DNA of 62,000 nt, taken from NCBI GenBank assembly GCA_038087875.1, contig CM075988.1, positions 6,324,001 to 6,386,000 of the forward strand, read 5' to 3'. Position 1 is the stretch's first letter; the number at the start of each line of letters is the position of its first letter. The position numbers were made by a program, and so were the translations under genes. The notes beneath the pieces are model-generated. The model made no database searches. It saw nothing but the letters and a program-made list of their open reading frames with translations, and was not told the DNA's origin. This document shows positions 1 through 62,000 of the stretch, piece by piece. The stretch comes from Malacoraja senta (Eukaryota).

Positions 1-316
1 GGACAGGAGCCGGTTGTTGTTCCGAGTGCTCTGACTCTCCAGAATTACATGGAGGGATGCCTGGGGTGAGGGATTCCAGATGACCCGCACCTTGCGCCTC
101 ATACGCCTCTCAAGCACATCCATCCCAGAGTCCACTCTCCCCTCCAGCTCTGAGCTAGCCCGTTTTACCAGTTTGTCCAGCTTCTTGTTGTTTTTCGCAC
201 TGATGCTGTTGCCCCAGCAGACAACAGCGTAGAAATAACACTTGCAACCACAGTGTTGGTAAAACATGTACAGCATATCATTACGCACATTGAAGGATTT
301 GAGCCTTCTGAGAAAT
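1..316 (-). mobile_element. Rex1/Babar-clade LINE ORF2 C-terminal fragment
   Basis: Manual minus-strand translation FLRRLKSFNVRNDMLYMFY...FYAVVCWGNSISAKNNKKLDKLVKRAS resembles the Rex1 post-RT region; it runs off the window edge. Confidence 0.75.
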
Positions 317-513
317 AAAAAAGGGGGGAAAAAAATGTATACCATGCCAGTGTACTACTACTGTGTGTGCCATCTCAGTGTACTACTACTATCCATTTGT
401 ACTGTATGTGAGATGCTTATCTGAGATGTGTCTATGTTTCTATGTACAGTGATACTTGTACTGAACTGTACACGGAAAATAATTTCACTGTACCTCGGTA
501 CATGTGACAAATA

Positions 514-822
514 GGGCGGCACAGTGGGCGCAGTGGTAGAGTTGCTGCCTTACAGCGTCAGAGACCCGATTCGATCCTGACTACGGGTGCTGTCTGTGTA
601 GAGTTTTGAACGTTCTCCCTGTGACTGGGTGGGTTTTCCCAGGTGCTCCGGTTTCCTCCCACACCAAAGACGTACAGGTTTGTAGGGTAATTGGCTTTGG
701 TAGAGATTGTAAATTGTTCTAGTCTGTAGGATAGTGCTAGTGTACGGGGTGATCGCTGGGTCGGCGCGGACACGGTGGGCCGAAGAGCCTGTTTCCGCAC
801 TGTAATATCAACTAAACTAAAA
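514..822 (+). mobile_element. HE1-like tRNA-derived SINE
   Basis: tRNA-like head (A-box-like GGCGCAGTGG, B-box-like TTCGATCC), central TGCTCCGGTTTCCTCCCAC domain, CR1-like 3' end GGGCCGAAGAGCCTGTTTCC and (TAAAC)n tail. Confidence 0.85.
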
Positions 823-851
823 AGTCAAGGGGAACCCACTTGGTCACAGGG

Positions 852-947
852 AGATGGACGCAAAGTACTGGAGTAACTCAACGGGTCAGGCAGCATCTCT
901 GGAAAAAAGGAATAGGTGACGTTTCAGGTCGAGACCCTTCATCAGAC
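852..947 (-). mobile_element. Short Penelope-derived terminal-repeat insertion within a SINE
   Basis: Matches the 3' end of the GIY-YIG element at 3202-3880; 11-bp TSD TGGTCACAGGG at 841-851 and 948-958. Confidence 0.75.
918..945 (-). ncRNA. Minimal hammerhead-ribozyme-like motif (Penelope type)
   Basis: Minus strand reads CUGAUGA-A-GGGUCUCGACCU-GAAAC-GUC: hammerhead core boxes, helix II hairpin and palindromic ACGU helix III. Confidence 0.6.
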
Positions 948-1890
948 TGGTCACAGGGTGAATGTGCAAACTCCACATGGACAGCACTGGAGTTCACGGT
1001 CGAGCATCGATAATTGGTGCTGTGAAGTAACGACTCTACTTGCTCCACTGCTATGCCTCTGAGACCTGGTTCAATCATCCCCTCGTTATGTGGCTCACAA
1101 TAATGATTCCTTGATCCAGCTGATACAGTCCTGTTGATTTGCAAAGAAAGTGAAAAATCTAATCTTCGGCCCTGACTTTCCCTTGCTAATTCTCTGACTC
1201 ATTCGCCTCTGAAGCTGTATTTTCCATGACAGTAGCCAGGAGGCAGAAATTGCAGCAAGACTTGTTCGGTTGCATTTGCTTGATGGCTTCCATCAACATT
1301 CATTTAACAAGCCCAGCGTTGATTCACTCCTGCTGAGCGGTTTGACGGACTGCTTGCACAGATATTCATCTTTAAAACTATTCCTCTTGGAACTCTGCTG
1401 GGTTCGGGCCCATTAACAATGTTGCCCAGAATTTAAAAAACATGGCCGGTTGCCCGATGTTGCTGAAAGTTGTCATCTGGTCCTACTTTTGTGTAATCAT
1501 TTGCTCTCCTGTGATTCAAAATCCTGGCATTCTCCAGTGACTGCAGGAGAGAGGAAGATTGGGGAGAGGGGATGTGGGAGAGGGGTGGAACAGATGCCGA
1601 TTCAGATTACTCCCAAAATATTGGCAACTTCTCTGCCTCAGTAATTCATCAGTTATGTTTCACTTAAATGCAACACAAGTTGCTGGGGTGGGGGGGGGGG
1701 GGGGACTGCACACCATATAATGGTTGATCGAGAAAGTTTTTTTAAATGGGAGCTTGGTGTCATTTTCGAAGCATTTTCCACTCATAGTCTGAGGAGCCTG
1801 ATTCCTCAGCGGTCGGTAATCCCCCTGCACAGAACCTCAAATGACAGGGAAATTACAATCAGGCTTTATTTCTGAAGAGATTCTTTTTCT

Positions 1891-2140
1891 GTTTTAGTTT
1901 AGTTCAGAGATACTGTGTGGAAAACAGGCCCTTCGGCCCACCGAGTCCATGCAAACCAACGATCCCTGAGCACTAACACTATCACACACACTAGGAACAA
2001 TTTACTGTTTTTATCGAAGCCAATGAACCCACGCGGTCACGGGGAGAATGTTAAAACTCCGAGCAGACAGCACCCGGGTCGAACCCGGGTCTCTGCCGCT
2101 ATAAGGCAGCAACTCTACCGCTATGACACCATGCCGTCCC
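1891..2140 (-). mobile_element. HE1-like SINE, internally deleted
   Basis: Reverse-complement SINE head and tail; the central domain is missing. Confidence 0.75.
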
Positions 2141-2199
2141 AAAGGCTGATTCTTGCCCTCCCCTTCCATTGAAAACGCTACATTCATTCTGTTCTTTGT

Positions 2200-2740
2200 A
2201 TTAGTTTTTAGTTTTTAGAGATACAGCAATGTAAAAGGCCCTTCAGCCCACTGAGTCCATGCTGACCGAAAGCACCACTAATTGAATGTTATCCCACTTT
2301 CTCATCCACTAGGGGGAATTTACCTACAAACCAGCACGTCTTTGGGATGTGGAAGGAAACCCACAGGTTCACAGGAAGAATGTGCATACTCCACACAGAC
2401 AGCACCCGAGATCAGAATTGAATTTGGGTCTCCGACGCTGTGAGTTTAGGTTAGTTTCGCATTAGTTTAGATATACAGCGCGGGAACAGGCCCTTCGGCC
2501 CACTGAGTCTGTGCCGACCCGTTACACTAGCACACTAGGGACAATTTACAATTTTTACCGAAGCCAATTAACCTACAAACCTGGACATGTTTGGAGTGTA
2601 GGAGGAAACCAAGGCACGCAGGAAAAACGCATGCGGCCATGGGGAGAACGCACAAACTCACGAACAGAACTCGTAGTCAGGATCGAACCCGGATCTCTGG
2701 TGCTGTGAGGCACCAACTCTACCGCTGTGCCGCCGTGCGC
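2200..2740 (-). mobile_element. Two adjacent HE1-like SINEs (about 2200-2443 and 2444-2740)
   Basis: Two (GTTTA)n tails, each followed by a reverse SINE body; GGATCGAACC B box in the second copy. Confidence 0.8.
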
Positions 2741-3101
2741 CTTGTGCGTTTCATTAATGAGCTGCTGGCCTTGCAGTAAGAGTGACAATGTTGTAGTTAT
2801 TATTATTCCCATCATTACAACACTTCAGAAGAACTTTATAGGCCATGTGGGGAGCTTGTGAAAGATGATCTATATAGGTCAGGTCCAACTAAACTCTGAG
2901 GCTGCGAGACATTATGCTCCTCACCAGCAAGGCTCTCAACCCCCTGAGTGAACCTGCATCTATAGAGATAAAGAGAAACTGAGCAAGCCAGGCCCACCTT
3001 GTACACTCCACCACTGCAGTCCCACAGTGTTCGTCACCTGGCCAGTGTACTAGCTGCTGAGCCAATGGTCACTTTAAATAGCTTTACATTTTTGAGCTAG
3101 T

Positions 3102-4075
3102 CACAGAGTCGCAGAGTCATACAGCATGGAAACATACTTGCCCACGCCCCTTCTACACTGGTCCCACCTGCCTGCATTTCGCCCATATCCCTCTAAACCT
3201 AAATCTAAATCCCTCCGCGACTCCCTGGTCAACTCGTCCCTTCCCACCCAAACCACCCCCTCCCCAGGTACTTTCCCCTGCAACCGCAGGAGATGCAACA
3301 CTTGTCCCTTTACCTCCCCTCTTGACTCCATCCAAGGACCCCGACAGTCTTTTCAGGTGAGGCAGAGGTTCACTTGTACCTCCTCCAACCTCATCTACTG
3401 TATCCACTGTTCCAGGTGTCAACTCCTGTATATCGGTGAGACCAAGCGCAGGCTTGGCGATCGTTTAGCTGAACAGCTCCGCTCAGTCCGCCTTAACCTA
3501 CCTGATCTCCTGTTGGCTCAGCACTTCAACTCCCCCTCCCATTCCCAATCTGACCTTTCTTTCCAGGGCCTCCTCCATTGTCAGAGTGAGCCCCAGCACA
3601 AATTGCAGGAACTGCACCTCATTTTTCGCTTGGGTAGTTTACACCCCAGTGGTATGAACATTTTCTCCAACTTCAAATAGCCCTTGCTTTCCCTCTCTCT
3701 CCATCCCCTCCTCCTTCCCAGTTTTCCCACCAGTCTTACTGTCTCCGACTGCATTCTATCTCTGTTCCGCCCACTCCCCTGACATCAGTCTGAAGAAGGG
3801 TCTCGATCCGAAACGTCACCCATTCCTTCTCTCCAGAGATGCTACCTGTCCCGCTGAGTTACTCCAGCATTTTGCGTCTTCCCTCTAAACCTATCCTATC
3901 CAGGTACCTGTCTGAATATTTCTTAAACGTAATGATAGTACCTGCTGCAACTACCTCCTATGGCAGCTTGTTCCATACAACTAGCACCCTTTGTGTTAAA
4001 AAGTTTCCCCTTATGTTCCTGTGAAGCCTTTCGCCCCCCCTCACCTTAAACCCACGTCCTCCAGTTCTCGATTCT
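3102..4075 (-). mobile_element. CR1 LINE 3' fragment split by a Penelope insertion
   Basis: ORF 3958-4212 contains FKVRGGERLHRNIRGNFLTQRVLVVWNKLP (CR1 ORF2 C-terminus); the 3' UTR continues at 3102-3201. Confidence 0.75.
3202..3880 (+). mobile_element. Penelope-like retroelement 3' fragment with GIY-YIG endonuclease
   Basis: FTCTSSNLIYCIHCSRCQLLYIGETKRRLGDR...HFNSPSH GIY-YIG domain preceded by CxxxRCxTC; stop at 3680; hammerhead motif at 3790-3817; 13-bp TSD CCCTCTAAACCTA at 3189-3201 and 3881-3893. Confidence 0.9.
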
Positions 4076-4251
4076 TTCTTTAAATAGCCCCAAACACATT
4101 GAATCACTCCTAGAGTATATTTACACACTCTTCTCATCCTATCCTGGTTCATGACAAAGTCTAGATGGTGAAATTCTGCAAGTTTTGTATGTCGGAGGCA
4201 CCACTGCCTCACACTGAGACCTGCAAACGTACTTGCTATTGAAGGAAAAGG

Positions 4252-4430
4252 GAACTACAGCTGCTGCTTTACAAAAAAAAAAGACACAAAGTGCTGGAGT
4301 AACTCAGCTGGTCAGGCAGCATCTCTGGAGAACATGGATAGGTAACGTTTCGTGACAGGACCCTTCTTCTTATCCATGTTCTCCAGAGATGCTGCCTGGC
4401 CCACTGAGTTACTCCAGCACTTTGTGCCTT
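4252..4430. mobile_element. Penelope-derived inverted-repeat (hairpin) element
   Basis: CACAAAGTGCTGGAGTAACTCAG...CTGAGTTACTCCAGCACTTTGTG arms in inverted orientation. Confidence 0.75.
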
Positions 4431-4435
4431 TTCTC

Positions 4436-4740
4436 GGGGCGGCACAATGAGTGGCTGCCTTACAGCGCCAGAGACTCAGGTTCGATCCTGACTACGGGTG
4501 CTGTCTGTACGGAGTTTGCACGTTCTCCCCGTGACCATGTGGGGTTTCCCACGGCTGTTCTGGTTTCCTCCCGCATTCCAACAACGTACAGGTTTGTAGG
4601 TTAATTGGCTTTGGTAAAGATTGTAAACTGTCCCTAGTGTGTAGGATAGTGCTAGTGTACGGGGATCGCTGGTCGGCACGGAATCGGTGTGCTGAAGTGA
4701 CTGTTTTCACACTGTATCTCTGAACTAAACCAAACTAAAA
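4436..4740 (+). mobile_element. HE1-like SINE
   Basis: GGTTCGATCC B box, central domain and (TAAAC)n tail. Confidence 0.85.
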
Positions 4741-5091
4741 AGATGCTGCCCAAGCCACGGAGTTACTTGAGTCTCTGTTTTTGATTTCCAATGGTGACAT
4801 GATTGCATTAAGGGGTGGGAATCCTTGATCCTTGCTAAACCTCAACCTAACTCAAAAGCATTTAGACTCTCGCAGACCTTATCATGTCCCCACTGCTGAC
4901 AGAGGCTGATTTTAGATTTAGCAATACTTTCCTCAATATTCTGGCTCAGCTAACAACAAAAGCACTGCAGTTATATCAATGCAATATATTATCATTTCGA
5001 GAAAAATATCAAAGAAAATCTGAAACTGAGCCTTAATCAAGACAGGTGATCAAATGTAGTGGATGTAAGAATGTCACACCAGAATGCCCAG

Positions 5092-5308
5092 TCATAGAAT
5101 CCAAGAGTCATAGGCCCTTCGGCCCAACTTGCCCATGCCGACCAATATGCCCCATCCACACTGGTCCCACCAGCCTGCAGTTGACCCATATCCCTCTAAA
5201 CCTTTCTTATCCATGTACCTGTACAAATGTATTTTAAATACTGTCATAGTAGCTGCCTCAACGACCTCCTCTAGAAGCTCGTTCCATATGCCTACCACCC
5301 TTCGTGTG
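5092..5308 (-). mobile_element. CR1 3' end fragment
   Basis: VVGIWNELLEEVVEAATMTVFKIHL...GLEGYG, CR1 ORF2 terminus. Confidence 0.75.
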
Positions 5309-5419
5309 AACTCAAGTGTGGGACACCGTTGATAGATTAGCTGGTATTTTCAGCCATTTTGCATTTTGTTTAAAGAGAATTTACAAAGAAAATTCACTGT
5401 TATTTTAACTAAGAGGTAG

Positions 5420-6592
5420 CAGATAGAGTCATAGAGTGATACAGTGTGAAAACAGGCTCTTTAACACAACTTGAACAAGCCAAAATGCCCCACCTAAATT
5501 AATCCCATTTGCTCGCATTTGGTCCGTATCCCTCTAAACCTTTCCTATCCATGTATGTCCAAATATCATAAATGTTGTTATTTTCCCTGCCTCATCTACT
5601 TCCTCTGGCAGCTTGTTCCATATACTCCCCGCCGTCTGTGTGAAAAACATGTTTGTCAGGTTAGATCTTTCTCTTCTCATCTTAAATGGATGCCCTTTAG
5701 CTCTTGATTCACCGACCTCAAGAAAAAGATTGTGCATTTACCCTATCTATTCCCCTCATGATTTTATACACCTTGATGAGATCACCCCTCAGCCTCTTGC
5801 TTTCCAAGGAATAAAGTCCTAGCCTGTGCCTTCCTAAAGCTCTGCCCCTCAATCTTCTCTGAATTCCTTCCGGCTTAAAAAACATCTTTCCCAAAGCAGG
5901 ATGACAAAACCTGAATACAGAATTCTAACTATGGTGTCACAAATGTGTTGTACAACTGTGACGTGATGTCCCAACTCTATTCTCAATACCCTGAATGAAG
6001 AAGGCTGATGCACCAAAAGCCTTCTTGACCATCCTTAGGCCCACCTCGGTCATGGCTGACCATGGGTGTCTCCAGGGTTGGAGGCCGCCTGTGCGTGACT
6101 TCGTTTAACGTGGGGAGACTGGTGCACAGACAGCCACCACACGGTCCTTGACAGATCTGGGTCAGGATCCAGTGGCATGGAGTCCAAGACGACCTGGAGA
6201 CCGTTTTCCGCCGCAGCGTTCATCCGCCTTCCCAGCCGTTGTGATGCTCCACTAAGGTCAGCCATCGTCCTCCGCCTATTCCACCGTCGAGGTCTTGCTC
6301 TTCCACCGTCGAGGTTGGATTGCTCTTTGTCAGAGTCCTCCCCCTCGACCTTACCACCATGGGTGGCCCTACCAGAAACATAGCTCCAGATGGCATCGCT
6401 CTCAGGATCTCAGGACCACTCAAGCTTCTCCACCACGACAAGGTGACAATCCACGGAGAAGTTGACCATCCAATCTCTCTGTAACACCATTTCCAGGGAA
6501 CTATATACCTGTACTCTTAGATTGTTCAGATCTATAACAATTTCCAGGACCCTACCCTACCTACACTGTGAAGATCCTGCCCTGGTTTGACT
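5420..6592 (-). mobile_element. CR1 LINE fragment interrupted by an RTE-derived element
   Basis: FFTQTAGSIWNKLPEEVDEAG motif; the degenerate ORF2 continues on both sides of 6035-6461. Confidence 0.75.
6035..6461 (-). mobile_element. RTE-clade-derived non-autonomous element
   Basis: Minus strand begins TCACCTTGTCGTGGTGGAG...CTGGTAGGG...GACAAAGAG, resembling RTE/Expander 5' UTRs from memory; 10-bp TSD TTGACCATCC at 6025-6034 and 6462-6471. Confidence 0.6.
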
Positions 6593-6599
6593 TAGACAT

Positions 6600-6735
6600 C
6601 AAGTTTTATGGAAAGGTTTAGAGTGATATGGGCCAAATGCAGGGAGATGGGGCTAGCTCAGAGGGGGAATTTTGGTCGGCGTGAACAAGTTGTGCCAAAG
6701 GGACGATTTTCGGGCTGTACGACTCTTTGACTCTG
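6600..6735 (+). mobile_element. CR1 3' UTR fragment
   Basis: GGTTTAGAG..ATATGGGCCAAA...GCTGTACGACTCTTTGACTCT tail, the same as other CR1 ends here. Confidence 0.6.
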
Positions 6736-7639
6736 TGCCTCTAAAGTTCTGCCAGACAGTTTAAAGAAAATAAATTGTGCAAAAAAATCAAATCATTAGG
6801 CGGATACATAAAAAAACAAAAACTTGCAACATGGAATCAGACCCTTCAGCCCATGAGTCCAGGCCAGCCCTCAGCCACACATTCAATGACGGTTACATGG
6901 TTTGCAGAAATGGCCCTGATATCTGAATAGGTATATGTGATAATAAAATCACTTTCCATTCCTAATCTTGTCTCATGGTTGCCTTTTTTTCTTAATGCAG
7001 AAGATATGTTGAATCATCAAAGAACATGTTTGGTGCTTTCTTACCCCTGGGCAACTCCAAGCTCTTAGTGATCAATGATGTCAGTGAACGAACTTGTGAC
7101 TGTTCCACCGTTGATCAGAACCACACCTGACCTTTCCCATCTCAAATCCTTTCCCTGCAATTTTCTGGGAGAAATTTAAAAATCCCGTGTCTGTTTCCCC
7201 TGCACTAAACTGCTTGCATCCGTTTGCAACCTCGCCATCTGAAAGTTTGCAAGGATAATCGGAGAAAAGCAGGCCTCAATTGAAGATTGGAACCATCTTT
7301 GGCCTTTGGTTTGCACCAACTCCTGGCCTGTAATAACTTGGAACACTTGTTTACATTCCATTAACTAGAATCAGATGGCGGGGATCAGCCACTGCAGTTA
7401 CTCTCTATAAATTATCCCAGCGTCAGTCTACCTCCAGTCATTCAGTGCAAGTGTTTTAATTGCATGCACTTTGTGTTAAAATGACAGTGCAATTTCCAGC
7501 AATTCACTTGAAGAGATTCAGGATAAAGTCCACATTTTAACACCAAGTAGGTTGCAGGTCACAGACTGGTCAGTATTAATAGAGTGAGCGGGAAGGGAAG
7601 GTTGTTAGCTGGTCTCAAGCCAAGGTCCACCTGAGCTAG

Positions 7640-7849
7640 GTGTAGGTAGGATCTGCAGATGCTGGTTTAAACCAAAGATAGACACAAAATAACTCAGTGG
7701 GTCAGACAGCATCTCAGGAGAAAAGGAACAGGTAATGTTTCGGGTCATGCCCATTAGTCTGAAGAAGGCTCTTGACCTGAATCGTCACCGATTCCATTTC
7801 TCCAGAGATGCCGTCTGGCCCACTGAGTTGCTCCAGCTTTTTGTGTGCG
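7640..7849. mobile_element. Penelope-derived inverted-repeat element
   Basis: Inverted arms with a degenerate CTGAAGA motif; flanked by a CCTGAGCTA direct repeat. Confidence 0.7.
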
Positions 7850-8087
7850 CCTGAGCTACTTCAGTTGGGAAGTGGTTTAATAGCTTGATGCACAGAGGGA
7901 ACTTAAGTTCCAAGTGCATTGAAAATGCCCTGGCAATGGCAGCACAAGTAGATAGAGTGGTAAGGGAAGCATATGGTACGCTGGCCATCATTGGTCAGAG
8001 CATTGAGTATAAGCATCAGGAAGACATGATGCAGCTTTATAGGACTTTGATTAGGCCATGTTTTGAGTATTGTGTGCATGCACGACA

Positions 8088-8350
8088 GCAAGGCAGCACA
8101 GCGGGCGAGTTGCTGCCTCACAGCGCCAGAGGCCCTGGTTTGATCCTGACCTCGGGTTCTGTCTGCACAGAGTTTGTACGTTCTCCCTGTGACCGCGTAG
8201 GTTTTCTCTGGGTGCTCGGTTTCCTCCCACACTCCAATGACGTACAGGTTTGTGAGTTAATTGGCTTCAGTAAAATCGTAAAACAGGGTGGTCGCTGGTC
8301 AGCACGGACTCGGTGGACTGAAGGGCCTGTTTCTCCACTGTATCTCTAAA
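8088..8350 (+). mobile_element. HE1-like SINE inserted in CR1
   Basis: SINE head, central domain and tail interrupt the CR1 reading frame. Confidence 0.8.
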
Positions 8351-8654
8351 GTCAAGAGTCTAAAAATTCTGGTTGCCCCGTTACAGGAAGGACATGGAAG
8401 CTTTAGAAAGGCCCAGAAGATGTTTACCAGAATGATGCCTGGATTAAAGGGTGTTAGCTATCGGGAGAGGTTGAACAGGCTTAGTTTGTTTTCTCTGGAA
8501 CACCTGATAGAAGTATTTAAGATTATGAGATGGAGAGAAAGGGTAGACAGTCAGAACCTTTTTCCCAGAATGGAAATGTCAAATAGTAGAGAATATAGTT
8601 TTAAGTGAAAGGGCCTGTAAAGTTACACGGCAAGTTTTACACAGAGAGGGGTGA

Positions 8655-9388
8655 TGATAATTGTTCATTTCTAAGCTTCCCCTTAGTCCATTTTCAGTAA
8701 AAACACTGAATCAAGCACTTGAAACAACTACATTTTATTTTAACAAAAGCGCGTCACAGTTCAACTACTGTACCGATCCCACCGCGGGTTCGATCCTCGT
8801 ATCTGCCTGTTCAAGCCCTCTAGGCCTCGCTCAGACAGAGACACTCCAGAAGTTCACGCAATCCCGAGTGCTCTTCCAGAAGATCAACGCTGAGCCTCAT
8901 GATCGCGGAATTTTATATGTCCCGGGACCACGGGGGTGGTCTCTTAATAACCCAATTACAGATATCGATTAACCCTATACATAACAGGCATTCCCCTAAC
9001 CTAATACTACAACAGCTCAACACATTGTATTCGTAAGGAAGCCAACTTAGAAACATTTACCCTGGTCTACAGGAAACACAGACAAGGCTCAACACCTCAT
9101 CCAATCAACACTCGGCAAAGTAGAACTCTGCAACATTAGTTACAAGATGTATGTCTGGTTTGCAGCCATCCAATCCATTCTATGCATTTTGTACCTAATT
9201 GACAGGGTTTGCAGATGTTCTTATTCTTTGCTTGCAAATTGTATCTAAGCTCCAGACACACTGGCACCTCTTCGCATCTTGTCCCAGCTCTATAGAGAGC
9301 AATTCCAAATTGACCAAATCTCCCAGCAGCCCTGAAGCTTTTACCCCATTTTGAAGTCCTAGCCTCTCCAATTTAGCCAGGATTAACA
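8655..9388 (-). mobile_element. Solo LTR (Gypsy or ERV type)
   Basis: TG...CA termini (TGATAAT / ATTAACA); 4-bp TSD GTGA at 8651-8654 and 9389-9392; removal restores CR1 sequence; minus-strand TATAAAA at 8911-8917 and AATAAA at 8734-8739. Confidence 0.75.
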
Positions 9389-9984
9389 GTGAGTGCCTGC
9401 AATGTGCTGGAGGGAGTGGCAGTGAAGGCAGATACAATAGTGGCATTTAAGAGGGAATGGAAGGATATGAACCATATGCAAGCAGGGGAGACTAGTTTAT
9501 CTTGGCATCGTGTACAGCATGGACATTACGGGCCAATGGGCCCATTCTTATTTTTTACACGGTTCTATGTTCTACACTTTCTCCCTCACAACAGTGTTGT
9601 ATTTCCATGTTCCACATTGGAGAGGAGATTATAATACACAGGGTGAGTACTTGGCAGGATAGATGGAGGGACATCTATCAGACCCAAACCAAAAGCTTGT
9701 CCAAGATGGAAAAGTGAAGAAGTTCAAGCGATCCTGACAGCTGTTTATCCCCCAAAGCCTTCATGTGATGATACGCACTGACACCTCAAAAATGGTGAAA
9801 AGAAAATGGTTTACAATTTCATTGGTCACAAAATCCAAACAGAAAATGGAGGTATATTGATGGAAAAAAATATTAAATATTGATAAATGTAGTATGATTT
9901 TTAATTGACATGTTAACTCTCATTCAATCTCATTATAATCAGATAGTCCGATTGGATGTTTAATTCCTATTTATGGAAGCTTAA

Positions 9985-10160
9985 AAGGGCCTGTCCCACT
10001 TGGGCGTCACGTGTGCGTAATTTACGCGTCATCATTTACGCATCACGACGCGCGCATGGTACGTGTTACGCACACATGGTGCGTGGTGACATAGGCAGTG
10101 ACACATGGTCGCGTGCCAACTGCGTGACGCGCAAATTACGCCCAAGTGGGACAGGCCCTT
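9985..10160. mobile_element. PIF/Harbinger-like MITE
   Basis: 22-bp TIR AAGGGCCTGTCCCACTTGGGCG, TAA on both flanks, CpG-rich interior. Confidence 0.7.
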
Positions 10161-10266
10161 TAATCTGCACTGTTCGTAGCTGTTTCCTACATTACATCAC
10201 TACTGCAGGTGTTATATCAAGACACACAGTATTACACCCAGACACTAAAGCAAGTCTTTAGCTCTA

Positions 10267-10760
10267 ATGATGATGGTGATAATACTTGATTATCACATGT
10301 ATCTATATATATAGGCACACTGAAATTCTTCCCAGTAAAATCATACAGTAGATAAGCACAATCATAGATAAGTACAAAAGTGCAACGATAGTAGTGCAAA
10401 AGTAGACCTCACCGAGACAGTACACAAAGAGTCGCCACGTTTCCAAAAAGTATCAAAGTTGTTAAGTGTACTATGTATCTTGGCCTTAAGGGACCCATTG
10501 TCCAGGCAGCACCGATCTTCCCCTACGTCCACCGCCATCTTGAAAATGGCCCGTAATCCAACGTCCGCCGCCGTAGCCGACTCCCTCCACCCTCCTCCCC
10601 GATTCCTGGTCATCGGGGTTGAGCAGGGAATGAGGCTCGGAAGACTCCAGGTGGGTTCCCAGCTCCACGGCGGGTGAGCCAGGCCTGCTGTCGTGGCTCG
10701 AGGCTCGCCCGGGACCTTCTGCCGCCAATAAGGAGACGCAGAGATCATGACAGGCGCCAT
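10267..10760 (-). mobile_element. GC-rich non-autonomous retroelement with Rex1-type 3' tail
   Basis: Minus strand starts ATGGCGCC, has a GC-rich body, and ends GAATTTCAGTG...ACATGTGATAATCAAG plus an (ATC)n-like tail. Confidence 0.45.
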
Positions 10761-10789
10761 ATGCCATTCATGATTGTCTTCAAAAATGG

Positions 10790-11165
10790 GCACGAAATGC
10801 TGGAGTAACTCGGCGGGTCAGGTAGCATCTTTGGAGAAAAGCAATAGGTGATGTTTCGGGTCGAGACCCTTCTGCAGACTCAGGGAAGAAGGAAATGAGA
10901 GATATGAAAAGGTATAAAGAACAAATAAATGAAAGAGCAAATCAAAGCCAGCAACGATGATTAAGGAAACGTGAAGCCTATAATTGTCCATTGTTGGCTG
11001 TGGAGAAGGTGATAATGAGTGGATACAAACAGTGAAACTCAACAGGATGACAGTGAAACTAGTACAACGACTAGGGTGGTGGAGGGACGGAGAGAGAGGG
11101 AATGCAAGGGTTACTTGAAGTTTGAGAAATCAATATTCATACCGCTGGGTTGTAAGTTGCCCATC
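10790..11165 (-). mobile_element. Penelope-like element 3' fragment
   Basis: Minus strand GGGCAACTTACAACCCAGCGGTATGAATATTGATTTCTC matches the end of the GIY-YIG ORF, followed by 3' UTR and terminal repeat. Confidence 0.8.
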
Positions 11166-11604
11166 CTTCATACATCATACTTCACGCAGTCGCTATTTTT
11201 GAGTCCTCTGCAAATTTTGACATTATGGCATTGTCCCAACACTGAATCATTTGGGACATCACCCACTTGACAGATACTCATTACATCTTCTTTGTTCTCT
11301 GCTTTTTAAGTGTCTTTTCATCCTTGCAGCCCTACTCATGAACACTTAACTTTATCAAGAAGCCACCTACACACTTCTACATCAAAAGTCCATTTTATCC
11401 TTATCTGCAAGATTTCATTGAAGATTTTCATATTTTTTCAAGATATCAACGAAACATGGTTCCTGTGAGTTGCCTCCGACATAGTAACAGTCCTTAACAA
11501 ACCCATATACTTTTAAGAGTGTATTTGTGATATTGATCATTTATACTAAGTTACCGAGTATTTCTTTGTCAGATCCATCCTTTCCTTTTTGCACAGAGGG
11601 AATA

Positions 11605-12270
11605 CAAGTTCACAAGTTCGTAAGTTATAGGAGTAGAATTAGGCCATTCGGCCCATCAAGTCTATCCGCCATTCAACCATGGCTGATCTCTGTTTCCTAA
11701 TCCCATTTTCCTTCCTTCTCTCCATAATTTGTTGACACCAGTTCTATTCAAGAATTTGTCTATCCCTGCCTTAAAAATATCCACTGACATGGCCTCCACA
11801 GCCCTCTGTGGCAATGAGTTCCACAGATTAACTACCCTCTGACTAAAGAAGTTCCCCCCCCCACCTCCATTCTATAGAGTGCCCTTTAATTCTGAGGCTA
11901 TGACCTCTGGTCCTAGACTCTCCCACCAGTGGAAACATCCTTTCCACATCCACTCTATCTATGGCTTTCATTATTCTGTAAGATTCAATGAGGTCCCTCC
12001 TCGACCTTCTAAACCCCAGTGAATACAGGCCCAGTGCTGTCAAGTGCTCATCATACGTTAACCTACTCATTCCTGGAATCATTCTTGTAAACCTCCGCTG
12101 GACCCTCTCCAGAGCCAGCACATCCTTCCTCAGATATGGGGCCCAAATGTGCTCACAGTATTCCAAATACGGCCTGACCAAAGGTTCAAAGGTCAGTTTA
12201 TTGTCACATGTACCAATTAAGGTAGTGAAACTCGATAGTGCCTCATAGAGCCTTATAGAGCCTCAGTATT
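11605..12270 (-). mobile_element. CR1 LINE 3' fragment
   Basis: VRPYLEYCEHIWAPYLRKDVLALERVQRRFTRMIPG...RTRGHSLRIKG plus 3' UTR. Confidence 0.9.
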
Positions 12271-12379
12271 CCAGTCCTCTGGCACTTTGCAACATCTAAA
12301 CTTATAGACCTATGGAAGGTATGGTCACCTGGATGGTCTACCACATGCCCCCTGAGTTCTCTCATCTTGTATCAGAACA

Positions 12380-12688
12380 TCTTGTACTGGAGTATTTGAA
12401 GTATTGCGTTGAGTTCTGGTTACCCCAACACAGGAGGAAGGTGGATGCTCGGAGAGGGTGCAGGAGAGTTTTGGCAGAATGCTGCCTATATTTGGAAGCA
12501 TTAGCTACAAGGACAGGTTGGAGAAACTTGGATTGTTTTCTCCGGAACACCAGAGGATGAGGGGAGACCTGATAGAAGTATATCAAATTATCAGAGGCTT
12601 GACAGAGAGAATCTTATTTCCCAGGGTGGAAATGTCAAAAAGTCGAGGGCATAGCTTTAAGGTGAGAGGGGCAAAGTTTAAAGGAGAT
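12380..12688 (+). mobile_element. CR1 LINE fragment
   Basis: YKDRLEKLGLFSPEHQRMRGDLIEVYQII...SRGHSFKVRG. Confidence 0.8.
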
Positions 12689-12689
12689 T

Positions 12690-13015
12690 TTAGGTTTGGG
12701 TTCAGGTTTATTATTGTCATGTGTACTGAGGTGCACAGAGAAGCTTTGTTTTGCATGTGATCTAATCAGATCAGATCATACTATAGATAAATACAAAGGA
12801 GAAGATAAAGAGAGCAAAATATAGTTCTCAGCATTGTCGCGCAGCAGTTCTATAGACAGTCCAATGTCAGCAATGGGGGTGATTCAGACAGTACGCTAGC
12901 TTATGGAAGGACTGTTCAGGAACCTGATAACATTGGGGAAGAAGCTGTTCCTGATTCTGATGTTGTGCGCTTTCAAGCTTCTGTACCTTCTGCTAGATGG
13001 TAACAGGGAGAGGAA
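12690..13015 (-). mobile_element. Rex1/Babar LINE 3' fragment
   Basis: Minus strand encodes LLPSSRRYRSLKAHNIRIRNSFFP, followed by a UTR ending ACATGACAATAATAAACC. Confidence 0.7.
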
Positions 13016-13257
13016 CAAATTTACTTAATGAATAAAAGTTAAGGTCCACAACAGCTGGGCAGGAATCTGAAATCTTGCTTGCAGATCATTAGACCAGTCC
13101 TCTACATTGGTCCAGTAACACAATCCCTAAACTAACGTCCCTGGTGATCTTAAATGGTCTGATGGACTCCACATCTGAATTATAAAAAGAAATATTTTTA
13201 TCACTGATAAATGTCACACCCAGATTTTCCATGACATCTCCACAGAAGGGCTCCATA

Positions 13258-13586
13258 GAGAGTGGCACAGTGACACAGCGGTAGAGTTGCTGCCTTACAG
13301 CCCCAGAGACCCAAGTTTGATCCTGACAACGGGTGCTTGTCTATACGGAGTTTGTACGTTCTCCCCGTGATCTGCGTGGGTTTTCTCCGGAATCTCCTCC
13401 TTCCTCCCACACTCCAAAGACGTACAGGTTTGTAGGCTAATTGGCTTGCTATAATTGTAAATTGTCCCTAGTGTGTGTGTAGGATAGTGTAAGTATGCGG
13501 GGATCGATGGTCGCCGTGGACTCGGTGGGCCGAAAGGCCTGTTTCCACTAAACTAAACTAAACTAAACCAAATTAAACCAAACTAA
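13258..13586 (+). mobile_element. HE1-like SINE
   Basis: Full head, central domain and (TAAAC)n tail. Confidence 0.85.
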
Positions 13587-14347
13587 TGTAAATGGGATTA
13601 GAGTCATGTTTCCAGATTATTCAACTGGGTTATTGGCTGCCCAGCACAATAACATGACCAGTCAGCTAATTGTACATTCTGCAACATGCATGTATTTCTA
13701 ACAAGGCCATTAAGTTGTTCTTAAGTTGTTCTTAATCAGTTGAATGTTTTATTCTTCTTTTGCATGCCAGGGGTGTTTTGGAGCAGGAGAAACAATCAGA
13801 GGAGTTGTGTTCTGCACCTGCAGTGAGTTTGTGACACGGAAGGCCAGTGTGTCTCTGTGGAGTGCAGAGTTCACATTCCCTACATCCAGCTTGAGCCTGG
13901 TGAATAAATCACACTCAGTCCAGTCCAAGCTTAAACAGAGCAATAATTCCCTCTTAACTACACAAACAATGGGGTCAGCAAGGCACAGGGGAAGTGTGGG
14001 GACAAGCAACATTTAGCCTACAAAGAATGATCTGGGAGCGTTCACTGCCAGGGTGTCGGTCAGTGAAGAAATGAGAGAATAATTGCAAGCCAAGTGCTAA
14101 TGAATGACTGCAGAGGGGTGAACCCAGCTGTTCCAGGCAACTCGAGGGGTTGGGTGGGGTGAATGAAGGCAGAGTGTCGGGGGATGTAGAGGCACGTACG
14201 TGTAGAACAATGTAGACGGCCACATTGCTCCCTGCAGAGACGGCCAGAGTGTGGCACCGAGCTCAGCGTCAATGCATCCCCCTGACCCTGGACATTCATC
14301 AAGAAACTGGCTCCAGTGAGGAACATAAGTCAAGTGGATGGGAGCAT

Positions 14348-14565
14348 TCATAGAAACAGAAAATAGGTGCAGGAGTAGGCCATTCGGCCCTTCGAGCCAG
14401 CACCGCCATTCAATATGATCAGGGCTGATCATCCAAAATCAGTACCCCGTTCCCACTTTTTCCCCATATCCCTTGATTCCGTTAGCCCTAAGAGCTAAAT
14501 CTAACTCTCTCTTGAAAACATCCAGTGAATTGGCCTCCAATGCCTTGTGTGGCAGAGAATTCCAG
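14348..14565 (-). mobile_element. CR1 3' end
   Basis: LWNSLPHKALEANSLDVFKRELDLALRANGIKGYGEKVGTGY plus UTR. Confidence 0.85.
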
Positions 14566-14899
14566 AGATGAAATTGCTGACCTGAACACATTGATTGATT
14601 ATTCAATAGAATATGAATGATGTCTACGAACATGTTTAAAGATTGGTGCAATTGTTTTACTGAGTGAGTTTGCCTCCAGTTGTTGCAGGTAATGTCCCAC
14701 CTGGAACTCTCATTCCTACAACTGTTGACCATTGGAGTGATGTTGAGAAGTTCTACCTGTATTCGTTCATTTCCGCGCTGTATCTCTAAAACTAAAAGTA
14801 AAAGTTAAACCTGTCCCTCGCATCCATCTCCCTCCTGTAGGCTCTATTGTAACCCGTAAAAATCTAATAGTCTCAGTCAATCGCAGTGAGGGTGCATAA

Positions 14900-15090
14900 C
14901 TGGAGGGACAGCACCTCGTATTTCGCTTGGGCAGCTTACAACCCAGCGGAGAGACACAAAAGGCCGGAGTAGCTCAGCGGGTCAGACAGCATCTCTGGAG
15001 AAAAGGAATAGGTGACGTTTCGGGTCGAGACCGTTCTTCAGACCTCCAGTCTTCACCTATCTTCAGGTCTGAAGAAGGGTCTCGACCCGA
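14900..15090. mobile_element. Penelope fragments with two inverted hammerhead-like motifs
   Basis: GIY-YIG ORF end CACCTCGTATTTCGCTTGGGCAGCTTACAACCCAGC, then a reversed terminal repeat and a forward CTGAAGAAGGGTCTCGACCCGA. Confidence 0.7.
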
Positions 15091-16234
15091 TGTTAATCAG
15101 CTTGGTATAAGTGTGAATTGTCCCGAGTGTGTGTAGGATTGTGTTAAGGTGCGGGGATCACTGGTTGGTGTGGACTCGGTGGGCCAAAGGGCCTGTTTCT
15201 GCGCTGTAACTAAACGAAACTGAACTCTTGAGTCTAACACTCCACAATTCCATGTTATCCTGTAAGTAAGTCTCAGTTATAGCATTTACTTCTGTGGCAG
15301 TCCCCTCATCCATTAGAGAAGCCTAGACAGTTTCATTACCCTTGGGTAAGGGAGAAAGGGGAAGGTTTTTACAAGCCTTGCTCTCTCCACTTTTCAGACA
15401 GATGCGTTGCTGTCCCTCACACTGCCCCTGCTCACTTACCTCAGCGTAAATCAGTGGTGCTGGGAGAGGGATGTGTCCTGTACTGGGTGGGGGGGGGGGG
15501 GGGTTGGAAGTCACACTGTGCTGAAGGCAGACTGAGATTGATGAGTTTTGTCAAGACTGTGGGAGGTAAGAAGAGAATGGGCAATTATGTTCCCCCTCTC
15601 CCGCGCATGGTGACGAGGGCTGGAAGGCTGTTCACGGCCATTGAAATCATTGCGTTAATGAAACCGCGGAGAGATGACAGCAGGGGGAGGTGGTCGAGAT
15701 AAGAGGTCACGGGGCTAAAATACCCAGGCCGAGAGTTGCTAACTAATGAAGCAAAACAGCCAGCACTTATTCCAACTTCAGCGGAAGAAAAAGGAGCAAG
15801 CAAATCAGTAGTTGAAACCCAACTGTTGACAAGGCCTCATTTTCCGAGCTAGGGCCAGACCATTGTGCTTCGGAATGAGACAGGACAGAGGCACAGGGCT
15901 CATCATTAAACTGTGCTTAACAGAAGGAGACAGGGCCCGAGGTTCATTAACACATCTCGTTACTGTCATCACGATCCCCCCTTTGCGTGCAAGCCTGTGA
16001 AAAATACACAGAGTACAAACCCCGCGATTGGCTTACATTTATGTTGCACCTGTCACACGGGCAGGGCGGACCAACGTGCTTTGCAGCAGCCGATGTATTT
16101 TGTCACAATAGAAGAAAATTGGCAGCTAATTTGGACACAGCAAGATCCCACAGACAGAAGCCGCAATGACAAGACCACACTACTCTTTGCGAGACTTTCT
16201 GTGCCCTATATAGCTGTTCCATTTCCCACATTAT

Positions 16235-16395
16235 AGCACTTTACTGACATTATATTGCACTAAATGTTATTCCCTTTACCATGTATCTGTACACTGCGAA
16301 TGGCCCGATTGTAATCATGTATTGTCTTTCCGCTGACTGGTTGGCACGCAACGAAAGCTTTTCACTGTACCTCGAGACAATAAACAAAACTGAAT
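16235..16395 (+). mobile_element. Rex1-type 3' UTR fragment
   Basis: GATTGTAATCATGTATTGTCTTTCCGCTGACTGG...TTTCACTGTACCTCG; near-identical copy at about 26790-26900. Confidence 0.55.
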
Positions 16396-16577
16396 TATAA
16401 CAATGCTCCTTTCCACCTTTGTAAGTCGGCGGTTGAAGGGGGGACTTGATAGAAGTATATAAAGTTATGAAAGGCACAGATAGGGTGGACAGTCAGATTC
16501 TTTCTCCCAGAGTGGAAATGTCCAAGACCAGAGAGCACAACCATAAGGTGAGAGGGGGAAGGTTTAATGAAGATGTC

Positions 16578-16878
16578 TCATGGTTCAATGGTGCCACACG
16601 TACAACTAACTGGGCAGTGAAATTACGTTTGCATATTTACACATGCAGGCGCGGCCATGTTTTGGCGCCATTTCCAAAGTCCGGTCCGCCCGCGCATGCG
16701 GTCTACTGGAGTGGTTCCCCATGCAGGTGAGCCCATGATCCAGATCGCCCATGAGCCAACGATCCCCTCCTCTCCTCGCCCGGCAATCTTTGTGTCCCGG
16801 GGGCGCCTCCTGCAGCCGCCCTTAAAAGCGCTGGAGGCATTACCCCGGTGTCTCTCCTACCGGCCCTTGCTCCTCGTG
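16578..16878 (-). mobile_element. GC-rich non-autonomous element, related to 34130-34400
   Basis: Shares GGACCGGACTTTG...GCCAAAACATGGC..CGCCTGCATGTGTAAATA with 34280-34340. Confidence 0.55.
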
Positions 16879-17038
16879 TCTGAGATGTGCAGGGTAGGTT
16901 TATTACACAGAGAGTAGTGGGTGGCAGGAACGCATTGCCAGGGATGGTGGTGGAGGCAGATACGGTCGTGGCTTTCAGATAGGCACATGGAAGTGAAGGG
17001 ACGAGAGGGATATGAACAGGCAGTTGAGATCAGTTTAA

Positions 17039-17325
17039 GAAAGAGCTGCAGATGCTGGTAAAATCGAAGGTAGACACAAAATGCTGGAGTAACTCAGTGG
17101 GTGAGGCAGCATCCATGGAGAGAAGGAATTGGCGACGTTTCGGGTCGAGACCCTACGGAGGCAGCATCTCTCCATAGATGAGTGAGGCAGCATCTCTCCA
17201 TAGATGAGTGAGGCAGCATCTCTCCATAGATGAGTGAGGCAGCATCTCTCCATAGATGAGTGAGGCAGCATCTCTCCATAGATGCTGCCTCACCCGCAGA
17301 GTTACTCCAGAATTTTGTGTCTACC
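17039..17325. mobile_element. Penelope-derived inverted-repeat element with internal tandem array
   Basis: Inverted arms; 14-bp TSD TGAGATCAGTTTAA at 17025-17038 and 17326-17339. Confidence 0.8.
17158..17284. repeat. 26-bp tandem repeat, about 4.9 copies
   Basis: Exact units of GAGGCAGCATCTCTCCATAGATGAGT. Confidence 0.95.
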
Positions 17326-17594
17326 TGAGATCAGTTTAACTTGGCTTCATGTTCAGCACAAACATTGTGGGCCGAAGGGCCCGTTCCTGTGCTGTACTGT
17401 TCTATCTTCTATGTTCCATGTTAGAGTTTTTTGCTTATCCTTTCATATGACACAGGAGACCATTCAGCCCATTGAGTTGATAGTGACCGTCGGAGCAATC
17501 CCATTCTCCCACTTGTTTCCCTGTAACCTTATATATCCTCACACATCCCTGTCCTCCTGTCACTACGTAAGATATAATGTTACACTCTACTGGA

Positions 17595-17925
17595 TCATTG
17601 AATCATTGAAAGATACAGCATGGAAATAGGTCCTTTAGCCCCCAGAACCAACACTGACCATCGATCACCTATTCACACCATTTCTATGTTATTCCACTTT
17701 CTCATCCACTCTCTACACATTAGGGAACATTTCCAGAAGCCAATTAACCTATAAGCCCACATGTCTTTGGGATGCGGGAGGAAATTGGGGCACCCAGATT
17801 AAGCCCCAGTGGTCACAGGGAGAACATGCAAACTCCACACAGACAGCACCCGAGGTCGGGATCAAACCCGGGTCTCCGGCAGTGCGAGGCAGCAGCTCTA
17901 CCAGTTGTAGTACTGTTCCGCCCTC
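17595..17925 (-). mobile_element. HE1-like SINE (diverged)
   Basis: Reverse SINE: AACATGCAAACTCCACACAGACAGCACCCGAGGTCGGGATCAAACCC. Confidence 0.75.
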
Positions 17926-17989
17926 AAACCAATTATCTACTAATCAGTATGTGTTTGGGAAGTGGGAGAATCCAAACCAAACCGGTTGT

Positions 17990-18660
17990 AAGACGGAAGA
18001 TGAACACAAAACACAGGAGTAACTCAACAGGACAGGCAGCATCCCTGGAGAGAAGGAACGTCACCCATTCCTTCTCTCCAGAGATGCTGCCAGTCCCACT
18101 GAGTTATTCCAGCTTTTTGTGTCTATCTTCGGTTTAAACCTGCATCTGCAGTTCCCGACTACAGGGTTGTAATCTTGCGTATTTACAAGGGAGGTCAAGA
18201 GACAGCGTATTTACAAGAGACAGCAGTGAGTTCACGATGCCAACTGCTGTACTGCTGTGCCACCACAAGTTGGCTGCAATGTGCTTCTGGACCTTCTGAG
18301 CTGCTGTGGTAAGGGTTGGGTACACATACACAAGCTCTTTTGCTTTCCTTGCAAAAAAAAGGACACAAAGTGCTGGAGTAACAGCAGGCCACAGGCAGCA
18401 TCTCTGGAGAACATGGATGGGTGACGTTTTGGGTCAGGACCCTTCTTCAGACCAGCATCTGCAATTGCTTGACTGCTCCACTGCGAATCTCCAGCGATGC
18501 TTTCTGACCTGCTGAGTTACTCCAGCACTTTGTGTCTTTATGTGCAATGCAGCATCTGCAGTTGCTTGTTTCTGTGGATCTCCAGAGATGCCGCCTGACC
18601 CATTGACTTACTCCAGCACTTTGTGTCCTTTTGTGCAAACCAGCAGCTGCAGTTCCTTGT
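17990..18660. mobile_element. Cluster of Penelope-derived inverted terminal-repeat fragments
   Basis: Several GCTGGAGTAAC / GTTACTCCAGC arms and AGCATCTGCAGTT ends in both orientations. Confidence 0.7.
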
Positions 18661-18949
18661 ACTCCATTTTGCTCTGCTTGTGTTGCCATGGAAGCAAGAT
18701 TCACCGGGAGAGCTTCATGTCGTGGGCGGGTGCCACTGAGATCATCCAACCTTGAGCCCGATGGTGTTTCATGGCACGAGACAACTGCACCATTGATGAT
18801 TGCCACCCCCCTCACTCAGCTCTTGCTGTGGGATGTCGGACTATCTGAGGCAGTGCAATTACTCACTGTGAAAATCAGCAAATGGGGGCTTAGCAGGAAA
18901 CGTACATGGACACTTGATCACCAAGGTTACCACAGATAAACAGGAATAC

Positions 18950-19352
18950 AGAGTTAGAAACATAGAACTTAGAAACAGAAAAATAGATGCAGGAGTAGGC
19001 CATTCGGCCCTTCGAGCGGGCACCACCACTCAATATGATCATGTCTGATCATCTAAAATCAGTACCCCGTTCCTGCTTTCTCCCCATACCCCTTGATTCC
19101 TTTAGCCTTAAAAGCTAAATCTAACTCTCTCTTGAAAACATCCAACAAATTGGCCTCCACTGCCTTCTGTGGCAGAGAAATCCACAGATTCACAACTCTC
19201 TGGGTGAAAAAGTTTTTCCTCAACTCAGTCCAAAATGGCCTACCCCTTATCCTTAAACTGTGACCCCCTGGTTCTGGACTCCCCCAACATGGGGAACATT
19301 TTTCCTGCGTCTAGCCTGTCCAATCCTTTAAGAATTTTACATGTTTCTATAA
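18950..19352 (-). mobile_element. CR1 3' fragment
   Basis: Reverse complement of the 54480-54870 type CR1 end. Confidence 0.85.
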
Positions 19353-20029
19353 GTTGACATTACAATGAGATCAACCCATGATCTTATTGATGAGCAGAGC
19401 AAGCTCGAGGGGCTGAGTGGTTTACACCAGCTCCTAATTCATTCACACGTCTGAACAATCCTTCATCCCAATCAAAATAAGTTGAGCATTAAAGTAACGT
19501 AGGTTCTTACACGTACACAGAATCCTGGCATTCACTGCCTGAGGTCCACTGACCACAAAATGGAGCGGTGAAACTCCAGAAACTTGGCCTCATGTCCTCT
19601 TTGACCTCAAGTCTGCATGCAGGGCTTTTATTCTGTGTGAGGATCCACACTTCACCCTTCAGCAGGTACACGCTATCTTTTACTCAGATTAGCATCATCT
19701 TAAAAGGTGTCAACCAGGCATTCGGAGTGCCTGGGGTGCTGACATCAGATACGTGACCGGTTTCCAAAAAAAAACCTTCAGCTGGAGGCTGAGGTGATAT
19801 TGAGTTGGCCAAAAAAGCTTTGTGCTGCAAAACACAGGGATTTAGTATCAGTAACAAAAGTCTTTAAGATGTTCCCCTTTGTCAGCTCATTCGAGTGAGA
19901 CAACGATTCAGCACAGCGCTCCCTGTTCCTTTCACTCATCGTCGGAGACGCGGCTGTCCTCCGGCAAGTTTAAAGCCCATTAACGCTCAAAAAACGTATT
20001 CAATTATGTTTCACAAAAACCCAATCAAA

Positions 20030-20525
20030 AACGAAGAGAGACACAAAAAGCTCTCTTTTAAACAGGCAGCATCTCTGGAGAGAAGGAACGGGTGACGTTT
20101 CGGGTTGAGACCCTTCTTCAGACTGAGAGTCAAAACGAACGGCCTGTTTCCACACTGAAACTAAAACTATAATTGTCCTTATTTCACATGGCTCCTCCTG
20201 TGTTATCAGTTCTGACAGTGCAAGCAGACTGGTTACCGAGTCAAATGGTGCTGGGTTCAAAGTAGACATAAATTGCTGGAGTAACTCAGCGGGTCAGGCA
20301 GCATCTCTGGAGAGAAGGAATGGATGACGTTTCAGGTCGAGACCCTTCTTCAGACTGAGAGTCAGGGGAAAGGGAAACAAGAGATATAGACGGTACTTTG
20401 GACAAATGAATGGAAAATATGCAGAAAGCAACAATAATCGAGGAACTGTGGAGCCCACAATGGTCCAATGTTGGATGTGAGGTAGGTGATAACAAGTTAT
20501 ATAGACAGTGGAACTCAACAGGACA
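20030..20525 (-). mobile_element. Two Penelope 3' UTR / terminal-repeat fragments
   Basis: TGACGTTTC(G/A)GGT(T/C)GAGACCCTTCTTCAGACT near 20093 and 20325; UTR homologous to 10880-11050. Confidence 0.75.
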
Positions 20526-20544
20526 TGTTGATAGATGTCCTGTT

Positions 20545-20690
20545 ATTCTTGACAGGTTGAGATAGATTCTTGATTAGTACGGCTGTCAGGGGTTATGGGG
20601 AGAAGGCAGGTGAATGGGGTTAGGAGGGAGAGATAGATCAGCCATGATGGGGCCGAATGGCCTAATTCTGATCCTATCGCTTATGAACGT
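20545..20690 (+). mobile_element. CR1 3' end fragment
   Basis: GATAGATTCTTGATTAG...GGTTATGGGGAGAAGGCAGG...GGCCGAATGGCCTAATTCTG. Confidence 0.7.
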
Positions 20691-21459
20691 ATGCACATGC
20701 TTTCATGCGGTACCAAGGATGTGCTGCCCTGTCAGAGGTGCCGTGTTGTGTGAGAATTGGTAATGGGGTGCCATCTTATACTCCTGTTGACCATGATGTT
20801 CTAGACCAGGGTTCAATGTAAGTGTAAGATTTTATTTCTTTCTTCAGCAGCTTAAGGAAGTAACAAGACTCGTCACACTCCTGTGAACCTTCTCCAAAAT
20901 ATCAATCACACTTTGAAGGTAGGCTGCACTTAAACTGCATGCAATATTCCAAATGTGCCCTCGTCAGTCACTCCTTAACGGAAGATTTAAACAACTTGTT
21001 TCAATTTACTATTAAATATCCTCAAGATGTATCCTTGCTATCTAAACCTTTCACCTATATCCATCCACCATCATTGTCCTTAATGTGTTTCACTAACTCA
21101 TGCAAACTAAACTAAAAATTGGATATAATTGAAAGAACTGTATCTGACTGGAAGAAAACATCTGGCATTAACTAGAGGCAACCTATCATTCTTACAATTC
21201 TGTTGACTTTTATAAATGTTTCAAGGTTTAGTCTTTTGTCTGCCATCTGCTAATCTCTATCTATCTTAGTCACACACATTACATCTGCTCTTATCAACAA
21301 GTGGAGCGCTCTTCTCAAGTGCAGCCAACGGCAAACATTCTGAATGGTTGATCTATTATGGGTTTGTCATAAAGTCATTGAGTCATATTGCATGGAAATA
21401 GGCCCGTTGGCTCACCGAGACAGCACTGGTCCTTTCGCTAATCCTACCCGCTAATCCCA

Positions 21460-21680
21460 GGTTTGGTAGATGCTGGTTCACAAAGAAACTGAGACACAAA
21501 GTGCCAGAGTACCTTGGTGGGGGTGAGGAAGAATCCCTGGAGAACTTGGATAGGTGACGTTGCAGATCAGGACCATTCTTCACATTATCTGACTGAAGAA
21601 GGGTCCCGAACCGAAACGTCACCCATCCATCTTTTCCAGGGATGCTTCCTAACCTGCCGAGTTACTCCAGCACTTTGTGC
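21460..21680. mobile_element. Penelope-derived inverted-repeat element
   Basis: Inverted arms with CTGAAGAAGGGTCCCGAACCGAAACGTC near 21593. Confidence 0.65.
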
Positions 21681-22779
21681 CCCCTGTTTTATTCTCGCCC
21701 ACATTCCTATCAACTGGTCGTAGATTCTACAACTCGCCTGCACACTCGGGACAATTTACCGAAGCCAATTAACCATCGGGTCTTTCCAAGGTGCGAGGAA
21801 ACTGGAGCACCTGGAGGAAATCCATGAGGTCCAAGAGTTTGGGGAGAACATGCAACCTCCACATGGTCAGAAAAGGCGGCCAGGATTGCACCTGGCTGGT
21901 AGACCGGTGAGGCAGTGGTTCTACTAGCTGTGTCACTTGCTGTTAACTCTGATAAGTTAATGTTGCATGTAAACTTATCCTATGGACTCTGATAGTGCAA
22001 AGAAGAAAAATGGTGTTCAGGTTCAGAAAAGCCAGTATCTGCCACGACTGGCTTGATGGGATAAATATCCCATGATGAAGTGTGATGGATCTAAGCCCTT
22101 TAACTCCTTCATCTGACCTTCATCTGTCATAATCAGTAACTCATTCTTGCAACATCCCACTTTGCTCCTAATGGTCCCTTCCCTTGATGTACAACCTTCT
22201 CGTGAATCATAGGAAACCAACATAGGGACAAAAAGATTGTGTCCATCACATTACCAAATGCAATTCCATCTCCATCTCCATGCACAGGTCAAATCCTCCC
22301 TCTATCATTCTTCCCCCCACCGGACAAATTTCCATTAGCTCTGGAAACGTTATTGGATTATGTATTGCAAATCTGTTCCTGACATCTGCTCGAGAGCTCT
22401 TTACATTTTCCTAACAGTGGCCAATAATTGGCTCCTGAAGGCACTTTATGGCAGTTGCCTCTTTGTTTGAGGGGTGCTGTTAATTGGTACCAAATGCAGA
22501 GAGAACAGCCCTGAGCCATTAACATTCCTCAGACACCTGTGGACAGTTTGCTCCCTCTTCCACGTTTGTCGAGAGGAGAAGCAAAAGGCTTGGCTTCAAT
22601 TAGTTAGCTGCCGGGCTCGGAGGTGATTGTGTTATGGGTGAAACTCTCTCAGCGCTCACCGTGGGGTGAGAGCAATGTTCCTGCGCTTGTCCTGAGTGCA
22701 GGATGCAGAATATGAAAACAATCTGGATTGCTAACGCAACACAGCTTTAGAACCAGCAAGATGCCAAGTTCAATCAAAG

Positions 22780-22980
22780 ACTGATGCTGGCTCTGCTTTG
22801 TTCTGCACCTTCTCATACCTTTAGTTTCCCTCTCCCTGACTCCCATTCCGATGAAGGGGCTCAACCCGAAATGCCACCTATTCCTTTTCTCCAGGGATGC
22901 TGCCTGACCCACTGAGATACCCCCAACATTTTGTGTCTATCTTCGGGGTAAACCAGCATGAACAGTCCATTCTTGTACAC
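22780..22980 (+). mobile_element. Penelope 3' UTR / terminal-repeat fragment
   Basis: Degenerate hammerhead motif, then GATGCTGCCTGACCCACTGAG...TGTGTCTATCTTCGG. Confidence 0.65.
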
Positions 22981-23806
22981 TCAATTTAAAACTATTTATT
23001 TTCTTCTTCAGCCAGAATGGAGATCGTGGAAATGGCAGATTCACAGAGCGCGGTCCAGGAACAAATAGTGGTGCACTCTGCCTTATATCACCAAGTCATC
23101 CGATGGGTGATGATGGAGTCAACTGCAGGGGCTACAATGTGAGTCGCAACAACAGCCGTATCAATCCTACCTTGGGCGAGTGAAGAAGAGCTTGCTGTGC
23201 ACCTTGCAAGCCAGGGGTGGTGTCAGCAGGTCCGTCCACCAGAACCGAAATCCATTATAAACGGGGTCCGTTAGAACTAGAGTTCACTAGGTATAGATAG
23301 GTAAGTCAATGTAGTTCAAGGGGTTCTTAAACGAGCTTTATAAATACAAGTCAACATATCGCACCACACTGTGAACATAATGCCGTACAATATTAATGCA
23401 CAAACTGTCAAACCAACTTTACCGAAATGCACACAGGACCGTACTATACTAATGTACATATAACATGACATTCAAAGCATCATTCAACAGGGAGCCTCTT
23501 ATACGTGTCAGCAAAAGCAAGGATGATGTGTGGACCTGACCTCACCTGAGGTAGGATATTGATGGTGGAGCTTGAGACAACCTCAGTCAACAGAAACTGT
23601 ATAAACAGAACGAAGTACAGTCTGTACTTTGGAGAGACAAGGAACTGCAGATGCTGGTTTACAAAAATAAATATTAAGAAGGGTCCCAACGCAAAACATC
23701 ACCTATGCATGTCCTCCAGTGATGCTGCCTGACCCGCTGAGTTACTCCAGCATTTACTGTCTGTACATTGCTGGCTTGCTGCGCTGTGTATTTTAGCGTG
23801 GTGCAA

Positions 23807-24107
23807 TTAGTTTAGTTTAGTTTAGTTTAGAGATACAGCGTGGAAACAGGCCCTTCGGCCCACCGAATCCATGCCGGCCAACAATCATCACGTACACTAG
23901 TCCTATCCTACACACTAGGGACAATTTACTGAAGCCAATTACCCTGCAAACCTGCACGTCTTTGGAATGTTGGAGGAAACCGGAGCAGCCGGAGAAAACC
24001 CCATGGTCACGGGGAGAAAGTACAAACTCCGTACAGACAGCACCCGTAGTCAGGATCGAAACTGGGTATCTGGCGCTGTAAGGCAGCAACTCTACCGCTG
24101 CGCCACC
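23807..24107 (-). mobile_element. HE1-like SINE
   Basis: (GTTTA)n tail and full reverse body. Confidence 0.85.
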
Positions 24108-24297
24108 ATAATTGGGAGCAGTATATAAAATACTATGCATTTTATGTGTTTGCTCAATGGTGGAGAGTCACGTTTTGAATAGAATCTTTTCTTTCACAGA
24201 TTGGAATGGTCGGATATTCCTGCACAAGCCTGAGGCAAGAGCAGACTTCCTAGCTGTCCTCAGGAGTGTGATTTGGCAAGGCAATATAAATCAGCCC

Positions 24298-24660
24298 ACG
24301 GCATCTTTGGAGAAAAGGAATGGGTGACCTATGGGGTCTTCACCTATGTTCAGGTCTGAAGAAGGGTCTTGACCCGAAATGTCACCCATTCCATCACTCC
24401 AGAGATGCTGCCTATCCTGCTGAGTTACTCCAGCATTTTGTGTCTATCTTTGGTTTAAACCAGCATCTGTAGTTCCTTCTAACAATCAGACCTCTGCAGG
24501 ACTGCTTCAAGTCGTTTTCTCTCCTCATCCACTCCCCCCTTCCCATCCCCTACATTCCTACATTCAGTCTGAAGAAGGGTCCCAACACAAAACGTCATCT
24601 ACCCATATTCTCCGGAGATGCTGCTTGACCCACTTAGTTACTCCAGCACTCTGTGTCCCA
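24298..24660. mobile_element. Penelope terminal-repeat fragments
   Basis: CTGAAGAAGGGTC motifs at 24356 and 24569, each with the downstream arm. Confidence 0.7.
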
Positions 24661-24823
24661 ACATGGAAAGTCTTACCCAGTCTTTGCGTTCCCACAGATT
24701 AACACAAGCCATTGGATTTTAATAAACAGCCTGGATTTTAATAAGATCCCTGACCTTTTTGAATCATTTGCCTCATTGTTTTAAATTGTTATGGTTCAGC
24801 TGCTTCACAGAGTAATAATTACC

Positions 24824-25890
24824 CAGCCAAGCTACCTGATCTCCCGGTTTTCCAAACACTTTCACTCCCTTTCCCATTCCCACACTGATCTTTCTGTCCT
24901 GGGCCTCCTCCTCCTCCTCCATTGTCAGAGGGATGCCACATGCAAATTGGAGGAACAGCACCTCATATTTCGCTTGGGCAGCTTACACCCCAGTGGTATG
25001 AACATTGTGGATTTCACTAATTTCAAGCAACCCTTGGATATCCCCTGTCTCCATCCCTCCTCCACCCCAGTCAAGGTACTAGTTTCACTGTCATCCTGCT
25101 TATATCACTATTGTATCCACTCGTTATCACCTTCTCCATAGCCAACAATGGACCATTGTGGGCTCCACCTTTCCTTGATCATCGTTGCTGGCTTTGATTT
25201 GTTCTTTTCATAACTTTCACTCATTTGTTCTTTGTCCCCTTTCATACCTCTAGTTTCCCTCTGCCCTGACTCTCAGTCTGAAGAAGGGTCCACATCACCC
25301 CGATCCTGGCCTCTCTCCACTGGCTCCCTGTGCGGTTCCGTATAAACTTCAAGATCCTCCTCCATGTCTACAAAGCCCTCAATGGGCTTGCCCCCACCTA
25401 CATAAAAAGTCTTCTCACCCACCACTCCACCTCCAGGCCCCTCAGATCGGCCGACTTGGGGTTGCTGAATATCCCGCGGTCTAGGCATAAGCTCAGGGGT
25501 GACCGCGCCTTTGCGGTTGCAGCTCCTAGACTGTGGACCAGCATCCCCTTTCCCATCAGAACTGCCCCCTCCATCGACTCTTTTAAGTCAAGACTAAAAA
25601 TGTATCTATACTCCCAAGCCTTTCCTGACGTCCTCTCAGTGAGGGCTACATGTATATATGTATGTAGTTTGTTTTGTTTATGCTATTCTTATAACAAATG
25701 TAAAGCACTTTGGCCAACGAGAGTTGTTTTTTAAAATGTGCTATATAAATAAATGTGACTTGACTTGACTTGACTTGACCTAAAACATCACCTATTCCTT
25801 CTCTCCAGAGATGCTGCCTGACCCACTGAGTTACTCCAGCATTTTGTGTCTATCTTCGGTGTAAACCAGCATCTGCAGTTCCTTCCTACA
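24824..25890 (+). mobile_element. Penelope-like 3' fragment interrupted by L2
   Basis: HFHSLSHSHTDLSVLGLL...CKLEEQHLIFRLGSLHPSGMNI matches ORF 3126-3680; the terminal repeat resumes at 25779. Confidence 0.85.
25291..25778 (+). mobile_element. L2-clade LINE 3' end
   Basis: HITPILASLHWLPVRFRINFKILLHVYKALNGLAPTYI...GDRAFAVAAPRLW...FKSRLK; AATAAA then a (TGACT)n tail. Confidence 0.9.
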
Positions 25891-26017
25891 CAGGCCTTTG
25901 CTGCTGTTGTGTGACTACACTGTACATGGCCCCGATTCAGATTCATGTCTCTGTTCTTTCCCCTCTACTCTTCCTCAGTCTTGAGATACCTTGTGTTTCT
26001 CACTCTGGGCCCCCACC

Positions 26018-26287
26018 TTGCAGCGCCAGAGACCCGGCTTCGATCCTGGCTACGGGTGCTGTCTGTATGGAGTTTGCACGTCCTCCCCGCGACCTGCGTG
26101 GGTTTTCACCGAGATTTTCGGTTTCCTCCCACACTCCAAAGACATACAGGTTTGTAGGTTAACTGGCTTGGTATAAATGTAAATTGTCCCTGGTGTGTGT
26201 AGGATAGTGTTAATGTGTGGGGTCCCTGGTCTGCGCGGACTCGGTGGGCCGAAGGGCCTGTTTCCCCGCTGTCCCTCTAAAGTAAAC
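26018..26287 (+). mobile_element. HE1-like SINE, 5'-truncated
   Basis: TTCGATCC B box, central domain and CR1-like tail. Confidence 0.8.
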
Positions 26288-27225
26288 CTCAGCTTCACAC
26301 AAACATCAGCACAAATGTTGATACTAAACACTCTCTGAAGCTTGGAATGGATCCTTGGCTGAGTGAACGTGGCTCAAAGATCTGTAAACTGCTTATTTTA
26401 ATTCACAGTTTGTGTGAACCTTGATCCAAGCAGAAATGTTCTTGGCTGTTACTCACGTTTGGGACATTCCTTCAAGTGTTTCAAAGCTCCAAGTGTGCAT
26501 GAGTCCAAACATTTAACTTCCCACTGCAATCATTTCATCACTTTTACAACATCATTGAGTATAATTTACAAACAAATTGGCTTTTCAACATAAATTGAAA
26601 ATTACAGAGCTACTGCCTGTCAGGATAGTGTGCGAGATAGTGATAGTGTGGGATAGGGCTAGTCAACAGGCTGGTCGGCGCAGACTCGGTGGGCCGAAGG
26701 ACCTGTTTCCGCGCTGTATCTCCAAACTAAACAAGCCAAACAAACAAACCACTGGTCCAGTTATTAGTGGAGGATCAATGCGAGAAGCCATATACTGTGG
26801 GCGGCTCGATTGTAATCATGTATTGTCTTTCCGCTGACTGGATAGCACGCAACAAAAAGCTTTTCACTGTACCTCGGTACATGTGACAATAAACGAAACT
26901 AAACTCAAATTAAATTCAACTGAGGGTTTAACATCAACTCTCTGAAATGCTTATCTAATTCCTTCCGACTTTTCTCCATACCTTTTGTCTGCCCTGTGCA
27001 TCTATTCCACTGTTCAACCCTTTGAGTTTGTTGGGAATCTCTTCAGGATATTCTTCACCTCTCATTGGGACAGCTAAGGAAGCCCCCGTGTCCCTCACTA
27101 CCAGATACTGTTTCAGTCCCTCTCACTTTTGTGTCCTATTTACCTCATCTCTTCGGAGACTTTTTCCTCCAATCTCCTCTGAGATTTGAAGGCCTGAGAA
27201 ATCCAACTGCTGGTACATTGGCCAC

Positions 27226-27770
27226 ATGTACACACGTGCACATACACGCACGCACGCACGCACGCACGCGCACACACACACAGACACACAGACACACACA
27301 CACATACAGACACATACCCACACAGAGACACATCCACACAGACACCCACACAGACACACACATGCACATGTACACACACACACGTACAGACACACACATA
27401 CATAGACACACACACAGACACAGACAGACACACACACAGACGCACACAGACATACACACACACAGACACAGGCACACACATACACACACACACATACAGA
27501 CACATACACGCACAGACACGCACAGACACACACACAGACGCATACCGACATACACGCACAGACACACAGACACACACACAGACGCATACCGACATACACG
27601 CACAGACACACACAGACGCATACCGACATACACGCACAGACACACACAGACACACACAGACACACACAGACACACACAGACACACACAGACACACACAGA
27701 CACACACAGACACACACAGACACACACAGACACACACACAGACGCGCACACAGACGCGCACACACACAGC
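27226..27770. repeat. Compound CA-rich microsatellite with (CACACACAGA)n block
   Basis: About 545 bp of CA/CAGA/CGCA repeats; this explains the His/Thr and Cys/Val ORFs. Confidence 0.95.
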
Positions 27771-28508
27771 GATAGAGACATAAAGCATGGAAACAGGCCC
27801 TTCGCTCCCCCGTGTCCACACCGTCCTTGAATTAATCCACACCATTCCCGTTTCATTCTCCCCGGATTCCCATCAACCCCCACATTTCAGCACTCATTTA
27901 AACTTCAGGGGCAATTTGCTGTTTTATTTAAAACAGAATGTAATAAACTACATAAAAACAGTCATTATTTACATCCATAAAAACATAGTTACAAATGAGA
28001 GATTTGCCACAATCAGTTTAGTCTAAATCAGTCTAAAATGCTCTTCACTTTAGACTGTGTTTATCTCTGAAGTACTCACTCCAAGCATTGCTAATCCCTG
28101 TGGATTACTTCTCCATATTAGCTTCACACATATCTGCTCTCACATACTTGTGTGCAATTATTATATAAATATAATTGTCTTCATAACCAAACATAACCGT
28201 AAATATATGGTGTAACGTATCCTAAACAATTCACACTCAACTTAAAACAGAAGGTCTGTAGAAGGATCCCGACCCAAAACGCCAGCAATCCAAGTTCTCC
28301 AGAAACGCTGTCTGACCTGCTGAGTTTCTTTTTCAAAAACTTTTGGTCTTTTTAGTTAACTTTAAGTCCAAAGAAAGGCCCTGGCCTGAAACGTCACCTA
28401 TCCATGGTCTCCAGAGGTGCAGCCTACACTTGAGTTACTCCAGCACTTTGAGTATTTTTTTGTAAAACAATATCTGCAGTTCCTTGTGTCCACATAATGT
28501 TTAACACA

Positions 28509-28805
28509 GGACGGCATGGTGGCGCAGCAGTTGAGTTGCTGCCTCACAGCGCCAGAGAACTGGGTTCGATCCTGACTACTGGTGCTGTCTGTATAGAGTT
28601 TGCACGTTTTCTCCGTGACCACATGGGTTTTCCGCAGGTGCTCCAGTTTCCTCTCAAACTCCAAAGACGTACAAGTTTGTAGGTTAATTGGCTGTGGTAA
28701 AAAATTGTAAATTGTCCCTGGTGTATGGGGATCAGCCCGGACTTGGTGGGCCGAAGGGCCTGTTTCTGCACTGTATCTCTGAACTAAATTGAAGTAAACT
28801 AAACA
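28509..28805 (+). mobile_element. HE1-like SINE
   Basis: TGGCGCAGCAG A box, GGTTCGATCC B box, central domain and tail. Confidence 0.85.
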
Positions 28806-29139
28806 AGACTAATAACTCTTCTCAACTACTACAGTAGTTAGAGTTATACAAAGTATTTGATACATTACTAGTTATCATTAACTCAATGACAACCAGCTTG
28901 TTTCTTCTGAAGGTTCTTCATCTCTAGGCTTTTGTTCTCAAACTGACATATAACCTGACCCCCACTTAGACTTCTTGTAGTAGACACTGTTTTTTGATTT
29001 TTTTTCCCCTGCTGTCCCTTCTGAAATAACAAATTTCTCTTGACTTACCCTCTCCTGGTTTGTCTCCAAGTCCTTTCATTCTACCAGGAACGTTTTCACT
29101 TTTATCTTGTTGCACTTTGCCTGCATTTTATTGGACTGA

Positions 29140-29411
29140 CTTTAGTCAGTACATCCAACCATGATATCACTTGAAGATCTTTGGAACAATACAGTTGGCT
29201 CTTAACGCATCCGAGTCGATCTGTGTTGATTCATGCTATTCAGCTAATCAGTGAACAATGGGACTCCATGTAAACACTGACCTCTACTCCAGAACTCCCC
29301 GTTCATCTCCCTCCATCAGTACTTCCAGTACTGGACTCAAATGAAATTACTTCACTGCATCGTCCTCGAACGAACCTTGTGCTTTTTATTTTATTTGTGG
29401 GTTTTGTAAAT
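29140..29411. repeat. Segment duplicated in inverted orientation at 60532-60802
   Basis: Manual alignment gives 2 substitutions and 1 single-base indel over about 272 bp. Confidence 0.95.
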
Positions 29412-29461
29412 GGCACAGGTTTGTGCTAAAACTCTCTAAACCATTTCTCTCTCCCCTAAAA

Positions 29462-29872
29462 TGAGTTGGAAGAAACTGCAGATGCTGGTTTACTCCAAAG
29501 ACAGACACAAAATGCTGGAGTACCTCAAACCTGCATTCCACAAAATGCAGCATCTCTGGAGAAAAGGAATAGGTGACATTCTTCAGACTGTTGAAGGATA
29601 AGTTTAGAGGGATATGGGCCAAACACAGGCAGCTGGGACTAGTGTAGATGAGACATGTTGGTCGGCGTGGGCAGGTTGAGCTGAGGGGCCTGTTTCCACA
29701 CAGTATGACTCTATGACTCTAGGTTTGTAGGTTAATTGGTTTGGTAAAAAAATTGGAAGTTGTCCCTAGTGTGTAGGATAGTGCTAGTGTACGGGGATCA
29801 CTGCTTGGCACAGACTCGATGGGCCGAAGGGCCTGTTTCAACACTATATCTCTAACCTAAAGTAAACTAAAT
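29462..29872. mobile_element. Stack of Penelope terminal repeat (-), CR1 3' UTR (+) and SINE 3' half (+)
   Basis: Three recognisable motifs in series. Confidence 0.65.
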
Positions 29873-30270
29873 CTGCCTCACTGGCTAGCCACATCGACAT
29901 AGCGAAGTGCTTAAACCTTCACTGACAGACATCCGAATACTAACCACAGAAAATCCATGACTCTCGAAGAACGTTCTTAATCTTCTCTTTATGTTACAGA
30001 AGGTATATTCTTCATTGACTCTGCCCACACACATTACAGCCCTACTCCTGGGGATATCACATTCCCATTCACTGCCTGCAGCCTCACCACAGCCCTTGAC
30101 TCACCACCATCGACCTCCTCTCAATCTCTTCAGTACACTGCATCCGCATTCTTTGGCTAAACTGCGATCTCACCCTCCTTTCATAACATCCTTACAGCCT
30201 ACGATGTCACACAGACAATGACACTATTTGAAATGCAGTGATTCTACTCAAGTCCTGCTTTGTAAAATCT

Positions 30271-30584
30271 CGGGTGGCACGGTGGCGCAGCGGTAGAGTT
30301 GCTGTCTTACAGCGCTTGCAGCGCCGGAGACCCAGGTTCGATCCCGACTACGGGTGCTGCCTGTACGGAGTTTGTACGTTCTCCCCATAACCTGCGTGGG
30401 TTTTCTCTGAGATCTTTGGTTTCCTCCCACACTCCAAAGACATACAGATTTGTAGGTTAATTGGCTTGGTGAATGTAAAAATTGTCCCTAGTGTGTGTAG
30501 GATAGTGTTAATGTGCGGGGATCGCTGGTCAGCGCGGACCTGGTGGGCCGAAGATTTCGCGCTGTATCTCAAACTAAACTAAAT
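30271..30584 (+). mobile_element. HE1-like SINE (variant with CTTGCAGCG insert in head)
   Basis: TGGCGCAGCGG A box, GGTTCGATCC B box and tail. Confidence 0.9.
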
Positions 30585-30649
30585 CTCACAAATAGAAATG
30601 TGAAAAGGCAATAAATCTATTTCTGCGATGTTGGCTGGAGGGAAAGATT

Positions 30650-30910
30650 TGATTAATTGATTGAAAGAAACTGCATGGAAACCGTATGACCCACTGAGTC
30701 CACACCGACCATTGATCACCCGCTCACACTAGTTCTATGCTATCGACTCCCTGCATATGAGGGGCACTTTACAGAATCCAATTAGCCTACAAACCCGCAA
30801 GTCTTTGGGATGTGGGAGGAAACCAGAGCACCTGGAGGAAACCCACGTGATCATTGGGAGAATGTGCAAACTGAAGGTCGGGGTCAAACCCGGGTCTCTG
30901 ATGCTGTCTG
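30650..30910 (-). mobile_element. HE1-like SINE (diverged)
   Basis: Reverse central domain GTGGGAGGAAACCAGAGCACC. Confidence 0.7.
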
Positions 30911-31004
30911 TGATGCAGTGACTACAATCAGCACTTTCCTTTTTGGTCCCGTACCTGAGGGAAACCATCCTCTCCTTGTTGAAGTGGTGCCAGGAAAGTG
31001 AAAA

Positions 31005-31310
31005 GTTTAGTTTAGTTTAGTTTAGAGATACAACTTGGAAACATGCCCTTCAGCCCATCCTGCCACCCCGACCAATGATCACCCGTACACTAGTTCTATC
31101 CTACACTCGAGGGACAATTTACAGAAGCCAATTAACCTACAAACCTGCACGTCTTTGGAGTGTGGGAGGAAACCGGAGCACCCAGAGAAAACTCACGCCA
31201 TCACAGGAAGAACGTGCAAACTCCATACAGACAGCACCCGTAGTCAGGATCGAACCCGGGTCACTGGCGCTGTGAGGCAGCAACTCTACCGCTGCACTGC
31301 TGTGCCACCC
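31005..31310 (-). mobile_element. HE1-like SINE
   Basis: Full reverse copy; an extra head fragment follows at about 31356-31395. Confidence 0.85.
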
Positions 31311-32076
31311 ATTATTCATAATTGCGAGCCGTATATAAAATATATAAAATACGACTGAACCCGGGTCTCTGGCGCAGTGAGGCAAGAACTCTACTGCTGA
31401 ACTGCCACGCCGCTCTAGAAAACAAACAGGATCTCAATTTAATGCCTTGTCTTTGAGGCAGCACCTCTGACAATGCGGCAGTACTGCAGAATAGCCTGGG
31501 TTATGTCCTCAAAATCTCTCAAACAGGGCTGGAACCCACAACAATTAAGTGATCTAAACAGCACGCTGTGCTGCAACTGGAAGCGCAGTGGCTCAAGTCA
31601 CAATGAGGAGGCTGGGGGTCAAATCCTGAACCGCTTCCTTCGCCAGCCAGTGGATTATTTATTTGGATTTGCAATATATTTCTTTGGTAGCTGTAAACAA
31701 AATAAACAGCAGCGACATTACACAAGCTCTCTGCTGGAGTACACAGAAGTGTGAAGGTTTCCTCTCGTCCCTGGAACAAGATTTATATTCCATTTGTAAA
31801 CTGTGGTTTCCTGGTCCCTGCAGTCCAATTGCTGTGTGTTTGTTTGCACAGAAATCTGCACAGGATTTCTCTGGTCTCCAGCTAACAGCTCCTGACATGG
31901 GTGCACTTTCCAAGATCAGCACACAGCTTACCAGGACTAAAATAGGAGATTGCAACTATGCTTAGTCAGCCATTCAAAGGTATTTGCTTGGTCGAATGTT
32001 GATGTACCTTTGAAGCTGAGCTACGAATTGAATCGATGGGCTGATTTCCAGCAAAAAGAAAGTGAATCCCAATTTA

Positions 32077-32250
32077 GACGGAAGATAGATACAAAATGCT
32101 GGAGTAACTCAACGGGACAGGGAGCATCTCTGGAGAGAAGGAATGGGTGACGTTTCGGGTTTCTCTAGAGATGCTGCCTGTCCCGCTGAGTTACTCCAAC
32201 ATTTTGTGTCTATCTTTGGTGTAAATCAGCATCTGCAGTTCCTTCCTACT
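32077..32250. mobile_element. Penelope-derived inverted-repeat element
   Basis: ACAAAATGCTGGAGTAACTC...GAGTTACTCCAACATTTTGT inverted arms. Confidence 0.75.
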
Positions 32251-32394
32251 CACTAAATCTCAACTTCCTGTCTCTCCCTCCTCCACACTTGATCCCCTCC
32301 CTCCCCCATCCCTGGCTCTGTTTGTATAACGCCTGATTCCTGAGGTTGACATTACACACTCTCGCTGCATCAGCTTTGTCAACCTCAGTTATTG

Positions 32395-32882
32395 CCAGCA
32401 CTCTGGCGCAGCGGTAGGGTTGCTGCCTTACAGTGCTTGCAGCACCGGAGACCCGGTTCGATCCCGACTACGGGTGCTGTCTGTCTGGAATTTGTACGTT
32501 CTCCCCTTGGCTGCATTGGTTCTCTCTGGTGCTCCAGTTTCCACCCACATTTAATTGGCCAAGTTATTTGGCTTCTATAAATTGTCCTTAGCATGTCGGA
32601 TAGAACTAGTGGACAGATGATCACTGATCGGCGTGGCCTAGGTGGGCCAAATGGCCAGCTTCCACGCTGTATCTCTAAACTAAACTAAACTAAACCAAAT
32701 TTAACTAAGGAGAACGTGGTAGAGTTGCTGCCTCACGGCACCCGAGACCCGGGTTCAATCCTGACTTTAGATGCCATTTGTGTATAGTCTGCATGTTCTT
32801 CCTTTGACCACGTGGGTTTCCTCCAGGTGCTCCGGTTTCCTCCCACATCCCAAAGACGTGCAGGTTTGTAGGTTAATTGCTC
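32395..32882 (+). mobile_element. Two tandem HE1-like SINEs
   Basis: A full copy to about 32708 followed by a 3'-truncated copy. Confidence 0.8.
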
Positions 32883-33312
32883 TACTCACCGGTCAGCCAC
32901 CATCCTCCGCCTGTTCCACCATCGAGTCTCCTTGGACCCATGGAGAATACAGACCAAGTACAATCTACATCAAGAGCTTGAGCATTGACTCATGGAAAAT
33001 TCTCAGCAATTACGTTACAGCAGGGATTTACAAAAATCTCAACAGCTGGCAATTTGATTTACTAAATCATTGCGATCATAGATTTGGCACAGAAAATGCA
33101 TCAGAGTTTCAATCAGCACAGGTTGTAAATGTGCTTGCAATATGTAAGCCTATAATGATGGCCATGTTGGAGACGTCATGGCTTTAAGTGATTGTGACTG
33201 GGCCACAAAGTGCCATCCTGCAATCCCAGACAAAGCTTAATGATCACAGAGAACAACAGCCAACTGTAAAGTAGTAGATCTACTAAGCATTCAAGTACTT
33301 ACGCACTTAAGG

Positions 33313-33950
33313 TACAGAACAGTGGAGCACTGGTAGAGTTGTTACCTCGTGGCACCAGAGACCCGGGTCCAATCCTGACTACGGGTGCTGTCTGTACAGA
33401 ATTTGTACGTTCTCCCCGTGACTGTGCGGGATTTCCCCGGGTGCTCCTGTTTCCTCCCACACTCCAAAGACGTACAGGTTTTGTAGGTTAATTGACTTCG
33501 GCAAAATTGTAAATGTTCCCTAGTGTGTAAGATAGTATTAAAGCCCTGTCCCACGGTACGAGTTCATTCCAAGAGCTCTCCCGAGTTTTTAAAAAATGAA
33601 ACTCGTGGTAAGCACGGAGAATGAACGTAGCGGGTACGTCGGCGGTCGGGGATGTTTCTTAGCGCTAACGGCAGGTACGCGGGAAGACTCGCTAACGGCA
33701 GGTAAGCACGGGAAGACGCGTGAAGATTTTTCAACATGAAGAAAAATGTCCATGAGAGCCCCGAGTACCGACGAGTGGCCATTACCGTAAATCTCCGAGT
33801 TCGAATCAAGGCAAACTCGGGAGAACTCTTGGAATGAACTCGTACCGTGGGACAGGGCTATTAGTGTGGGGGAATCACTGGTTGGTGCGGACTCGGTGGG
33901 CTGAAGGGCCTGTTTCCGCGCTGTATGTCTATACTAAACTAAAAAACTAA
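33313..33950 (+). mobile_element. HE1-like SINE interrupted by a MITE
   Basis: The SINE body is colinear across 33541-33860. Confidence 0.8.
33541..33860. mobile_element. PIF/Harbinger-like MITE
   Basis: About 48-bp imperfect TIR (AGCCCTGTCCCACGGTACGAGTTCATTCCAAGAG...); 3-bp TTA TSD. Confidence 0.8.
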
Positions 33951-34129
33951 ACCCTCAGAGCGATGTACACAAGACGGGCTTGGAGTGAACAAGGAGCATG
34001 AAGAACAAACATCCAGAGGTGTGTCGGCTATAGACAACCCCAACAAGACTCATAATGGTGGTTTTAATGCAGCTCTGACAGTGAATATCTTGATATGAGC
34101 TATGGCATTCCTGCTGGTTGTTCCACTAT

Positions 34130-34400
34130 GGGGAGACATGTATAGAAATAGAGCTTCAGCAAGATCCCATAAGACGTCGGATCACGGGCCAATCTGATCG
34201 AAGGTGACGGGGGGGAGGCCCTGCAGGAGCCTGGGGCTTACCTGGATCGGAAACCGCTCCAACAGACCGAGTGCCTGGGTGGACCGGACTTTGACCTGTG
34301 TAAATGACGCCAAAACATGGCGGCGCCTGCATGTGTAAATAAGCAACATTAATTTTCGCTGTGCAGTTGCACATGTGACAAATTAATCACCATTGAACGA
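34130..34400 (+). mobile_element. GC-rich non-autonomous element with Rex1-type tail
   Basis: Ends TTTTCGCTGTGCAGTTGCACATGTGACAAAT; homologous to 16578-16878. Confidence 0.5.
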
Positions 34401-34474
34401 TTGGACCGTTAATGATCAAGAAAGTGTTCCGTGTTTGCAGGAGACAACATGGGCAAACCAACCCTGTTGAGCAG

Positions 34475-34691
34475 AAGGTAGACAAAAGTGCTGGAGAAAC
34501 TCAGCAGGTGAGGCAGCATCTATGGAGCGAATGAAATAGGCAACGTTTCGGGTCGACACCCTTTTTCAGACCTTTCGACCCGAAACGTTGCCTATTTCCT
34601 TCGCTCCATAGATGCTGCCTCACGCGCTGAGTTTCTCCAGCATTTCTGTCTACCTTCGATTTTCCAGCATCTGCAGTTCCTTCTTAAACAA
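34475..34691. mobile_element. Penelope-derived inverted-repeat element
   Basis: Near-perfect arms of about 80 bp; 12-bp TSD CCTGTTGAGCAG at 34463-34474 and 34692-34703. Confidence 0.85.
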
Positions 34692-35694
34692 CCTGTTGAG
34701 CAGGAATTTGTTTAAGGTGCTAGAAATGTGTTTGCTTGTAGCAGCTCTTGGCTACTTTCATCTGGTCTTCACCTCATGTTTCTGGCCCCATGTCTTCTCA
34801 TCATTTCGACTTGCAATTCCTTCTCTTCACTCTCATTCTCCTCACCACATTTCAACTAGCATCATGCCATCCGTCCAAAAAAAAATCAGAATCTGCTTCT
34901 GCTTCTGACGGAAAGGACTACCTTTCAACGGGTCTGAAGAAGGGTCCTGATCCAAAATGCTGTCTACCCATTCCCTCTCCAGATGCTGCCCGACCCACTG
35001 AGTTCCTACAGCACTTTGTGTTTTGCTCAAGATCCCAGCATAGGAAGTCTCTCGTGTCTCCAGTTTTATTCTTTGCCTGGTTCAATAGTTCAACAGAGTG
35101 ACCTGCTGGGCCAGATCAGAGCGTGGGTCATCTTGGTGGGTCATCTTGGAAGGTAAGACATCTCGTCTGAAGGACATTGGGTCAGATGGTTCACTCTCCC
35201 CACCCCCGCACCGCCTCGAGCTACGGAATCTTTCAATCCCAGACGCCTTAACTCTTCCCTCATTTTATTGTGCTTTTCTTTCAAAAAGAAGGAAAAGGTT
35301 AAAAATAAATTAAATATGACACAGGCCTGAACAGGTAATAATACATCAGGAAGCCACAACCTTTGCCAGAAGCAAAGCTTTGAAGGAGCGCATTAAGCAA
35401 GAGAGATTGGGCAGGGTGGTTATAAGAAGGGTGATCTCGAGTTGGGGACCAAGGGTGAATGATGAAAGTTGGGGATGTGCCGTCTGATGGAATAAGAGGA
35501 GAACTGAAGTGGCCAGAGTAAGTTTCTCCAGCAGTCCGGTGTTGAAGTACATTGTGGAAACCCAATGACACTCAGTTCCATATGCAATTGATCAGCACTG
35601 ACTGATAATACCCTGGTAGTGTGTGATACATGAATGGGTTTCAGTGAAGTTGGCCTCCAATAAATATTTTTGTGAAAGAACAACATGTACATGT

Positions 35695-36372
35695 GCCCTT
35701 TGGCCCACCAAGCTCATGCCGACCACCGATCACCAATTCACACTCGTTTGATGTTATCCAACTTTTGAATTCGCTCCCTACATTCTAGGGCAGTTTACAA
35801 CCACCTGTTAACCTATAAATGATACGATACGATAAAACGTTATTCATCCCCGGAGGGAAATTGATCTGCCAACAGTCACGACACACAAGGTACACGAAAA
35901 CGTGAAATTAAAATTCAATTAATAGTGAGAAAAAAAAGAAAAAGTCAAGCGACTGTTGGCTGGCTGCCTTGTGCACAGCGCCTTCCGTTTAAATTCCATT
36001 TGGAATATTTTGGAGGACCAGGAAACCAAGAACCAAACCTTGACTGGAACGATCGAACAAACAAACAAACGAACGCAGAGGATTCTAAAACTAGAGTGCC
36101 ACCCCCTCCCCCATGCATGGTCCTTCATTGTTCTTCACGGCGGTCCCTCCCACGCCGGGTCCCCATTGTCTTCCCCTCCCCCCCCCCCCTCACGCTCATC
36201 GACCGTTGGTCGCGGGTAAACCTGCACATCTTTGCAATGTGGGGCAAAACCAGAGCATCTATGGTCACAGAGAAAATGTGCAAACTCCACACAGGCAGCA
36301 CCCGAGGTCAGGATCGAACCCGGGTCTCTGGAACTGTGAGGCACATATCTCTACCAGCTGCTCCATCTCGCC
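35695..36372 (-). mobile_element. HE1-like SINE interrupted by an element with Rex1-type tail (about 35820-36215)
   Basis: The insert's minus strand ends AATTTCCCTCCGGGGATGAATAA with an (ATCGT)n tail; the SINE resumes at AAACCTGCACATC. Confidence 0.6.
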
Positions 36373-36377
36373 ATTGT

Positions 36378-36890
36378 AGATACATAGATGCATAGAAAAT
36401 AGGTGCAGGAGTAGGCCATTCGGCCCTTCGAGCCTGCACCGCCATTCAATATGATCATGGCTGATCATCCAACTCAGTATCCCGTACCGGCCTTCTCTCT
36501 ATACCCCCTGATCCCCTTAGCCACAAGGGCCACATCTAACTCCCTCTTAAATATAGCCAATGAACTGGCCTCAACTACCCTCTGTGGCAGAGAGTTCCAG
36601 AGATTCACCACTCTCTGGGTGAAAACTTTTTTCCTCATCTCGGTCTTAAAGGATTTCCCCCTTATCCTTAAGCTGTGACCCCTTGTCCTGGACTTCCCCA
36701 ACATCGGGAACAATCTTCCTGCATCTAGCCTGTCCAACCCCATAAGAATTTTGTACGTTTCTATAAGATCCCCTCTCAATCTCCTAAATTCTAGCGAGTA
36801 TAAGCCAAGTCTATCTAGTCTTTCTTCATATGAAAGTCCTGACATCCCAGGAATCAGTCTGGTGAACCTTCTCTGCACTCCCTCTATGGC
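36378..36890 (-). mobile_element. Young CR1 LINE 3' fragment
   Basis: [49 protein letters not shown]...; nearly identical to 60015-60515. Confidence 0.92.
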
Positions 36891-37521
36891 TAGATGGTGG
36901 ACGTTAGAACACCATGATCCTGATTCTCCAACCCATGGTTCTGTCCTTAGAGACTCAAGTCCTAGAGGGGTGAGTGAATGAATCTGGCCCAATGTCCAGT
37001 GGTTTCCTTTCAAATAACTTCAGAGCTCAAGAGAAACCTTCAGACATTTGGTTATTGTTCCTCAGTGACGTGAGGCCCAAAATCAGACACGAACGTGCAT
37101 CCATGCTGCCAACATCAAATTTCACTCCTGTTCTTTGTAATTCTCATCGTCATATGCCAAAGCGATTAAGGTCCAGGGAAAATGGCCAACTTGAATTATA
37201 TATTCCTTATTTAGGTCTAAAATAGTCAAGTTTCAGCCAAACTAGACATCATTTGAGCACATCAGGCATTGGTTAAAAAGCTGCAATCAGTGAAGCTTTT
37301 CAACTTTTAATGTGACTTGTACTGATGCCATAAAAATCCATTTGAAAGGAACAGGAAATACGGTGCAGGTCTAAGCAGGGAGGTTTTTTTCATCAAAAAA
37401 TGCTTAAAAAATTGCAATTAAAAGGCCAGAAAATTTTCCTGCTGAGCCTGAAACCTGGTGGTAATTTGAAGCGGGCTACCGACCAAACGCAATCACGGGT
37501 AACTCGTACAGGAGGCTCGGG

Positions 37522-37535
37522 GTAACCATGGCAAC
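37522..37535. promoter_or_regulatory. RFX X-box-like motif
   Basis: GTAACCATGGCAAC fits GTNRCC(N0-3)RGYAAC and lies in TE-free sequence. Confidence 0.3.
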
Positions 37536-37844
37536 ACTCAGTGTGATGTGTGGAAATTCATTTGGGTAACTGGGTCATTAAACAATTGTAAGAAGGTCTG
37601 AGCATCTGGAATTCACATCCAGACTTCAATCGTGATTTAGGCCGTGTGTTGGATTAGCGCCCTGATGGGCTGCGTTGCTGGGTGCAGATGTGCAGCAAGT
37701 TCCATGTTAGGACTGGAAGAAGATGACCAGATAGTTGATAGCTTGGTGCAGTCTGGGGCATGCGGTCCGCGTTCCAAAGGCTGGCTTAGGTTAAAGACAC
37801 ATTTTCAATTCTTGCCTCAGAAAACGTCTACACACTTTGACCAT

Positions 37845-38275
37845 TTCATAAGTTGTAGGAGTAGAATTAGGCTCTTCAGCCCATCAAGTCTACTCCACCA
37901 TTCAATCATGGCTGATCTATCTTTTCTTCTCAACCCCATTCTCCTGTCTTCCCCCATAATCCCTGACAATTACTAATTAATAATCTATCAATCTCCACCT
38001 TAAAAATATTCATGGCCTCCACAGCCATCTGTGGCAATGAATTCTACATATTTACCACCCGCTGACTAAAGAAATCCCTCCTCATCTCCTTTCTAAAGGT
38101 ACGTCCTTTGGTTCTGAGGCTGTGCCCTCTGGTCCTGTACTCCCCCACTAGTGGAACCATCTTCTCCACGTCCACTCTATCCAGGTCTTTCACTCTTCGG
38201 TAAGTTTCAATGAGGTCCCCCCTCATTCTTCTAAACTCCAGCGAGTACAGGCCCAGTGCTGTCAAATGCTCACCA
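37845..38275 (-). mobile_element. CR1 3' fragment
   Basis: [20 protein letters not shown]...RTRGHSLRTKG...FFSQRVVN. Confidence 0.88.
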
Positions 38276-38384
38276 TATATTTCCCAATTTAAATTGGGTT
38301 TACCTTGGAGAACATTACATTAAAAAATACTGTAAATGGAAACGGTTGTGTGAAATGCATTGTATTTCAGTACAACATGTCTTT

Positions 38385-38812
38385 AGGCTATACTTTAGAC
38401 TTTATAGATATAGCGCAGACACAGGCCCTTCAGCCCACTGAGTCCGCGCTGACCAGAGATTCCCGTACACTGGCACTATTCTACACACTGGGGACAATTT
38501 ACAACTTTTTTTACCAAAGCCAGTTAACTTACAAACCTGTTCTCTGGTGCTGTGATGTGTAGGAAGGAACTGCAGCTGCTGGTTTAAAGCAAAGATAGAC
38601 ACAAAAAGTTGGAGTAACTCAGCGGGACAGGCAGCTTCTTTGGAGAGATGGAATGGGTGACGTTTCGGGTCGAGACAGAAGAAGGGACCCGACCTGAAAC
38701 GTCACCCATGCTTTCTCTCCAGAGATGCTACCTGTCCCGCTGAGTTACTCCAGTTTTTGTGTCTGTCTCTGGTGCTGTAAGGCAGCAAATCTACTGCTGC
38801 ACCACTGTCCCT
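38385..38812 (-). mobile_element. HE1-like SINE with Penelope inverted-repeat insert (38554-38765)
   Basis: 13-bp TSD TCTCTGGTGCTGT at 38541-38553 and 38766-38778. Confidence 0.75.
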
Positions 38813-38849
38813 GGGGCGGAGAGCAGGATCCCATTGGTTACTGCAAAGA

Positions 38850-39175
38850 ACGGTGGCTCAGCTACTACAGCTGCTGCCTCACAGCGCCAGAGAGCCAGGT
38901 TCGATCCTGACCACGAGTGCTGTCTGTGTGGAGTGTGCCCGTTCTCCCTGTGACCACGTGGGTTTCCTCTGGGTGCTCCTGTTTCCTACCATATCCCAAA
39001 GACGTGCGGGTTTGTAGGTTAATTAGCCTAAAAATTGCCCTTAGTGTGTGGAGAGTGGATGAGAAAGTGGGAAAGCATAGAACTGCATAAAACAGAAAGC
39101 ATGGATGGTCGGCGTGGACCCGATGGGCCGAAAGGCCTGTTTTCATGCTAGTATATCTTTCAATCAATTCAATCA
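38850..39175 (+). mobile_element. HE1-like SINE
   Basis: GGTTCGATCC, central domain and (TCAA)n tail. Confidence 0.8.
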
Positions 39176-39594
39176 ATAGTTTCATAAATCGGGGACGTAC
39201 TCTGAAAAGTCAAGGAATTATCATGAAGATTCATAATTTAAATGTTCATAAACTCAAGATCACATTTGCTTTCTGCCCCTCTAGTGAGAGCTTTGCGGTG
39301 AGGTGCCGAGAAATCGCTAGCTATTCATGGTCTATTATTCCACTGTGTGTCTCTGACAGTGGTGAATTGTTCTTTACTGACTGCAGTCTGAAATGCCAGA
39401 TGATCCCTCTTGAATAGTGAACTTAAATGTAAAGCCCATCTCCCCATCTTTGCAAGATATTGTGAAATATCAATTTTATTTTCATCTGATAATAAAGGGA
39501 AACTAAATATTATAATTGCCCTTAAAAATGGCTGTTTTGTAAAAATCTGTTAATATTCGGAGGCCTTTCAATGAAACAAGTTGCAATCTTGTAT

Positions 39595-39952
39595 TTTTAG
39601 TTTAGTTTAGTTTATAGTTTAGTTCAGTTTAGTTTAATTTAGTTCAGTTCAGTTTAGTTTAGTTTAGTTTAGAGATACAGCATGGAAATTGATCCTTAGG
39701 CCCACCGAGTCCGTGGCGACCTTCGATCATCTATTCATACTAATTCTCTGTTATCCTCTCATCCACTCCCTATGTACTAAGGGCAATTTAATTTGTAGCC
39801 AAATAACCTACAAACCCACTCGTCTTTGGTAAGGTGGGGGAAACCGAAGCACCAGGAGGAAACCCATGCGGTCAGAGAGAGAACATGCAAATTTCACATA
39901 GACAGCACCCGAGGTCAGGTTTGAACCCACGTCTCTACCCGCTGTGCCGCCC
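39595..39952 (-). mobile_element. HE1-like SINE with long (GTTTA)n tail
   Basis: About 75-bp pentamer tail and reverse body. Confidence 0.8.
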
Positions 39953-40129
39953 AATTCTAGTGGAGCGCTGTATTATTTGATAACGACATGGGCCATTGAA
40001 CAAGGCCGGTCATGTTTGTAGGCTGGGTTGAATCACCTCTTCCCTCACAGAAAATTAAATCAGTTTTGATATGATGAAACTATTTGGATAATTTGAACTT
40101 CTGATGTAATAATTACTGATTAAGAGACT

Positions 40130-40320
40130 GGTTACACAGAGGGTGGCCCTGGGGGCAAATGCAATAATGGCATTTAAAAGATTTTTGGATGGGCACATGG
40201 ATGTGCAGGGAGTGAAGGAGTATATGCAGGCCGATAAAAGTTGGTCTTGGCATCATATTCAGTAGAGACATTGTGGATCAAATGGCTTGTTCCTGTGTTG
40301 TGTTGTTCGATGTTCTATGG
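40130..40320 (+). mobile_element. Degenerate CR1 3' end
   Basis: ACACAGAGGGTGG...GGCATTTAAAAG...TGTTCCTGTGTTG...TGTTCTATG. Confidence 0.55.
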
Positions 40321-40384
40321 TCTGTTTTCGGCAAAGACCTTGGTTGGTAGGAGGGACATTGGTTAACCACCTTAGTCATTGGTG

Positions 40385-40858
40385 CTAGCTCTGCTTTGCT
40401 CTGAACCTTATTCATATCTCTAGTTTCCCTCTCCCATGCCTCTCAGTCCGAAGAAAGATCTCGAACCTATTCCTTTTCTCCTGACCCGCTAAGTTACTCC
40501 AGAATTTTGTGTCTATCTTGGTTAGTCATTGGTTAGTCAAGGTTCAGGGTTAGTTAATGATGAAGCAAGCAGCTAGGTTATTCAGAAGTAAGATAAGAGC
40601 CTGATTTGACAACTGGTTAAGCGATCACTAATTACACATTAACCTGTGTTCGTCTAACTAGTGACTTATTCAACATTTCGTTAAACAAGGTCTGGGGTTA
40701 CTTGTAAAGTGAGGGCTTGAGACTTTTGTTTAAGAAGGAACTGTAGATGCTCGAAAATCGAAGGTAGACAAAAATGCTGGAGAAACTCAGCGGGTGAGGC
40801 AGCATCTATGGAGCGAAGGAAATAGGCGACGTTTCGGGTCGACACCCTTCTTCAGACT
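40385..40858. mobile_element. Two Penelope terminal-repeat fragments (40385-40520 + and 40729-40858 -)
   Basis: Terminal-repeat motifs with flanking direct repeats TTAGTCATTGGT and AGACTTTTG. Confidence 0.65.
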
Positions 40859-41950
40859 TTTGGCTTTGTGGCTAAATGCTTAAGGTTTACTGAACAACAG
40901 AGTATGGAGTTTCTGGGAAAGAGAAAAGGATCAAAGAGGTAGTAAAAGAGGAGAGGTGAAAAAGGGGAAGTGAGAAGGGCGATGAAATGAAAGGATGGAT
41001 TAAAAATAGAGGAGAGAATAAAGGAGAAGGAGGGAAAAGGAGAAGTCCAAAGAGAATGAAGGGTTTGAGTAGTATAGATGTCAGGGGCTATGGGGAAAAG
41101 GGAGAATGCGGTTGAGGGAAAGATAGATCAGCCATGATTGAATGGTGGAGTCGACGCGATGGGCCGAATGGCCTAATTCTGCTCTTAGAACATGTAGAGG
41201 AAGGAACAAAAGGAATGAAAGGAGTAAAGGGAGAGGCAAGAGGAAAAGTAGAGAGAGGGATAAAATTGAAGAGAAGAGATAAAAACCAGGGTGAAGAGGG
41301 GCCTGTTGCTGCAGGGCTCTGGTGATGATGTTGGTGCATGCGACTGTTTGCCGGCTACTCGCAGCACTGCCATGGAAGAGGCTGCTTCCTCCAGGCCAGC
41401 AACGGCTGGTGTGATTTACTGCTCCAGCACCTGGCTTCCTCTCGCCTGGGGGACTCGAGCCGTAAAACAAACAGATTGGATTCTTCTGACGGAATGTTCA
41501 GCCGCTGGTGTCACCTTTCCCTTCAAACCATCCCACTGCGAGACAGGCAGAGGGTCGGAATCCACGGATTAAAATCCCCCCCTCCCTTCCTCACACATTT
41601 TTTCAAATAAGCACCGCTGCGCACACATGGAATAACTGCAGTATTTTCTCCCGTATTTTTACACCAGGAGAGATACTGACTGATGCATCGAGCTGTTTCT
41701 CAGAAGAATCAAATGTCACCTCTGGCGTGGAATCAGTCGAGAGATGCAGCTGTGCGGCGAGGTTCGCACATCTGTCCTGGCATGGTGGAGATTTATCTTG
41801 TGATGATCATCATCCCAGCACCTCCTAAAAAGCAACACAGATTCAACTTGAGGGATATCATCACATGCACTGGCAGCTGGGATAGGTTTAGAACATAAAC
41901 ATATCACACATGGTGAGCATGGGAACAGGCTCACCAGCCACAATATCCAC

Positions 41951-42076
41951 GGCAAACGTGATGCCAAGCTAAATCAGTCCCCTCTGCCTGCGTTATCTCA
42001 AGATTCAAGAGATTTTATTGTCATGTGTCCCTGATAGGACAATGAAATTCTTGCTTTGCTTCAGCACAACAGAATA
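41951..42076 (+). repeat. 126-bp direct repeat, copy 1
   Basis: Identical to 46025-46150. Confidence 0.97.
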
Positions 42077-42599
42077 GTAAGATTAAACGAGAACTTACCT
42101 AAATTTGAAGTTTGATCTTTATTTTATGAGGAGTTACGTAGGTGATTACGTGAAGAACCCCGCCAGTGCGCCTGCGCGTCAATCTTCAAAGCAGCGGTGT
42201 GAAATCACAAAAAACAACAACCGAAGTAATATAGTCTCATATTAAAACGAGTAATACAAGAACTTCCATCTGACCTTTATGATAGAGGGTAGGGTCGTGG
42301 CGGGCACGTAATCACCTACGTAACTCCTCATAAAATAAAAATCAAACTTCAAACTTAGGTAAGTTCTCGTTTAATCTTACTATTTTACTTCGGAGTCACG
42401 TGAGTGACTACGTGAAGATTTTAAAGCTTTGTGATTTCATGCCGTAGATCAATCCCGGCTTCTCACTGCATAGATTGACTCGGAACGAGAATAATCAATC
42501 ATGCATTCATAATAACATTTGTACCACAAATGCAGTAATTCATTTCAATAATGAAATTAATCAGATCCCCTTTAAACCAAAGGAATTTACACAGAACTT

Positions 42600-43510
42600 A
42601 AAATAGTTTCTGCAAACAATCCCGCATTAACAATAGGCCGATGGTAAAAATGTTGAAACATCAACTCATTGGACCACCTGGCGGCTGCGAGGATATGGTC
42701 GACGGGGACGTCTTTTGCCCTGGCCGCCGACGTTTCTGCTGCCCTAGTCGAGTGAGACGTAAAAACATAAGTGTTAATACCAGCAGCTGTTAAGACTTCT
42801 TTTATCCATCTGGAAATAGTCTGTATTGAAACTCTCTTGTGTGGTTTCCTTGCATGTGATCAACAACCCAGTTTCCGTATTTCTCAAATTCTTTGTGACC
42901 TCAATGTATTGTAACAAATATGTCTTAATACAGAGACAAGGATCATTTGGATATACTGCTAATTTTAAATCCTGTCACACCTGGCCTAATTTGCTTTAGT
43001 AGGTCATAGATATAGAATGTAACCTTATCTTCAGTTACTTCCATACTGTCTATTTGTAATTTTCCAAGTGTTTGCACTCGTTGTGCTGTCACTCATGCCA
43101 TAAGCATTAATACTTTCATACTGAGCTTGGCCAAAGGTAAAGACACACTTGATGACCATTCACGAAGTAGTTTCAGTACCACACTTACATCCCAGATTGT
43201 CATGTATCTAGGTTTCCGTGGTTTGAAATTAAAGATTCCTTTCATTAGTCTGGAAACAATTGGGTGTGACCCAATTGGGTTTCTTTCTGAATCCAGAACC
43301 AAATATGAGGACAATGCACTTCTGGCTGAATTAATTGCACTACAACTCAGACCTTCATCATAATAAAGTTTTGACAGAAATTCTAAACACTTGAAATATC
43401 TGCAGTACTTTTTTGCACATTATTTTGTACACAGAACTCTTCCCATTTCTTAATATAAGAAAGGTACTGTTTTTGAGTGCTCTTCCTCCAGGCTGCCATA
43501 AGCATGTCCA
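42600..43510 (-). pseudogene. DIRS tyrosine recombinase (disrupted)
   Basis: IGSHPIVSRLMKGIFNFKP...WDVSVVL; TAQRVQTL; FTSHSTRAAETSAA (HSTR at 42743-42754); W and FY catalytic region; stops and frameshifts present. Confidence 0.85.
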
Positions 43511-43549
43511 CAGTACTCTCAGGCAGTCCTCGTCCCAGAAAAGGCATTC

Positions 43550-43945
43550 TTAAAACCTGCAAATCAACAAATCCAAACGATCATATAATGGATGTTGTTC
43601 CCCTGTTAAAGGGTGCAGCAATAAATTACTCTTTTTTGGGACTTTCATTAACATTTGTGTTGTTAATTCTAATATCAACGGATACCATGGCTGTGTAGGC
43701 CAATCTGGTACTACCAATACCCTTGAAGCAGCATCTTGCCTGATTTTAAGCAAACATTGGCTTATGAGGCAGAAAGGTGGAAATATATATGAAAACATAC
43801 CACCCCAATGTAGCGAGAAAGCATCAATCGCCACTGCTCCTTGATCTGGTTTCCATGAGACATATCTCGATAGCTGATGATTCAAGTCGATGTCGGGCAT
43901 TCCAAATCTGATTACTATATCATTGAATACCTCTTGATTCAACAT
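43550..43945 (-). pseudogene. DIRS methyltransferase-like (MT) domain
   Basis: PDIDL...YVSWKPDQGAVAIDAFSLHW...YIFPPFCLI...VVPDWPTQPWYP. Confidence 0.8.
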
Positions 43946-43959
43946 TCATTCTTTATTAT

Positions 43960-45310
43960 CATGGAACATTCGTGACCTGGTGTCTGCTATCGTGTTCATT
44001 CTACCTGGTAGATAGATAGCTGAAATCCAAATGTTCTTTTCAATACACCAAGACCAAAGTTGATTTAACCATTTTGTCACATGACACCGACTTAATTCCA
44101 CCCATATCATTAATATAGGCAACTGCTGTTGTGTTTATTAATTTGAACTTGAACCTTCCTTTTTGTTGTGTTAGAACCATAAGCTTGGAGTCCATAGAAA
44201 CCTCCTAAAAGCTCCAAATAGGTAATTCCCCATGTCTGCAGTAACAATAACTCTTCCTGATTCCATCTGCCTCCGCAGCTAGATGTTAAGTCAGTTACAT
44301 CCCATCCTAGTGCACTGGCATCAGTTTGTAATATCATGGAAGGTTGTTCAATCAGCACTTTGCCTGAACTGCTTGAGACATGTAGAATCCACCACTGCAG
44401 ATTAGAAACAGCATTTGTTGTTACTTGCATGGTTCTATCAAAATGACCAGCATTTACTCTCAGTGCCTGTTCTTTGATTCTCTGCAGCTGTTGATAATGT
44501 AATGGTCCATACTGGACTGTAATTTTCCCAGTACTCGAGCCACCTGTCTGATTAGAGGTTTTTGCTCGTTTAACAGATTACTGCAATCTTTAATCAACTC
44601 CACCCTTTTTTCACTGGGCAAAGTAATTTGCATTTGGGCTGAATCAATTGTGAACCCCAAATAATCAATCGAGGTACATGTTTTTAACCTTGATTTCTTT
44701 GGATGAATTTAGAAACCCCCAAACTTTCAAAAGTTTGATTTCATAACTGCAAGCAACCGATGCTTCTGTTGACTGTTTTGTCCTTCCTATAATCAGGACA
44801 TCATCCAGGTATGCCATTAGTACATGCCCCTGGCTCTCAGCAACCCCAGAATTGATTTTAACAATTTTATGAATATTCTGGGAGCGAACGTTAACCCATT
44901 AGGCAGAGCTTTGAACTGCCCTAATTGGTTCATCCATGTAAATTTAAGATACTTCATATCTTGCAAGTGAACAGACACTGAACAAAAGGATTCAGACTTG
45001 TCAAGTCTATAATAATCCTACATCCTCCATCCTTTTTTGATCGAGGGAATATATTTGACCCAAATTGGTGAATTTGGTAGACTGATTCTTCAATAACACC
45101 TTTTATATATAGGGTTTTGAAGCGCAGCTTGAACCTCCATTACTTCGCAAAGTGGAGAGTTCTGCTAGGAACATGCTGGACAGGCAAATCATAATTTGGA
45201 TTGAATTCAATTCGAAATCCTTGTATATTATTCAGAATTACCACATCTGAAGTAATCTTCTTCCAATGTTTATAGAAGAGACGTAATCTGCCTCCAACTT
45301 TTGGACTTAA
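43960..45310 (-). pseudogene. DIRS reverse transcriptase / RNase H (frameshifted)
   Basis: VGGRLRLFYKHWKKITSD; FKALPNGLTFAPRIF; AYLDDVLI (44800-44811); QTDASALGW; ITYLEL. Confidence 0.88.
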
Positions 45311-45399
45311 TCCAGTTAGTATGTTCCCATGAGAACCAGGTCCACCTACCTCTTGAGTCATTTGAGTATTCTGAGATCCCTGGATTCTCCCGGAAGCAC

Positions 45400-46024
45400 C
45401 ACCACTGGTTCTTACTCCCGCTGCAGGCCGCCAGCTATGTCCCTGTGTTGATGAGCGACTTGGTCCTGGTCTAGGATCCGTATGACGTCTGAAAGGATAC
45501 TTCCTCTTTACAGACTTTGCAACCATTGATGTTTTTATCAATCCTGTTTTCGCTTCATCTTCCAACTCTTTAAAACGTCTCCCGAGATCCTCTCCAAAGA
45601 GTAAGTTGGGTAATTGTATATTACTTGGTTTGCAGAGTGCTGCGAATTTCGGATTCATAGTAGGCCGTATAGCACCATCCTCAGATAATTGATCTCGAAG
45701 TGGGTGCTGCATAGCAACCCCAGTGCTTCCTGATGCAACTTCGTCATCTCTTGGCTGTTATCTGCTATTCTGGTAAAAGCAGTTATTCCAGAACCCAGCA
45801 GCTTTAATATTCTCTGCAACTGATTCCAGATAATTTGGTTCACTGCTGCTGCTTTCAGCAACCTACAATTACTTGGGGTCTCCTGCTTTCTTGCAGTCTC
45901 ATCCATCTCCTGCTGTTCCAGCTGATGGTAAACCAAGTAATTTATTAAGGAGGCCAGTTCTTCTCCTAATGGCTCTCCTGACCCTGACGGGGCAGCGAAT
46001 CCTACTGCCAGGGGTGGAACATCT
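45400..46024 (-). pseudogene. DIRS gag-like ORF C-terminal part
   Basis: PSNC...INYLR...IRPTMNPKFAALC...LLFGEDL, located upstream of RT. Confidence 0.65.
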
Positions 46025-46150
46025 GGCAAACGTGATGCCAAGCTAAATCAGTCCCCTCTGCCTGCGTTATCTCAAGATTCAAGAGATTTTATTGTCATGT
46101 GTCCCTGATAGGACAATGAAATTCTTGCTTTGCTTCAGCACAACAGAATA
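46025..46150 (+). repeat. 126-bp direct repeat, copy 2
   Basis: Identical to 41951-42076. Confidence 0.97.
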
Positions 46151-46512
46151 TAGTAGGCATGACTACAAAACAGATCAGTGTGTCCATATAACATTATATA
46201 AATATATACACATGGATAAATAAACTGATAAAGTGCAGGTAACAGATAATGGGCTATTAATGTTCAGAGTTTTGTCCGAGCCAAGTTTAATAGCCTGGGG
46301 AAGTAGCTATTCCTGAACCTGGTCGTTGCAGTCTTCAGGCTCCTGTACCTTCTACCTGAAGGTAGCAGGGAGTAGAGTGTGTGGCCAGGATGGTGTGGGT
46401 CCTTGATGATACTGCCAGCCTTTTTGAGGCAGCGACTGCGATAGATCCCCTCGATGGAAGGGAGGTCAGAGCCGATGATGGATTGGGCAGTGTTTACTAC
46501 TTTTTGTAGTCT
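46072..46512 (-). mobile_element. Rex1/Babar LINE 3' fragment
   Basis: LQKVVNTAQSIIGSDLPSIEGIYRSRCLKKAGSIIKDPHHPGHTLYSLLPSGRRYRSL plus UTR. Confidence 0.88.
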
Positions 46513-46519
46513 TTTATAG

Positions 46520-46752
46520 TCTGCATTTCCATGTGCCCATCTAAAATGCCTCTATTGTATCCACCTCCACCACCACCCCTGACAGTGCGTTCCTTTAAAC
46601 TTTTCCCCTCTCACCTTAAAGCTATGCCCTCTGGTCTTTGGCATTCCCAGCCTGGGGAAATGGTTGTGACTGTCTACCCCATCTATTCCTCTCATCGTTT
46701 TATATTCTTCTATCAGGTCCCCTGGTCAGCCTCCGATGCTCCAGAGAAAATG
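46520..46752 (-). mobile_element. Degenerate CR1 fragment
   Basis: CCCCTCTCACCTTAAAGCTATGCCCTCTGGTC is the reverse of the RGHSFKVRG motif. Confidence 0.65.
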
Positions 46753-47132
46753 TAAATTGACACCATTTTCAGCATAAACATCGAGGGCCAAATGGCCTGT
46801 TCTTGTGCTGTGCTGTTCTATGTCTTGATATTAAATGCCCTTGACTCCTACACCCATCCCAGACACAGAATGGCTTTATTTTCACATGAACAGCTCCTGG
46901 ACAATGGCAGCAACCATCTCCTCTGGGTCCGTGTAGGAACGAACTGCAGATGCTGGTTCCAATTTCCTCCCACATTCCACCGATGTGCAGGTTTGTAGGT
47001 AAGTTGGCTTCAGTAAAATTGTTCATTGTGCCTAGTGTGTATGATAGTGCAAGTAGTGCAGGGTGATCGCTGGTCGGAATGGACTCAGTGGGCCGAACGG
47101 CCTATTTCCGCACTGTATGTCTAAAGTCTAAC

Positions 47133-47478
47133 GAGCGGGCAAGATCATCTCTGACCCCTCTCACCCTGGCAACAAACTCTTTGAATCACTTCCCTCTGGA
47201 AGGCTACTCCGGATTGTCAAAGCTGCCACAGCCAGACATAAAAACAGTTTTTATCCACGAGTAGTTGCTCTACTCAACAGCCAAAAATCTGTAGCCTCCC
47301 TTTGATCTGGTATTTTGTTGGTTCACATGCTTGATCAATGGCATTTTATCATTAATGTTTTATTATTATTAATGTTTAGTGTTTTCTGAATCATTCGTAA
47401 CTGTCATTGTATGTCATGTTGTTACTTGTGGGCGGAGCACCAAGGCAAATTCCTTGTATGTGAATACTTGGCCAATAA

Positions 47479-47508
<30 letters not shown>
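47133..47508 (+). mobile_element. Rex1/Babar LINE 3' end
   Basis: AGKIISDPSHPGNKLFESLPSGRLLRIVKAATARHKNSFYPRVVALLN; AATAAA and (ACTT)n tail. Confidence 0.85.
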
Positions 47509-47511
<3 letters not shown>

Positions 47512-47597
47512 CACAGCAAAGGCACTGATTCAAGATCCCACCCAAAATATCACAGTCATTTGGCTTCCACAGAGGCTGCTTGACCCACTGAGCTCTT

Positions 47598-48052
47598 CCA
47601 GAGGTGGTGAATCTATGGAATTCTTTGCCTCATACAGCTGTGCAGGCCAAATCATTGGGATTTTTAAGGCGGAGATTGACAGATTCTAGATTAGTACGAG
47701 TGTCAGGGGCTATGGGCAGAAGGCAGGAGAATGGGGTTGAGAGGGAAAGATAGATCAGTCATGATTGAATGGCGGAGTAGACTTGATGGGCCGAATGGCC
47801 TAAAGGGCCTGTCCCACTTTCACGACCTAATTCATGACCTCTGCCGAGTTTGCCCTTGACTCATACTCGCAGCATGGTCATCACAAGGTCGTAGGAAGTC
47901 GTAGGTAGGTCGTAGCAGGCCCTGATGCTAGTCGTAAATACTCGTGGCATCAAGTAGGTCGGGGCGTTTTTTCTAGCCTGATGAAAAATGTCCATGAGTA
48001 AAAAAGGTTGTGAATTATGTCGTGATAGTGGGACAGGCCCTTTACTCTGCTC
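47598..48052 (+). mobile_element. CR1 3' end interrupted by a MITE
   Basis: GTGGTGAATCTATGGAATTC...GGGCCGAATGGCCTA, then the MITE, then CTCTGCTC. Confidence 0.75.
47804..48041. mobile_element. PIF/Harbinger-like MITE
   Basis: TIR AGGGCCTGTCCCACT...AGTGGGACAGGCCCT flanked by TAA / TTA; shares GAAAAATGTCCATGAG with the 33.5-kb MITE. Confidence 0.7.
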
Positions 48053-48139
48053 AGTGGATTTATGAAACTTGCTCTCTGTGTATTTTCTACTGTATGTGCA
48101 GTAATGCAGCGGTTATTGATCTGTGCTTGGATCAGAAGT

Positions 48140-51100
48140 TATTTTATTTCGTAGTCACGTGAGAGACTACGTGAAGAACCCCGTACAGCCGCTCGTGTGT
48201 CATTACGTCAGACGCATTGGTGCAGGCAGCCGGTTGGAGCAGCAGAGCTCCTCCAGCGTGGTAAGTTTAAACTTCAGGTAAACAGGTAAGAAATACACAG
48301 AGAGCAAGTTTCATAAATCCACTGGAGGGGAAATTCAGTAATAATGTGGCTCCCAGACGAAGGGGTCCCCAGGATAGGGGTTAAACAGACCAGAACGGTC
48401 AGCCCTGGTGCTGGGAGGGTTTCCCTCCGGTAAGGCATATAGACGCTGGGATTCCTGGGGAGGGGAAATTCAGCAGCAATGAGGTACCCAGACCACAGTG
48501 GTCCCCAGGATATGGGGTAAATGGACCAAAATGGTCAGCCCTGGTGCCGGGAGGGTTCCCTTCCGGTAATAAGAAAATTTGGAGGTTGGCCAGGAGGGAG
48601 CTCCATCTAGATACACTCCAACAGCAGGAGTTGGGTCAGCGCGGGCCTATGGGAGAGCCCGCGCCAGCAGCGCCTTGGACAGGGCTGCTTTATGGGGATG
48701 CCGAGTCTATGGCAGTGCCGGCCTATGGGAGAGACCGCACCAGCAGCGGCTTGTAACAGGGCTGCTTAATGTCTCCCTTATGGAGGAGGACAGCATGTCG
48801 GGTCAGTGTAAATCTGACGCCGAGTCTGAGGGTTTAGCCGTGGAGCATACCACAAGGGATGAAGGGCACGTGTCAGAGGTACCATTCCTGGCAGCAAGGT
48901 TGCCATCCCAACACAATGCAGTGAACACCGCTATCAGAGGCGTTAGAGCCAGCTGCCGAATCTTCTATTCAGGTAAGACCTATTCAACAGGCAAAACCTG
49001 GAGGACGAAGCACAAGCTGTTGGACCAATTAAGGCCAACGACAAGCAAGGCTTCATAGTTTCGGTGACAACGCTCCTCACGTCTTCATGGGCAGTAAGCG
49101 GTTCACTGAAGCTGGAGGCAGCATGAAAGTTGGCCAGAGGGTCCTCGCACTCTACCAGTTCTACTCTACAACTAAGGTACCACTTACAAGTTGTTAAGAT
49201 TTACACTTGGTTGTACAATACACAAATGATTAAGACATTGTCATCTACTCAGAGGCATTTAAACATGTAAAACTGGACATTACTAGCATTCCAAGCAGGT
49301 TGGAATTGGGCCAGAATTGTGTTGAGGCAGGCTCAGTATTTTAGCCAGGATTGCCTTCAAGACAGGCTCGGAAATATGACAAGAATTGTCTTTTGAGTCA
49401 GGCTCAGAATTATGGCCAGAGTGTTTGGGACAGGTTAGAATTATTGGACAGGCTGAGTATTGTGGCCAGGTTTGTCTTGCAAGACAGGCTCAGGAATCGG
49501 GCCAGAGTTGCTATTCAGGGCAGATATGAAATGATGGCAGGAGAGGCCCGTTCATAATGAAAGATGGCTGATTAACAACTGATTTCATAGGGTGTTCCCA
49601 TTTACAGTGATCATCGGAGATATTTGGAGGCATTGCTATGATGAGGCAATATAACAGTATGATGACAATAAATCATTCAAAGAGGACTACTTAGAGTTCA
49701 AAAGCACTTGTTATGTTTTGGCTGGATGATATTTTAATGCTGTATTTTGCTAAAATCCACTGTTTCAGTCTCAAACTATATTTGAGAAATTGGGCTCCTC
49801 TATCCAGTTAAAATAAAGTTGTTATCAAATGGACTAGTTGGTCATTGGGGTTTGCCTTTGGCTATTAGTTGGCCTGTAAATCTGCCCCGGGCAACAGATT
49901 GGAGTCAATAGAAACCTGGAACAGCCTTGTTGTTCTAAGCAGCTTTCTATTCATTAGACTAATTGGCAATGTAATAGATGTGATGCAGCTGTGCAAGTGG
50001 GAGAACTGACAGCATGCTTAATGGCAAACTATTAAGGGCCATGAAGGTCATTGATAACACACCTTTGCTATTACCAGCTGAAGCTACTAAAGTCACTATG
50101 ATGGACAAACAGTATTCAGCATTGCTCCAGTCGTTGATCAATAAATATGTCATTATATTGCAAAATGATGCTAATGGCCTAAGGTGGGAAATTGCGAATG
50201 TCATCTCTAGTTGGAGGTGAAGGAGATTTGCGTGAGTTATTAACTCTGCAGTTATTGTTATCAACTATCTATAGACCCTACGTGTATTTTATGGGTTAAA
50301 GAGTGATTGAGCGAATATGCATATCTGCATGCTCAACTTCATGTTGATACACTATGATGGTGGCATATGATAGTCACGTGGGTGCAATCAAGTAAAAGAA
50401 TCCTGTAATAGGTACATAATCTAATTTGCCACTGGAGTATCATCAAGTACAGATCAATGACAACACAGAATGGGTGTTGGACCACACCGTATTTATGAAA
50501 TTCTGATTCAATGCAACACTGAATATAGATATGTTGTTTTCATGCTAATTCACAGGTTGCAAAAATGTGTGGCATAACAGTGGCGAAAGATACATTCTCG
50601 CTACAAGCAGGAGGAATAGTTTTTTATGTCTTCCTCCATTTTGCTTCATGAGTTGGGTCTTCAAATAAAGTCATCAAGAGCCCGCTTTAGGTTCCAGCTG
50701 TGGGATTGGCCTATGCAGTTTGATTCCCGATTTGTCGGGAATAATAATAATGCAACCTTATATGGTTATTTTAAACGTAACTTGCTGGTTCAGCCTGTGG
50801 CTCGGGAAATCAGCCGTTGCATGATAAAATCAATTTATGTTCTACAGATTCTCAATAGACTGCCTACAGCTTGGGTTGTCACCCCTATTCTTGTATGTAT
50901 TCAGAGTGCTGGGATAGTACCAAAAAGCAGTATTTTGCTTCTTCAGGAGATGGGAAGCGTTTGTTTAATGCTCATGTTACATTTAAAATGGTACAGATTT
51001 TGGAGCTCTTGGAGTTCATTTTTAATGATCTTTGACAATATTGAGTTATAGGGTCATTAACGGTGCCAAGGTGCTTTCCATCCGATTTGCTGCAGCAAAC

Positions 51101-52297
51101 GGGATCCACTTTGTTGAGTTCACCCCGGATATCGAGTTAGTAAAGGATATCCTTAACACAAGTTTCCCAGGGCAAGTACAATGCAGTATGGGATGTTGAC
51201 ATTGTGTTAACACTATTTTCACCAGGGGGTTTCTAGCTACATTCTTAGCTTTGGCAGATCTCATTAGGTAGTTATCCTCCTGGCGCTGGTTTAGCGCAAC
51301 AGGTCAGTCGCTACATAATTGCGACGGGACAGGATGATTACATCTGTAAATAATATGTATAGTATTTTATCTTTATAATTTACTTAAGCAGAGCAGAAGT
51401 GGTGTCAGGTCTCAAAATAGGTCATGGCATATCCAGGGACCTTTAGTTATGTGAGGGCTCACATATACAACAATATGTCAAGGTCACCAAGAGCCTTCGA
51501 GGCTCTTAGCTAGCTATGATTGTTAGTTACAAAAAACTTTATAAGAACATATCAGTTCAGACCATTTCCAGGTGATAAAACGGAGTTGAGTTATGCAGGA
51601 GTAGATACTGATTCCAGATCTCACTCTACCAGGGCTGCTACAACAGCAGCAGCAACGGTTAATTATGTCTCGCTGGACCACATCTTAACGGCTGAAGCAT
51701 GGTCAAAAGAACGAATTTCCAAACATTTTATAATAACCCGTTGCCAGATCAGGGTATTTCTCAATCATATTTTACGTTCTGTTTATAGGTTCCATCAGGA
51801 TGAGAGATGGGACTATTATGATTACTTCATTTAACAGCATCAGCATGTTTTAAATCTATGTCATGACTGTATGCATTATGAATGTTTTCCCTCATTTGTC
51901 AATGAAGCAGTTGTGGTTGTGTAGACTTGTTTCTCGCGGCATGAAATCACAGAGCTTTGAAATCTTCACGTAGTCACTCACGTGACTCCGAAGTAAAATA
52001 GTAAGATTAAACGAGAACTTACCAGTTTGAAGTTTGATCTTTATTTTATGAGGAGTTACGATGAGGGACTACGTGCCCTCCCCTCCCAACCCTCATAAAT
52101 ATCATCTGGTAGTTCTAGTCTTCTCTCGTCTTACTATTATACTTCAGTCACTATTATCTGTGATTTCACACCGCTGCTTTGAAGATTGACGCACGTGCGG
52201 CTGTACGGGGTTCTTCACGTAGCCCCTCATCGTAACTCCTCATAAAATAAAGATCAAACTTCAAACTGGTAAGTTCTCGTTTAATCTTACTATTTTA
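48140..52297 (+). mobile_element. Full-length DIRS1-type element with decayed ORFs
   Basis: Left ITR 48167-48203 pairs with right ITR 52187-52222; ICR 51964-52075 is complementary to both termini; relic WLDDIL near 49720, QNDANGLRW (RNase H) and HSTRAA at 51622-51633. Confidence 0.9.
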
Positions 52298-52479
52298 TAT
52301 CCCTTCTGAAATATACAACAGTTCCCTCTCCCCCAGGCAACGGAGCGGTGGTGCTGCCATTCCATTCAAAGCAAGAGTCTGCACAACCTGCGCTGATGTG
52401 GTGTGTAACATTTAACGACTGGATCACTTGCAGCTGCCTTATCACCCTACGCTGCTGCCGTGTCGGAGCCTGATGATGG

Positions 52480-52660
52480 ATGAAATTCCTTGGCCCTTTT
52501 CTGCAGCCGTTTCCATCGAGGTTGCAACTGTGCAAGCCAAGCCAAGCCAAGCCAAACACAAGACCCTGCATGCTTAACAATCTTGACTGAATCCGTTCAT
52601 CATTTAAGCTACACAAAAATCTACCCTGCAGTGCACATTTAAGATTCCCCACCGTTGCAA
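52480..52660 (-). mobile_element. Ty3/Gypsy gag relic
   Basis: LKCALQGRFLCSLNDERIQSRLL..GLVF then VATSMETAA resembles the LRDRxVCGxxDxxIQxRLL...AxxMExA gag motif; interrupted by (CCAAG)n. Confidence 0.55.
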
Positions 52661-52689
52661 TGTCTGGGTAAATCTATTTATTCAGTGAT

Positions 52690-53115
52690 GTAGCACAGTT
52701 ATAAGGTGAGAGGGGGAAAGTTTAATGGAGATATGCGGGGTAAGTATTTTACACCGAGGAGGGTAGGGGGCCTGTAACGCATTGCCAGGGGTGGTGGTGG
52801 AGACAGATATGATCCAGTCTGAAGAAGAGTCTCGATTCGAAAAGTCACCCATTCCTTCTCTCCAGAGATGCTGCCTGTCCCGCTGAGTTACTCCAGCCTT
52901 TTGTGTCCATCTTCGGTTTAAACCAGCATCTGCAGTTCCCTCGTACACAGATATGATAGTGACGTTGAAGAGGATTTTGAGTCGGCACATGGAAATGCAG
53001 GGAAGCGAGAGATATTCAGGTAGGCAGATGAGATCAGTTTAACCTGGCCTCGTGTTTGACACAAACATTGTGGGCCGAAGGTCCGATCCCTGTGCGGGAT
53101 TGTTCTGTGTTCTAC
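52690..53115 (+). mobile_element. CR1 3' end with Penelope terminal-repeat insert (52814-52946)
   Basis: 11-bp TSD ACAGATATGAT at 52803-52813 and 52947-52957. Confidence 0.75.
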
Positions 53116-53190
53116 GTCAATATCACGGTCGACTGTTTCTCCTCATTTTTATTTCCTCAAACCAAATTCATAATTGTTATGGAAGAAGCA

Positions 53191-53480
53191 AGGGACGGCA
53201 CAGTGGCGCAGCAGTGGAGTTGTTGCCTTACAGCCCCAGAGACACGGGTTGTATCCTGACTACTGGTGGTGTCTGTACAGAGTTTGTACGTTCTTCCCGT
53301 GACGGCGTGGGTTTTCTCTCGATGCTGCGGATTCCTCCCACATTGCAAAGACGTACAGGTTTGTAGGTTAATTGGCTTCGGTAAGTTGTAAAATTGTCCC
53401 ATGTGCGTGTAGGTTAATGCTGGTCAGCATGGACTCGGTGAGACGAAGGGGTTGCTTCCACACTGTATTTCTAAAGTCTA
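53191..53480 (+). mobile_element. HE1-like SINE
   Basis: Head, central domain and tail. Confidence 0.8.
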
Positions 53481-53574
53481 ACATCTAAAGTTTAAACAAG
53501 TGTAAATAGACGATTGATGGTCGGCATGGACTCTGGGCTGAAGGGCCTCTTTCAATGCTGTATCTTTCAATCGA

Positions 53575-54870
53575 TGCAAAATTAGAGCACATGGTATTGG
53601 GGGTAGGGTATTGGCATGGATAGAGAATTGGTTGGCAGACAGGAAGCAAAGAGTAGGAATTAATGGGTCCTTTTCAAAATGGCAGGCAGTGACTAGTGGA
53701 GTGCCGCAAGGCTCGACACTGGGACCCCAGTTATTTGCAATACATATTAATGGTTTAGACGAGGGAATCAAATGTGACATCTCCAAGTTTGCGGATGACA
53801 CAAAGCTGGGTGGCAGCATGAGCTGCGATGAGGATGCTATGACACTGCAGGGTAACTTGGATAGGTTGGGTGAGTCGGCAGATACAGTATAATGTGGATA
53901 AATGTGAGGTTATCCACTTTGGTGGCAAGAACAGGAAGGCAGATGATTATCTGAATGGTAGATAGACAGACTCCAGTCTGAAGAAGGGTCTCGACCCGAA
54001 ACGTCACCCTTTCCATCTCTCCAGACAAGCTGCCTGTCCCGCTTATTTACTCCAGCTTAATGTGTCTATCTTCGGTTTCAATCAGCATCTGCAGTTCCTT
54101 CTTACACATTATCAGAATGGTGTCAGATTAGGAAAAGGGGAGGTGCAACGAGACCTGGGTGTGTTTGTACATCAGTCATTGAAAGTAAGCATGCAGTTAC
54201 AGCAGGCAGTGAAGAAAGCTAATGGTATGTTGGCCTTCATTGCGAGAGGATTTGAGTTTAGTAGTAAAGAGGTCCTACTGCAGTTGCACAGGTCCCTGGT
54301 TAGACCGTATTTGGAGCATTGTGTGCAATTTTGGTCTCCTAATTTGAGGAAGGACATTATTGCTATTGAGGGAGTGCAGCATAGGTTCACCAGGTTAATT
54401 CCCGGATGGCGGGACTGAAATATGATGAAAGAATGGGTCGACTAGGCTTGCATTCACTGGAATTTAGAAGGATGAGAGGTAATCCTATAGAAACATATTC
54501 AATTCTTAATGGGTTGGACAGACTAGATGCGGGAAAACATTTCCCGATGTTGGGGTAGTCCAGAACCAGGGGTCACAGTTGAAGAAAAAGGGGTAGGCCA
54601 TTTAGGACTGAGATGCGGAAAAACGTTTTCACCCAGAGAGTTGTGAATCTGTGGAATTCTCTGCCACAGAAGGCAGTGGAGGCCAATTCACTGGACGTTT
54701 TCAAGAGAGAGTTTGATTTATCTCTTAGGGCTAAAGGAATCAAGGGATATGGGGAAAAAGCAGGAACGGGGTACTGATTTTAGATGATCAGCCATGATCG
54801 TATTGAATGGCGGTGCTGTCTCGAAGGGCTGAATGGCCTGCTCCTGCACCTATTTTTCTATGTTTCTATG
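53575..54870 (+). mobile_element. CR1 LINE (RT to 3' UTR), 5'-truncated
   Basis: SGVPQGSTLGPQLF...SKFADDTKLGG...RPYLEHCVQFWSP; Penelope insert at 53960-54107 with a 14-bp TSD (1 mismatch). Confidence 0.93.
53978..54005 (+). ncRNA. Minimal hammerhead-ribozyme-like motif
   Basis: CUGAAGA-A-GGGUCUCGACCC-GAAAC-GUC. Confidence 0.6.
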
Positions 54871-55129
54871 ATCACTGAAATAGCCTCCACCTGTGCATTC
54901 CCATTCTGTGACCGTGTTGTGCAAACTTCATGCATAAACAGGCTGCTGTGATGTACCTGCGATACCACAGCGACAGCAATACCAAATGTCTACCCTGTAA
55001 CCACAGGCAACACAAATAAATGGACTGAAATCCCTCTGTAAGCTGTTAATAATGAAAATGTTAAAAAAGAGGGAGAAAAATTCTGACAGTGATTTAAACA
55101 CTGATTAGTAGCTTAAACTCAGTGCAGAT

Positions 55130-55412
55130 GGAGATTTACAGAGCATGGAAACTGGGCCTTCAGCCCACCGAGTCCGTGCCGACCAGTGATCATCCCTTCC
55201 ATCCACCAGCACTATCCTACACACTGGGGACAATCTAAAGGAGCTAATTAAGCTACAAACTTGCACATCTTTGTGAGGAAATCCGGGCAAAACCCATGCA
55301 GGTCACGGGGAGAACGTACAAACTCCACACTGACAGCACCTGTAGTCAGGATCGAACCCGGGTCTCCGGTGCTGTAAGACAGCAACTCTACAGCTGCGCC
55401 ACTGTGCCGCCC
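55130..55412 (-). mobile_element. HE1-like SINE
   Basis: Reverse copy with GGATCGAACC. Confidence 0.8.
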
Positions 55413-55685
55413 GGAATTGATGGCAGATTGCCAGATTGATGACCCCGATGTTTATCAGGGACAGGGAGCAAGGATCATAGGGCCCATCGCTCACCTCTTG
55501 TGCCTCTGAGACACGGTGATTAACTCGTCAACCTTCTAGCCATATTCTGAAGATACAAAGAATAAAGATTAATGCTGGCGATCTATTCCGTAAGGATTCT
55601 GTCGTTTTCTCAAATAATTTAATCGAATACTTTTTTTTTTTGCAGTTGTTCTATAAAAAAATATTGGAGAAACAGGGAGAAATTG

Positions 55686-56125
55686 TGCGGCATGGTGGCG
55701 CAGTGGTGGAGTTGCTGCCTCACAGCGCCAGAGACCCGGGTTCAATCCTGACAATGGGTGCTGTCTATAAGGAGTTTGTACGTTCTCCCTGTGATCGAGT
55801 GGGTTTTCTCCGGGTGCTCTGGTTTCCTCCCACACTCCAATGATTTGTAGTGCGTAGGATAAGTTCATAACTTCATTCGTTTTCGGAGCAGAATGAGGCC
55901 ATTCAGACCATCAAGTCTACTCCGCCATTCAATCATGGTTGATCTAGCTTTCCCTCTGAACTCCAGTCTCCTGCATTCCCCCCATAACCCCTGATCCAGA
56001 ATTTGTCAATCTCCGCCTTAAAAATATCCATTGACTTGGCCTCCACTGCAGTCTGTGCTGGTGTAAGGGGTGATCAATTGTCAGCGAGGACTCAGTGGGC
56101 TGAAGGGCCTGTTCTGCGCTGTAAC
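55686..56125 (+). mobile_element. HE1-like SINE interrupted by a reverse CR1 3' end (about 55862-56058)
   Basis: The SINE halves are colinear around a CR1 UTR. Confidence 0.7.
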
Positions 56126-57134
56126 TTGGAAAAAGTTTTTTTTGTCGGTTTGGCTGGTGAAGTTGGCAGTGAGTTGGCGTGAAGGAAACTCCCGGAATGG
56201 CTGGATTGATAGGGGCTCGTGCGTACCAACCTGAACACAGCGTGAATCAGTGGGAGGTCGGCATGTTCCCAGCAGAAAGCTGTGGCAGTTCCCAGGCTAG
56301 AACTGAGGCAGAACAGAGAGTCTGGCTGTTCCTTCGTTAGAGTCCTTGATGAGTGTCAGCACTGAGTTAAGGGTTCAATCACGTCCATGCCAAATGCTCG
56401 CTATTAACTGGGACAATAGAGGCTTAGAAAGAGGAAACAGGTATTCACTCACCTTACACCCGGCAACACAGGATGGTATTAAGAAAGTGTCAAAGGTAAT
56501 CTCACGGTTCCACTTGATGTTGAACAGCCAGCAAACACAAGGGGAGGGGGGAGGGGGGAGGGGGGAGGGCGTTAGGTACTGCTGTTGACATCGGTCAAGC
56601 TCTGCTATATGTATGGGAGCTCTGTTTGAGTGCATGATCTGGGATGCACATAAATGTCGCGGAAAATGACTCTCGCTACCTCCAGCAACAATGCTAATTG
56701 TTTGCAATTCCAGAGAGTGTGCAGAGTTGCAGTTGGGATCATTACAGCCAAACGCCCAGGCGTTGATGCAGCACTTGAGGCCCATGCTTCACAGTCATGG
56801 GGTCTGTCTCCCACTCGGGGAGTTGATTTGAGTGGGGAGCTCCCGGGATGTGCCCGGGATGTGAACAGGGATGGCCGAGAACGAAGAATGATCTAGCAGC
56901 GGGGAGCTGAGTGCTGAGAATGAAGGAGCCCCCTGCAGCGGCACCAGGCCCGGGTTCACCGCTGCCAGAAGATAAGAATGTACCAAGAACATTGGCAACT
57001 TTGCCAGCGCCAGACACATGGCGACTCTCTGGGTGAAGTCTGCTGTATCACCTTGCCGGAGTGGATGCAGAAACGGCACCTAGATAGACACGACAATAAA
57101 GTATCATCGAATCGTTGCATCAAGCTGCACAAGT

Positions 57135-57275
57135 GGGAGAGGGGAGGCTGGGGTGGGGGGTGGGGGGTGGCTGAGGGTGGGGGGGTGGCTGGGTGTGTGG
57201 GTGGGGGTGGCTGGGTGTGTGGGTGGGGGTGGGGGTGTGTGGGTGGGGGATGGCTGAGGGTGGGGGTGGGGGGGT
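57135..57275 (+). repeat. G-rich low-complexity tract
   Basis: Many GGG runs separated by T, TG or CT. Confidence 0.85.
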
Positions 57276-57704
57276 GGATGATGCCTTCGCTGTGGCTACC
57301 TCTGTATTGCCAGGTCAGTGTGGGGCAAACAAAACCCACCTCGGCCACACGCACAGTCTCAGCCTCCACCTCCTGACCCACTGCCAGTGACAAAGATCCA
57401 AGAACTGTCCCGGACTGGGATCAATTGCTCCTTCATGTCTCTGAATGCACGCGAGGGCCCACACTGCGCCCACACTGAGGGCGAAGGCCAGCCTCGGACA
57501 GTGGCAGTCCATGCCTTCAGGAGAAAATCAATGAGACGGTCTCACGCTGGTCGCTAATGCAGAGAAAGCAACAAAGCAGATGGCAGCAATTGGCCACTGT
57601 ACCCTGGTAAAAACTACGAGAAATAATATTTACACGGCATCTTTCACAACATGCAGTGTTTACCAGCCAATGTGCATTCAAAGTGTAGTGAATGCTTTCT
57701 TTTA

Positions 57705-58012
57705 AAGATACACAGTAGTGTGAAAACAAGCCCTTCGGCCCATCGAGTCCAAGCTGATCATTGATCAGCCATTCACACTAGTTCTATGTTATCTCACTAA
57801 CTCATTCGATTCGGGACAATTTACAGAGGCCCAATTAACCCACAAACCCGAACATTTTTGGATGTGGGAGAAAACTGGAGCACCTGGAAGAAGCCCACGT
57901 GGTCACAGGGAGAACATGCAAACTTCACGCAGACAGCACCCGAGGTCAGGATTGAGTGCTCTCTGGCGCGGTGAGGCAGTTGCTCTACCAGCTGCACCAC
58001 TATGCTGCTGCC
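57705..58012 (-). mobile_element. HE1-like SINE (diverged)
   Basis: Reverse body AACATGCAAACTTCACGCAGACAGCACCCGAGGTCAGGATTG. Confidence 0.75.
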
Positions 58013-58039
58013 CAGAGATTATTTCACATAACGTTCTTA

Positions 58040-59060
58040 TGTAGAAGGCCATGGTATCAGACATTATTGCAGAAAATAAAAGGTCATGTCGCTGGAGGTT
58101 ACATATTGGCATGGGTAACAGAACATACTGGCAAGATTGGATGGCTGACAGGCAACTGAATAGATATAAACAGTTTTTTTCTCTGGTTGGCAAGCTGTAA
58201 CAAGTGGTGTGCCTCATGGACAGATGCTGATGCTTCATGTTTTTCCAATGAACATGAATGACTTGGTTAAAGGCACCGACATATGTTTGCTAACTTTGTT
58301 TATGACACCAAGTTCGGAAGAAGAGTAAGTTAGACCGAGGATAGGAGGAGGTGAGAAATGTGTCTGGATAGGTAAAATGAGAGGCCAGGTGGTGTATAAC
58401 TTGGAAAAACGTGAAATTAACCTTTTATCATGGGGGAAAAATAAAAAAGAAGCGCAATATCCCAACGGTGAGAGAGTGAGTGGCGAGAAACTAGTGTACG
58501 ATTGACAAAAAGGCTCGTGTGCAGATTGGCAAGCGATTCGAAAAGTTAACGGAATGTTATCTTTTATTGCCAGCAGAACCGGCTGCAAAAGCAGTGGATT
58601 TATGCTGCGCTTTCGGCCCGAAACGTTGCCTATTTCCTTCGCTCCATAGATGCTGCCTCACCCGCTGAGTTTCTCCAGAATTTTTGTCTACCAATTTTCC
58701 AGCATCTGCAGTTCCTTCTTAAACATTAGTGAGACTGCATCTGGAGCATGTGTGCATTGCTGGCCTTCTTATTTAAGGAAGGAATGCAATGCGTCAAGAG
58801 CAGTTCAGTGGAGGTTTTACGAGATAACACTGGAATGGTTAGATTGCCTTGTGAGGTGACTTTGGACACGCTAGACTTGTATCCACTGGATAGACACACA
58901 AAGCTGGAATAACTCAGCGGGTCAGGCAGCATCTCTGGAGAGAAGGAATGGGTGATGTTTCGGGTCGAGGCCCTTCTTCAGACTGGAAGACTAGTGTCCA
59001 CTGGAAGTTAGAAAATGGAAAGGCGGTTGATTGGAACATAGAAGGTCCTGAGTGGTTGTG
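58040..59060 (+). mobile_element. Old degenerate CR1 with two Penelope terminal-repeat inserts
   Basis: Relic GGCAAGCTGTAACAAGTGGTGTGCCTCA (WQAVTSGVP); inserts at about 58610-58725 and 58890-58990. Confidence 0.65.
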
Positions 59061-59159
59061 GAAGGAATTTGTGGTAGCACAGTGGTGCAACTGGTAGAGA
59101 CACTGCCTTGTATGGTCAGAGATATGGATTCAATCCTGATCTGTGGTGCTGCCTGCCTG

Positions 59160-60531
59160 CCTAGAGTCAGTTATTAAAGATGGGATAGCAGCACATTTGG
59201 AAAGTGGTGAAATCATTGGACGAAGTCAGCATGGATTTACGAAAGGTAAATCGTGTCTGACGAATCTTATAGAATTTTTCGAGGATGTAACTAGTAGAGT
59301 GGATAGGGGAGAACCAGTGGATGTGTTGTATCTGGACTTTCAGAAGGCTTTCGACAAGGTACCACATAAGAGATTAGTATACAAACTTAAAGCACACGGT
59401 ATTGGGGGTTCAGTATTGATGTGGATAGAGAACTGGCAGGCAAACAGGAAGCAAAGAGTAGGAGTAAATGGGTCCTTTTCACTATGGCAGGCAGTGACTA
59501 GTGGGGTACCGCAAGGCTCAGTGCTGGGACCCCAGCTATTTACAATTTATATTAATGAGCTGGATGAGGGAATTGAAGGCAACATCTCCAAGTTTGCGGA
59601 TGACACTAAGCTGCGGGGCAGTGTTAGCTGTGAGGAGGATGCTAGGAGACTGCAAGGTGACTTGGATAGGCTGGGTGCGTGGGCAAATGTTTGGCAGATG
59701 CAGTATAATGTGGATAAATGTGAGGTTATCCACTTTGGTGGCAAAAACAGGAAAGCAGACTATTATCTAAATGGTGGCCGATTAGGAAATGGGGAGATGC
59801 AGCGAGACCTGGGTGTCATGGTACACCTGTCATTGAAAGTAGGCATGCAGGTGCAGCAGGCAGTGAAGAAAGCGAATGGTATGTTAGCTTTCATAGCAAA
59901 AGGATTTGAGTATAGGAGCAGGGAGGTTCTACTGTAGTTGTACAGGGTCTTGGTGAGACCACACCTGGAGTATTGCGTACAGTTTTGGTCTCCAAATCTG
60001 AGGAAGGACATTATAGCCATAGAGGGAGTGCAGAGAAGGTTCACCAGACTGATTCCTGGGATGTCAGGACTTTCATATGAAGAAAGACTGGATAGACTTG
60101 GCTTATACTCGCTAGAATTTAGGAGATTGAGAGGGATCTTATAGAAACGTACAAAATTTTTATGGGGTTGGACAGGCTAGATGCAGGAAGATTGTTCCCG
60201 ATGTTGGGGAAGTCCAGGACAAGGGGTCACAGCTTAAGGATAAGGGGGAAATCCTTTAAGACCGAGATGAGGAAAAACTTTTTCACACAAAGAGTGGTGA
60301 ATCTCTGGAACTCTCTGCCACAGAGGGTAGTTGAGGCCAGTTCATTGGCTATATTTAAGAGGGAGTTAGATGTGGCCCTTGTGGCTAAGGGGATCAGGGG
60401 GTATGGAGAGAAGGCAGGTACGGGATACTGAGTTGGATGATCAGCCATGATCATATTGAATGGCGGTGCAGGCTCGAAGGGCCGAATGGCCTACTCCTGC
60501 ACCTATTTTCTATGGATATTTCTATGTATGT
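59160..60531 (+). mobile_element. Young CR1 LINE, 5'-truncated (RT domain to tail)
   Basis: QHGFTKGKSCLTNL...YLDFQKAFDKV...GVPQGSVLGP...FADDTKL; one stop at 59935-59937 and one frameshift near 60130. Confidence 0.95.
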
Positions 60532-60802
60532 ATTTACAAAACCCACAAATAAAATAAAAAGCACAAGGTTCGTTCGAGGACGATGCAGTGAAGTAATTTC
60601 ATTTGAGTCCAGTACAGGAAGTACTGATGGAGGAGATGAACGGGGAGTTCTGGAGTAGAGGTCAGTGTTTACATGGGGTCCCATTGTTCACTGATTAGCT
60701 GAATAGCATGAATCAACACAGATCGACTCGGATGCGTTAAGAGCCAACTGTATTGTTCCAAAGATCTTCAAGTGATATCATGGTTGGATGTACTGACTAA
60801 AG
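60532..60802. repeat. Inverted copy of 29140-29411
   Basis: About 99% identical reverse complement. Confidence 0.95.
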
Positions 60803-60940
60803 ATCAGGGGGTATGGAGAGAAGGCAGGTACGGGATACTGAGTTGGATGATCAGCCATGATCATATTGAATGGCGGTGCAGGCTCAAAGGGCCGAATGGC
60901 CTACTCCTGCACCTACTTTCTATGTATCTATGTATCTATG
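60802..60940 (+). mobile_element. Second copy of the CR1 3' terminus
   Basis: Matches 60392-60513 with 2 substitutions and has its own (TATCTATG)n tail. Confidence 0.92.
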
Positions 60941-61149
60941 ATGTCCCTGTGACCGCGTGGGTTTCCTCCAGGTGCTCCGGTTTCATCCCACATTCCAAAG
61001 ACATAGGTTAACTGGCTCTAATGTGGAGGCGTGGTAGAATATGGAAGAGTTGATTTCAATGTGGGGACAATAAAAATGGGATGAAGGTATGATTAGTGTG
61101 AATGGGCAGTTGATGGTCAGCATGGACTCAGATGGATGAAGTCTGAGTC

Positions 61150-61355
61150 TCGCCAGAGACCCGAGTTCCAGCCTGTACAGAGTCTGTCCGATCTCCCTGT
61201 GACCACGTGGCTTTTCTCCGGGTGCTTTGGTTTCCTCCCACATTCCAAAGACAGGCAGATTTGTAGGTGAATTGGCTTCTGTAAATTGTCCCTAGCGTGT
61301 AGGATAGAACTAGTGTATGGGGTGATTATTGTTCGGCGTGGACTCGATGTCCATG
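61150..61355 (+). mobile_element. HE1-like SINE (partial)
   Basis: Central domain and 3' part. Confidence 0.7.
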
Positions 61356-61399
61356 GACTTGATAGGATTGTTACCACATCGTATCCTTAAACTAAACCA

Positions 61400-61602
61400 G
61401 ACACCCCCTCGCCTGTGTTCACCTATTACCTGACATGCTTTGTTCTGCCCTTCCTCTATTCTAGCTTTCTTCCCTCATCCCCGTCCCATAGCCCACCACG
61501 ATCGGTCTGAAAAATGTCCTAACCCAAAACATCAGCTATCCATGTTCTCCTGAGATGCTGCTGCCTGACCCGTTGAGTTACTCCAGCACTTTGTGTCTTC
61601 GT
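61400..61602 (+). mobile_element. Degenerate Penelope 3' UTR / terminal repeat
   Basis: GTCTGAAAAATGTCC...GAGTTACTCCAGCACTTTGTGTC. Confidence 0.6.
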
Positions 61603-62000
61603 TGAGTATTGTTAAGGTAGATGTAGATTGATTTTCATTAGGCAGGTGGATGAAAGGTTATTACTGATAGACAGGAGAGTGGGCATGAGATTACGGTCAG
61701 ACCAGCCATGGTCTTATTCATTGGCAGATCAGGCTTAATGTCCAAGTGGCTTAATCTTTCTTTTCATTTGTATGTTTGCATGTTGACCAATATGAGCTCT
61801 GAGTTTACCTCCAAGAAGCAATTCGATAAAGACCAACTAATCTGATGTTGTTCATGGAGCATTAAACATGGGACAGGGTTTCAGTGGAGAAATGTCAAAC
61901 CCGTTTGCAAAGCAGTGTCAAAGGAAGATTTGCAACGTCCTGTGAGAGTAGATGGGGCCACAGCTTAACAATTCATTGGGAGAGTGGCACTGCTGAAGGG

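Follow-up and report, generated by a model that had tools for sequence, protein, structure and literature searches.

A truncated DIRS1-like retrotransposon between two exact 126-bp copies of its target in Malacoraja senta, tentatively read as a one-ended integration finished by host repair

DIRS1-like elements, as described in PMC3266345, typically carry YLDD- and HSTR-type motifs, mostly need or share only a 3-nt core with the target, and have a right extension that is expected to match the element's own internal complementary region (ICR) fully. For DIRS-1, PMC7192593 reports an mRNA without almost the whole right terminal repeat, ends that are rebuilt on the ICR before circle formation, proteins that act in trans, and cDNA that was mostly linear and single-stranded, with a circle junction that could not be amplified and a recombinase specificity that was then untested. 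DIRS integration is largely a model, and failed insertions are natural records of that step. In the literature searched (most subscription journals lay outside its scope), no title or opening abstract dealt with truncated DIRS copies with long duplications.

The window, by which we mean the whole 62,000-nt stretch of Malacoraja senta DNA analysed here, contains no N bases and holds a minus-strand DIRS1-like element of 3,956 nt bracketed by two duplicate copies, followed by a second DIRS. Read evidence came from the contigs of four runs out of 24 listed: X20 and X21, from the same species, and X22 and X24, which hold no unique flank and are uninformative at this site. The features considered below are these.

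41164..41950, no strand: low-copy host flank, continuous with duplication copy 1 (one contig covers 41164-42027 in each of X20 and X21)
41951..42076, no strand: duplication copy 1, made up of low-copy host DNA (about 46 nt) followed by LINE tail (about 80 nt)
42073..42076, minus strand: 4-nt core that the DIRS right end has in common with the target (element-strand TATT), the first 4 letters of the 7-nt circle-junction core TATTTTA
42073..42152, minus strand: right terminus, comprising the right extension (42073-42119) and the outer right ITR, complementary to the ICR over 78/80 nt
42305..42418, minus strand: ICR, holding the right-end/left-end circle junction; its left-end half predicts the missing left terminus
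42587..43547 (approximate), minus strand: remnant of the tyrosine recombinase ORF with stops, frameshifts and an HSTR motif (PF00589 E 0.066, below cut-off; phrog_216 integrase E 0.021)
43553..45400 (approximate), minus strand: broken pol remnant, RT-RNase H-methyltransferase-like, with a YLDD motif (RVT_1 E 9e-05, below cut-off)
45400..46028, minus strand: gag, C-terminal half, lacking some 185 residues as well as the 5' UTR and left ITR
46025..46028, plus strand: 4-nt microhomology GGCA between family gag and the start of the duplicate (13 X21 contigs)
46025..46150, no strand: duplication copy 2, which runs on into the LINE body
46071..46515, minus strand: 5'-truncated Rex1-like LINE fragment whose 3' UTR is the insertion target; family contigs from X20, X21 and X22 diverge from the window behind 46515
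48140-52298, plus strand: second DIRS, full-length (4,159 nt) with both ends, diverged; an in-window example of normal insertion

The gag, pol and tyrosine-recombinase frames of the truncated copy are all broken, and it is because of this that the RVT_1 and PF00589 matches stay below the curated cut-offs. The hallmarks of DIRS1-like elements are nevertheless present: RT/RNase H and tyrosine recombinase (YR) ORFs with retained YLDD and HSTR motifs (YL/IDD and HSTR in the class definition), together with an ICR complementary to both termini, a right extension and a short circle junction. ITRs at both ends, which also belong to the class, are not found, as the left ITR is absent. The copy is therefore a truncated derivative of a DIRS1-like family, not an intact member. 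The last pol segment, a putative counterpart of the methyltransferase domain expected after the RNase H, has no Pfam or PHROGs match. It matches 19 metagenome loci (41-55% identity), and the same loci also align to pol or YR parts. None of the 19 shows a long exact flanking repeat pair, a count of low power since the loci are 1.1-6.3 kb long and mostly fragments; direct repeats of at least 40 nt occur in 1/19 (77-80% identity, tandem). For gag, a full HMMER search gave 127 relatives, the closest named one being an uncharacterised little-skate protein (46% identity), while a word-index protein search with the gag piece gave nothing among 947 candidates. No Pfam family was found on the five intact fragments, nor any above cut-off in the gag region of nine homologues. 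At about 45820, gag has an 11-residue in-frame gap relative to homologues, and the family contigs have the same gap. A gap private to this copy was considered and rejected, as the family contigs cross the site without gaps relative to the window, making it a family trait. The runs X22 and X24 carry the labels of two other organisms; their contigs are mostly 95-100% identical to the truncated copy and do not cover its unique flank; on these contigs, the DIRS family is either common to several species or highly conserved.

The two duplicates are identical at 126/126 nt (41951-42076 and 46025-46150; blastn E 6e-60), in agreement with the exact 126-bp duplication claimed in an earlier note on this DNA, and they are the sole 100%-identical pair among the seven listed by a self-search of the window with minima of 50 nt and 95% identity. 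Copy 1 is joined to the low-copy flank by a contig covering 41164-42027 (X20: depth 24.3, 3 differences; X21: depth 2.2, 0 differences), so that the flank haplotypes of X20 and the window differ at 3/864 nt (0.35%). On the other side, a family contig (46093-46199, 11 differences) bridges 46150/46151. That contig and those leaving the window at 46515 indicate that copy 2 continues into a short, 5'-truncated LINE, which was already present before the DIRS insertion. The earlier observation that both copies hold the LINE tail and only copy 2 is followed by the LINE body thus holds, as does the empty-site order of flank, target and LINE body, which the X20 and X21 flank contigs and the bridging family contig support. 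The name Rex1 is a tentative assignment from motifs; a profile search gave no Pfam match for this LINE, and the Atlas provided a weak lead (PF09004 at 0.89, 22% of members). Its tail holds two tandem units. We also considered whether the end of the duplicate was gag itself, which was ruled out as the duplicate continues into low-copy flank. No host gene scored above cut-off in a profile search of 41/152 ORFs of at least 85 aa (31-58.7 kb).

The right end of the truncated copy is precise. The element ends after TATT, and the same four letters start the target; the joint through AATA that had been noticed before corresponds to this core, AATA at 42073-42076 being the element-strand TATT that opens the ICR-defined circle-junction core. 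Both positions at which ICR and right terminus mismatch (42103 and 42117) fall in the right extension, whose boundary at 42119 was inferred from the second DIRS in the window. The left-end half of the ICR matches the left end of the DIRS at 48140 over 35/38 nt. As the right extension is complete up to the core, on the DIRS-1 model the element went through its normal cycle before it was truncated, which argues against a simply unfinished cDNA and against insertion of a LINE-primed RNA. The latter route, in which a DIRS transcript is inserted in trans by target-primed reverse transcription, would produce 5' truncation and a long target site duplication, and the geometry and 5' microhomology seen here do resemble those of LINE insertions. 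Long LINE duplications also exist (R9, 126 bp; Dualen, median 900 bp; cited in PMC9977147). However, such an insertion should end at the 3' end of an RNA, with poly(A) or a LINE tail, and the right joint has neither, the LINE tail that is present being that of the target; moreover, the right extension, which according to PMC7192593 is absent from DIRS-1 mRNA, is complete here and ends at the circle-junction core. We consider this route highly improbable. Separately, the empty target matches the circle junction over six letters (TACTAT; 46138-46161, minus strand) in a register shifted by 2 nt relative to the joint. The right joint may have formed in the TACTAT register and then lost 2 nt, or may have used the TATT register.

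The second DIRS shows the canonical pattern that the truncated copy lacks, with the short core repeated and no target site duplication: it has the full 7-nt core on both sides and no long duplication. Its ORFs are far more decayed than those of the truncated copy, yet its ICR matches its right end at 81/82 positions. The ICR regions of the two copies are 98% alike, whereas their interiors barely align. Decayed ORFs beside near-perfect termini suggest that the cis ends are strongly conserved and that mobilisation occurs in trans. Other elements lie nearby. An inverted copy of 5'-region sequence of the second DIRS (48052-48093 versus 48282-48324; 34 nt exact, about 42 nt in total) sits roughly 50-90 nt outside its left end and looks like a templated-insertion scar, with copying possible in either direction; both DIRS copies in the window carry a copied segment at their left side. 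Directly preceding the left flank of the second DIRS is a 244-nt MITE-like element (47801-48044) with 40-nt terminal inverted repeats (90%) and TAA/TTA bounds, presumably of PIF/Harbinger type. Three young copies of a LINE 3' part, which we take to be CR1-like, are found at 29136-29411, 36377-36892 and 60014-60938 (96-99% identical, in opposite orientations).

At its left end, the truncated copy breaks off within gag. In 58 alignments to M-initial homologues of 380-530 aa, the first retained gag residue lies at a median of 185 (range 58-248), and roughly 1 kb of the element is probably missing. Twelve homologue alignments run beyond 46029, most of them by 6-42 nt and one as far as 46185; we read this as BLAST end-extension. 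The left terminus predicted from the ICR was not found beyond 46024 in the element's orientation when both strands of the whole window were searched with up to 7 mismatches per 31 nt; the four matches fell on the ICR and right ITR of this element itself and on the second DIRS (left end and ICR). A mid-gag break without the left ITR, as reported in the earlier note, is thus what the homologues and the terminus search both return. We rejected the idea that the missing 5' part sits at another place in the window, as only 3/223 alignments start outside the element (one overhang and two YR matches to the neighbouring DIRS). An addition to what had been noticed before is the microhomology at this joint. 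Thirteen X21 family contigs follow the window as far as 46028 and diverge beyond it (agreement 0.9), so GGCA, the first four letters of the duplicate, is native gag sequence as well. Both joints therefore share 4 nt with the target (AATA/TATT on the right, GGCA on the left); the chance of a microhomology of at least 4 nt is about 0.016-0.021.

We tentatively favour a reading in which the right joint is the work of the tyrosine recombinase, and host repair, at or near the time of insertion, copied 122 nt of the empty target a second time. A DIRS1-like tyrosine recombinase, assumed from what is known of the family, would join the right end to the target at the TATT core, and the left joint would fail or be lost during or right after integration. 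The free end would be trimmed about 1 kb back into gag and would pair through GGCA (4 nt) with the strand of an empty target or a sister chromatid, 122 nt away. A host polymerase would then re-copy the target from GGCA, giving the order flank, target, truncated element, target, flank. What the window contains is this order of parts and the microhomology; the timing and the enzymes are our reconstruction. The locus has the features of a one-ended integration, namely one precise end and another that is truncated with a short homology and a duplication of host DNA, and contigs show both duplicates continuous with their native flanks. A reason for the failed left joint could lie in the core. Heterology in the overlap stalls tyrosine recombinases, and the target matches only 4/7 core letters (the neighbour at 48140-52298 matches 7/7 on both sides), so that the second exchange could stall. 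Stalling does not follow from a 4-nt match, given that a 3-nt core is enough for most DIRS and that some tyrosine transposases tolerate heterology (PMC6900584). Against the favoured reading, DIRS elements presumably enter their targets as circles through a reciprocal exchange, which leaves no free end by default; there is a single locus, its age signals lean later, and the flank contig is unbranched.

A broader form of the same idea starts from other tyrosine recombinases. The integron integrase and the CTX phage system use single-stranded substrates, exchange one strand pair and leave completion to replication or the host. If DIRS recombinases likewise regularly exchanged one strand pair, with replication or host repair completing the reaction, every insertion would have an empty sister chromatid at hand, and copies with a precise right end, a left-hand break at a microhomology and a long target duplication would be a recurring, polar by-product. 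We consider this generalisation unlikely.

The favoured reading also depends on the gag joint being real. Neither joint 46024/46025 nor joint 42076/42077 is spanned by a record among those listed for the contigs of the four runs, and neither the 46024/46025 joint nor an empty-site joint is present among the listed 15 of 419 contig joints. The 864-nt flank contig passes through 41951 without a branch in both same-species runs (X20 and X21), with no difference from the window in X21. This unbroken contig counts weakly against one-ended integration, because contigs drop rare variants, X20 represents another haplotype and X21 has a depth of 2.2. Taken with the perfect identity of the copies and the lack of a bridging record among those listed, it fits an artefact in which the assembly or library joined an empty haplotype to a filled one, a concern raised in the earlier note. 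Against an artefact, contig simplification prunes short links between high-copy repeats and unique DNA, and rare variants are omitted. In addition, the joint contains no gap and no N and falls in a 4-nt microhomology inside gag, in contrast to the long overlaps at which haplotypes would be expected to switch. We therefore judge a haplotype merge quite unlikely, and less likely than had been feared, with the missing bridge among the listed records still in its favour.

If the joint is real, the duplication may also be younger than the insertion. In the next most plausible account, itself somewhat unlikely, a full-length insertion suffered a break in its left part in a heterozygote, and the broken end invaded the empty homologue, copied 122 nt beyond the insertion point, aborted and was end-joined at GGCA, either by aborted synthesis-dependent strand annealing (SDSA) with polymerase-theta end joining or, as a variant, by an unequal exchange, at microhomology, of the empty with the filled allele. 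The sequence and microhomology predicted are the same, and end joining after aborted SDSA needs polymerase theta in Drosophila (PMC2895639). The absence of a branch at the duplicate in X20 and X21 would fit a rare allele. The ages bear on this account as well. At 21 or more positions in the element, another letter makes up 90% or more of the family depth in X20 and in X21 alike, which sets a floor of 0.5% divergence (from 34 difference rows inside the element, among the 40 listed of 250 rows), and seven X22 contigs differ from it at 47/2,800 nt (1.7%) plus 7 gap letters. Were the duplicates as old as a divergence of 0.5-1.7%, 0/126 differences would be expected with P 0.28-0.015; the extension/ICR pair has 2 differences in about 49 nt (Fisher p 0.077 versus 0/126). 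The lack of duplicate differences and the extension/ICR mismatches lean weakly to duplication after insertion. Since DIRS proteins act in trans, however, the variants of this copy can be inherited from a decayed donor, and for the same reason, and given the decayed ORFs and 81/82 ICR match of the neighbour, damaged ORFs do not date the insertion. The argument for a recent duplication that the earlier note had drawn from a perfect repeat beside damaged ORFs is thus weak on both counts.

Repair from an empty homologue further requires that the empty allele still segregated and that a non-homologous flap of about 1 kb was removed. With flank haplotypes only 0.35% apart, an empty homologue was probably available only while the insertion was young, so that the repair could postdate the insertion by no more than a little and the gap between the clocks would barely be explained. 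Only one route allows a duplicate much younger than the insertion, as hinted by 0/126: a late double template switch within a filled allele, from the left core to the right core, along 122 nt of copied target and back into gag at GGCA, with no empty allele involved. Its first step might follow an abortive excision by the recombinase, and clean tyrosine-recombinase excisions are described for Cryptons (PMC9977147). Two switches are required, of which the first must fall exactly on the 4-nt core, and the clock signal that it would explain is weak; we consider it very unlikely. Of the three routes named in the earlier note, one-ended integration and repair from an empty allele both fit the anatomy and GGCA, and our data do not separate them; the LINE-like route is disfavoured by the intact right extension.

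Structures of this kind are known from retroviruses, and for DIRS a single locus with a joint unconfirmed by reads is a modest finding. Were it the only case, it would be an ordinary repair scar such as those known near retroviruses. Should it turn up repeatedly in the family, with one and the same polarity, the mechanism would be constrained and DIRS elements would be shown to be capable of causing local duplications; common and polar in a high-copy family, it would bear on the largely modelled DIRS integration step.

The copy resembles the DIRS1-like YR retrotransposons of PMC3266345 and PMC7192593 in its gag/pol/YR order, YLDD and HSTR motifs, ICR, right extension and ATT-containing circle junction; unlike them, it has no left terminus, a mid-gag break and a 126-bp duplication, the family being described in these sources without target site duplications. 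R9 and Dualen LINEs (cited in PMC9977147) share the long duplication, 126 bp for R9 as well, but theirs are made by LINE endonucleases and R9 is specific to rDNA according to that source; we regard the equal length as coincidence. Aborted SDSA followed by polymerase-theta end joining, as reported in PMC2895639, likewise combines templated copying with subsequent end joining, and was shown at Drosophila P-element excision breaks, whereas here it would be inferred. The HERV-K HML-2 provirus at 6p25.2 (PMC5488345) is also truncated and has a 111-bp near-perfect duplication, and there too an origin at insertion could not be separated from a later one, as PMC5488345 describes it; that element differs in being an LTR retrovirus with a PCR-validated empty allele. 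Finally, one-ended integration of HIV-1 and ASLV, as described in PMC5041404, pairs a precise, enzyme-made end with another that is often truncated and joined at a short homology, along with a long duplication from host repair. Those reactions use a linear substrate and a DDE integrase, whereas at this locus the enzyme would be a tyrosine recombinase acting on a presumed circle, with the half-reaction deduced from the structure it left behind.
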